From assembly GCA_044892525.1 (NCBI GenBank), contig CM097885.1:77066001-77130000 (forward strand): DNA of 64,000 bases, in the 5' to 3' direction. Shown here in pieces: positions 1 to 64,000 of this stretch. Position numbers and translations under genes: made by a program. Numbering within the stretch: the first letter of the stretch is position 1; each line of letters begins with the position of its first letter. This stretch comes from Schmidtea polychroa (taxonomy: Eukaryota). Below the pieces are notes generated by a model. The model did not search any database. It saw only the letters and a program-made list of their open reading frames with translations, and was not told where the DNA came from.

Positions 1-1390
1 ATTTAAATTGTAAACAGTTGATAACACTACTATTAAAGTGAGCATACCTGAATCTATAGCTGCTGGTAAGTTAGTTGAATGTTATTTGAATATTGAATAT
101 TATTTTCAATGTTTAAGTGTGAATAGTAATTAAATGAAGATATAGATTAGTTAGATAAGTAAATGTGAATTTTGTAATACAATTATTCAAATTAACATAT
201 CAATCCATGATTCCAAAGTCAATGCTATTTTTATAATATTCATTTCAGATTCATTTCTGTAAGAAAATGTCATCAGTTGCAAAAGCAACACGATCTCAAA
301 CTGAGTTGTATCTTCTTGGCGATTCCGTGACTCAGTTACGTGGCAGCAAGCTGCCATCTTTACGTATCGCTCTTGGACTCTTCCTACATCACCATCTGGA
401 ACTGAAAGAGACAATAAGACTACTGCAGAAGAGCGAGGGTTGCGTGATGTTTGTGTATTTGCAGTACGAGTGTACCTGAAAGCTTGGATATCTGCACCTC
501 AAGCAGCAGGTGCTCCATTCAGTGACTTGCTGCTGCTGAAGTCGCTGCTCGAGTACTCATCAATACATGCAGCCATTTCAAAGGCAACATCTCGCAAGTT
601 TGCAAATCATTTGTGGTACTTATCTGAGAAACTGGTAAGCTTGGCTTTTTTCGACAGTCGGGTCAGTTCGTCAACCAAACGACTGATGGTGAGTGCCATG
701 CAAAATGATGAAAACCAGGATTCTGATCATTGCAAACGTATCACAGTTGCTCTTGGTTCATTCAAAGAGAAAAACTTGGAAGATTTTGTCACAGCTAAAT
801 CAATGATTCTGCTTCAACAGCTTGAACTGCCAGATGGATTTCTTGCAGTTGACCCAGACTTGTGGGGAGACAGAGATGATTACAAACAAGCTGCAGAAAC
901 AGTTACATCTCTAAAAGTTGTAAATGACCATGCTGAGCGTGGAGTGGCCCTCATTCAGGAATACAGTGGATTAATCACCCGTGATGAAACACAACTTCAA
1001 TTCTTGCTGCAAGTTGTCCAGGACCATCGCAAAATGTATCCCGACAGCAGGAAAAAGACTCTGTCCGCCATCTCTGGGTTTACATAATAACAGTTAATTT
1101 CAAGTTTGCTGGACATTTACAGATTGTTTGTGTCAGAAGCTAAAGAAACATTTCACTATTAATGTCTATGTGTGTAACACTGAAGTTTGCAAAAAAATAA
1201 AATAGAATCAGAATTTGTTGAATTTACAAAAATTTTATCATATTTCAGGCACTTGAGCTACCTCTAAACATAAAAATTTATTGCTTAAACTTTTTATACA
1301 GTGTTTCTATACCATAAGGAACAGATTAGGGGGGTAAGACTTTCAAAAATTATTTTTTTATTTTTTTTTATTTTTTAAGCTCCACCCTAA
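1..1390 (+). mobile_element. Internally deleted hATm-like DNA transposon (5' end outside the window)
   Basis: An N-terminal segment (MSSVAKATRSQTELYLLG...LRGSKLPS, 267-~418) is joined out of frame to a C-terminal segment (HLWYLSEKLVSLAFFD, VVNDHAERGVALIQEY, to 1087). The right terminus CCACCCTAA (reverse complement TTAGGGTGG) ends at 1390. The central catalytic core is missing. Family assignment is from motif memory. Confidence 0.7.
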
Positions 1391-1454
1391 TAAGTATCCC
1401 GGATTGCTGTTCCTTTGTAATTCCTCGTTTTTTCGTATAAAATATTTTGACCTT

Positions 1455-2452
1455 GACCACACTAGTTCGGAATCATTCTTTGTCATAGTAAGGTAAGAGC
1501 TCTGATTCTTAGTCTCTTGCAGTCGCTCGCTTCTCCACTTTGGCCAACTTTCCTCCTCCTCCTGTAGAAACCTTGGTCGTTCAAACCACAACTTTGAATC
1601 TCTAAGTTCCTCGGCCCTCATTACCCTTTATCGCAAATCTACGACATTTTCCTTCGTTGGCACATACCTCCACTGTGAGCTTCTTGTCGAACGCTGAATT
1701 TCCTTTCTTTCACTTTTGTCAGCAAATATTCCATTCCCCCATAATGTTTCAATGACTGATGTATCTCTGACACTATTAACCGAGCAACCCAACTTTTCCC
1801 TGAGAGTATTATCGGGTACTTCGTCACCGGATCCATCAAAGTTGCATTTGCGAATCGAGTCCCACTACGGCTTCATATGCGCATTTTGAAGCCTCCACAA
1901 ATATGTGAAACTTCGACTCATTATTCGCGTCTCAAATTAAACATCTTTCGCATCTGACTTCATTTAAGATTGGAAATACCTTCAACCAGCCCTCGACCTT
2001 TCTCAATAAATGTTGTGGTAACAAGTCATCCCAATCCATACCCGCCAACCAAATCTCTTGCATTAACAGCTTACCCCTGATCATTAAACTTCCTGCTAAT
2101 CCCAAAAGGGTCAAATATCCTCCCTAAGCAACTTAGAAATCCTCGTTTCGAGAGCCTTTGTTGAGTTGGTAGTTTGACATCGTAACCTCTGCCTTAATCC
2201 AAACGAGTCCAGGAGTTTTTACTGCTACCTGATTTCCATCGTTCAAGTTTAAGAGCTTTGATCTCCTTTCCTCAGGAATCGTTTCTAGCACCCTTTTTTC
2301 ATTGGTGAGCTACTTGTTGGTTAGCATTCCTGCATGTTCTCAGATATCAATTATTTCGTCCTTGACCCTAAATGGTTCCTCCATTGACTGAAAGGAATCC
2401 ATCGTATGATCCATGTACATGTACATTGTTCCCGCCGCTATTGGAAACTTTG
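1455..2452 (-). mobile_element. BEL/Pao retrotransposon pol fragment (RT end, RNase H, pre-integrase region), degenerate and internally rearranged
   Basis: Minus-strand peptides KFPIAAGT..MD..MDSFQS, DPFG-like/LAGSLMIRGKLLMQEIW..GMDWDD, WRYVPTKEN, DPVTKYPIILSGKSWVARLIVSEIH. Nucleotide blocks are near-identical to 51990-52920. Confidence 0.85.
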
Positions 2453-3099
2453 GGAATTATAATTTGGGAATTATAATTTGTTGGACATTATAATAAGAAA
2501 TGTCTAGCGAAATAATTCTATGTAATTCATACAGATCACATTCAATCCCCGGTTCTTCACTTAATCCAGCTCCGGTTTGCAATGCTTGAAAATCATTTTC
2601 ATCGTCAACAATCCAATACTGATCTGCATAATCACTCTCAGTGTTTGAACAATTTCAAATAGATATTCAAAATTTAATTCTTCAACTATTATATTTATTT
2701 CTTCTGCATGTCTTAAACATTCACTTTTATCTCTTCCTCCGAATTTATTATCTCAATTATTTAAGGATCTTGTTTTTTTGTTAGTCTTCAGAATCTATTA
2801 TTTCGATTACCTATGGATATTTTATGACAACTTTTCCCATTCTAGGTTTTTTATTTTGAAATAAATGCGAACAAACTTGTTTTTTGAAAATTTAAATTTT
2901 ACGCATAACTAATTGATTGTTTTGGCGATTGTTTGCTTTTATTCTAAAATATTAAATTAAATAAATATATTAAACAAAAATATTCGCTTCCTGTGTTAAA
3001 TAAAAAATTTGAATATAATTAAAACAACTATAGTTGCTAGTTAAATATCGTTAATAGGTAACTAAACCATTGTTGTTAGCAAGCAACCAGAATATTCTC

Positions 3100-3340
3100 G
3101 AATTTTTTTAAATATGAATCAAGATGATGATGACATCTCTCTTATAAACGTTTTCTCCAATATTTATCAAATCTTTTTATTAATTTCATCTGAACTTTAC
3201 AAAATTCTGATTAATTCAAACCATTTTCAGTTTCTGAACCTCGAAGCCAATATATTTTGTTGAATTTTTTTTGTAAAAAGCCTTTTTCCATTACCACTAT
3301 AGCCGAAAATTTGATAAACAACTTCATTTTGTAAATCCAT
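3100..3340 (-). pseudogene. Degenerate P-loop NTPase-like fragment
   Basis: The minus strand reads MDLQNEVVYQIFGYSGNGKRLFTKK (hydrophobic strand plus a Walker-A-like GxSGxGK), followed by a frameshift and stops. Confidence 0.3.
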
Positions 3341-4266
3341 TTAAATTAATGTTCTGCAAATATATTTATATAAAGGTTTAGAGTTGATAAACGTTTTGAA
3401 ATAAAAGTAATTTGAAATTAATTATTATCAATATTTAAACACTTGTAGAGAAGTTGATGTGCATAAATTAATATTTTAATATTTAAAAAAAATTTCATTT
3501 CGAGTCTAAAAATGTAAAAATATACTTTTATTTTTCAGAATTTTTAAGTTTACCGCGCAAATATTTCATTTTTAAACAAAGATTTGAAATATCTGTTATT
3601 AATTACGTCTGAAACCAGACCTGTGGAGTCGCCAAAAAAACACGACTCCACTCCACTCAGACTTAAAAAAGTTTTATTTAATAGTGTTGGGTTTCCCATC
3701 AAGTTGACGCCACACAACAAGCATATTCTAGGAGGAAATATCATACACACGTCAATCCACGACACAACCTCATTCTCTTAGCTTTTCTCTGTCAACCATT
3801 GGAGATTCCCACATGACCCTTCGTTGTACGACAAGGTATCCATGGAGGTTAATCCATGTTGGTGATGCCCCAAGTCGGTGTAATCTATAGATCAGTTGAG
3901 TTGCTGTGTTACAATTACTCCTCTACGGCATTTCCATACGGGTCCTAGAATGCGGATAGAAGGACTTACATCTTACTCAACGTTCATAATCAAAATTTCC
4001 CAAATGCGATGAGGTTAAACAAGGTCCTACACGCCTTCATCTTTACCCTGTACACAACGAGTTCATGTAAAACTAACATTTCAGGACACAAAAAATCATA
4101 AGATATATTGTGAATTACACTCATACAACACGAAGGAAGCATCAAATAATCATATATGCCATTGGTCTGGTCAGCTCATCCATCACACAAAGATTGTCGG
4201 ACATTCACATCATTCGAAACAGAGATTTGATTACACTGATCTGCCAAAGAGTCGATTGGCTTAATG

Positions 4267-4990
4267 TTAGAAGATTCCAAAAGCATCGTCTTCTGTTTCC
4301 TTGAGCAGTTGGTCGATATCAAATTCCCAAATATTATCCTCTAGCCAAGGTGTACCCGAGGCCGGCACTATTCGAAAAGATGATGACTTATTTGCTTCCA
4401 AAGCTGCGACAATATCCTCAGTGGCTTTCTCGTGGTTGGCTAGTAGTGCTACTTCGGCTTCTGCCTGTTTGTCTCGTTTACGTTTCGATCTTTCGGCCCT
4501 GGTAAGGGACTTCCGCTTTGGTCGTTTAGATGAGTCCAGTTGCAGTGGAACGATAGCAGGTGTTTTAAATTTGATGGGGCCACACTGGTCCAGGCATAGA
4601 CTACTTCTGGAGATGGCGATGATTTGCGCAAATCGTTCGTTTCGGTGAATGCGGATCTTCCGATAGGTGATGGATAGGAAATACGTTAGTCATGTCCACT
4701 ATGGGGCATTCCACAATACGCTTCCGCAGTTTTGACTCCGAGTAGATTTTATGTAAGGTCTTGGACTGCTCGTTGATTACAATGCGTTGGTTGCGACTCT
4801 CTTCTAGCAAGCTGTCCCTGCAGTATTCTAATCTCAGTATCTTTCGATTTGCTTCTTTCATCTGGACGGGGGTGAACCATGTCCTCTCCAGATGATCAAT
4901 TCGCTTCTTCAATTGTCCGATCTCTGATTGCATTACACGCATGGATGCGTTCTTGTCCTCGCATGAAAAGCATGGTGATAAAACTGGCAT
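4267..4990 (-). CDS. Two overlapping orphan ORFs (4601-4990, coiled-coil-like; ~4689-4267, no ATG), or one frameshifted gene
   Basis: The 129-aa ORF is in the ORF track. I translated a further ~141-codon stop-free frame ending ...WLEDNIWEFDIDQLLKETEDDAFGIF*. The region is more GC-rich than its flanks. Confidence 0.4.
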
Positions 4991-5974
4991 TTGACTTGGA
5001 CATCTTTCTAAAATAACATAATTTATTTCTATTAACCGACTTATCAGACATTTCGATCAAGTCAAACCAACAAAAATGAAAAGAACAATCCTCATAATAA
5101 GTAAGGAAATTATAATAATTCGCGCACAAATTCGACACTAGAAATCACATAGAGCGGAATCTAACCTGGGATGACAACCGCGTCTATCTCCTTCTGAACT
5201 GATTTTAATGAACACATTCCTCTCTAATTATATAAATTTAATTCCGAATGATGAAAACCCCTTCGACTAGTATGTTATTTTCTCGTTACAATTCCTGACC
5301 ACGACGAAATTAGCTTTACCGATTTAACTGAACTAGCTACATTAATAATTTATAAACCAAACGGAGCAACTTAAAATTAATACGACTACTTATCTAAAAA
5401 ACTAATTCTCGTATCTCGATTCTATTCAGTATAATGAAGACCTTATTGGTTGTTACATTTCTTTTCTAGCACACACGATTAATTTGATGAATTTAAACAG
5501 CTGGATCTAAAAATGTTCTAAACGAATTACCGTAATAAGTTGCAATAAAATAATGCTTTATCGAGTTTATGTTTAGCTAAAAATTAATTTATAGGCTATA
5601 TTAGTGACTAATAATTGACGAACTCAGTTCAGCGGTCTAAAATTTACTAAATTGCAAAAATATTAAATTACGATTAATTAACAAAACTTTCTGCATGAAA
5701 GGTAATATCGATGTGGATTAATTCGCGATTTGTTTATATTTTTTCGCCGGAAGCAACTGGATGTCTCTACACTCCCTCTCTTTAACTACCAGTGTTTATG
5801 CATCTATTTCTGAACGAAGAAGCTCGGTAAACTATTATCATTTGTTTATCATTACGTCAAGATCACCATTTAGTGTCCATGACTGCCAATGTTCGTCTTT
5901 TGTTTTTTTTTATCATCAACGAATTGAACAATAATTCCCAAGTAATCTATATTACTAATATACTATTTAAATTA

Positions 5975-6430
5975 GGATAATGACGCTTCATATTCGAAGC
6001 CCTACTGGGTGCACTAGATCCTTTCCCGGAGAAAGCTCTGATTCTTATGCCACAGATTTGTTTTTCAGAGTCATCCTCAGCTAAAACAAAACCTTTGGTA
6101 TTAATATTTCTATTCATGTGGGCTCCATATATTAATAAAACGAGTTTATTTAAAAAAAATTCCTAATTTTGAGTCCTTGGAGATAGGTTTTCCTTGGGAA
6201 AGCACCACAATCCGATTGGCATCTTCTAATTTCCGTCTATCCAAGCAGGGTCGAATAAAAGCCGGGTTCCAAGTCAGTAAGCACTTTCTGCTGAGTTAGC
6301 TATTAATTTGAAAAAACTTTGCGAGGCTCTTTTAAGAATTAAATCGACTTCAACATCTTCAGAAAAAGATTTTTTTTTGTCTGGAAACTTTTGTACAAAG
6401 AAACCATCTCGTTTATCTGACAAATCATTT
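5975..6430 (-). pseudogene. Orphan pseudogene frame (~150 codons interrupted by a few stops)
   Basis: One frame reads NSKKLNDLSDKRDGFF...ANSAESAY*LGTRLLFDPAWIDGN*KMPIGLWCFP...KNQSFLRERI*. No family recognised. Confidence 0.3.
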
Positions 6431-7077
6431 AATTTCTTGCTATTCTTAAAATAATTTTATTTAAATAGCAAATTAAATTAAATATTCTTTAATGTTACCT
6501 TTTTTAATACTACTGATTTCATAATTTTTATTATTTAAATGTTATTTTTTATATTTTTATTGGCAAAAGTAGAACTTTATATTGCTTATTTAATTAATTG
6601 CTGAATTCTCTTTAATGAAATATATATTTATAAATTAAAATTGTGATTTTTTACTTGGAATCGAAATCGGATTCAGTGAATCCATAAAAAGCCGAAATCT
6701 TTTGGACTCGGTTTTTCTTTTTACTAATCTGACAAAGCACCTACGAATTGGTGAGAACTACTGAAGGAATATGGTGAGGTTAGACGAAGATTGCGGTATC
6801 GGCCAAGTCCATATTCGGCTTTTATGTATATCTTCATTAATGCTTGGCTCTGTTCGTTCACAAGACTAAGGTGTACCCTCAATCATACGGTTGTCACAAC
6901 ACTTGTTGAGTGTAAAGATCTTCTGATTCAAATCCTTTATTTGTAGATAATTAATCCAAGTGTTCTGGAAATTCTTGAACTCTTGATTGCCTATTTTTCA
7001 CTTTGTTATTAGAGTTAATTTATTGCGACTTGCTTCTCAGTGCAAATTCTGGAGCTTCATCGGGCCGTGGGTACATG

Positions 7078-7440
7078 TGTCATCATATATATATATATAT
7101 AAAATTTGAAGAGTTTTTGGTTAATAAATGTATAAAAAATCAATCAGTTTAAACAAATGCAAAAATAATAATAAGTGTTATAAATAAATATGTAAATGAG
7201 TAATTAATAAATAAGAAATTAGAGTAAGTATAGTCGGGAGCTACTCTGATTTTAAATAAGAAATAAAATATATAAATAAAATTAAGATAAAATAATTAAT
7301 TGGTAATTATTGTTATTTATATCTGGTATTATTATTCTTAATAGTGCGTATATATTGTATTTGTATATTTGTATTCAAAGGTGAGGAAATATGTAAAGCC
7401 CAGCCGAGTCTCATTTAAAAAAATGTACTCTCTCGGGACA
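7078..7440 (-). mobile_element. LTR (TGTC...GACA) with an adjacent gag-like remnant at ~6780-7077
   Basis: Inverted TGTC/GACA termini, an internal (TA)n and no TSD, so not a solo LTR. The adjacent minus frame KIGNQEFKNFQNTWINYLQIKDLNQKIFTLNKCC resembles a gypsy gag N-terminus. Confidence 0.45.
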
Positions 7441-10400
7441 GTTGGGGTGATTGTATGTTGATTGAAATTGCGATTTTACAATAAAAATAAATATTAAATT
7501 AACAAATAATATAACCACAAAATGTAATTTAACTTTTGTAACGTTTATTCAATGATAAAAAATATGAACCTTCTCTATGAAACTTTGTGGGAATTGAATT
7601 GAGTAATAATTTCGTTCTATATCTGGTCATAGTTGGATGGGTTTGATATTGGAAATAGATAGTTTTAATTATGTATCTCATTCATATTACCACAATTTAC
7701 TCAAATAGTTATTAAAAAACTAATTTTTAATGATTTTTTTAAAAATTTTTTTACAATTCTTTATACTAATAATTTACTATAGAGAATTGTCCTATATAGT
7801 TTATTATATATATTTTTATACATAGTCAATACCAGTAACAAAACAGTAATAAATTCTAATCAAAAATAAAATGTCCACACCACACTACAATTATTTTTAT
7901 TATTTTATTAATGTTAAATTTTAAAAAAATATAGAAAAATGTACATAAAAACTTACATTATCAATGATAATGATGGTGTTAATAATAATTTACTTCGATC
8001 TTTGTCCTGAACTGAATGAGATATGTATAAGGTAAACCGACAATCCAGGTGTAGTGTGGGCTTTAAAGTGATTATAGTACAATTTGTTGAGGTTCCCCGT
8101 TTCCCTCTGAATGCCCAATATATTGACATTCGGAGATTTTGGAAATTTAATAAAGGAAAACAAAAAATTTCATCCACTTAGTTATCTCGACAACTTATCC
8201 AGATAACGACATACTTATAGGCACATAATTGCCACAAATTGCAAAATCTTAAAGACACGTGTCGATAATACAAAATAATCAGGAGTACCATCAATGTAAT
8301 CTTTAAAAATGCACAAAAGTCCCATTAAGATAATTAATAAGTTTTAATGAGACACCAAAGTGCTTACCAAATTAAATTTAATTTACAATGCATTTTGTGA
8401 CATTTTTGAGTTTTTTTACAAACAATTAATTACTTTATTATTATTATTTTTTGTTATTTCCCATTGTTGTATTAACAAATCCTTAGAAGCAATCGAATAA
8501 TTTTTCTCTTTTCACAAATTTGAGACTCGTATTCAGAGTCCTAAAAACCCGAGTCTTCAGAAACCCTACTCAACAGTCATTACATTTGTGAAGTTCAATA
8601 ACATTTATTAATTTTCGAGGTTCAGCAATTCATTATCAAAATAAAATTCAAAAATATGCAAATAGTTTTTATTTTCAAATAACATAACGATAATTCCCAA
8701 TTTCTAAATCAATTATTCAAAATCCAGTTAAATCAGTTGAAACTTTCAAATCACAAGAATAATAATCCAAACACCAGATCAACCAAAATATATCTACATA
8801 CTGTCATGGAGAACAACAATTCAGCATACACACTCAATTAAAAACAAAACTCACAATTCCATGACATGTTAATCGGCTGAAACAAATCTTAATAAAATTA
8901 AATAAAAACTCAAAATACTCATGGATGCATTTGTATTTTAAATTTGGGTTACACTAGGGGCCTCTTAAGTGATATGTTCCTAATTGTTTTTGCAACCCTT
9001 AGGTAAAACTTTAAATTTAGAAATGTGGATTTCACATGTGTTAAATGGTCCATTATCAAAAGTAGATGTTGAATTGCTCTCTTCAGGTGTCAACAGAAAT
9101 TCCTCACATTTACAAATTTGCCGCCTGGCCTTCTTCTGATCTTGCCTCAGAACGAGTATTACAAATAAAACTCTGATCGCATCATCATCCGTTGCTACCA
9201 TTCGTCTGAACCTTGCGTAATTCTCACTACTAAAGTTTCTGATGGTAGTTTACATGAACTAACACAAAGTTTACACAACAAACAGACTAGTTATTCATAA
9301 TTGGGTTTATTTTTGTGTATTCTAAGGATACAAGAAACTTTAGATTATGCTAATTTGTCTTAATATGCTTTATTATGTCGCCAGTAATTATTTTTCACTA
9401 ATTTTTAATTGTTTAACAACCTTTGATCCAAGGAATTTCCTCGAGATTTAACGCTCAATTCCTCATCTTGCTTCCTTGTGACATCGCTTTGTTATGTAAT
9501 TACCACCATATACTGCCAAGTTCCAAAAAAAATTTTGTTGTTGATTAAATTTGTTCACAGTGATATTTACAACTGCGCCATGCTGATGCCAGATCTAAAA
9601 TGAAAAATAGTATTTTTCTCGATTTTATTCCTCGAAAGTAAAAATATAAAATAAAACTTATTCCTTAGCATATAAATAAATCGATTTTAAAATTTAAATT
9701 TTGAAATAATGAATTTAAACATACGGCTGTTGTTACTAGACAATTATCGTTAGTAGGCACCTAAAGAGATAGTAAACAACTACAATGCTCTTTGAATATG
9801 TAACTAATTTACTTTAATATTTAATATTTAACAATTTTGTTCATTGGAAAACAATATTTAAATTAAAACAATGCTTGATGCTACGATTTATATTGTCCAG
9901 TTAATTTCTAACCCGTAAACGCCACAAATTATTTGTACAAGTAGAGAAATTTCTAGCAAAAACCAAATCTAAAAACATTTTATGCCATACTAAACACTCG
10001 ATCGTATTAAACTGAGTACAAAGTCAAACGAATTTATGTGTTCATTTTGTATTGGTGGCGTGGCGTGCATGGAAATGCAGAGTGAGTTAACTCGCTTAAG
10101 ATGTTTAAAAGGTTAATATATGGTTTTATAATTATTGTGTTTGTATGTTGAATATGCTGTTGTAAAAACTAATCTGAAAATAAATAATATCAAGCTTATA
10201 ATTATAAATGATTTGATCATATTTGCATTAAAAATATTTTTGCACGTTTTTTGACTTGATTGTATACTTGTGCACTCAAAAACCGAAAATGGATCTAAAA
10301 ATTAATATTATGTGACAGTCTTAAAGTTTCATTAACAGTCTCTACATGTTAACATCAAGCTTAACTATATGTATACTAGGGTAATAACTAAAAAAAATTC

Positions 10401-10689
10401 TTTATGAAACCACTTGCAATCGAGGAAGATTTATGTGTAATTTAAGAATATAAATTGAATTTTTAAAAAAAGTTCCCTCCTTTCGGAAGAAGAAAGTGTA
10501 GAAAAAATTTTTATCAAAAAAAGGAAGTTTTTAGCTTTATTTAAGAGTAATAGTAATAACTAAGCAACTTTTATTAAGAAATAAGATACAGAACAGTTAG
10601 TAATCTGTAGTAAATGTACAAGAATGTTTAAAAAATATTTTTTCCTATGAACTTCAGTTTAAAAAATTCAATTTTTCTCGATTATACAT

Positions 10690-11330
10690 GAAGTTCCTCC
10701 ATCAGTTTTACAGTACGTTTAGCAATTTGGTTAGATTTGGGAATGTCAATTAATGACTCCTCGACTGACCTCATGTGCTTTATGCGAGGAAATGTTTTTC
10801 AGTACTAGTAAACCCGCTGTTGTAGTGCTTGCTCTTTGGTATTTTGGTTTGAATTCAGGAGAAATGACGTTGAAGAAGAGGTTGCCGACACGGGTGAAGA
10901 AGAAGAGGTTTCAGAATCCGAAGAATCTGAGACAGTTTTATGTGTTTGTGTGGGTTGTGATTGAGAAGAGCTGGCTTCAGGTTGAGTTTTTGATAGTCGG
11001 ATTCGTTTTCTTGGGTGGATTGATTCCAAATTGACCATTGAATAACCAATCTTTCCTCCACTTTTAACTTGCCTCTGGTAGAGCTATTTATCCTCCGTGC
11101 TTTTCCATTCTCCATTAACGTTGGTAACATCAAATAACTGAGAAAGTGTTGCAGTGAATTTATCAGACGGTTTCTTTTTGTTTTTGTCATATAGATCAAT
11201 CAGACTATTCAGTTTAATAGTGGAAAGTCTTGAATTTCTCTCCAGAGCAATTCTATATCCGTAATCATAATTTTGATTCGATCCAGTCGTCGTTTCTCGC
11301 TATTAAACAGAAAAGTGAAGTTTAAGAATT
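10690..11330 (-). pseudogene. Degenerate DNA-transposon transposase N-terminal half (hATm/hAT-related)
   Basis: The frame reads KKKPSDKFTATLSQLFDVTNVNGEWKSTEDK*LYQRQVKSGGKIGYSMVNLESIHPRKRIR, then a Ser-rich linker and a frameshifted LVLKNISSHKAHEV..DIPKSNQ. It resembles invertebrate transposases; family uncertain. Confidence 0.45.
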
Positions 11331-13159
11331 TGACAGTTTGACGACATCCATGTGAGATTGGTTAGCTTTTTAACAGGTGGAATCCTTGGATCCCTTATCT
11401 GTTTAGAAGATGAGGGTAGATTCTTCATCCAAATACACTTTAGACTTTACACTGTCGCTTGAATTTTTATAAGTCATTTTCTTGTGCTTTAAAAGTTATT
11501 AAATGTCTTGTAATTTTCTTCCTATTGTAAGACTTGCAATCTTGCACTGAAAACAAAATAGTTTACCCAAAATAACCAAAACAAAGAAAAATAAATTAAC
11601 AGCCATTTGTAAATGCCTTGTTTATAAACAAATGGAAACAGATGGCTGGAATGTGATTAAAAGCAGTCTAGAACATCATATAAAAAATCAGTGTGAACTT
11701 GAAGTCGATATTCAAATTGCGCGATGTGTGAAAAATAAAAATAAAAAGGTGAGGAACTTTTTTCAATTTTTCAAAAATTAATGTTGCTATTGTCATCTGC
11801 ATACAATTGTTCCTCGAATATAAGAGGTTTCAGTTTCGTTACGAAAAATAATGATAATAGTTATTACCCTTCTGTATATTGTAAATTCTCTAATAATCCC
11901 CACCATGCAAAATTAGTTTTTAAAGCACAAAAATTAAGTTTTATTTTTTAATCTCCACTTCGAATAATTTTTTACTTCGATTTTTACTTAACCTATGTTG
12001 ATCCCCATGATATAAAATGTTTTCATGCACTTTACATTTTACATGATACTCGTGTATTATATAAATATATAAATACATTTATTGACAAAAATGTACATCT
12101 CTATATTTTTGCAAAAACAAATTTTCAAAAGTCCAAGAGACCTTCACACTAGTGCGACGAATAGTAATCCAAAAATCTTTTTCAAACAATTTTTTGAATA
12201 ATTTTACATTTAAAATTCATACTGATCTTATACATATTATTGTTTACATATTATACAGAATTGAATGTTTAAGTGACTCATTTTTAATATAACTGCATTT
12301 CATTTTTTAGAATTGATAGTTTTTAAATTTAATTGAGAAACATTCATTTTCAATATGGCAAATTCGATTTCCTTAAATCAAATTTAATCACTGATTTAAT
12401 CGAACCTCCTTATTAATTGTAATTAATTACAGAAAGGCTATATTTAGATACAATTCATTATTTTCCATGGTATTGGTTTTCATGTTTTCGGTTTTTATCA
12501 ATCAATTTAAAAAGAATTTCCCTCCTATATTTAAACTTAATTAAATGCCCCTTATGTTAAGCATAGAAATCAGAAAATCTATACTTTGCATATTCTTACA
12601 CATTAGACATTTAGAAAAAAATGACCCGGTTATATACATTTTAATAGTACTATCCATGACTATCAATTTAAAACAATGATTTAGGTAAAATTTATCTTAA
12701 TGAAATATATTTAATTATACAGAAATTGTGTATTGATTATAATTTAAAATAAGTATAATGAAAAATCAATATTTAAATACTATCTTTAAATTGGCTGTTT
12801 AAATAAAATAATTTTGATTTAAAATACTTAATAAAAAATTTTAATTGCATAGAATTAAATTAATTAATTTGAAAGAAATACTAATTAAACATTTTAATAA
12901 TTTAGTTCAATAAGTTACTCAAAATTACAAAAATTTAAAATGTGCTTAGATTTATTCATAATAAAATGTTTATTGTTGTGAAATGAATTGGAGCTTTCCC
13001 CCTTGGGGTGTGGATCCAATCAAATCTTTGAGATGTATTTTTCTGTGCCTATACAGTGTGTCGCAGTACGAATTGATTATTGTTTCGCGTTTTTCTGAAT
13101 TTAGTGGAATTATTTTTTGAAGTGAATTGTAATTAATTGTTTTTTGTTTGAATAATGAT

Positions 13160-13640
13160 TGAAAACTTTAAGAATTAAAATTTGATTATGTATTGTAAAT
13201 ATCATGATTTTGAGTCTGCTGTTAATTTCAAAAATATTATTGCTATTTCAAATTGCTATACCAATTATAAGATAATTGATGTGATTTATTCCCAAGAATT
13301 AATGAAGATAATTTATGATTTTGACGAGGAACAAACTGATATTAAATTTACGTTTGAATACTATAGAACTACTAAATATGCATGTGGTCAGTCTCGAGTG
13401 GATTTAAATTTATAGATTTTATTAAACCTAATAACTTTCAATTATGTAAATTTGAACCACAAGAAATTCCAATTCAAGAGCCGATACCAGATAGCACAAT
13501 GTCAAAAAATAGAATTAGATAAATTAGAATGAATTCAGAATTTGATAAGTGGAATTTCGATAATATAAATATCGTTGAATTAAAAGAAGTTCCTGTTGAG
13601 AATGTCATCAACAGAATTACTAGTCTATCATCGCCATAAT
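13160..13640 (+). pseudogene. Orphan frameshifted ORF
   Basis: ORF 13182-13415 continues after a frameshift as DFIKPNNFQLCKFEPQEIPIQEPIPD...FDKWNFDNINIVELKEVPVENVINRITSLSSP. Confidence 0.3.
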
Positions 13641-13893
13641 TTGTTCTTTTGCCACTTACTGTTGCATTTTTAAAAACATTTGAGAGATTTCTTGAATTAA
13701 TAATTAAATGTACTATTTCAATTCATGAATCATCCGTCATTTGTTCTCTTAATTGAAGTATCTAAATTTTAAATAAATAAATTATGATATCGTATAAAGA
13801 CAATGTAAAAAACTATTTACTAAATACTGTTAAAAAATTCTTATGTTTCACATCGAAAACATTAAATAATATTTAATCAAAAAATAAATAATA

Positions 13894-16480
13894 CTACCTC
13901 CGTTCCACAATGGTTGTCACATTTGGATACTTTTGGTCTGATTGTTGAAAATGTATGCTATTTGAGTAATTTTCATAAAGATTTGCTAAATTTGTACTGC
14001 ATTAATTATTTTCTAAAAGTGCAAATTTAAGAAAAAAAATTATTTAGTTAAAAAATTAAATAAATTATTATTTAAAACAATCTACTTTTTTTCTACTTTG
14101 TCACATTTCGTCTTACAGTCCTGTTTAAAATTTGTGCGCGCATTTAGAACATTTAGAGTGTGTCATTTTGTTGTTGAATATTTGCATTTGTTCCTTTCAA
14201 AAAGTGAGAGCTAAGAGGTTTATAAGCACACTCCATCGCCATAAGCCTTTAATTCAGAATATTGGTTTGACTCTGGTCAGGTAATACCCAGCTTTTTTAA
14301 ACAATTTTTAATTGTCTCATGCCTTTTTCACAAAATGAATAGCATAAATTAAATTTAAGTTCCGACCAGTAATTATGAATTTTGATCTAGTTGATTGATA
14401 ATTTTCTTGACCATAAAATAATTTATTATTTTTGATTATTCCTTGATCGAGAGATTGATATAAAGCAGTTGTATTTGGTGATAAATATACGATCTGTCTA
14501 GTAGATTTTCAATCAGTAAATGAGATTGGAAAAACAAAAATTTCATGCAATGTCTTAAATGAATTTCATCAACTTCCATGTCAGACTATAATCCAGATTA
14601 TTTCAAATTATAAATTTTGAAAATAATTTATAACCTTTGTTTTGTTAATAAAATAAATGTTTAAAAAGTTGTTAAATAATAATTGATTACTTTCCGGTAC
14701 TCCTAATACATCTATTTTCTTTTTTGAAATTTTTTTCCAAATATTTGATATTTTTTCCATTCCGATGCAATCATTCAGGCGTTTTGACAAATATATTAAT
14801 ATATAAATATATTCACGTTTTTGAAAACTCAAGGATTTATGTATTTAGTAATAAGAATGGTAGTTTTTCAGAACTATTTAAATTACCTCCTAATAAAACA
14901 GTTACTGGTTCTTTACTTAATTTACCACGACTACATTATTCTTTTTGAAATGAGATTTTTATTTAGCTATAATTTATAAAATATCGATGTCTCATACAAA
15001 TTAAACACGTCTAGGTGCTCATATATTTCTTATGTATGCGGTAAATTAATCCAGTCACTAGAAATTCCAGGCGAAACAGATGCAATTAAACCTTCTATAT
15101 CACGAAATGTTATTGAGTTTCTTTTTTTACAGCGATCCGACTGTTGAGGTCGGAAACCCTCGGAAAGGGTTCGCATATTGTAAATTTTAGCTTCTAAAAG
15201 TATAAATGTAAATAATATATAAATATTACTATTTTTAGAAAAACATTTATAAGAATAAATAGTAATTATGAAATTTCTAAAAATAAATGACATAAATTTA
15301 TACTTAATATAAATAGTGATCAAAATCAATTAGGAAGGACGATTTTATTGGAATTAATCAATCGGAGTTTTAATTACAAAGCGAATTTGATTTAGATTAC
15401 GTTTAATTTTTAATCGGTACACAGTCTTTTGTTTTATTTTATTATATAAGCTAATCGCGTTTATCAATGTTCTCTACTATCCTATTCAATGTATTCGGAA
15501 AATTCAAGCGAGGGAATTCAGGAAAAGTTCTGAGCTTCTACTGTCGCGCCCTAACTCAATAAAGACCTTCATCTTATTTCCCATAACCTAACTCTCGGCA
15601 CTTATTCGAGCAACCTTTAGTAGTTAGAAATATCTTTAGGGCGGTTTTGTACAACCGATCTGTATCTTAAACCAAAGCCTACAACACAATTTACCTCGTC
15701 AGATACTCGCATATTAGTTTTTATATCTTTTGCTTTAAAAGATTATAAAATAAATAATTATTTTATATCGTTTTATTTATTTATTTTTCCTATTAAATTT
15801 CAAAAGAAAACTACGCATCAATCAGTCACTAGATATCATTATCTTTGGAGTTAGATAATAAATTGTGTTAACCTAACACAGTCACAAATCATTGAAAATC
15901 AGAAATGTTAAGCTGTTCTGCAAATTGATTGGCTTTCGTTTTAATTAGATGACTGTTAATGCTCACTCCAGAGTGCTTACTCATCAACGTGAGCAACTTA
16001 TAATGGGTTTTTCAATTTCTGGATAATCTCTACATCGCATTTTCTTTCTTAAGCAAACTGTTTAGCTTCGACACGCAAAATCTTTTAAAAATGTGTTATT
16101 TAGTGAAATGGAGTTGGCTTGTTTTTTGTTGTAAATTAATTCCAACTTAGTTTCGATTTTTGTTAAACAAACTCGTATCTCATAATTTAACACCAACAAA
16201 CGCTCTTTTAAATTGGTTTCAAAATTCAAGGAAATAAACTGATATTTTATTTTATTTTTATTCAAATAAAGTCGAATTTAAATTTTCATCATGGCACACT
16301 TAATTTTCTTGTGTACATGGTTTGACACATTCATAATCTACATGTTCATATTTTTCTCGATTGCGAACAATTCCTATAATTGTTGATTTTGAAATGTTTA
16401 CCAATTTGGTCGTAACTCATATTCTTTTTGCTAATCATTTTTAATATGGCTAATTTATCTTCGAAAGAAAAAGCTGTCTT
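13894..16480 (-). mobile_element. Cluster of degenerate Tigger/pogo (TIGD-like) transposon fragments with an internal insertion
   Basis: CENP-B-type HTH pieces at 16480-16270 and 16265-15900 (KMRCRDYPEIEKP..INSHLIKTKANQFAEQLNISDF). DDE_1 pieces at 15190-14250: DVFNLYETSIFYKL, SRGKLSKEPVTVLLGGN..SEKLP, LSPNTTALYQSLDQGII, FKKAG. A TA|CTACCTCCGTTCCACAAT Tc1/mariner-type end lies at 13894. Confidence 0.75.
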
Positions 16481-16697
16481 GTTCTAATTTATTGATCATC
16501 TAAATAAGATGAACTATAAAATAAAAATTTTATTGACTTAACTTTAACAAAATTCAAAATAAAACTAAAATTTATTTTTTACGGAAATGCATACTTACAA
16601 AAATCACTGAAGCGCAGTTACAATCAAGATTTTTATAATGAATGAACGTACATATAGTCGCCTTAAAATGAAACACGCACAAACACATACCATATAG

Positions 16698-16928
16698 CAT
16701 AGGTTCCCAACCTGTGGTACGCGTACCACTAGTGGTACGAATTGATAATTTTGGTGGTACGCCAAGAGTTTTGTACTTTTAAAAACTTATATTTTATGCT
16801 AAGATAACAAAAAATTTTTTATATATAAAATGCTAGATTTAAAATAAGCCCCCCAAATTTTTTACGTGGTACTCAAAATTATTTTTATTTTTAGTGGTAC
16901 GAAACCCAAAAAAGGTTGGGAACCGCTG
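16698..16928. mobile_element. hAT (Charlie/Buster-type) MITE, 231 bp
   Basis: TIRs CATAGGTTCCCAACC / CAGCGGTTCCCAACC, with a perfect 8-bp TSD CCATATAG at 16690-16697 and 16929-16936. Confidence 0.9.
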
Positions 16929-16966
16929 CCATATAGCATATAGATAAAATAAAATTAAAGTCGAGA

Positions 16967-16999
<33 letters not shown>

Positions 17000-17001
<2 letters not shown>

Positions 17002-17700
17002 GTATATATTTGACTATAAAGTCGAAAGTCGATTTTAATTAATTTTAGATTTCCGAATTTTCGGCTTGAGTATAAGTCGGAAATTTAAAACACCAGTAAC
17101 AGCATTTTTTATATATTATTAGTTATTTTAATTCAAAACATTTACTTCATAAAACAATGTTGGTTATAAAATAATAAAATTTACCTATTCCTAAATAACT
17201 AAAAATATTCTTATAAAATAATTGAATTTACCTAAATAAAAGTCAACAAACAACGGAAAGTTTCTCATATTATCGTTCACATAAAGTTGTAAAAAGATAG
17301 AATTCGAGTCATATGACAACTAGTACATACTAAAATCCATTAAAAACGAGGGGCTCATCGTCAGAGTCACCGAATAGTTCTTGATATTGTTCTGTAATTT
17401 CAACACCAACTGTGTAATTATCGTCGTCACTTTCGTTTACTTCATCTTCACCACTCTCTGTAGTAGCGTCGCATTCATCACAATACTGGTAGAGTGAATC
17501 ATCTTCAGACCCATCCATTGCATTGGAAATTCCACATTTCAGAAATTATTTTTTTATCATTTCGGAAGTATCGAATCCCATGGTTCCTTAACCCAGGCAA
17601 CGACGACCGTTTTATCAGGCTCATTTCCCCCTTTTGTTGGAGAAGCCGATCCTGAACTCATCCATTCAACCCATTTCTTGCGGAGCTTACATCGTAGTAA
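17000..17700 (-). mobile_element. pogo-family (POGK-like) transposon 3' remnant
   Basis: TA|CCGTATATATTTGACTATAA terminus. Minus-strand peptides KLRKKWVEWM, VVAWVKEPWD, FLKCGISNAMDGSEDD and the acidic tail ELFGDSDDEPLVFNGF. Confidence 0.8.
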
Positions 17701-19479
17701 GTTCGTTTTCTTTTTAATTCACTCATGATCTTAACTTGTTATTGTATAATTATATTAATGTTAATTATACTACAACTCTATTTTATGGAGATCAACATTG
17801 GTGGTTATTTTATAGCATTTATAGACAAAGACAACGCGCTCATGGCAGCTTGTTTGTTGACATCTGGCAGCGGTACACTTCAAAATTTAAAAATATAGTA
17901 TTATTATTATTAATTGGTCAAGTTGTATTTAAAAATGGAAACTCCCAGAAAGTTCTTAAAATCTAACATTGTTTAAATATTGTTTTACAATACATACTTA
18001 GAAACAAATATTTATAAGGATGTAAACCGATTAGTACAATTTTTTATATCAGAAAAAGGAACTTGTGAAAATATTTGTATTAAATATGTTTTTATAAACA
18101 GGGTTTGTTATGCTGAGATTTAGCTATAAAGCTAATTAATTTTTTTATATGGAATATCTGCTTCTAATTTATGTCAATCCTGAAACAAAATAAAATTTTA
18201 ATAATTACACCAGACAATAAAAAATAACTCACTGGAGAATAACTGATCTTAACTAATTCGGTCATGCTGATTTCAAAAATGTCATTGGAAATTTCTTGTC
18301 AGATTTATGAGGTGTGAAGTCATCAAATTTATTAACCTTGTATACATGTAATACAAATGCTATACAGTTATTAGCTATCTTTATGTACCAGCCATTGATT
18401 AAAAGTTACAAATTGGTTCTTATTGTATGGGTATTTTATCTATTGATATGTGGATTGTAACTGGTTATTGCATGTATCAACACCGGTGACACAGTTTCGT
18501 TGGAATAACGCTACTCGGTCGCTGCTTAACAACATTAGATCGCCATTTAATTGCATCTGCACATATAATTCAGTTGTAAATGCGATATACATTCAACTTT
18601 CGTTATTAAATCAATCGACTGCTCAAAATCCATATTTCTGAAGTATGAATATCGATGGAACTGAGTTTTGGTATCTTAAGTCCAAATTTCCTAAGATTTC
18701 TGTTGCAAAATTATATTTTTTGATGAAATTTGTGATCATGCATGGATTCTTTGATGTCTTAAATGTCTAGGAACTTGCAGCCTGGAATTTTTTTAATTAC
18801 CTGTTAGCAATTTCCTTTGGGAACTGTGAATAGTTAATAGGTGACATATTGTGTAGCTCTAGATGCAGAATGTTGTTAAAAATACATTTTTGCATTCACA
18901 TTTATCCCCTATAAATTTTAGCCCACTTTTTGACCTCCCCTTGGTGATGTAATAATTACTTCAAAGTCATTTTAAAGTCTAGGTGAAATTTTAAGGTTAA
19001 ATCATTTTAAAATTTCTAGAAAAATTAGTCCTCACAATTCATAGTATAGGCAAGCCGCATGCTTAACCGAAATTAATTTAGAAGCCACTTGACAAATTTT
19101 TTACTAAAAAAAGAGCAACAACCATTTTCCATAATTTTCTTTTATTATAAAACCAAAAGCTTAATCTGCAATATTTTTTAACGCAGATTATCCTGGTGAA
19201 TCAGGCAACTGAAAATATACAAATTTGATGTATCTGTCGTTTCATGTTTAAAATTTCTAAGAATCTTTTTTTATATCATACCCTAGCCTTTACTCCGTTG
19301 GTTGCTATTCCATTTAATAATGAAGATAATTCAAAACTTGTGAATCTTTGCCAAAAAAAGTATAACAAATGTCACACAAATTTTTGTGGTATCACGAAGG
19401 GTTTGTAAATTTGGACATTTTAATACACCTCCCCTAAAAGTCGCCAGCTGTCCTTGGCCTGTCATATCAGTGCTTTTGT

Positions 19480-20000
19480 AAAGACAATGAAAATTTTTCG
19501 CAGTTTGAAAGTTTTACTTTTAATAATTCAATAATATTTTCTGAAAGTCTTTAATTCTGTTCACTACAGTGTGACGAGGTCAACTGACATTCTGAATTAA
19601 TTTCTGTTTCTGGTAAACAAACATATCTTATAAGGAAGTTAGTTGTTTCTTTTATATATTCTCCAACAATAAATGGTTTCATTTTCTTTGCAATTAATTC
19701 AGAACCTGAGCCATTCACTTTAACAATATTTAATTGTTGTAGCATTGTCTTGAAAAATTCCTGGGCAGCATTTGTTTTTTTTCATATATAATCTTATTTA
19801 GTCATATTTCATCTGTAAATTCATGAAAATTCTCTTGCTGTTTTAACATTAGATCCTTTTATATTTTTCATTATTTTCCTTCAAATTAAACACATTAAAT
19901 TTCCATAGAACATGATATGAAAAAATGAATTTCCCTTTCGGCTTTATTTTTTCGATTTTCGTTGCATAACTTCATTTTACAATTCATTTTGCTAAATTGT
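19480..20000 (-). pseudogene. Degenerate hAT Charlie/GTF2IRD2-like transposase N-terminus
   Basis: NLMCLI*RKIMKNIKGSNVK (zinc-finger remnant) and ELIAKKMKPFIVGEYIKE. Confidence 0.6.
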
Positions 20001-20529
20001 GGATCAAATTTGTACAAAATAAATAAATTTGCAGTTTATAATTAATTACCTTTGAATTTTCCAATCACGATGATTTTTAAACAATAAAGTTTATTTAAAA
20101 AATGACATATTTTGACACTGATGAATGCACTGGGCGGAAAATCATAGTACCCTTTGTTTGTCTTTTTTGAAGACAACTCTGTGGCGAAATATTTTCGTGC
20201 CTTGTTTACAAAAAATTAATGGCTGTTTTTTAACTTAATTTCAATTTTTTGTAGTTAAAAAATTATAATAATATTTCTTAATGTGAATAAAATTACAAAA
20301 TAAATTTTCGTATAAATTTCCATAGATGTCACTAATAAATTTATTATTAAAAACCCTTAAAATCCCAGAAAAAAATAACGATACAAACCGGTAGTGTCCA
20401 ACAGATATTTATATAATTAATAGCAAGAAAATAATTTTTTTTAATCTTTTTAAAATTTTTGAATTAATTTCTTTTTATTTAAATTACTACGTTATACATT
20501 TAGTACATTAGATAGTTTTATTGGAGTAA

Positions 20530-20594
20530 ATAAACTGATAAGCTGCAATTTTTAAAATGTGTCCGATAGACACCTCCGGTCCCCTTAGGGTTAA
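20530..20594. mobile_element. Isolated piggyBac-like terminus
   Basis: The reverse complement reads TTAA|CCCTAAGGGGACCGGAGG. No partner end found. Confidence 0.4.
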
Positions 20595-22633
20595 ATATCT
20601 TACAAACTCCAATTAATGGCGTCAATATAAGACTAAATGTAGTTGTCATTATAAATATTCTAAATCGAAATCTAAAAGTAAATAATAAAAATGTAGAAAA
20701 TATCTTGAAACTTATTGAACCGAAAATAGTATATAGAAACAATTGCTCGGTACAAACACGAATCGAAACGATTTGAGATCAAAATGAATTAACCTTAATG
20801 TTATAAATAAATATACTAAGATTGGTTGACAAACGTGATAAAGGATGTCCCAAAAATTTCAATCTACTTTTATTATAGTTCATTTATCAGTACTCATTCT
20901 GAAAAAATGAGTAAAATTGAAAATAATATTTAATGTCAAATTTACAAAATGTTAATTCTATACAGTTTCAATTTTCTTGTATATTAAAATTTTTTTATAC
21001 TGATTTAATTTAATGAAATCATGAAGTTTTATCGTTCAGTAATATCATGAGATAAAATTAAATTGGTAAATGAAATTATAATTTATTCAACTTCATTTAA
21101 TGTTGTATTAACGTTGTTACACATTCTGAATTGATGCCATCAAAATATGAATGTAGATTGAAATATCAAAGTGAATAAATATTTTGAAATGGTTTCAGCG
21201 TAAGCATACTGTGCACCTCTGCAATGTCCCAATCCATATTTTCTGCTATACCTTAGAGTTTTTTCATCTGTCAATGATCTCTTATTCTGACCTATTTCTT
21301 TAAAATTTAACATAAGTTGACGGGTGAGAGTGAACTTCGCAAATTCCTTGGCCAGTGAACGTGTTCATATTCTGTATTGTTCTAATGAAAACTATTATTT
21401 CAACACCTACTTTCACTGGATCATAACTGTAAAATTGAGACTGCGTCAAACTAATTCTGAAATCCTTCATATTCTTATCTTTCTATAGCACGAATATTAA
21501 GATTACAATATTATTATTTACTTAGAATAGTATTACAAAGTTACGCTAGTGTTTTAATTATGTTATGTGACTTTGACTTGTTTTGTGTTTTTGAGATGTA
21601 GTTGATTTCTCAAAAAGAAAGTTTCTCAAATTCTTGTAACCGGTTGATTCAGATCTACGCAATCTTCGGAAAATGAATAAACTAACAAGGAATTCACTTT
21701 TTCTCCGTTATTTTTTTTGTAAAGCAAGATATTTCCATTATTCATATCTAGGATATGTAATTGGGGTTGATTCTGTTTATCTGTCATATGTGGTCAGTTT
21801 GTAGGATCATTGTCCAACTACTATATTGTAATATTTCATCTCAAATAAAGTTAAAATGAAAGAGTCATCATCCTCAGTCTAGGAATTAGTTCATTATCAA
21901 GCGATTTTGATATTTAAATAGAGAAAAATACTATAATACTCATTAGTTACGTCATTTCGATATTAAGTATAATTATTTCATATTTTTTTTACTTGGAAGA
22001 GTGAAAATTGTTCAATTAATAAGTTTCAAATATAATCATAGGGTATTTGATTGTCAATACTGCACTATTTACTATATATTTTATAGATAAATAAGCATAA
22101 TATGTTTGGGTTATGTAAATGAGTACAAATTAAATACAAATGTACAAAATTGGAGTGTAAAATTAATTAAAAATTATAAAAATAAACATTTTTGAGAAAG
22201 TTTGAATAGGTGACATATTAAAAACTAGATGGATATAGTAACTATTAATCAATAGGAAGTGCCCAGAGAGCGTATATGCGAAAATACAAATTAATTTAAA
22301 TCTAGTTGGCAATATAAATTATTGCCTTTTTGAAGTCAAAATAAGAGGTTTACATGCGTAATAGTATCTTTTTTTGCAGCGCCTTGATAGCGAAATTATT
22401 GTTGTCTAATTTACAGATATTGAAAATTAGTGTAAATATGTTTTAGCTTGCACAATTGTTTTATCGTCGAGCTTCCAAGTCTATTTTCGTTATTATTTGT
22501 TATTATAAAGCAGTAATTCTAAAGCAGAATTTAATTATTATTACCAAATTAAAATGTAATAATTCTTTTAAGTATTTAAAATATATTCCAGTGCAATCCC
22601 AATATTCAAACAAATAATAATTATGATATATAA

Positions 22634-23783
22634 CAAGGGTGGGCACGCATGGGTTCAATAAGAGCCATTTTCCGAAAATTTATTTTTTACAGAGCCACCA
22701 TAGTAAAGTACATATTTTTTTTTATTTCAATAATTTGATTAAAGAGACTTAAACGCTATTAAAAAAAAACAAAATAATTATTTCAAACATTAAGTAACAA
22801 ACATAAAAATCCATTAATAAAAAGTAATAAAACTTCTTGAATTAACGAAGACTTTTGGTCAAATCTTTGAAATTTGGTGTATACTTTGTTAAAGCTGTTC
22901 GCAGCAATTCTGTAAGATGCTGATTGGTCAACTGTGAACGATATTTCGACTTTACGAACTTCATTGTGGAGTACAAAGATTCACAACAATATGTTGTACC
23001 AAAAATTGAAATTAGACGGCAAGCAGCTTGTTTTAAGTGTGGGTATTTTGCCTCTGGTACGAGTTTCCAAAATTCAACTATAGAAGTAGATTTATGGTGC
23101 ATTTGCAAAGCCTGGTCCTCTTTCATATCTAATAACTCCAATTCCCCAACCGCTTTTTTAACAAGTATTACTTCAGAAATTGGAAATCCATCTTCAATAA
23201 TATCACAAATAAATGGGTTCACAAAAAATGCAAATGTAGATTTATAACTTTTCAAATCTTCAAACCTACATTTGAAATCCGCTTGCAATTCTTCCAATTT
23301 TTCACTGTATTCGTTTACTTTTTCTTCTGTAATATCAATTATATTAGCTTTTATTCGTGGAAAATGATTAAATATTTTCGACCTAAGATCGTTCACAAAA
23401 AGCCGAAGTTTAGCTTCAAAACTAAATAACGTTTGTGACAAATCAATAATTATCTTTTCTTTTCCTTGTAAAGGCAAATTTAATGTTTGCAAATGTTCCA
23501 TAATGTCTGTAAGGAACATTAAGTCAGAAAGCCAAGTTTCATTTTCTAATTCTGGGTATGCTATTCCGCCGCCTACTACAAAATAATTTTAAAAAGCAGT
23601 AAAATGTGAAAAACAATGTTTCGTTAATTTTTGACATTTATGAAAATACAATTGCAACAAAAAATTTTTTCTCAAAACATTTAGTGAAAAATTTCAAAAT
23701 AAAAAATCGAATTCGATTATCAAGAATTCAATTATCAATGAGCCGCAGTTTACTCAACGAAGAGCCGCATTTGCCCACCGTTG
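22634..23783 (-). mobile_element. Internally deleted hAT (Charlie/GTF2IRD2-like) element, 1150 bp, retaining the C-terminal transposase ORF 22842-23519
   Basis: TIRs CAAGGGTGGGCA / CAACGGTGGGCA and a perfect TSD ATATATAA (22626-22633, 23784-23791). Peptides WLSDLMFLTDIMEHL..LQGK and FGTTYCCESLYSTMKFVKSKYRSQLTNQHL (hAT dimerisation domain). Confidence 0.92.
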
Positions 23784-24149
23784 ATATATAACGTTTACAT
23801 TTAAAATCATTCCATCTTGAAATTTGTGTCCCTCTAGTTTTGTGGCATGTGCCACAGCACAACAGGCTCCTTCTTTAAGACGTCCCTGGTAGTGATGGTC
23901 AACCCAAGAACCGGGTGTTTCTAACTGACCCACGTGACTATTTTACACGTCTTTTTTACACGTCTTTTATAAAACAAAAGTAATAAGTAATTCATATCAA
24001 AGATAACTCAATTTGATACATATTCAATTTTTTAAATGTGAATTTCTCCATTTTTATACATATCTTGATTAAATCAGATTAATATGCATATTTGAAACTT
24101 TTTTAATTAACTTAGTGATTGAGCTTTTTTATTATAAAAAAACTCTTTG

Positions 24150-24210
24150 TAGTGCCTCCGACATTCCAAATACATTTAAATTAATATTAATTGGAATGTT
24201 GGAGGCACTA
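24150..24210 (+). other. 61-nt hairpin (20-bp stem, 21-nt loop); candidate pre-miRNA or mini-MITE
   Basis: TAGTGCCTCCGACATTCCAA pairs with TTGGAATGTTGGAGGCACTA (one G:U pair). Confidence 0.6.
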
Positions 24211-25288
24211 GAGTCACTTTAGCTACTTATCAAAAAGTTTATCAATCACCAGAGGTAGATTTAATGATGGGCATACCGGGTATCGTAAAACCCCAACTTT
24301 AATTTTGCGGATAAAATAGACAAGCGATAAATTAATAATATATACTAAAAGCAATAGATATGAACGCATTTTCTCCAAATGTATAAATTATTTTGAAAAT
24401 TTGGTTTACTATGCAAATTTCAAACTCATTCGGGAAACGCTCACTTTTTTGTCTAAAAATAGTAAATAATTATCTCAGAAATTCAGTTCCAGGGTAATGA
24501 CTAAATAATTTGGCTTTTTCATATCGAGAGAACTATATACTTAAAATTATTGATTATGATCAGATAGTTAATAGGTTGGTAAAAACAAAATTTTTGTGAT
24601 TATTCTTAAGCTATTCTTAATTATATTATACATATATCATATTCCAATTTTATTGGAAATAAAACATTAATAGTATATGATATTTTTTATTTATTTGAAA
24701 ATATAGTTAATATGCAGTTTTATTTTCTTCTCTTTTTTAAGGGACCTAATATTTTCTGATGCGCTTTGACCCTCAACCGATTTCAATCTGTCTCTGAACA
24801 TCACTGTTCTAGAGCTTCACTTTTTAATATGCACTGATTTAGCTATTATGCTCTAAGTGGGTCTTAGGAATCACAACATTAAGAAATACATCTTAACTAT
24901 AATGTCATTTCTAATGGCCGACAAAAACCTATAAAGATCGATTTAAGTAATTCAACATTGTCCGTAATTTATATTTCTTTTGTATCTTCATATAAGATTT
25001 TTTCTATTTTGGCGATTTTCATTTCTTAGAATCACATTATTTACTTAATTTCTCATCTCTTTCGTATGAAAATTGACTTATTTTTAATTTTCTATATCCC
25101 ACTTGGTATAACTTTATAGAATAGTTCAAGTATTCATATCATACCATTAGCAGTTTTTTAATACATTTTTTTCAGTTTAAAACTTTTTGTGAAACCAAAT
25201 ATAATTGATTTTCCCATTTAATTTTTTTCATTTTTTATCCACAGATTTTGTGTTAATTCATTTGTTCAACTTTCTTTCATTTGTGCAG

Positions 25289-26126
25289 ATGTTTAGTGAA
25301 TACAAGCGCGAGAGACCTGTACAAGGAAAGGTTGAATTTTTATTAAGTTCTTTTCAAACCTTATCTGCCACTGTAACTGGGTCGCCGACCTCTACAATTG
25401 GTTTTCAGGATTCTGGTCTGGGAAAATTAACAGATGATGTAACTTTTATTTCGGAATTATATACATATTTACCGGAAAGGATTCAGAGTGCCAGATCTGC
25501 TATAATTATGGAATCTTTGCATCGAGTTGTAAAGATTACCGGAGAAGTTTGGGAAACTTTGTCAAAAATATATCAAGATGAAGAACTACAAAGAAATGGA
25601 TGGCCAATTCTATCTACATTGGCTTGTCGGTGCAAAGAAACGTCAGATTCTGTACAGTGGAAACTTGAGCCCTGGGTCGTTGAGAGTGGTCTCTATTGGA
25701 GAGAAGTGCAAAAAGTTGGAAGAAGACGAAATGAAGCTGAATATAAGTAACAAGAATCAAAAATTGATTGCAATAATTTACCGATAAATTGACTACAGAT
25801 TCCTATTAACTATTTCCAAGCAAGCCAAAAACCATGACTCTATGCCAAACAGTGTGAGCCCTACCCAACAGGGTGGAGTAACAGCAAATCAGCTTCATGA
25901 CATTGTCAGCAAGAAGAATGCCGATTTAACGAGTGAACTCGATCGTTGGCGTGATCAAAGAACTCAGGAAACAAAAGACTGGTTGACAATGTTTGCTAAT
26001 TTACATATCGATCATTACAAGCAAATGAGTTCAATGTGGAGACATTTGGTTACTAACGGATATGACCAGCAGCAGCAGCAGCAGCATCACCCTATTGGTG
26101 CAGTTTCCGCCAATGACACCGATTGA
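25289..26126 (+). CDS. Sorting nexin SNX7/SNX30 (SNX4/Atg24 family)-like BAR domain; exons 25289-25746 and 25799-26126
   Basis: A 52-nt GT-AG intron (25747-25798) joins the two ORFs in frame (261 aa). The C-terminus NADLTSELDRWRDQRTQETKDWLTMFANLHIDHYKQMSSMW matches the SNX30-type NADLKADMERW..NIQYYEKCLMAW pattern. No PX exons located. Confidence 0.75.
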
Positions 26127-26739
26127 TTATTTGTCGATTTGATGCGCAAGCATTACTGTGTGATTTGATCAAATATATATTGATTGATTTTCTATTTGAT
26201 TTCCTATATTCCCAATGTTATCTTGAATCAATAGTGATGAAAATATATTTATTTATTATTGATAATAATATTTACAATATATCAATTTGTAATTGATTAT
26301 ACAATTTCCAATATAATTTACAAAATCTGATTAAAATTAATTTAAATTATCGGATTTATTGCCTCAATACATATTACAATATTTATTACAACTCGATTAA
26401 TCCAACGCTTCGTTTTCTTGATCAGAATAAAAAAAACTTGGCCCAATAGGCTTTATTTATATCACAATTGTACCAATTTTCACCAATACAATGAGACTTT
26501 TGATTGATAACTGAACCAGATCCAATAGAAAGGAATTTGATCCAATTAGAGCTGGCGGAATTATTGACTTTCTGTTTGTTGCAAATAAGTTGGTGTTAGT
26601 TGACTTTATTTCCTATAACGAATTTCCACTCATGTGATGCTCGAAGGGAATATGTTGAAAGCTTTCATGCGTTGAACATCATCTAATGCTAACTCACTCT
26701 CACACGAACGGTCGCCTTGTGAATCTGAAACAGGGGATA

Positions 26740-26900
26740 CTCACTATTGGATCACCACAAATCTGACTACTTACTAATTCTGGATATTCGCTTTTCAATT
26801 TTCTCCACCAATTCCAAAAGGATTTTTATTGAAAATCGTATAGTAATGTTGTACCTTCTCTAATATCAATTAACCTTTCTTGAAAGTGATCCATTTTTAA
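26740..26900 (-). pseudogene. hAT Buster/ZBED-like transposase C-terminal remnant
   Basis: HFQERLIDIREGTTLLYDFQ*KSFWNWWRKLKSEYPELVS. Confidence 0.6.
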
Positions 26901-27743
26901 ATTTCAGCAAATAAGTTCTTGATCCATTTAAGTTCTTCATTATGACTAGGAATCGTTTTGAATTCTTTTTTGTTACAACTAAAGCACCATAAAACACCAT
27001 AAATTTCTGTTTCTGCCCGTCTGTTAGATCATTACTAGTAACTTTCGGTTCTTTATAAATGTTAAAGTTCCTTGGTAATTTGGAGCTTTGTCGGATTTAA
27101 TTTTCAACAATTTTCCTATTACAACAAATTCATGAAAAATAATTAAAATTATTCTCGATAAGTTGAAATGCCTGAAGAATGTTTTGATTGGAGTTTAATA
27201 AAGATTCTTCAAATATCAAAGCCTCTTTTAAACAAAAAGGATGACACTTTAATACAATTCAACCCCTATATATATTTTGAAATTCGTTACTCGAGCAATG
27301 AATGAACTACTGATATTTCTACAAATCTGTCTCTGCTTTTACATGCAGTTGCCACAAAATTATCTCCATTCTGAGAGCTTTATCTATGTTAATATCTCTA
27401 AATTGTTGGAATTATACAAATTATCAAAATCAATTAAAAATTTGGAAAATTAAAAATCAATATTTTTCGTGGAATGGTAATCGGTGACAAAAGAAATTTT
27501 GAAGAAGAATAAATTGATCCATAGATGGGTCAACCGCCAAAAAACAAATTAATTAATCATTTAATTAAGTTTCAACAAAAGTCATTAATCAAAGGGTGCC
27601 CAACTGATTGTCAGATCAATGGGCTGCCGAGAACTAAGATAAGACAATAAATTATTTAATCTACCCAGTTTTTTGTCAGATGAATGGGCTGCCGGGAATT
27701 AGGAAAATAGGGAGGGGAATATTCAGCCGGATGAGGCAAAGAA

Positions 27744-28410
27744 TGGTTGAGTATACCTAAATAACAATTTATAAATAAATAAATAGAATTACTTAGGGGG
27801 AAATCGTCATGAAAAACGGGCCGATTTAGGGCAACTCCGAGAAGGAAACAAAAATAAAAATCAATGGAAAATGAGAAGAAAACAAACAAGAAAGCAAAAC
27901 AAAGGTCATTATTAATTAATTAGTACAAAGGACAAAAGGAATTTCAAATTCCAAAAACAACAAGAGGAAAAAGGGATATCTTGACAGCTTGTCAGAGATA
28001 AAATGGGAACAGTTGGGAAATGCGGGAAACATTTGATTATCTCTAGTGCCACAAATAAAACAAGCTCTATAAAGAGAAACTGGTGGACACAAATTCAGAC
28101 ACAAACCAAGACAACAAATTAGACAAAATCAGGAAAACGAATTGTGAAGGATAATTGTTGGAAAAGAAGGTAAAAGAAAACAACAAATTCAAAGTCACAG
28201 TCGAAAAACCTATCAGTAGTTAGTGATCTTTCAATCCGGTGTTGAACAAGAGTGCTATTCCTCACTGAGTGTTGCAATCAGCATAGTATAGTCACCGAGC
28301 AGAGTGTTGAATTGATTGTCAATGTAAAGTGAAAATTAATTGTGATTATCAATAAAAATTTCTGCTGTCAAGTGTTGTTTGCGGGTAGTCAGAGTAAGAA
28401 TTTTAATTAA
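27744..28410 (+). mobile_element. LTR family B copy, diverged and 3'-truncated
   Basis: Collinear with the reverse complement of 54660-55573 and with 63253-64000 (ATACCTAAAT, TAATTAATTAGTAC, GTGCCACAA, GTGCTATTCCTCAC blocks). Confidence 0.75.
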
Positions 28411-29339
28411 AGAAGATGAACGATAGCGTTTCAGATGAGTGATAAACCAATTTTGGTTTTGACTTATTGGGCATTTACCCAGCTATTGTAATACAAAAAA
28501 AATAATTAGTCTAATTTGAAAATAAAGATTTTGTTGGGATTTGAGTTCTATTTTTTTTGATTGCTGAACACGAGGAGTCGGATAATGATTTAGTGCCATA
28601 AACGAACATTAAATTATCCCAACAATAAAAATTATCTCCTGACAAGCCACTTCTAATAATGTGAAACTCTGATTTTATTTTCAAAATATTATCAATAATA
28701 TTTTAAATAATTAATTAGTAAATAAATAATTAATAAAGAGGACCCACCCAACCCTATTATATTTAATTTACAAAATAATGTTTTTAAAGGGCTTCTCCGT
28801 CAGTTTTCTCACTCTTCTGAAATTTCTCTGGAATTTGTCGGTAATCTAGCATTTTTATTATTATTATAAGTATTATGATTATTATTAATTATTATTTATT
28901 ATTTTTAAGATTTTATTCTGAGAACAAATTCTAATAATATCAACAAATTTGTATTTATTTTAATTACAATTATCAATTACTTAGTTGGCGAAGTCCTAAA
29001 CAAAGAACTCTATTGAACCATCTAATAAAACAGAATATGATCATCCTTAAAATTAATTAATAAAATATTTTTATTATGATAAAGAAATAAACCTAGTTCT
29101 TTCCGAAATTTCATTTATATATCCACAGGTAATGTCAGTAAGTTGGATTCATCTATAAATTTATATCACATTTATTATTTAAAGTTAAACTACCCACTGA
29201 GAATGACTGAGATAAAGTTTCGCAAACAATAAACTGTAGTTCTGTGGATAGAAACGAAAGAATTTTCAAAAAATCCACTAAAATTTTATCATAAATAGTA
29301 TTGAATAAATAATTTTGAAATTCTGTTCTAAAATAGAGT

Positions 29340-29806
29340 TATAAAATTATTTTATATACAAATTAACTTTACTTTGAATTTAAAAAACTAACTATAAAAT
29401 TTGCTTTTATATTTAAACAAAGTTTTAAACAAGTCATAAAATGATTATTTAAAAAATGATTATTTTAAGATGATGAACTATAAAATAAATATTATTACTT
29501 GAAAATAATTTTACCTTTTATTGGAAATTTATTTTTCTTACATAAATTATTACCAAAAATTTAATATCTTTATAGAAATATTTAAGCACAAGTAAATAAC
29601 ATTAATTAATCTTAATTTTAATCTATATCAATTCATTAAATTTATAAAATTATTATTTATAAAATTACTTTGAATTTAAAAAACTAACTATAAAATTTAT
29701 TTTTATATTTAAACAAAGTTTTAAACAAGTTATAATTAAATTATTTTTCGTAAAAATGATTATATAAAGATGATGAACTATAAAATAAATATTATTACTT
29801 GAAAAT
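29340..29806. repeat. Direct duplication of a ~165-bp AT-rich unit (period ~300 bp)
   Basis: TTACTTTGAATTTAAAAAACTAACTATAAAATTT...GATGATGAACTATAAAATAAATATTATTACTTGAAAATA occurs at ~29370-29507 and ~29666-29807. Confidence 0.85.
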
Positions 29807-29959
29807 ACAGAATATCTTGTCGGATAGACTAGGAGTATATACACCCATGTTAAACAAGGTATGTGTATATAGAATGTATGTATAAAATTGTTGCTCCTTA
29901 TTGACAACTTCCTGTAGAGGCAAACACAGAATATTGCAAACATATAATAATTCTCTACC

Positions 29960-31705
29960 CCATAACTTAGTGTGTAAAAATTATTTTAGGTTTTTGACTA
30001 ATAATAATAATAATAATGATAATAATAATAATAATAATTAGTTTAATGGGTTGTATATGCGTGTAAAAAATATTTTAGGTTTTCACTAATATTGATAATA
30101 ATAATTGTTAATGGGTTGTGTGTGTAGAAAATATTTTAGGTTTTTCAATAATAATAATAATAATAATAATAACTCCCGCGCGTGTTAATACTTTGAAAGA
30201 AAATATTGAAAATTCAAAAAATAATAATAATATTTATGCAAAGCATGTGCAATAATTATGTCTTTGTTAAATAAGTCAATTTTAGTGTCAAAATAAATTT
30301 TTTTAAATATATTTAAATTTTAAAATAACGCAACGTAATATATTTCTGTCCTACCCCTTCATTGATTTAAGTTGGTCAGAATTTAATAATAATTTTAATT
30401 TTAATAATAAATAATAATAATAATTTGAAATTGTATTTTAAAATAATTTACGACATGTTGAATGTGAGTAGTACCTTTGCGAGCAGTACATTAGTAACCT
30501 TTACCTTTGCGACCATTACCCAATGTGTTAATAAATTTTAGTGTATATTTAAAGTATAATATTTAGAATTTCTTTGTTAAAGTTCTGTCTTGAATATTTT
30601 TAACAGTACCTTTGCGACCTTTGTGACCATTACCCAATGTGTTAATAAATTTGAGTGTATATTTAAAGTATAATATTTAGAATTTCTTTGTTAAAGTTTT
30701 GTCTTGAATATTTTTAGCAGTACATTTGTGACCATTACCCTTAGATATATGAGTAGTATGACTATATATGATAATACAAAGTATGTGCAATAATTTTATT
30801 TTGTCAACTTAACCGTCAAAATAAGTTTTTAAAATAAATTTAAATTTTAAAATACCGCAACGTAATATATTTAAAAAGTATGATGAGTCATGTGTGCCTT
30901 TGTATGCAATATGTCTTTGTTATATAAAATTGAATATAAAGATGGGGAAAGCTGGTTTGTAAATATGTCAATACAGGGATATAAAATAGATGAGATATCA
31001 CCGATTTGGAAATTAGATAGTGATCGAATTTCTCTAGGATTTTAATAAATGTTTAGTTTTTAATACATCTTTTAATATGTCTTTTAATATAATTATTTAC
31101 TATGAGTTAAGTATAGATGAATAATTTGTATTTTTTAAAAGTTGAAAATATGTGTGTATGTAAAAGTTGGATGAAAAATACATTGTTTAAGGTGTTATGA
31201 TTATGAATTTGAAGTAAATAATGATGTCATTTTATAGAGATTAAAATTCTATCTATATATTGTTTGAGTGAACATATCTCAATTTGTTTAAAAAGATGTG
31301 TAAATTTAAAAATGGTGTACTAAAAATGAAATTTCAGAATTTTGATTACGTCATAGTCTCATTTAACAGAGAATTAAATTTCAAGTATAATGACATAAAA
31401 AATTCTTATAAAAAATTTAAAATCAATGACGTAATAAACGTTTTAAAAAAATTAAAATTGTTACATAATCGGCGATTGAAGCAAATTAAAATATTACGTA
31501 ATCAATAATTAAAACAAAAATTTTACGTAATCGATGATTAAAACAAAAAATGAAATTATTACGCAATCGATAATTAAAACAAAAATTAAAAAAAGTAGGG
31601 GGGGTCTTTTAAAAATTTTAAAAAAAAATTATGGGGGGGTCTTTTAAAAATTTAAAAAAAAATAGGGGGGGGTATCTGGATCTAGAGTGCACATAACTAC
31701 CTACT
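29960..31705. repeat. Multi-tier tandem repeat block
   Basis: AAAATATTTTAGGTTTT+(AAT)n units x3 (29975-30170); a ~120-bp unit x2+ (30505-30740); TTACGTAATCGAT-type units x4 (31470-31590); GGGGGGGTCTTTTAAAAATTT units x2-3 (31598-31675). Confidence 0.8.
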
Positions 31706-32150
31706 TACCGGCCCAATATCCCCATGGGCCTACTGGTCCACAAATATTTTATTTTTTATTTTTTTAATGAAATGAAATTAAATTTTTACAATTGTTACTT
31801 CTTTCTATTTCTATTTAACTCAATGGTTGATTAACGAAACAACAAAATAAACATCCAGATAATGTGAGTAGAATGAGATGTAAATGAGATGTTCTGTCGT
31901 TCGTCCAGCACTACATAATACATAAGTCTCACTCAAAAACTTCTCCATTTTAAATCGACTCAGAAATTGTTTAAGTCAAAAACATTTGGAAGCATTTATG
32001 CTCATGGCGTGTGAAAAAGGTATTCTAAATTGCATTGACAATAATTGAGTAATTGATATGAGAGAAAAAAGAGAAATATTAAAAAACTTGTTTAATTAAT
32101 AATATTTATTTAATTAAATACTTAAATAAACACGCTAAAGATTTTATTAA

Positions 32151-32350
32151 TAAAAATCGCCATTCGTACATCTTTTTCACTATATATTTCGATAGCATCA
32201 CTATTATCATCAGGTTACCTACATTCACGAAGGATGAATAACTATACTATATTGATATATTATTCATCCGTCGTGAATGTAGGTAACCTGATGATAATAG
32301 TGATGCTATCGAAATATATAGTGAGAAGGATGTACGAATGGCGATATTTA
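32151..32350. repeat. Foldback inverted repeat: 91-bp arms with 4 mismatches, ~18-nt loop
   Basis: 32151-32241 is the reverse complement of 32260-32350 (direct comparison). Confidence 0.92.
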
Positions 32351-32745
32351 TTTAATTATTTTTAATTACTTAATTTTGATTTGTTGAAATTATTAAAAAA
32401 AATCCTTTTTTTATTATGTTAATAAATATGTCTATAAATTCCTAATGCAATGTTATTATTGGTAGGTAGTCTGTACTTTGGTAAAATACTTTTTGTAAAC
32501 ATAAACATGAGGCTTCGTGTAGAGCCATTTCTAGTGGTCATAACGTCGGAATTTCACTCATACTTTTCTCAATGCCGGTCATGCTATAGGGATAATACCT
32601 AGAAATTGTTGGTAATTTGTATTTGCTTAGTTAAAATATCTTAAAATTCGCAAATTCAGATTAAAATTATTGCCATTATAATGTTGTAATTCATCCCTCG
32701 AAGGTGGATATATGAAATAAAAATAAAAATATAGAAACGAAGAAC

Positions 32746-33570
32746 TCATTCACTGTGATTTATATGAAAGATTAGATCATCCAAAGTTAAATTCTTAATT
32801 TTAGCAATTTCTATATTCAGTTTCTCTTGTTCTTCTTCATTCAAATCGAGGTCGGAAATATTGATACCCTGTTGGAGGATGTTTTCAAATATCTCCTTAG
32901 ATTGTCTTTTCGGTCGTTTCAAACCATCTTCTTTGTACCAATCCTTAATCTGCGACTCAATCATTTNNNNNNNNNNNNNNNNNNNNNNNNNNNNNNNNNN
33001 NNNNNNNNNNNNNNNNNNNNNNNNNNNNNNNNNNNNNNNNNNNNNNNNNNNNNNNNNNNNNNNNNNNNNNNNNNNNNNNNNNNNNNNNNNNNNNNNNNNN
33101 NNNNNNNNNNNNNNNNNNNNNNNNNNNNNNNNNNNNNNNNNATTATCGATTTTATTATTTCCCATTATAAACAGAACATTTGTTTGTTTTTGCCTTGCCA
33201 TTTCCAAGTAAAACTTTATAATATTTCCAAAAATTATTGCTGGGCCTGTTGTTAATATTCCCTACTCCCAATAAATGTTGACTTATTGACATTTTATGCG
33301 ACAATTTCTCTTATGTTGAGTGCAATAATTCTCTGAATTCCTTTTAATTATGGAATTCAAATAAATATTTTGTAATAAAATTTTGTGATATTTATATTAA
33401 ATTTAAATGAATCTGATTGGATAAAAACCCATTGAATATCTTGAGTGCTCTGAAAGGTTCCAGTCACATAAAACAAAATCCTTTTGTCATCTTTGAGTCT
33501 TTTTTTACTTTTTTCAATAAAGGATAATAATGTTTGTTCTGGAATGAAATTTGGAATTTGAATTTTAACT
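32746..33570 (-). CDS. Partial orphan coding region interrupted by an assembly gap
   Basis: Protein-like frames on both sides of the N-gap (GILTTGPAIIFGNIIKFYLEMARQ..; MIESQIKDWYKEDGLKRPKRQSKEIFENILQQG..) and a possible upstream exon (VKIQIPNFIPEQ..). Splicing is unresolved. Confidence 0.35.
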
Positions 33571-33710
33571 AATATATTTTAAAATACTTAATGCCTAGAT
33601 AAAATAACTTTGATAAATAAAAATAAAAATATTTAGTCCGTCGGAAAAATCAAAGATTTCATCGGTTAATATACTGACTAAAGATTATTTAGCGTCATGT
33701 TAGAAAATAA

Positions 33711-33731
33711 ATTTGCCCTATAAAGGGTTAA
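33711..33731. mobile_element. Isolated piggyBac-like terminus
   Basis: The reverse complement reads TTAA|CCCTTTATAGGGCAAA. No partner end found. Confidence 0.45.
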
Positions 33732-34754
33732 GTGTAGTTGATGTTATTTTTGTTGATTTATATATGATATAAGTTTTATTTGTTTGACTGTGCAGTAATA
33801 ATTAAATACTTAAATATACGTTTTTATTATAATTTAAAACCATGTGCTTTTTATTTAAAAATAAAGATAACCATATACATCCGGTAAACAGCTAAATAAT
33901 TACTATTATTATTATCATAAATGTATATCACTAAAAATGTTAAATGTTTAAAGTGTTAATTATGTCCCAAAGTGTTCCAATAATTGGAATGAACTCACTA
34001 TATGAATTCACTATATTAGTATTCAGTGCTCAGAAAAATAGTGGGAAACTTAACCAAAATTCATAATTGAAGGACCCTTCTCCAATGGCCATATTAAAAA
34101 TAGTGTCATCGCATTATACAAATCTATTTTCTATTTCAAATAGTTTTTGTAACAATCGAAAGTAATTTTTTAATTAACTCTAATAAGCCAATAAAAACGT
34201 TAAATCGAAACGTTCATTCATTCCTAACCAATCATAGCTGAGATTTTATATCATGGTTTTACGCAATTGTGAACATACACACAAACACATATACATGGTC
34301 CGGTTATATTATTATTATAATAGAAATATTTTTCACACAGTCAACCCGATTAATGCCTGTTTTATCAGATGGGCTGGAATAAACTAGAATAAAAATAGCA
34401 TTTCATAACATTTTAATAGAATTGATAAATTCATATCTAATCCGAGACGGGTTTAATTGTTTTGCCCATGAATGGGAAGTATTAGCAACAATGATAAATT
34501 ATATAATAATGCCCAAACCAAGCTCTGGCCGTACAAATATTTCCATTACTAATGACAATTGATATAAGTGTATTTACTGATAATTTCAATAACAAATTAA
34601 TGGAAACTGCTTTGGCTCCATTGCAGAGAATGAAATGACAAATGAATATTATAAGGAGTGTTTAATTCAATGCAAAAATATTATTCTTTTATTGTTTAAT
34701 ATAAAGAATTAATAATAAATATTATACTAATAGCAATATAAATAATAGTAATGA

Positions 34755-34756
34755 TG

Positions 34757-34828
<72 letters not shown>
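34755..34828. repeat. (AAT)n microsatellite
   Basis: Pure AAT run. Confidence 0.95.
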
Positions 34829-34832
<4 letters not shown>

Positions 34833-34877
34833 TAATTATATTAATAATTTTAGAAATAATTGTCAACCCTTATAAAG

Positions 34878-35014
34878 TGTCAGAACCAGATAAAATTGGA
34901 TAATCAAATTTTAATAAAATTATTAATTGAAGAATTATTAATTATTATTAATTATTAAGTGAAGAATTTAAAATTAACATAATTTTAAATTGTTTCAATA
35001 ATACTTATTTATTG

Positions 35015-35084
<70 letters not shown>

Positions 35085-35118
35085 ATTTCTTATTTTATAA
35101 TTTTATAGATATATAACA
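34878..35118 (+). mobile_element. Ty3/gypsy 5' LTR (left boundary approximate) containing (TA)n; followed by a PBS TGGCGCCACGAG at 35119
   Basis: Ends ...TAACA|TGGCGCC and shares an identical ~63-bp block (from 34961) with 41330-41393. Confidence 0.7.
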
Positions 35119-36391
35119 TGGCGCCACGAGCAATAAAAGAATACTCATAAGAATTTCTATTTAATGAAAGGCTCTCAAAGTTGAAAGTCTTTAAGAGATA
35201 CAGTAACGAAAAGATTGAAGAACATTTGAAGGAAGTACAAGATTTTGTAAAGCAGTTTGGGAAACATAATTTAGTAACAGCAGACGAAGAAAAGGAGGTT
35301 TTCCTAAAGTACTTCGAAGAAGATGTAATAAAGGAAGTAGATTGCATGGCAGAGAAAGGTACGGAAAAGTCAATAGAGTGGTACACCGATAAGATTACGA
35401 AATTACTGAGTGAAAAGAAGTCGAAAACGTCAGTTATAGTCCACATATTAAATGATACAATACAAGAAAGAAACAAAAGTTTCGTTGATTTTGCCAAAAG
35501 AATACGATTACGATGTATGTCGTACGACGGAAACAAGGAAAGAATGATGAATCAAGCTTATATCGAAGGGTTACGGCATAATTTTCTTTCAACAAGTCTG
35601 AGAATTAGACAGCCGAAGACATTAGAAGAAGCTGTGGCAGAAATATAGGTGGAAGACAAAGGTATCACAACAGTGGAAGAAGGAACAAAGATCAAGGAAC
35701 AATAGTCGCATTAAAGAAAGAAATACAAAGATTGAAGCAGATTATAAAAAGTTTGAAGGCGCAAGGAACACGGCCTCGAAACGTGTGACTCTTAAAAGAA
35801 TGGCGGCTCATAAGTGTTACAAATGTAATGAACTAGGTCACATATCCCGATTCTGTAAGAAATAAGAATGGATAAAACCAAAAGAAGAACGAGCTTGTTA
35901 CCAGAGCGGCAAGAACGGTCAAATTTCAGCTAATTGCCGAGGTGATTATGAACGGCACAAAGAGTGGAATGAAATGTTTCGGGTGTGGTGGAGCGCACCA
36001 AGCAAGATTCTGCGATAAAAGGAACAAGTTTAAGTATTTCCAAGAAGAATGCGAGGAGGATATAAGAACTGAAATTATAGATACAGTAGATTCGGAAGAA
36101 CAGGAAAATAACTGTGCCGCAATGACAAAGTACAGTTGGAGTGAGAGAAAGATGATAAGAGGTCTTGCGACAAAACCAACATTGGAAGAGAAATATGCTA
36201 TCTTTCTCAATGGTGAAGGTAAAAAACCAAAGACACAGCTGAGGAAGTACGAACCAACACTGATCTCTGTTAACAGACCTGAGAAGACCCGACATAAACC
36301 AGTTGGAAATCGACAAGTGAAAGTCATGTTTGATTCAGAAGCAGATCTGAATTTTATGTCAAGAGTTAGCGGAAGATATTGTCAAAGATAA
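35118..36391 (+). pseudogene. gag: Ty3/gypsy gag (capsid plus three CCHC knuckles) and start of protease, degenerate
   Basis: MHR-like QERNKSFVDFAKRIR; knuckles CYKCNELGHISRFC, degenerate CYQSGKNGQISANC and CFGCGGAHQARFC; protease-like VMFDSEADLNFMS. Confidence 0.85.
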
Positions 36392-36419
36392 CCCAGCACT
36401 AAGAGTTTATAATTCACTG

Positions 36420-37960
36420 ACAAAAGTCACATACGCTAACGAAAGTACAGTACAATATACCTTACTATCGTTAACTTTACCCTTCTTTTCCTGCCATTTA
36501 TTCCTATTTCTAATATTGCTTTACCTTTCGTTTCTAAAACACTATTATTTGCACATCTCAATGTATCAGTCGTTGTTGTTAGTTCTACATCTTTAAGTTT
36601 CTCAAATTTGCTCCAACTCATGATATTTACTGTAGCTCCTGTATCGAGCAACCATTCCATCTTCTGGTCTTGTATTCTAATAGTTACACTTGGTCGGCCT
36701 TGCATTTTATCATAACTAATATATCATATTGCCATTCATCTAATGTGAGTATTTGTATTTTTTCTCTTTCTCTTTCTGCAAAATCCATTTTTATGAATCT
36801 CTTTATTTTCCTTATTACATTATTCTCCTCTCCGTTACCTCTATATTTTTCACATCTTTTTCTATATTGCATGATATTTTACTTTTATTATAATTATTAA
36901 TAATTTGGGAGTCAACATCGCTGTTTAATTCACTACCCCGACTATCTCCTCTTCTATCGGGGCGTTGATGTTTAAGTATTCTGTATGTATCTTCTATTCT
37001 TTCATCACTTGGTTCGTCTATGAATGCTAAGTATTTCTTGTCTGCTTGTCTTGTATCCTTTCCCATTCCTTGATAACCATTCCCTGCTTCGTATCGCTTT
37101 TATTGTCTACCAAAATTCTCAAGAATTCTCGGATATCTCATTTTCTCTAAATTTGTGCAACAATCTGTCTCTTTATGACCTCTTAAGCTACACCTCGTAC
37201 ATCTTATTTTTTGACAATCTCTTCTCACGTGGCCCGGGTACCACACGCATAACATTCGACTACCTTTCTCTGCATCTGTGGACACTGACTTCTTACATGT
37301 CCTTGTCTTCCACATGTAAAACATGTAGCTGCCTTCTTTGTTATGCAATCTCTACTCAAATTCGTTCTTAGTTCTGTTCGGTCTTTCTTCTCGATACTCT
37401 CTTGGCTCGCTATTATATCTTGGTGATACAATATTTCTTGCTTGATTTGTAACCGCGTCTCTGTAACTTCTTGTTATATTCTGTCCTGGCCTTCTTTCTC
37501 GCACTGCATAGATCTCTTTTGCAACTATACGCGATTCATGTAACTTCTTGATTTTTTTCTTCACTTCCGTTTTTCCTTTGGTGTCCCTTCAAAGTCTTCT
37601 CGGCTGCACAGTGTACCAGCAGATATTCTGTTAAACTTTCCTTGCTTAACTCATGACCCAATATTTTATCGACTAACTCGTCAATAATAGTAAAATATTT
37701 ATCGGAATCCTCCAGATTGTACATCCTCTGCCAAACTTGTCTTCTTGACGAATGGCTTCCGCAATCTTTCCTTATAACATTTGATATTTTGGCCAACTCC
37801 AGTATATATATATCTCTGATCTGTTTGTCGATCAGTAATTCCACCATCACTTCTTGTCTTGAAATAGGCATTTGTACCACTTTAAAATATTTATCGCATT
37901 CTTTAATGAATGTTTCTACATCATCTCCTCTATGATAATCGTTTGGAAATAGCTGCTAAC
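36420..37960 (-). mobile_element. Second Ty3/gypsy family gag-protease fragment in inverted orientation
   Basis: FPNDYHRGDDVETFIKECDKYFKVVQM; knuckles CFTCGRQGHVRSQC and CTRCSLRGHKETDC; protease WLLDTGATVNIM. Confidence 0.85.
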
Positions 37961-38319
37961 ATATTTTCTAAATTATTCTTTAAATCCAGTTCAAAAGTTA
38001 ACGTCATAATTTCAAGCATTTATTTAATGAAATATTGTATAATTTTCAAACAATTTTTCAGCGTTGAATAAAATATTTTCAAAACCATTTATTAAAATTT
38101 CGATATTTAAAATATATTTATTTAAAAATCATTCACTAATAAAACTTCTTTCAAAAAGCTATTTTAATTTTTCAATTTTTCAATTCAAAAATTTCAACTT
38201 AACAAATCCAATTTAAAAATTATTTTAAAAGTTAATTTAATAGTCAATTATTTACAATTTAAAATTATCTTAATAAATCATCGAAATATTTAATTCTCAC
38301 ATTGAAAACACCTCACAAT

Positions 38320-41260
38320 GGAGAAAGATGGAGAAAGGGGATCGTGACATTTTGATAAGTGACTATGTGGTACAAGGTGAAAATGGGTATATATTAGTAA
38401 AGATATGCATGTTAGAGGGAGGTTCGAAAACACTTTCTGCAGGAACCGGCTTGAGATATGTAGAAAATTTGAACGATTTTATTAATGAATCAAATGGCAC
38501 AGTGAATAAACTCGAAGGATGAAAAAATAAAAGACAATAATGGAGCAAATATTAGACAAAATTGTGTTCAGATATTAATGAGTATGATAAGCTTGAGTTG
38601 TTGAAAACACTAAAAAGTAATGAATATATTTTCAATAAATACAAGGTAGGCATTGGAAAATCTGATGAAGTGAAACATTACATTGATACCGGAAATGCAA
38701 GACCAATAGTGGTTAAGCCACGAAGGGTTCCGATAGGATTAGAAAGAGGTTGATCATATGATAAAAGATTTATTAGATGCAGGTATAAATAGACCAAAAT
38801 CATCAACATGGAATTTTCCTATAGTGGTGGTTAAAAAGAAAAATGGGGATATAAGAATGTGTGTCGATTATCGAGCATTTAATGCTAAGACGGCTAGACC
38901 CATTTTCCTAATACCGGCTGCAGAGGGGTTATTTGATACCATCGGTGCAGCCAGGTATTTTAATATGCTAGATTTATCTAGTGGGTATTATCAAGTACCA
39001 ATTGACAAAAAAGATATTCAGAAAACGGCTTTTAGTACAAAGTATGGACAATTTGAGTTCACAAGAATGCCTTTCGGACTTTGTTCAGCTCCTGCTACAT
39101 TTCAAAAATTCATGAACATGGTTTTAAGGAAGAAAATTGGATTAATTGCGTGTATCTGGATGACGTGTTGATTTTCGGAAGAACAATAGAAGAATATAAT
39201 GAACGACTTTATAAGGTGATAGGGCGTATCAGAGAATCTGGACTTAAATTATCGCCCGATAAGTGTGTATTTTTAAAGACAGAGGTTAGTTATCTAGGTT
39301 ATATCATAAACAAGGAAAGGGTTAAAACAGGTCCAGAGAAAATCAAAAGTATCAGTTCATGGGAAATTCCAGCATGAAAAAAAGAGTTGCAGTCCATCTT
39401 GGGATTTTGCAATTACTACAGACGTTTTATTAAAAATTATGCAGAGACATCAAAAAAATTGAGTGCGATGCTAAAAAATGAAAGCAGTTTGCAGTGGAAT
39501 GAGGACCGAAAAGCAGCGTTCTATGAGTTAAAGCGATTATTGTCCTCTCCGCCATTGTTGGCATTACCAAGCAAGAAAATGCAATATATTTTAGACACTG
39601 ATGCATCACATAATAGCATTGGAGCTGTCGTGTCACAGCTACAGGAAGGCGAGGAAAGAGTACTATGTTATGCGTCAAAAACTATGAGTAAGTCTTAGAG
39701 ACAGTATTGCATAACAAGGAAAGAACTACTGATAATTTATACATTTGTATGAAAATTTAAGCATTATCTACTTAGATCCAAATTTATAGTAAGGACTGAT
39801 CACCAAGCATTGAAGTGGCTTTTGAATTGGGATAGCCCAAATACATCTCAATATTGTGTTTGGAGAGCTGAATTGGAAATTTTTGACATAGTAGTCGAAT
39901 ATAGGAAAGGCAGTGAGCATGTTAACGCTGATGCAATGTCACGATTACCACCATGTGAACAATGTATAACAACCCATGGTGACCCTAAGAAACGGAGAAA
40001 TGTCAAAGTATACAAGGATGAAGAGGTTGAGGAAAATGACCATGAACCTGAAAGGACAATGAATCAAATAGTCAAGGAAGAGGATGATTGGGGACAAGAC
40101 AGGGATGCAGATATTCGGTTTATAATTAATTTGATGAAGAAAGGTGATTATTTAACTGAAGAAAATCCAAATTAATTTAAAGAGTGACAGTAAAGAACTA
40201 AAAGAATTATGGGCTCTTAAAACACATTGGAGATTGCGAGGTGGTTTACTATATATATGCCGGGATGATAAATATTTATTGGTGGTACCAAGAACGGAAA
40301 GAGATTCCATCATTAGACAGTTTCATTCCTGTTCAGTGCATACAGGTATTGAAAAGACATTGTAGCTATTAACATTGAATTTTATTGGCCAGCCATGGAT
40401 AAAGAGATATGGAAAGTTATTTTAACCTGTAAGGAATGTTTGCATAATAAGAACTTAAACGGACGAGTTAAAGTACCTTTACAAAACATTGTGGGTGAAA
40501 GACCTTTCTAGATTTTTGGAATCGACATAAAAGTACCATTTAAAGCAACAACGGAGGTTACAGATATATAATTGGAATTATCGATTATTTCTCGAAGTAT
40601 ATAAGTTTAATACCAATGGCAACGACAGAAGCACCGAACTATGGAGAAACTGGATATTAAAATTCGGTGTTCCAGAGAGAATACACTGGGATCGTGGAAT
40701 CACAACTTTTTCTCGAATACTGTAAAATCTTGGGTATAGTATTTGGAAAGAAGCAAGACTTCCAATCAAACCGACACGAGTACTAGGAGAGAAAGTTACA
40801 AATTTTGATGACTATGTAGAACAACTACAGACAGATATACAGACAATTCAAGAGAAAGTCAGACGTATTACTGAAGAAAGTATGAAGAAAACTGCAGAAA
40901 GATATAATTTAAAACATAGAATAAGGAAGCACGGATCGGAGACCTAGCGATGGTTAGAAACCAAGACAGAAAAGGTTTTGAAAGGAAATTCCTAGGCCCA
41001 TTCATTATTCAGGAAATAATAAACAAATGGAGATTTATATAATATACTATATTAAATATAGTGATAAATTAAGGAAGACGATAAGAAGAAACTTCAATCA
41101 AATTAAAATAATCAAGGGCATAGGTAAGAAATTCGAGATAGAGAGCATTACAAAGAAAACCAAAATTTGATCAAGAAAATCGAACGTTAAAAAAAAGAGA
41201 AAAAGATTTATCCAAAGAGAGAGACAAGAAATCCAAAACAACGATACCGTTTCGATTGTT
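38320..41260 (+). pseudogene. pol: Ty3/gypsy pol (RT, RNase H, integrase), multiply disrupted
   Basis: IRMCVDYR, LDLSSGYYQV, RMPFGLCSAPATFQ, VYLDDVLIFG; RNase H ILDTDAS, RTDHQAL, NADAMSR; integrase H2C2 (FYWPAM..CKEC), IDYFSKY, GVPERIHWDRG, GPF. The integrase core carries a deletion. Confidence 0.92.
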
Positions 41261-41271
41261 GGCGAGGAGGA

Positions 41272-41430
41272 TCGTATACGGATTAAATTTATATTTAATT
41301 CTTATATTATAATTTAAAAGTTTTATTTTGAAGAATTTAAAATTAACATAATTTTAAATTGTTTCAATAATACTTATTTATTGGAATATATATTTAGAAG
41401 TATTTCTTATTTTATATATATATATATATA
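41272..41430 (+). mobile_element. Gypsy 3' LTR remnant after the PPT GGCGAGGAGGA
   Basis: A purine tract at 41261-41271 and the block shared with the 5' LTR. Confidence 0.6.
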
Positions 41431-42268
41431 TAATACTTCTCTGTGAGATTTTTAGAATCATTTTTAGTTGATTTTTAAAAGTGCTTAAATTTATTTAAGT
41501 AATTATATTTTGAGAGAACAAATAAGTCTACATCAAGAGAAGCAAAACAAAGAGATTCGGTCTGAAAGATCAATTAAATTTTGTATTAGAGTCAGTAGCG
41601 CGTTTACAGGAAGCAAGACCCTAAGTGCTAACATATTTTGGATCCTTCTTAAGTTGTAGACATGAGAATAATAAGAATACGCTCGGATTGTGGAAGTAAT
41701 TTTCAATCACAACCTTTTCTCATATACTGTATAATCTTGGGTATTCAAAATACCTAACTATTATGATTATTAATATTATTATTATTATTAATATTTTTAT
41801 TATTATTATAATCGTTTTCAACATGAAAAATCCCATTTAATACCCAACTGCGGCAGTGAGGAAGATCAACCGCAACCGCAACAGCAGCAGCAGCAGTAGT
41901 AGAATCAGCAGCAACAGTAACAGCAATAGCAGAACAAATGGGACGTACCATTCATGGACTATATTAGATTAATCCAACTGACTCAGTGATGCATAAATTA
42001 TCAGTCAATGTCCAATCAGACATTCAGTTTGACATATGGGATATTTGATAAGTCGCTGGGTAATAGTTTCTGATGAGGCCGGGACAGAAGCTACAGAGAC
42101 GGGTCATGCTGGTGTGTGTATGAGTTGGGGAAAAGCCAAGTATTGATTAAAATAATTATTTCCTAATGTGGCTACCAATAAATGGATTTCTAATCATTGT
42201 TTCCATATTCCAATACGTGACCGGGGAAAATTATTAAAATTTGTTTTATTTAAAAATTATCGATTTAC

Positions 42269-42782
42269 CTAAAGAGTTTTGCGATAAGCAATCCTCATCA
42301 GAATATTCATCATCCGTTAGTAATTCATCAGCAACGGGAGGCATGATGGGATTTTCCGCATCATTGGATACGTTTTGAGTTTCACTGTCTTCATCTTCAT
42401 CTTCATCAACACTCAGTAACGATTGTACTTTCCCCACTCTTTTATCAGGCAAAGAATCAGTACTGTCGTCTTCTTCGCTTTCAAGCGACTTTTGTCTTTT
42501 AGGTTTAAATAAAGAAACCGATGCATTTGTGGATATAGTTTCATCTGATTCTGAGTCTTCATTTTCAGTTCCTTTTTGATTTTTGATTTCTGTTTCCTCT
42601 TCATCCTCGTCATCGTCATCATCTTCTTCACCTTCATTGCTCTTTGTTGTAATCTTGGGCTTGGGAAGGATTGGTTCATTGTCTGTTACATCGTCATCAT
42701 CATCATCTGATGATTCAATAATTTTAGCTCTGCTGGTCTCGTCAGACCTCTCATCACTACTTGACAAAGTTATTTTGCTCAT
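42269..42782 (-). CDS. Highly acidic (Asp/Glu/Ser-rich) ORF, probable first exon of a host gene
   Basis: ATG at 42782 (MSKITLSSSDE...), about 170 open codons, and a donor G|GTAAAT at 42269/42268. Downstream exons were not resolved. Confidence 0.5.
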
Positions 42783-45700
42783 TCTGCTTATGGTCTCTAA
42801 ATATACTATCTGTATCAAAAAGTGATTTTATTTTAACAATGTAACACATAAAACAGTTTTGCCATCATTTTAAATAATTAAAATTTGAATTTTTTAACCA
42901 AGTTTGCCGACCCAAAAATGGACCCAAAGTAGAATGTCTACAAAAATTTATTTATTTTGGTATTTTACAGCAATTTATATATTCAAAATATTATTATAAT
43001 TTCAAATGTAATTATACCGGGAATTGTTATGAGATCCTATTACATAGGGGAAGGTCGAAAATGAAAATTTTATTTTCCATTTTTATTAATTCAATTTATC
43101 AAACATTATTAATATATTTTTCTGCCTGAAATGAAAATATTTTGTCAATGTCTAAACATTGAATAACAAATGAAATATATTATCTAGGTTATTACTTCTG
43201 TATCCACCTATCGGGTCATGATTCACAATATGCGCACCGGAAATAATATTATTTAATACAGGATTAATTAAACCCCATGATACATAACGCAAGCCGGACG
43301 GACATATATTAGAATTATCTAACGCGCTGCTGCAAATTGGTGAAATTTCCGCTTATAATCAGCCTATCGGAAATAAGTTCTTGTCTTGTCAACGACTAGA
43401 CAAATATCCTGTTTCAAGTAATACTTTTATTCTCCAATATCCTGAATAGGGGCTGATTCATCTGATTTATCGGTTGAATAATAAATTAGAATACGAGCGT
43501 AGAGAACACAAAAATATTAATAAATATTAAAACCAAAACCGTCACTCACTTGATTTGTTTATATAAATGCTATCATAATCTAACTATAATTTTATCTCTA
43601 CCAATTTTCAAACTCTCACCCGTAATCAAAGGGGCTTATTAATGCTGTCCAATAATAACCCAAGGACAATGACTAGAGTTGTCCTGACTACTAAAAACTC
43701 TACCAACTTCATTTTGGATTATTATTAAATTAGAGTCTACTAGTAACAATTGATTGTTGATATTTTCTTGCTATTCTTAGCCAATATCAAAATTTTTATT
43801 TAGTGCGTCATTCAAATATGAATCATTGAAAAAATGATTTAAAAAAACAATTAATAAAATTCTTTGTTTTAAAAATCTAATATTTTTTTCAATAAACCCC
43901 CGCATTTTTTAATTATAAAAATATACACGTGAAAATCAACAAATTAAATTTCAAATTTGAAATACTATTTGTATAGAAATGTGAAATAATTTCTTTAAAT
44001 TTTGTAAAAATTACATATTGACATTGCAAATCTATAATTATATATTGGTTAACAAAAATTAAATATCAATTACATAATATTATTAAATGAAATTATAAAA
44101 ATGAAGTCCAGCACTCAATGGCACGATACATTAGGCTAATGGTGTCAGAAATCAGTTTACACTCACCAATAAACCAAACATATCACGATTTGAAGTGCAT
44201 TTTAATATTTATTATTCATAACTTACTTCTTTCTGTGTCAGTTCGTTCATTTTTCTACGATTGAATTTCAAAATAGAAATTGATTTCAAATTGAAACGCA
44301 TTTTAAATAAAATAAATAAACTCTTCTGGTAACAGAGTAGCAGCCCAATTTATTGAATGAGCTGAACATACACAACCGATAGGAGTCTGAAGAATTCACG
44401 ATTATATAAATAGACATGCACAGTTACTGCATACATTTGTCGCTCAGCTGGTGTTGTGTTGCCATCTGCATCAATACTATTTATCGGCAGGCTATTGGCT
44501 GCACACCTACTTAGCGGAAGCGAATAAATTTATGTATGTCAATTGGTTTGTCGGTCGGTTTGTAACAATCCAAAATACCAACCAATATTCGATGAACAAA
44601 ATATTAGAAATTAAAGTTAACTCCAAACAATTATATGTTGCTCCAAATTTTTGCTGAATTCTAGCAAAACAGTTTATAGATCAGGGTAAAATATTTTTTG
44701 GGTTTCATTGAATTATTCTTTATTTAATTCTATTGATCATTCATTCGAATCTAATAAACGAATTGATTATAATAATATTTATTTAATAGTTTTTATTTAT
44801 TTTCCCGTTATTTTGCTTTATTTAATTTTTCGTTATTATGTAATTTAGGAAAATGACGTCGGAATTTTATAATGTTTATACATTGTAATTCTGGAACGTC
44901 TAATTTTGGTAGCTATGTCGTCAGGGCAATTCCTTGTTTTCGACGAATTCTTTATGATTCATTTCCCTGAGTTGAATGTTGAGTAATTCTGGTTATCTCG
45001 GGGTGCGTCACACACGTTTGTACAGTGTCGATTTCGTATTTTTTATACAGCTTATTTTAATTTAGAACTAATTTATATTTCATTTATAATTTGAATTAAT
45101 TAATAAATTTATGACTTCTTGGTGTAAATCTGTGTTTACTAGATAGGCAGTGCCGGTTTTGGAATATGTGAGGAATTGGGCAGCCCGTGGCCCAAATCTT
45201 TTCAGCGATGCATATTTTAGGAAAATTTATTTTTATTTCAAATTAATTAAAATTTATTGATCAATGTGTTATGGGAAAACATTTACACGCTTTGGGAAAG
45301 AATAAATTAAATTAATAGAAAGAAAGTTTACTGAAGTTATGCTTAGCAGTAATTTCAAAATTAAAATCGGGATAGCGTTGCCAAATGTCTCAATTAGTCA
45401 GGACGTCTGCCAACTTTAAATGTAAACAATGTATTTCAGAGTTTATTCTTCTTTTATTTATAAATGTATACTTTTCCAAATACTTGCAAGTTCTTTTTTG
45501 CATTTTCAAACAATGTGGATTTGACTTTTCAAATTTCCACAATTTTTTTCACTTCGCTTCAATAATAAAATTACTACTTTAATAATTCTCAAATAATATT
45601 CACCACGTTAAAAATCAATTTTCCACTTCAATTTATATTTTCATTTACCACTTTACAATTCTTTACCACTCTCAACAAATTTTCACCGACTTTTGTATTA

Positions 45701-45884
45701 CTTTGCTATTTTTCTCTTTTTTCATTTTAGTGTTTTGATTGATCGACAGCTGTATATATAAAATTATTATTTTATATTGCCTTTTAATTACTAAAATTTT
45801 TTTAATTACTAAATTTAGTTATTTTTTTCGATTGTTATATAATATAATTAAATTATTATTAAATAAAATGTTGACTTATATTAT

Positions 45885-45989
45885 TGTTGAGCTAGAACTG
45901 AATTCTTGACCCATATCTTAGAACTGTGACGGAATGTGGTGGTACACAACATGCATACCCCGCATTAAGTTTACTTAAAACTATATAAA
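45885..45989 (+). mobile_element. 5' end of LTR family A, truncated
   Basis: TGTTGAGCTAGAACTG...GCATTAAGTTTACTTAAA aligns at roughly 80% by eye with the reverse complement of 51878-51983. Confidence 0.75.
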
Positions 45990-46190
45990 TGTTGGGTTAT
46001 TGGGTTGGTGATAAATTTAAATGTTACTCGGACTCCAAGCGTGTCTTTGACTGCCACACAAATAACAATTAACACTGGAAACTTTATTGAATATCACAAA
46101 TATCTTCACACTGATACAATTGACTCAACAAGCTAACTATTATACCGTGCTTATTACAACATTATGGTGAGGAATAGAAAAATCGTATAA
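45990..46190 (-). mobile_element. LTR family B terminal fragment
   Basis: TGTTGGGTTATTGGGTTGGTGATAAATTTAAATGTTACTC matches 54660 onward. Confidence 0.8.
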
Positions 46191-46199
46191 CTTTGATTT

Positions 46200-46796
46200 G
46201 GCAAATCTCTCTCGGTCCGATTGGAAGTCTTGCTTTCTTTCCGTAAATGGCCGAGAATCGTTTGAGGAGTCTAGACAAGCGATTAAAGAAGGACAATAGG
46301 TTAAAAGGAAGTTACAAAAGTGTACTTGATGATTACACGCGGAAAGGGTATATCAGGTTATTAGCGGAGAAGGAATTTTGTCAGACGAAATGGTTGTTGC
46401 CACATTTTCCTGTGGTAAAGATGGACAAGAAAACAACCAAGATTAGAATAGTTTTTGATACAGCAGCGAAAAACAATGGTTTCAATTTAAATGATGCCAT
46501 AGAACAAGGTCCAAAGCTACAAAATGATTTATTCGAGATATTGTTGCAATTCAGAAGGTTTCCTGTAGCGATTGCTTGTGATATACAAGAGATGTATTTA
46601 CAGATAAAGGTAAACACGGATGATTGGAAATATTTAAGGTTTATGTGGACTGAAAATGGAGAAACTGAGGGATTTGAATTCGAAAGTCTAATCTTCGGAC
46701 TAAACATATCTCCGTTTCTAGCGCAGTTGGTCACGAGGCATAACGCTGGGAAGTTTCAGAAGAAGTTTCCAATAGCGGCTGGAACAATAATAGAGT
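46200..46796 (+). mobile_element. BEL/Pao RT, N-terminal half (left part of the split element)
   Basis: WLLPHFPVVK..TTKIRIVFD, LNDAIEQGPKLQNDLFEILLQFR, DIQEMYLQI, IFGLNISPFLA; ends GTIIE. Confidence 0.92.
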
Positions 46797-48079
46797 TGGT
46801 GGGTTACAGGTAATCCAAAGTTTCTACCTACTTGTGCTGTTTCCAGCGTAACCCAGAATACAATTGACAGCTGACCACTTGATACCCGTTGAGCAATCAA
46901 CGTTGGTACTGTATCAAGGGTTTGAGTACTAGCAAAAAGTGAGCATGCTTAGCATACTATAATTGTCTAGCACCCACTGGGGTTCACGGTCTGCCGATAG
47001 AAGGCTTATGTCCGATTTCTTATTCTTAATTAAATTGTTTTCCAAAAATCTAGAAACTCTCACCATCTCATCAGACTGATATCAAACAAACCCGCGAAAT
47101 TAAACAATTTTATTGATACCCTTATATACTCATTATACGCTTATGTACCTTCCTGTGCGTCCCCATACGAAAACCTAATTGTCTATGACATAAAAATACA
47201 AGTTAAAAACTGATGATAACGGTGGTTCCTAATTTAATCTATGCTCCACCAATAAAAATGTATTCTACATTCTAATAAAAAAAATTACTATATTGAAATA
47301 TTCTCAATTTGTTTTTTGTTTTTTTTACCTTGTTTAGGTTCGGAATTTCCTTAAACCCAAAAAAAATTTATTAATTATGGGAGTTCATTAGATATTAACC
47401 TGTGTTTATCTATGGCAACAGGATTACAAGTAAATATAATTGTTTCAAATTTATTTATATTATATATTAGAATTATTATATTTAGATTTATTAAATTTAT
47501 TAGCCAAGTAAATTAGGCTTACAGTCGTAGGTAAGTTGTTGCAATCCAACATGGATTCTCTCCTTACCCGTCTGGCAAGTCTGATTCTACCGGAATATTC
47601 AGTTGGCCTAGGTTAATTTTTCCTTTAGGTTCTTTATATTAACTTGCAACATAATGGTCGATCTTGCATTATGAGGCAATTTTTTATGATACAATATTTT
47701 ATGATCTTAAGGATTACACTAAATCTCGGTTGGATGTTTGGCCGTGCTCCTTGACCCTTGGTAGTTTTAATTCTTCAGTCGGATTTCCCCAATTTCATGC
47801 TTCGGTGCTGAGGATAATAATCTGGCACTATCGAATCCAGTTTTTATTTTAAAAATTTCAGAATTATTCGACGGACAATATTTAGGTTTGGACCTATTCA
47901 GTTGGCTACCATCGCTCTTATTCAATCTCGTTATTCTATTCTATATCATTTAGTTGGGTTTAACAATCATTCTACCCTTGGTAATATGTTTTTTTTAATA
48001 AAAAAATGGTTTATCTTTTGATTGTCGCTAGACACACTATCATTAATTGGTGTTATTACATGTATTTTGACAAGTATAT

Positions 48080-49900
48080 AATTTGAAGGAGGGGGGGGGT
48101 GTTAGGGATATTTAAATAATTAATTTATAAATAAAATATATATTATATTATAAGAAAAAGTATAATAAGTATAAAAGCTGGCACGCATAATTAGCATTAT
48201 TATTTAATTAATTAATTCGCATTTCAATCGGGTGTTTTAATAATACCAGATTTAGGCAATAATTTGTATTTTGTATTTTGTATTAAAAATAAATATTTAT
48301 AGATTATTAACTGCTTATTATTAACAGGGGGTATTTCGGGAAATTACAAATTATATTTTTTAAGTTTAAGATTTATACATATGATTTGAATTAGTCATGT
48401 TACGTTATTTTGCTATGTTATAGCGTAACGGGGTCTTCGTGAAAATTATAAGTGATTTTTATAAGGTTACAACATATATATACATATATACACACACATA
48501 TATACATATATATATATATATACACGCACACATACCTATATATGGATATAATTTAAATTAATAATATTGATGTCGTTTTCCGGGGGGTGTTACTAAAAAT
48601 AGATTTTAGTGGTTTTCCGTAATTTTATTGGAAGATAGGGTCATTGAAGCTAAATTTAGAGATAGGGTAATCCCAAAATCGATAATTTGGTTTATAATTT
48701 TATTTTCATGAAATNNNNNNNNNNNNNNNNNNNNNNNNNNNNNNNNNNNNNNNNNNNNNNNNNNNNNNNNNNNNNNNNNNNNNNNNNNNNNNNNNNNNNN
48801 NNNNNNNNNNNNNNNNNNNNNNNNNNNNNNNNNNNNNNNNNNNNNNNNNNNNNNNNNNNNNNNNNNNNNNNNNNNNAAGATTACCACATATGGGGGGAGG
48901 GGTCATTTACGAAAAATTATGAATTTATATTTTTAAATGAAATATAATTTAACTGTCTATGAATATGATATAATTCATTATATCTAAGAAATGATTAATT
49001 GCTACATGATTTGAGGGGGGGGTCATTTATGAATATTTACAATTTATATTTTAAAATATAATATAAGTTAAATATATATTAAGATAAGCTAATTTAGTAT
49101 GCTTAGTTAACGGATAATGACTGCATGATTTTGAGGGGGGTCATTCATAAAAATTTACAATTTATATTTTTAAATATAATATAAGTTAAATGTATATTAA
49201 GATAAGCTAATTTAGTATATTTAGGTGGTAGTTGATGACTATATGGTTTATGGGGGGGGTCTTTAATGAAAAATTTTCAACTATGATTTTAAAGGTAATA
49301 TAAGTTAAGTATATATATAAAATAGTCTAAGTTAATGCTTTAAGGGAGTGGTTAATGGTTATATGATTTAAGGGAAAGTTATTTATGGAAAAATTATAAA
49401 TTATAGTTTTATAAATTTGGTATCTGTACATATATATGTTAATTTATATTGTTTTCGACTATTCGGTAACTTAGGGGGTAGTTAGGGAAAGTTTAATAAT
49501 TTATAATTTTATGGATTTATTTTCAATTTATAAATAAGTTAAATCAGCACTCTTGACATAAATTTGAGCTACCATACTATTTGAGGGAGGCATCTGTGAA
49601 AAAAGGTAAATCATACTTTTATAAGTTCTAATATGCTTATGTATGCTTTATATTATTAACATTAGCCCCCTTTTGATTATGATATAACTTAGGTGGGGTA
49701 CTAATGAAAGATTACAAATTATACTTTATAAGTTCAAAATGTGCAATTATAGTTTGGAATATTTCTTTGAACATGTGTTTTGGCTATTATACAACCTGAG
49801 TGGGTATTTAGGGAAAATTTTATAAATTATAGTTTTATGAGTTTATTATACATGTATGTATTTTAGATTAATATTTTTAACATTGATTTTGACTATTATA
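48080..49900. repeat. Degenerate ~105-122-bp tandem array with a G-run head (GGGGGGGTCATTTATGAA...)
   Basis: Unit heads at about 48890, 49015, 49135, 49252, 49370, 49474, 49583, 49692 and 49798, with weaker units at 48086-48580. Confidence 0.8.
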
Positions 49901-50799
49901 CATGTTGAGGTCTCAATAATATTTATTGAAACCCAACGTGCACTGGTTATAACTATATAAATATATAAATATGAAAACACCAAGGCCAAATTTGTAACTA
50001 AAATTTATTAATATAAAATTTTTTACCAATTCAAATTATCGGCTTGAATATCTTCAAAATCAATCTCTCGTTTCAAACTCTTTTACAATCAATTATTCAC
50101 TTCAAACTCTTTTTGATTTACTTTCACGATGCGTGTTGTGTTTTGTGTGTGCGTGTTATATGTGCGTGTTGTGTTGCTTGTGATAACCTTTAGACGTTTT
50201 TGTAGTGTCTGTCTGATTTTTATGCTTTGTAAGGATTTACCTTCTAAAGCGGTACTAATCGCTTATTTTTTGGGCGAATTTTGTGATTTTGGGTTCAGTA
50301 TATATACTGAATTTTTGTTTATTTAATCTATAGAATAAAATTCCATTTATTTGTTCTTATATAATATTTATATTTAAATGGATTTAAAATTACTTTTCTT
50401 GTTTATTTAATAAATTGTTTTTTTATTTATTCAGAATTTATATTTCCCTTTTGTGAATTATTTAAATGTAATTGCAACCATAAAGATATGAATTAAAATA
50501 TAAATTATTATAATATATTGTACAAAAGGATATAAGAGTATAAATTACTACGTTGTAAAAAAATAAAATATGAATTACTACAATATAAAAAATAAAATGT
50601 GAATCTATACAGCATATACTAGAAAGATAAAAAAATGAAAGATATAAATTACTACAATCTAAAATAAAATATGCAGCTTATACCATATACAATAAAATAA
50701 AGATGAGGATATAAATTGTTATAAAATATACAATCCCAAAGATTCATTATTGTTAGAAGGATTAAATCACATTTGTCTCTTAATATAGTAATTGTTAAA

Positions 50800-51436
50800 T
50801 CACGCTTGATTGTTTGGGAACAGTCTTCTTTCTGCGAATATATTCACCCGGTATCGATTCGGGCCTGTTTGATAATACTTTGTTAACTCGAATTTTTCAA
50901 TTCTTCGACCCCTATCATCCAACATTCCTCCCAGGGCCGTCAAGGTAATGTCCTCATTACCTTTATCGCAGATTACTAATTCGATCTCACAATCACTTGC
51001 TTTCATCACTGTTCTCCGAAATCCTTTTTCCAAAGCCAAATTCAGTATGTCTCCGTTGTTAATTCGTCTTCCGAAATGACGACATATGTCTTTCTCTGAG
51101 ATCATACCTTTGTCCTTTTCAATTATAAAGTTCGGCTCTTCTAACGCGATATTTGGCTCTGGTCCCAATTCCTCCTCTACTTCTTCTATTTGCATTTTAT
51201 AATCGTCCTCCGTCTCTTCTTCTATTGAGAAATATTCTTTGTCTGAATCCAGGTCGCATTGTATCTCTCCAAATTTACTGCTAGTCCCTGGTTCTCTTTT
51301 GATAGTTGTAGGCTGAATTGTACTATTTTCTTGCTTCACAAAAATAAGATCGTCGTCGCTATCGTCGTCCATTAACTCGTCCTCAAATGTTCTCCGCCTT
51401 CTATCTTTTAGAAATTTTAATTCTACTTGCGATGGC

Positions 51437-51505
<69 letters not shown>

Positions 51506-51747
51506 TTATCGTCTAATTCTGGCTCATCACTGGTTTCTCTCCTCTCACTGAGTTGATAGCCCTGGTTATTTTCGTCTTTTTGAAATTGTGTCATCTCCCA
51601 ATGTATGACTTCTTCCCATTGTTTTTCCACAATTTGGTAAATCACCTTTAAAATGAGGGTGGTATCTTCTGTTGAAAATGGTTCTGGTCTTTTCAGGATC
51701 TCATTGATTTTCTTGTCCTTTCGCCATTTTTGATGGGTTGCTATCAC
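50800..51747 (-). CDS. Orphan 315-aa acidic protein inside the 5.2-kb insertion, with an in-frame (TA)n-derived (IY)n tract
   Basis: Long stop-free ORF that stays open ~35 codons further upstream. It starts at GTG; an ATG near 51858 lies out of frame. Confidence 0.6.
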
Positions 51748-51983
51748 TTGGAATGCTAGGTTTGATAATCGTATTTTGTGTGGTGCGATGTTCTTTTCGT
51801 GTTTTATTTTATTTTTAATTCAGATGTTTTATTTTTGGGTATATTATCTCTCTATTATCATTGTTTACTTGGTGTTTTATATATTTTTATTTAAGTAAAC
51901 TTAATGCTGGGTATGCGTGTTGTGTACTGACACATTTCGTCCCATTCCTAACTTTGGGTTCAGAAATCAGTTCTAGCCCAACA

Positions 51984-53955
51984 GAGTCCACGTACATGGA
52001 TGATAAGATGGATTCCTTTCAGTCGGTGAAGGAAGCAGTTAGGGTCAAGGACGAAATAATTGATATCTGGGAACATGCTGGAATGTTAACGAACAAGTGA
52101 AAAAAGGTGCTAGAAACGATTCCTGTGGAAAGGAGATCAAAGATCTTAAGCTTGAACGATGGAAACCTGGTAGCAGTAAAAACTCTTGGACTCGTTTGGA
52201 TTGCGACAGAAGATAAATTTGGTAACGAAATTCAGCGTTAGACGAGAAGCTCATAATGGAGGTATGTGCCAACGAAGGAAAACGTCGCAGATTTGCTACC
52301 AAGGGGAATGAGGGCCGAGTAACTTAGAGAAGGAACAAGGTTTCTACAGAAGGAGGGGGAAAGTTGGCCAAAGTGGAGAAGCAAACGACTGCAAGAGACT
52401 AAGAATCAGACCTGGACTCAGAGCTCTTACCTTACTATGACAAATAATGATTCACGACCAGTGTGGAAGACAAGTTGTTTAAATTCAAGGACCTATTCTA
52501 ACTGGAGAAGACTGGTGCGCACGAGACCTTGGCTCAATAGATTCGTTGAAAACCTTAAACAAGAAAAAACGAAACGGCCAAATGGGGACCTTACTAGTGA
52601 AAAAATTGAAGATGCAGGAATCGTATTGATTCTTGAAGATCAGAAGAGTGAATTTTCCAGAGAATGGAAAGACATTAAAAGTGGCAGATTCGTAGAGATA
52701 AAAAGCACACTAAGTTCGTTGTCCCCCAAGATTTGGGACGATGGAATAATCCGGAGTGGGACTCGATTAGCAAATGCAACTTGGATGGACCCGATGACGA
52801 AGTACCCGATAATACTCTCAGGGAAAAGTTAGGTTGCTCGGTTAATAGTGTCAGAGATACATCAGTCATTGAAACATTATGGAGAAATGGAATATTTGCG
52901 GACAAAAGTGAAAGAAAGGTATTGGGTTGTTGGTTAAAAAAATACGGAAAGAATATGTGGTTTGTCAAAGAAAGAGAGCAAAACCAATGGAACAAATTAT
53001 GGCACCAATTCCTGGTTTTAGAGTAAATGAACCTTTGAAAGCGTTTAAAAAGGTTGCAGTGGATTACGCGGAGCCAATGACAACGGTCCAGGTACGTGGG
53101 AATCATAGAGCGAAGCGGTATCTCTGCATATTTACCTATCTCATAACAAGGGCGTGCATTTAGAAATGTCATATCATCTAGATACCGAGAGCTTTATATG
53201 TGTATTCAAAAGATTCATTGCACGTCGCGGAACACCCTTGTTAATATTGTTTGACAATGGAACGAATTTTGTAGGGGCAGCTAGTGAAATTGAGAAAGTG
53301 GAGATTGATACGTACTCAATCCAAAGTGCTCTTAAAAATGATAGAATAAAGTGGATCTTTAACCCGCCTTGTGCACCCCACTTTGGAGGGGTTTTTGAGA
53401 TACTAGTGAAAGAAGCAAAAAGGGCTTTATTTGCAATTGCTGGAGTTGCAAACTGTCATTGTGGAGGCAGAAGACATTGTGAATAGTAGGCCGTTGACAA
53501 CTGTTAGTGAAGATCCGGAGGAAGAAGAAGTGTTGACACCTAACCATTTCATCAAGCCAGTTCACAAGAGGTTTATCAAGGAAGAGATAGAACTAAAGGG
53601 AACGGTGATAAAAAAGACATGGAAGCTGATTCAAGACTTAAAGGAGAAATGGAGACAACAGATTGTGATTGGATGGAGGGACCGAAAAAAATTGACAAAG
53701 GATGGAAAAGATTTAAAATCCGGAGATTTAATTTGGCTATTGGATGATGGATTGTGTAAGATGTGGAAGTTTGGGCGAGTAGTGGAAGTCTGTCCCGGCG
53801 AAGATGGACACATCCGAGTGTTAAAATTATTTTGTAAAGGAAAAGAGTTATTTAGACCAATAACTATGGTTTGTTCCCAAGAGTTAAATATGGTTGTTGA
53901 TCTGCTGGAAGGGATCAAGGAGAGGGGTAGTCTCATTGAGGAGAGCCGAGCATAA
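51984..53955 (+). mobile_element. BEL/Pao pol, right part (YMDD, deleted RNase H, integrase, DUF5641-like tail)
   Basis: STYMDD, WRYVPTKENVAD, CQRKRAKPMEQIMAP, VAVDYA, FIARRGTP..DNGTNFVGA, APHFGGVFE, LTPNHF, GRVVEVCPGEDGHIRV. Confidence 0.92.
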
Positions 53956-54659
53956 GGAGCCCTGGTACAATCTCAGGACTTATATACGGTGTATACAAAG
54001 AAACAATTTGAGGCACAAATTCACAGACTCACCTCCACTCAGTGACTCTATTTCCTGTGAACCATCTTAAATAAATCTTTAACGCGCTCTTCAGTCTGAC
54101 CTGCTCTATGTTGGTGACATCTTCGCTTGCTCCTGCCTCAATTTTGTCCACAAGTGTGCCCAAGCCTTCCCTTGTCATATATATGTTTGTGGCAAGTCTA
54201 CCGATTCAGTGGCGTCGCAACAGGTTAAATAGCAACATTTCACTCGCTCAAGGCGTAACGCGAAGAAACTCGCGAAGGAAGCCGCCACGCTGAACTTCTT
54301 ATGTCAGCAATCAGATACCTCTGAACACAATCTCGAGGCCTCTGATATGGGGTTTCCTTCTCGTTAGGGGCCGAGGACATCTTCAATTTAGATCAGCTGC
54401 TAAAAGAAGCAGAAGTTTACATGTTATGAATTGAATTTGATTAAATTTTGGCTAATTTCTATTTATCTTTCGATTTGATTCTTGCAAGAAATTATAAATA
54501 TAAATAACTAGCTAATTAATCCGCCTCCACTCGGGATTCCAAGCCGTATATAATAGTAATTCAAAATTCAAAATATTTAAAAATTGTTTTAATCGAATTA
54601 TTTTTGGTTCGTTACATTTTTGCGCGGGCTATGAGGATAAGAGCAAAATTCATGAAATA

Positions 54660-55573
54660 TGTTGGGTTATTGAGTTGGTGATAAATTTAAATGTTACTCT
54701 GACTTCAAGCGTGTCTTTATACGATTCACAAATAACACTTGACAACAGAAATCTTTATTGATAATCACAAATAAACTTTCTCTTTACACTGACAATCAAT
54801 TCAACACTCTGCTTGGTGACTATACAATGCTTATTACAACACTCGGTGAGGAATAGCACTTGCGTATAACACCGGATTAAAGATCACAAATTAGTGATTG
54901 GTTTATCAACTGGGACATTGAGCTGGTTGTTTTCTTTGACCTTCACAATTTTATTCCAATACTCAATTAACTTTTCGTTTTATTTTTCAACGAATTCTTT
55001 TATTCAAATCTTCTCCAACAATTATTCTTCACAAATCGTTTCCCAATAACGTTTGTTCGACTCTGTCCAATTTGTCTCTCACGTTTCGTCTCAATTTGCA
55101 TCACTCTTTGTCTCTAATTTTGTCTCTGCTAGTTTTTCTATATATAGTTTACTTATATTGTGGCACTCAAGATAGTCAAGTGTTTTTTCACTTTCTTTCT
55201 CCTGCTTTCCCCGATTGTTCCATTTTTATCTCTGACGGCTGTCAAACTATTTTCCCTTTTTCCTTTTTTGTTTAACCCCTTTCTCCCAGCAATTCTGTTA
55301 TCACTGACAAGCTGTCGAGATAAGAGTATTGTTGTTTTACCTATTTTCCCATTTTCGAAATTCCTATTCCTTTTGTACTAATTAATTAGTACTGACCTTG
55401 ATTTTTATTTTCTTGTTTAATTTCTTTTGTTTCCTTTTTCTTTCTCATTTTAATTTCTTTTTACTTCCGTTTTCTTTTCTGAGTTCTCATAGATCGTCCC
55501 GTTTGTCATGGTGATCTTCCCCCAGGTAATTTTATTTATTTATTTATATTTTGTCATTTAGGTATTCTCAACA
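54660..55573 (-). mobile_element. Solo LTR, family B, 914 bp
   Basis: TGTTG...CAACA termini and a 4-bp TSD AATA (54656-54659, 55574-55577). Confidence 0.88.
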
Positions 55574-55957
55574 AATAATATAAATTTTCTGGGGCCCATT
55601 TCATCAATAATGTTACACAAATGTTTAGCTATTAGTTTTTCTTCCATTAAAATTTTAAAATTTACTTTTCACGTTTACTATTCACGTGCTTATTTCGATA
55701 TTCTGAAATTGTTGCACACAATCTCATTATTTTGATTTTAGATGTAGAGTGTATAGCAGGGAAGATTTATTTGGGAGGAAAAATAAGTTATTTTTTCAGA
55801 TTATTTCTAAAGTAGGGTAGTTATTTTTATCTAGTTCTAAAAAAAGAACACTAATGAAGCTAATATTACAAATTAACTAAATAAAAAAATTGAGATCCTA
55901 AATCAAAATTTCAATTTTTAATATCAATTTAATTTCAATCTAAAGGATGAAGTAATT

Positions 55958-56310
55958 GTGAATAACATGTTGTGTGATTTGGTTAAGAATAATCATATTG
56001 ATTAAGAAGTAGCAAAATTAATTCATGCAAAAGGTTCACAACCAGCTAAATTATACGGACTTCCAAAAATTCATAAAGACGGGATGAGACCTGTTTCATC
56101 TATGACTGGAACCGCTCAATATAAAATAGCGAAGTATTTATATGGGCTATTAGAACCCTTAATAAAATCTGAGTTTGAATGTAAGGAAAGTTTAGAATTT
56201 GCATCATCTATAGAACAATTAAATAAAGATAATGGTAATGAGTAAATGGTTTCATTTAATGTATGTAGTTTATTTACTAATGTTCCGTTGAAAGAACAAT
56301 CGAATTATGT
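55958..56310 (+). mobile_element. Penelope-like element RT fragment
   Basis: GSQPAKLYGLPKIHKDGMRPVSS...AKYL...MVSFNVCSLFTNVPL, with two stops. Confidence 0.85.
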
Positions 56311-57148
56311 TGTAAATTATGAAATGAACGGGGACCTCGGCGAACTGTTAACGTAATGACTTGACTACCCCCTCGTCATTTTCTAATCAATATATTATTA
56401 TTTGTTTAATTAATTCGGTTGTCATCTTCGTTAATTTTAAAAGAATTGGAATATAATGAAAAGACCAAAATTTATGACATAAGATTTTCTAATGGCCATC
56501 CACGATAATCAAGAATGCCCACGGAGAGAAGTCCTAGAAAGGGCACTCATCCATTCATGGACATTCAACCCTTGTATACAGTGTTGTGCTAGAACCAAAG
56601 ATTGAGAGTTTGCTTTAATGAATCGGAAATACATAACATAAAAACAGCATCAAGTTGAATTAAAATCCATGATCATACACCAATTAATACAAAATAAAGT
56701 ACATAACACATTGAGAAAAAATAAAACATGTATAATAAAATCAAGAAAGGCAAAAAGTTATAATCACCAACACAGTTAAGAGAAATATCGCATTTAAATA
56801 CCTGCCAACTAGAAAGTAAAATAATAATTGATATTAAATTAATTAATATGAAAAGAAATTTTAAGAAGGATATTTGGTCGTATTTACATACGAAGAACCA
56901 TAATCGAATTAAATAGGGATGTTATGGCTCGTATTTTCATACGAAGAAACTATAACAATGAGCGCATATTTTAAGAAAAAGAACATAGTTAAATTTATTT
57001 AAATTATAAAATAAACAAAATAAATTTGTTGAAATTAATAAAAATTAAATTAATTAATTAAATCAATTAAATTAAAAATAAATAATTACACACTCATGCA
57101 TGTGTGCAAAAGTAATCCAAATTTATCGCATTCTGATTGGATCTAGTG

Positions 57149-60100
57149 CAGGCCCGTACCGTCGGGGGGCCCAGGAGGGCCCGGCCCCCCAAACGCAAGT
57201 CTGCCCCCCCCCAAATAAAAAAACGGACATGAATAAAAAATGATGGTTTTACTTCAAGGTGAAAATGAAATAAACAATTACATTTATTCATGTACCATAA
57301 ATGATCTAATAAGCACTATATAATGGGCCGAATCCTAAAGAAACCTTTTAATTAAAGTCGGAGCATCGTTTTAAATTTCACTAAATAAAAACTTTCTCGT
57401 ATCCTAATTAACTGAGACTTAATCATTTTCTTAAGTTAAAAAAGATTCTCTAACAAAACTTTCAATGGGTGGTGAGGTCTTTTAAATTAGTAAAGCAATG
57501 TTACATGTCGCGAAATTTCTCAGATGTGTACGGAATTCGAACCCCGGAGTGTGTCTATAAATTTCCCCAAATCGTTAAAGGGTAGTGCTGGACAATTAAA
57601 ATATTAGCCTCACAGGATTGCTTAACACCAAATGTTAACAGCGCAACAATTGTCGATACCAAACGTTGTCGACAACAGTTGCTCTAATGTGAATCACTGC
57701 ATTACATTCAATATGTTTGATAAAAGAAAAATTGCTATCGTGCACACATGCATTGACATGGGTGTGCATGAGTTGCACATGTAGAGGTTTATGTAGTATT
57801 GACGATGGTAGGATGTTCCATCTATCTGCCTCACTGGAAGAGACTGGCATGTGAAGTCGGTGGCGTGGGTAGGGTGCGTGCTGTCTGTCTTTCCTGCCTC
57901 ACAGGCAGTAACAACGCATGGAGGCATGATTGAGTATCAGAGCACGGAGTGGGTGCATTGTGGTCTTTATACGATGGTAGAGAGATAGGCCAATGAGAGC
58001 ACATCACATGTCATTATACTCAACTCACTCCTATGGCAGAGTGACATGTTAATTGATCATATTTTGTAACATTATTTTCATCGTATTAGAACATGTCGAC
58101 ACAAAAGAGTATCATGAATTTCTTCCAAGTCATTCCAAAGAATTCTGTGACTTCAATCACTTCATCCAGTGATAGTATCTCTGCTACTATGTCCTCAACT
58201 TGTGCTAGTCCTTCATCTGTACCTGCTATTTCATGTATCCGTGACAGTGCAGTGATGTCCTCATCTTCTTGTGCACCTGCTAAGACTCTGTCATCTACTA
58301 AATGTGATCTGGGTGAAGAAATGCCACGCCAGCCAACTGATGTAAATTTCCCAAAGACTTCGTTTGGTTCAAGGGAACGCTCATTTTCGTCTGTGTGGTA
58401 TAATGGAAGACCATATTTGGAGTACTCTATTGAGAAAGATGCAGTCTTCTGCTTTTGCTGTAGAAAATTTTCATTGCCCGGCTCTGCTGGCGAAAGTGCT
58501 TTCAGAACAGGAGGATTCCGAAATTGGAAATCGGCTTTAGAAAAAGGAAAAGGTTTTCAAAAGCATGAATCTTCTGCTGGCCACATCCATGCCATGGAAC
58601 GCTGGAAAGAGAAACAGCTGAGATGTGAAAAAGGTGAGGAAGTTTGCACTTTGATTAATGAAATACAGCTGAAGAACAACCGTTATTATGTCAACGAAAT
58701 CGTTGACGTTGTAAAGTTTCTTGTGACAAATGAATTAGCCTTTCGTGGTGACAGTTTCAGTAGAGATGATATTGATGAGGATGATAAGTTTCCGTGTGGT
58801 CTATTTTTACGTCTCTTCGAATACACTGTTAAGAAAAATCCTGAGCTGGCTCGAATCATTAAAACGATTCCCAAAATTGCCACGTACACATCACCTCGAA
58901 TTCAAAATGAAATTATCGCGTTAATGGCATCAATAGTGCAAGAGTCAATTGTTAAGAAGTGCAAGTCTGCGGATGTTGAATATTTTACTCTGAAGGTGGA
59001 TGGTACCAAAGATCGAACAGGGACTGAGAATGTGTCGATTGCCATAAGGTTTGTCTCAGCAGGACAACCTCAGGAGCACTTAATCTGCATTTCCCGAACA
59101 ATTGCTCTCAATGCAGAGGCCTTCACAGATGTAATTTTGACAACCTTGAAAGAGGCTCAGTTGGATCCTAAAAATATAATTTCCCAATGCTATGATGGAG
59201 CCGCTGTTATGTCTGGACAGCATGGTGGGGTGCAGGCCTTGCTTCAGGAGCGTCTACAAATAGAAATTCCGTATGTCCATTGCTTCAACCACAAGTTGCA
59301 TTTGGTTGTTGTGTGTGCCGTTTCTGAGTGCCAAAAACTGCGGGACTTCTTCGACATATGCAGAAACTTATACACATTTTTGTCATATCCTAAGGTTGCG
59401 GCCATATATCAAGGCGATAAATTGACACAGCTCATGGAACATCGTTGGACAGGACACTTGCAGACGACTCAGGCAATAACAACTAATTATGATACAATTG
59501 TGAATTTGCTTGAGATGTGTTCTAGTAGACATTCTCACTTTTCAATTGATATTCAATTGGAAGCTACTGGAATCTTGCATCGAGTCAATGAAGTGGAGTT
59601 TCAGTTCATTGCACACATGGTGCTCTCATTGCTGACTATCCTTGAAACAGCCAACAATAGCTTGCAGGGTCAAGCAGTGGACCTTTCTTCAGCATGTGAT
59701 GTTATGGATGCCGTCATAGAGCGCATTCGCAGCCTACGCAATGAAGAGGAATTCCAAGTTCTTTTTGGGAAATTCGAAGGTCAAATGGATATGGAACAGA
59801 CACCAAAAAGAAGAAGAACTCAGATGAACTCAAAATTAGACAACTTCATTGTGTTCGGATCTGTGGGACAGCCAGAACACCAGGCCTTGCCTATCAGATG
59901 CGCATATCGCCAGATGTATTACGAAGTCGTTGATAGGACTCTGCAGGAACTAACAAAACGCTTCGGTGTCACCAACAGAAGCCTTTATAAGTCTCTTGCA
60001 TGTTTGAAGACTGATCACGCAAACTTTTTGAATATTGACGAGCTAAAGACTTTAGCGACACTGTGTGGCGTGGACCTAAGCAAAACCCAACATGAATTTG

Positions 60101-60840
60101 AAACTGCAAAGGTTTTCCTATTGAAGAGAGCCAGTACTGTGACAAACGTTCATCAGTTAGTGCAAGAACTGTACTCATACCGAGATGCTTTTCCATCTGT
60201 CTATCGTCTTGCAGCTTCTGCACTGACAATCGGTGCTTCAACTGCCACATGTGAGGCGACTTTCAGTACTTTATCTCGTGTCTTAACTCCCTTTCGTACG
60301 TCGATGAGCCATTCTCGTAAAGCCAACCTTGTATTGCTCTCATTTGAAAGTGACATCAGTAATAACATCAAATCTGATGAGTTTCTTCGGCGGTTTCATG
60401 AAATGAAAGATCGTCGACTGCAGCTATTTTGAGTCATGTCGATATCTCACACACGTAATTTCTTTTTTCTGGATCTAGTTCCTGTGTAATTTCTATTGCA
60501 CTCACCTTTAGTTTTCAAATCTGTGTGACTGTGTGTTCTGTCTTTGTATGTCCAATTGTCCGTCGTGCAAATACATGCAGCTATTTGTTTTTTGTGTTTG
60601 TTCCTAAAAAATGTGCGAAAATCATTTCCTATATACTAGTATATGCAATAATGTAGCAAAATGATGCTAAGACAAAATGTCGATTTTGCTTTCCTTTTTT
60701 TTAAATTGAACATTTCGGAGTGCAAAGTGTGAGTAGTGACTAATCTGTTTTCATAAAATACTTAGTTTACACGAGAATTACTGGCCCCTTTAATGAGAGT
60801 CTGGGCCCCCCCCGTCAAAAGGTGTCACGGTACGGGGCTG
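57149..60840 (+). mobile_element. Full-length hAT transposon, 3692 bp
   Basis: TIRs CAGGCCCGTACCGT / CAGCCCCGTACCGT and a perfect 8-bp TSD ATCTAGTG (57141-57148, 60841-60848). Confidence 0.96.
58093..60432 (+). CDS. hAT transposase (ZMYM1-like: TTF-type Zn finger, DUF4371-type core, hAT dimerisation domain), 779 aa, intact
   Basis: FCFCCRKF..KHE..H zinc finger; catalytic D (VDGT), D (YDGA) and E (CEATFS); CxxH (CFNH); RW motif. Confidence 0.95.
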   Translation: MSTQKSIMNFFQVIPKNSVTSITSSSDSISATMSSTCASPSSVPAISCIRDSAVMSSSSCAPAKTLSSTKCDLGEEMPRQPTDVNFPKTSFGSRERSFSSVWYNGRPYLEYSIEKDAVFCFCCRKFSLPGSAGESAFRTGGFRNWKSALEKGKGFQKHESSAGHIHAMERWKEKQLRCEKGEEVCTLINEIQLKNNRYYVNEIVDVVKFLVTNELAFRGDSFSRDDIDEDDKFPCGLFLRLFEYTVKKNPELARIIKTIPKIATYTSPRIQNEIIALMASIVQESIVKKCKSADVEYFTLKVDGTKDRTGTENVSIAIRFVSAGQPQEHLICISRTIALNAEAFTDVILTTLKEAQLDPKNIISQCYDGAAVMSGQHGGVQALLQERLQIEIPYVHCFNHKLHLVVVCAVSECQKLRDFFDICRNLYTFLSYPKVAAIYQGDKLTQLMEHRWTGHLQTTQAITTNYDTIVNLLEMCSSRHSHFSIDIQLEATGILHRVNEVEFQFIAHMVLSLLTILETANNSLQGQAVDLSSACDVMDAVIERIRSLRNEEEFQVLFGKFEGQMDMEQTPKRRRTQMNSKLDNFIVFGSVGQPEHQALPIRCAYRQMYYEVVDRTLQELTKRFGVTNRSLYKSLACLKTDHANFLNIDELKTLATLCGVDLSKTQHEFETAKVFLLKRASTVTNVHQLVQELYSYRDAFPSVYRLAASALTIGASTATCEATFSTLSRVLTPFRTSMSHSRKANLVLLSFESDISNNIKSDEFLRRFHEMKDRRLQLF

Positions 60841-62098
60841 ATCTAGTGGCAGAGAATGCATGGATGTACAATCAAAATCAGTATAAATATTGATTGAAAA
60901 TTCAGTTAAACTACTTGAAATAATACTTGGTTTTGACATTTAACATTTACACAAGATTTTTCCTGCTTTCAATTTTCGGTTTATGCTATCGTGGTAAGTT
61001 CGAATTTGATTTAGTAATTTTAATGAATTTGTAATTTTTATATAAAGTTTTAAGGCAATAAATCTTTGTATTAAATTTAGTTCTATTTATTTTTTTTATT
61101 GCTTTTAATTGTTCATTTCTTGTTTAAGGTTTTGCGTTTTGAATGATAATTTTATTAGGTATAATTTTATGTTTTGAATAGTAGTTACACTGGAGCTGGG
61201 ATCCAGTAGGCCACAGCTTAAGGGACACTAGTTGTTCCTCTTGCGAGTATGTAGGCTCACTTTTCAGATTTACACGGATTGATCGGGCCAGAATGTGAGG
61301 GCTTCTCGACTGGTTCGTCGACGTAAGTATCTTTAGTGGAATAAAGGTTAGAATTAGAAATCTCTGCTCAAAATATTAGAAGGATAATTTGAATATTATA
61401 GGAAGTATAGAACAACATTTATTAACTGGGAAATAAGGGCGGATCCCTGTGCAAAATTTTGGAAGATAACATTAGAAAACATCTAGTAATGATGACCACA
61501 ATTAAATGAATACATAACAATAGTCTAACAATAGAATAGATCATGAACAACGACGTAAGACCTTCTATCAGCAGTCAAGAACCATAAAATGAAAATATCA
61601 TTAGGAGTAGTTTCAGCAAGAGCCAACCTGCTCATGGATTTTAAACCATTGTGTACAGCACAAACATGGTCGTCGTCATGGGTACACAGATGGTATAAAC
61701 ACAATAGCCATGAAGACGATTCGAAAACCCTAAATAACCATACTACATTTAAAAATGACACACCCCTAAGCGACCCAACAACAGTATCAACATGGACGGT
61801 GTAACAGATATAAACAACCATTCTAGACGCTCATGAGGGTTTGAATCTATCTTAATCAACGAAACCCATTTCTTCTAACTGAGTTTCGCAACGACCAAAA
61901 TAACCCGAGCTTTCAACAATTACAATGTTATTGAAACCAACATAAATAATGAACATTTTAATTGAATAAATTTTTAATTTATTATTTTCATTTTAATACA
62001 ATGTATATAAAAGAACTGCAAAATAAGTTGTAATTAATTCTTTTTTATTAAAAAATCACATTTTATTAATTTTCTTAGTAAATTAGCGGTAGTCCAAA

Positions 62099-62497
62099 GG
62101 GTCATTACATAATTAATTCACACTAAAAATTACCATTTTTGAAACATCAACCAACCCTGTCACTATTGGTCACATTTCTGTTGATCCATATAGTGACGTT
62201 ATTTTATTGTCCACGAAATGAAGATAATCTAATAGCACCATACGGTCCTCTAGAGCCTTGACTGCTTGGGAACTTGCTGTAGCAGCAATAATTGTTAGTC
62301 ATCTTTGACTAATCAAAGTATCAGCATCACTGTAGCAAAGTAGCAGAGGAAGATTGTTGCAATATTAATTCTTGTGGTCCATAAAATACAAATAGCGTGA
62401 TGTCACATTCAGCTCCACTCATCCGCCCACCCACGTCACTTTTTCAAGGAAAACACCCACCCACCCTCGAGCGTGACATAATTATACAATGACCCCC
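62099..62497. mobile_element. ~400-bp MITE with PIF/Harbinger-type TIRs
   Basis: GGGTCATTACATAATTAATTCACAC versus the reverse-complement end GGGTCATTGTATAATTATGTCACGC. The TSD is not clean. Confidence 0.6.
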
Positions 62498-62721
62498 AAG
62501 TGTTAATGATTATTATTATAATGAAATTATGGTTCATTTGTAAACCTTAATTTCAAGTCATAGTTCAATCTGAATAGGTAATTCTAAAATGCATACAGCT
62601 TCCTCAACTATTGATTCAAAGTTTCCGACTGATAAATTAAACTATAAAATGTTCAATATTAAAACAAAGAAATGAAATGATATCAAGGACATTATAAAAG
62701 ACAACACTGAAGAAGAGGTTA

Positions 62722-63150
62722 TCAGATTTGATTGCCAGACTGCAGCCACTGATCTAATTTAGTGTCAACCTGCGAAACTAATTGCCTAATATCATTATGG
62801 ACTATTTGTCCGTCGAATGCCAGAATAAGTAGTTTTGGCAAATTGGACGGTTGATAGATAATTATTGAGATGTTGCGAATCTTTTCAAAAATAACGCTGT
62901 AGCTTGTTTGCAGAATATTTTGACTTCGAGGTGACTTTGAACGCAAAAATAGTTTCTTCATCGTAAGATTGATCCAATTGTCCATTGAGACATCTAATCT
63001 CAGGAACCCATTAACACAAAACTGTTTATCTTTTTGATGCTTGTAAAATGCTCTTAAATTTATAGGTATCCCTTCAACAGAAGCGTAAAGGAGATTTTCT
63101 AATTGAAACGAATATAAATCACTGATTAGTGGACTCCAGTAGTTATTAAC
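62722..63150 (-). CDS. Probable terminal exon of an orphan host gene (143 codons including stop)
   Basis: An acceptor TTTAG precedes 63150, and a stop-free frame VNNYWSPLISDLYSFQLENLLYASVEG... runs into ORF 62722-62985. Confidence 0.45.
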   Translation of the reverse strand, partial: VNNYWSPLISDLYSFQLENLLYASVEGIPINLRAFYKHQKDKQFCVNGFLRLDVSMDNWINLTMKKLFLRSKSPRSQNILQTSYSVIFEKIRNISIIIYQPSNLPKLLILAFDGQIVHNDIRQLVSQVDTKLDQWLQSGNQI

Positions 63151-63252
63151 CTAAATTGAATTTGTTATTCTTGTAATACTTCGTGTGTGAAATGGTCAAA
63201 TATTACAACTTTCAATAATTTTTTTATACATATATATGTTAGAAATTAAATA

Positions 63253-64000
63253 TGTTGAGGATACCTAAATAACAAATTTATGAATAAATAAATACAATTA
63301 TTTGTGGGAAAATCGTAATGACAAACAGGATAATCTATGGGAACTCAGAAAAGAAAACGGACGTAAAAAGAAATGAGACAGAGAAATGAAACAAAAGAAA
63401 TCAGACAAGAAAACAAAAACAAAGGTCAGTACTAATTAATTAGTACTAAAGGAAAAGGAATTTAAAAACCGGTGAAAACAAAAACATCAATAATGTACTT
63501 ATCTCGACAGCTTTTCAGAGATAATGGGAACAAAAAGAAAACAGGCCGGAGCCGCAAAAGGGAAAATTAGAAAATATTTTGACAGCTGTCAAAGATAACT
63601 TGGTTGCAAGGAAAAGTTGGGAAATTAAAGATAAACAGAAGTGCCACAAAGTGATGAGGTATAAAAGGAGGAAGTACAGCAGAACCAGACAGAACAATTT
63701 AAAGAAAGAGTAAGGGAACAATTACGAATAAAACAGTTAAAGGAGAATAATTGCGAGTCAGAATATTGTGGAACAGAGTTGCGACATAATATTGCGACAA
63801 AGGACAAATTTATTTAGAGAATTTGAAGAGAATTGAAGCAAAGAAACTTAAAGAGAAAACAGAAATAAAGGGATAAATCTAAAGAGCTTATTCAGTCGAT
63901 AACAAAGTAAATATCGGCGCGTAAACCCAAGTCAAATCAGAAAACAACCAGTTAAATTACCAATGGTTACACTCAATTTTGAGAGATTTGTCAAATCAAG
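63253..64000 (+). mobile_element. LTR family B-related copy running off the window end
   Basis: Starts TGTTGAGGATACCTAAAT and is collinear with the reverse complement of 55573 downward. Confidence 0.8.

Follow-up and report, generated by a model that had tools for sequence, protein, structure and literature searches.

A 5.2-kb insert in a BEL element of Schmidtea polychroa is a solo LTR, very probably from a pol-less family derived from Burro

The giant element Burro-1/GYPSM1 of Schmidtea mediterranea is described in the Burro section of PMC6431247 as reaching up to 25 kb, with 4,873 aa and gag, MATH, env, pol, and ankyrin-type domains; that section makes no mention of a class like the pol-less one that we call class II below. 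TR-GAG elements of plants, as described in excerpts of PMC4350172 and PMC8704663, are non-autonomous and carry two LTRs and one Gag ORF in less than 4 kb.

We analyzed a window of 64,000 nucleotides of Schmidtea polychroa DNA, in which a 5.2-kb insert interrupts a decayed BEL/Pao element. It is highly probable that the source of this insert is a Burro-derived family with neither pol nor env, of which it is a solo LTR, likely formed by LTR-LTR recombination, and that ~2 kb of its sequence has given way to the 3' end of another gypsy element, which likely integrated there and later suffered a partial deletion. The insert and its surroundings are organized as follows.

45885..45989, plus strand: 105 bp from the 5' end of a related LTR (81%), lying apart from the insert
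46247..46796, plus strand: host BEL/Pao element upstream of the insertion, RT region (weak RVT_1 match)
46793..46796, plus strand: GAGT, target-site duplication (4 bp) on the left; 10 of 11 other BEL copies have one GAGT only
46797..51983, minus strand: solo LTR attributed to class II, the Burro-derived family that lacks pol; a piece of another gypsy element takes the place of ~2 kb
51984..51987, plus strand: GAGT, right copy of the 4-bp target-site duplication
51984..53955, plus strand: host BEL/Pao element downstream of the insertion, YMDD followed by a decayed pol with DUF5641

The insert has TG...CA ends and is flanked on both sides by GAGT, as the original prediction had claimed, and its sense strand is the minus strand. 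The insertion point lies two codons upstream of the BEL YMDD motif. The restoration of the BEL RT frame on removal of the insert, noted in the original prediction, was borne out by comparison with 11 of the 25 other BEL copies found: ten are uninterrupted, with a single GAGT and a frame equal to the two flanks in the window, and the eleventh is broken at the site by an (AAT)n run. The insert shows no internal pair of direct LTRs, and its terminal inversion is imperfect and spans only ~7-10 bp, both in agreement with the first reading. The first ~100 bp of the insert had also been said to recur at 45885. The repeat exists; 45885-45989 is, more exactly, an inverted 81% match to the end at 51876-51983, which counts as the first 100 bp on the minus strand only.

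Searches with the two ends returned 1698 and 2707 candidates (40 scored for each), as expected of the multicopy family that had been proposed. Paired copies of both termini were found around gag-coding internal regions, with duplications outside, so the giant solo LTR put forward as one option is the right one. The same ends form LTR pairs of 4-5.5 kb around internal regions of two sizes, with pair identities of 97.1-99.9% in one set and 99.3-100% in another. The duplications outside two-LTR copies read GTAT, CGGC, ATAG, CATA, and ATGA; at one copy (C1:98.53 Mb) the flanks do not match. Conserved junctions number 389 exact on the primer side and 385 exact on the PPT side genome-wide. The primer site probably resembles proline tRNA, and the PPT side departs from a canonical run of purines.

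These pairs bear directly on the reading of the 5.2-kb unit as a cargo element that has no LTRs and moves independently, with a gypsy integrase acting in trans, which we regard as very improbable. The TG...CA ends and 4-bp duplications would suit it, and so would the finding that just 11 of 105 genomic occurrences of the exact 32-bp end adjoin an internal region on its PPT side. However, the same units serve as the LTRs of two-LTR elements, and of the 27 whole units inspected, 21 border an internal region, at either its primer site or its PPT side. The remaining six are solos of 4.1-5.5 kb, each with its own 4-bp duplication, which a cargo element could also explain; an excess of solo LTRs is what LTR-LTR recombination yields. 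The cargo, moreover, is unique to the window copy: both junctions of the chimera occur once in the genome, and neither led to another copy of the 5.2-kb chimera with a different target duplication. The insert is thus a solo LTR and not an LTR-less mobile element, and the 5.2-kb unit is not mobile by itself. A non-autonomous element mobilized in trans, the other option offered, fits the parent two-LTR family and not the 5.2-kb piece. Solo LTRs in general consist of a single LTR between target duplications, and nested LTR insertion followed by deletion is also ordinary; the insert differs from such cases in size alone (5 kb). It is in itself an ordinary dead solo LTR within a dead BEL copy, and for this locus we find no support for the claim that it is the best candidate in the window for an undescribed system.

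Primer-site spacing separates the two-LTR relatives by size. Among 94 sites on C1, 40 are spaced at 24.5-26.8 kb, 23 at 9-11.5 kb, 12 at other distances, and 19 are unpaired. We inspected two internal regions of the larger class (class I) and 15 of the smaller (class II), out of ~390 junctions. The class I internal region measures ~25.5 kb and is Burro/GYPSM1-like, in the order gag-MATH-env-pol. Its ORF of ~4,790 aa (two pieces, 3,009 + 1,781 aa) encodes gag, three CCHC knuckles, MATH, an env between gag and pol, PR-RT-RH-IN, and ankyrin, and further ORFs encode TRAF and BIR-RING. By the published description in PMC6431247, as far as its Burro section goes, class I is like Burro-1/GYPSM1 in size, ORF length, domains, and LTR tandem repeats. 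The ~25-kb internal region and giant polyprotein are present in class I and absent from the class II elements that carry the window LTR type, and the link to Burro drawn by the original prediction is right in outline.

Class II elements, of which C1:19484048-19505057 is an example, measure ~20 kb, with LTRs of 4-5.5 kb and an internal region of ~10.6 kb. They have a single ORF of ~1,570 codons, in which the first ~1,000 residues of the Burro polyprotein are fused in frame to its last ~600; it keeps Gag and a membrane-type tail, and runs ~1,100 residues beyond the zinc knuckles. MATH, env, PR, RT, and IN gave no match in the 15 internal regions behind class II ends (4 of them truncated or partly covered); RH, ankyrin, and the accessory ORFs are likewise absent, all in contrast to Burro-1/GYPSM1, and the leader RING ORF is broken in the one copy tested. 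The family comprises at least 105 copies, 55 of them with stop-free ORFs, and dN/dS between class II and Burro is 0.08-0.25. Contigs of three runs, whose RNA origin is a guess, cover the class II ORF, and one spans the fusion point; a single raw RNA run with another organism label gave one read matching this ORF, and we count none of this toward expression of the family. At C1:98.54-98.57 Mb, Polinton genes lie between one LTR pair; we rejected an LTR-bounded Polinton, as these genes interrupt the class II ORF near residue 808-870, which marks a secondary insertion.

The two classes share terminal motifs, primer site, and PPT side, which would be compatible with a solo LTR that came directly from the autonomous Burro-1/GYPSM1 class. 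We give that origin very little credence. Class II LTRs are 67-83% like those of class I, in blocks only, and the window LTR is 71-74% identical at its 5' end and 77-83% at its 3' end to all eight class I LTRs compared, whereas its 5' identity to class II LTRs is 98-100%. It is also without the two small ORFs present in class I LTRs. The assignment to class II is laid out along the LTR as follows.

46797..49902, minus strand: 3' part of the LTR (block matches to C3:123545045 and C2:144551600)
47500..47960, minus strand: piece of the LTR subtype block, read earlier as a second decayed frame, unsupported as a gene
48715..48876: run of 162 N within the LTR, directly before the tandem array
48895..49411: ~119-bp tandem array, found also in other class II LTRs
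51797..51983, minus strand: 5' terminal 187 bp of a class II LTR (identity 98-100% with LTRs of class II and 71-74% with those of class I)

The last ~229 bp of the 3' part are common to the whole family and adjoin the primer site in two-LTR copies, and 47026-48146 is a subtype-specific block. The 3' part is 92% identical to the solo LTR at C3:123545045 over q1-1350. With the LTR at C2:144551600, which adjoins the tail of a truncated class II internal region, the identity is 92% (q1-931) and 90% (q2095-3106). We found no two-LTR element whose LTR is identical to that of the window along its whole length; C2:144551600, with its block matches, is the closest attached LTR. LTRs in this family are built as mosaics from blocks that can be exchanged, which is why the window LTR matches its relatives in blocks. 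The predicted second decayed frame did not hold up: in 15 homologous segments, the one in the insert among them, no ATG frame exceeds 76 aa, and this segment has no similarity to ORFs of Burro-type LTRs, so we rejected it as a gene. The predicted tandem array was recovered, with a 119-bp unit (48895-49324+). The run of 162 N compares with 214 and 276 bases in the two closest LTRs, and since both sides are collinear with those LTRs, nothing suggests a misassembly there.

The segment 49903-51799 is of different origin and belongs to a compact gypsy element, gag-Bcl2-env-pol, that we call family B.

49903..50924, minus strand: 3' LTR of family B, TG...CA, 1,022 bp, its outer end flush at the element terminus
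50800..51799, minus strand: 5'-truncated end of the last family B ORF, read earlier as an orphan ORF (DNA identity, blastp)
50925..50935, minus strand: purine-rich tract preceding the family B 3' LTR (sequence; position beside the LTR end)

In all, only the last ~0.9 kb of family B internal sequence and its 3' LTR are retained, in place of ~2 kb of the LTR. A Pfam search of the window ORF gave no match. The genome search placed it in family B, and we rejected the orphan-gene reading: residues 4-339 match residues 602-919 of the last family B ORF at 91% (blastp), DNA identity to family B copies is 98-99%, and all seven full-length matches followed up (of 11) are family B elements. The "gene-carrying" LTR of the original prediction is therefore an LTR with the remains of another element nested in it, present in single copy. 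The fragment encodes the tail of an exonuclease-like domain (lead score 0.85) and an acidic region; at 51440-51503 it contains an (AT)32 expansion that stays in frame. Family B appears close by eye to Smed_errantivirus_3 in the part of PMC13524379 that presents it: the gag-env-pol order is alike, and a piece of env shares an exact 8-residue word with that entry only, but the sequences are not identical.

The family B piece could also have been captured by template switching during reverse transcription, before integration. Its orientation, shared with the LTR, its open frame, and a short microhomology junction, where the LTR 5' end piece and family B overlap by ~3 bp, are what such a switch might leave, and the LTRs of the family are mosaics. 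We nevertheless judge this route unlikely: one junction is flush with the family B LTR terminus, as left by integration, ~600 residues are missing from the start of the ORF, the first exonuclease-like motif among them, and the chimera is single-copy. Template switching would alter the route only and leave the identity of the parts unchanged.

In the course that we favor, insertion followed by deletion, a full class II element would first have integrated into an older BEL copy. Its RT and integrase would probably have come in trans from the 25.5-kb Burro class, which has the LTR ends, primer site, and PPT side in common with it; class II, having no replication enzymes, likely borrows those of the giant Burro elements. 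Given the 2 class I and 15 class II regions inspected, a rarer autonomous partner with class II-type LTRs is conceivable and may exist. Recombination between the two LTRs of the class II element would then have left the solo, family B would have inserted in the same orientation, and a deletion at the ~3 bp microhomology would have taken most of family B together with ~2 kb of the LTR. The order of these last three steps is not fixed; the 98-99% identity of family B to its relatives suggests that it was probably the last arrival. Because the other half of the family B target duplication is gone, insertion and subsequent deletion are read from one flush end and one microhomology junction.

The parent class II family is more interesting than the window locus. 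In the literature we found no description of a pol-less Burro class, and Grohme et al. 2018 and the repeat library may already list class II. The tail of its ORF is also the C-terminus of the Burro polyprotein. All language-model matches to this tail are class II fusogens, at 0.84-0.89 (lead threshold 0.9). Such fusogens have an elongated beta fold of three domains, the last of them Ig-like and followed by a membrane anchor. A fold predicted from four sequences has a pLDDT of 38, with only a ~80-residue beta domain scoring 51-74; it did not corroborate the fusogen lead and is too poor to speak against it; the same low-confidence model gave weak Ig-like matches, none at E<=0.001. Two word-based protein searches returned no relatives of the tail at E<=0.001, none were found among metagenome contigs or PDB sequences, and a search of cluster representatives gave three weak, apparently spurious matches (two to ankyrin proteins). 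Tentatively, and with considerable doubt, we propose that the parent family is an old, still-spreading, undescribed Burro satellite of ~20 kb that lost env and pol by in-frame deletion and keeps its own Gag and a cysteine-rich, membrane-anchored tail under purifying selection. The tail might act as another surface protein, perhaps a fusogen resembling class II, and with it the satellite could build or decorate particles and compete with its helper.

Class II resembles the TR-GAG elements, as far as the excerpts of the two TR-GAG papers go, in its two LTRs, single ORF with Gag, lack of pol, related autonomous partner, and signs of recent movement (class II LTR pairs are 99.3-100% identical). 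TR-GAG elements differ in that they are plant elements below 4 kb with Gag only, whereas class II elements are ~20 kb, occur in an animal, and extend ~1,100 residues past Gag, including the predicted membrane-anchored tail. The locus matters mainly as a pointer to this pol-less, env-less Burro lineage of at least 105 copies, and of the 75 Burro-type primer sites that are paired on C1, 23, about a third, have the class II spacing. If undescribed, class II would be the animal equivalent of plant TR-GAG elements, five times as large, and would distinguish the parts of the Burro polyprotein that are needed in cis, namely Gag and the membrane tail, from those that a helper can provide. Reported "Burro" counts and expression values may mix helper with satellite.

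The 5.2-kb element interrupts a BEL/Pao copy, whose reverse transcriptase YMDD motif lies two codons downstream of it in the window sequence, and it contains a remnant of a second gypsy family, termed family B. The positions in the window are as follows.

46797–51983: the element, starting with TG and ending with CA, with the word GAGT on either side
49903–50924: 3′ LTR of family B, with an adjoining purine tract

Querying the genome with the right-hand flank recovered 25 further BEL copies, of which 11 were fetched. Ten of these are continuous through the insertion point, with only one GAGT and in the frame seen in the window's flanks; the eleventh is interrupted there by a simple repeat. This single GAGT indicates that the duplication and the insertion are real, confirming the original prediction of TG/CA ends, a GAGT target-site duplication, and a BEL frame restored upon removal of the element. 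The same BEL family has another decayed member at window 1457–2450 (minus strand), which carries a short deletion adjoining the insertion site.

The ends of the element identify it as a giant solo LTR, one of two options proposed initially. Searching the genome with both ends yielded >1000 candidates for each, and these ends occur as direct-repeat pairs of 4–5.5 kb that are 97–100% identical. The pairs bound two classes of element: class I, pol-coding and Burro-1/GYPSM1-like, with an internal region of ~25.5 kb, and class II, Burro-derived but lacking pol and env, with an internal region of ~10.6 kb. Five class II pairs and the two class I pairs examined (2/2) are flanked by 4-bp duplications, the exception being a pair at 98.53 Mb of the large contig C1, whose flanks do not match. 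Within pairs, a fixed primer-site motif (389 exact genome copies) follows the 46797-type end and a fixed motif on the polypurine-tract (PPT) side (385 exact genome copies) precedes the 51983-type end; the LTR therefore reads on the minus strand of the window. Among the 27 whole LTR units that lie within one fetched tile, 20 adjoin a primer-site or PPT-side motif and one adjoins a one-base variant (21/27 together), while the other six are unattached, every one with a 4-bp duplication. Attached units together with unattached, duplication-flanked units are typical of an LTR family in which solos are numerous.

The LTRs of both classes are mosaics that have their ends and central array in common, whereas two other blocks, one of ~1.3 kb close to the 3′ end and the other in the middle, have several unrelated versions, which are exchanged by recombination between subtypes. 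The predicted recurrence of the first ~100 bp of the element at 45885 is a genuine repeat, but 45885–45989 corresponds, in inverted orientation and at 81% identity, to the opposite end, at 51983. In window 45885–46191, this 105-bp piece of the 5′ end of a related LTR is followed directly by a different repeat that starts with TG and is found again at 54659 (54659–54870).

We paired primer and PPT-side motifs on C1 using 94 of 100 listed primer sites, leaving out six beyond the range of the PPT list. Spacing, binned by distance alone, is 24.5–26.8 kb for 40 sites, 9–11.5 kb for 23, and other distances for 12, with 19 unpaired; the long bin may hold a few class II copies because a 25.3-kb case at C1:224.49 Mb, outside the binned range, proved to be class II with inserts. 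The two class I internal regions fetched encode a ~4,790-aa frame with CCHC knuckles, MATH, a mononegavirus-like fusion glycoprotein, protease, RT, RNase H, integrase, and ankyrin, followed by TRAF and BIR-RING ORFs, a layout matching Burro-1/GYPSM1 in the sections of PMC6431247 considered. The single class II ORF, of ~1,570 codons, encodes a Ty3-type capsid and three knuckles; it aligns to residues 4–1012 of class I at 69% identity and to the C-terminal ~740 residues of class I at 48%, and the two parts are fused in frame near residue 970. We inspected 15 internal regions behind class II-type LTR ends, four of them truncated or partly fetched: 14 match the class II ORF, and none of the 15 gives a match to MATH, env, PR, RT, or integrase. 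The sole pol matches in that survey lie outside one class II LTR pair, which is nested in a class I copy.

The LTR in the window is of the class II type. Its 5′ 187 bp are 98–100% identical to class II LTRs, versus 71–74% for 8/8 class I LTRs, and the LTR is most closely related to a 5,513-bp solo at C3:123545045 and a 5,515-bp LTR at C2:144551600 that is joined to a class II tail (C2 and C3 are large contigs of the same genome). Class I LTRs carry two small ORFs near the 3′ end, of 121 aa and 99–111 aa from ATG, with basic C-termini (fetched tiles L115:2510–7272 and L111:1972–7137), both missing from class II LTRs. The class I leader, from primer site to gag, encodes a 160-aa RING protein (L115:7990–8469) that is open in 8/8 class I copies sampled; the corresponding frame is disrupted in the single class II copy tested. 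Class II elements also occur in tandem, with two internal regions sharing one LTR, at C1:224478947–224553710, C1:85868315–85896075, and C1:113194915–113199955. At C1:98544677–98562016, a Polinton/Maverick-like gene set is inserted in the class II ORF between two LTRs; by eye its ORFs are ATPase-, capsid-, and polymerase-like, and Pfam returned little. A 33.9-kb direct duplication at C1:221795320–221839079 contains, besides a short LTR derivative, polymerase and integrase ORFs of Polinton type.

The C-terminal ~500 residues of the class II ORF comprise a signal-like hydrophobic stretch, a membrane helix, and a short tail, and have 12 cysteines in common with class I. Sequence searches found no relatives of this region; its language-model neighbors are all class II fusogens (0.84–0.89), which we treat as a lead only. 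The predicted fold is unreliable (pLDDT 38), except for a small β domain with weak Ig-like matches. The region is probably a surface protein.

A protein search with this tail gave 627 candidates; all 105 scored are 92–100% identical, and 55 of these lie in stop-free frames of 1,560–1,590 codons. For one pair of copies, class II versus class I, dS is 0.8–1.2 and dN/dS is 0.08 in the capsid, 0.12 in gag, 0.19 in the middle, and 0.25 in the tail. Under neutrality, the class II branch alone would raise dN well beyond the 0.066 of the capsid, so we infer that selection acts on this branch. Among class II copies dN/dS is 0.39–0.69, as expected where much of the divergence postdates insertion. Class II LTR pairs are 99.3–100% identical, which shows recent integration, for which RT and integrase must come from elsewhere. 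Judged from these sequence comparisons, class II appears to be both old and still spreading, and its likely, putative helper is class I, whose termini and primer site are the same.

The ORF inside the window LTR, first described as an orphan, belongs to family B. It has eleven other full-length matches in the genome; the seven followed up align to 49903–51799 only, and all are family B, a gypsy element of ~14 kb whose 1.1-kb LTRs are both visible in the fetched range for six of the seven. The one copy scanned contains gag, Bcl-2, env, and pol domains, and its env piece is close to Smed_errantivirus_3 as presented in the part of PMC13524379 considered. The window keeps the last ~0.9 kb of the final family B ORF (residues 602–919 of a 919-aa tile frame) at 98–99% DNA identity, in a frame that stays open across an (AT)32 expansion. 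This ORF has an exonuclease-like region (0.85, a lead only), the first motif of which precedes the retained part. Compared with the C3 solo, family B sequence of 1.9 kb stands in place of 2.0 kb of LTR; one junction is flush with the family B LTR terminus, the other has ~3 bp of microhomology, and, allowing up to one mismatch, each is found once genome-wide. In the simplest reading, family B would have inserted into the LTR and then been partially deleted. A second decayed frame, proposed at ~47520–47950, is not supported: the 47500–47960 block is part of a single LTR subtype, ATG frames there do not exceed 76 aa in any of 15 homologues, copies have stops in common, and the block does not resemble the two class I LTR ORFs.

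Elsewhere in the window, hAT transposase ORFs (DUF4371, hAT dimerization domain) lie at 58090–60432 (plus strand), open for 780 codons, and 22842–23588 (minus strand), and a 93-bp inverted repeat, 96% identical with an 18-bp spacer, lies at 32149–32352.

As a solo LTR that holds a nested remnant, the locus is an ordinary outcome. As far as TR-GAG elements are characterized in the portions of PMC4350172 and PMC8704663 considered, the class II parent works like these plant elements but falls outside their size and Gag-only definition; it descends from Burro, yet is not an autonomous Burro. Outside the primary Burro paper and its library, our literature search found no description of class II, and the sections considered of PMC8532177 and PMC11410931 mention Burro without any such pol-less class. 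The locus itself is of little interest, and its class II parent family is of moderate interest.
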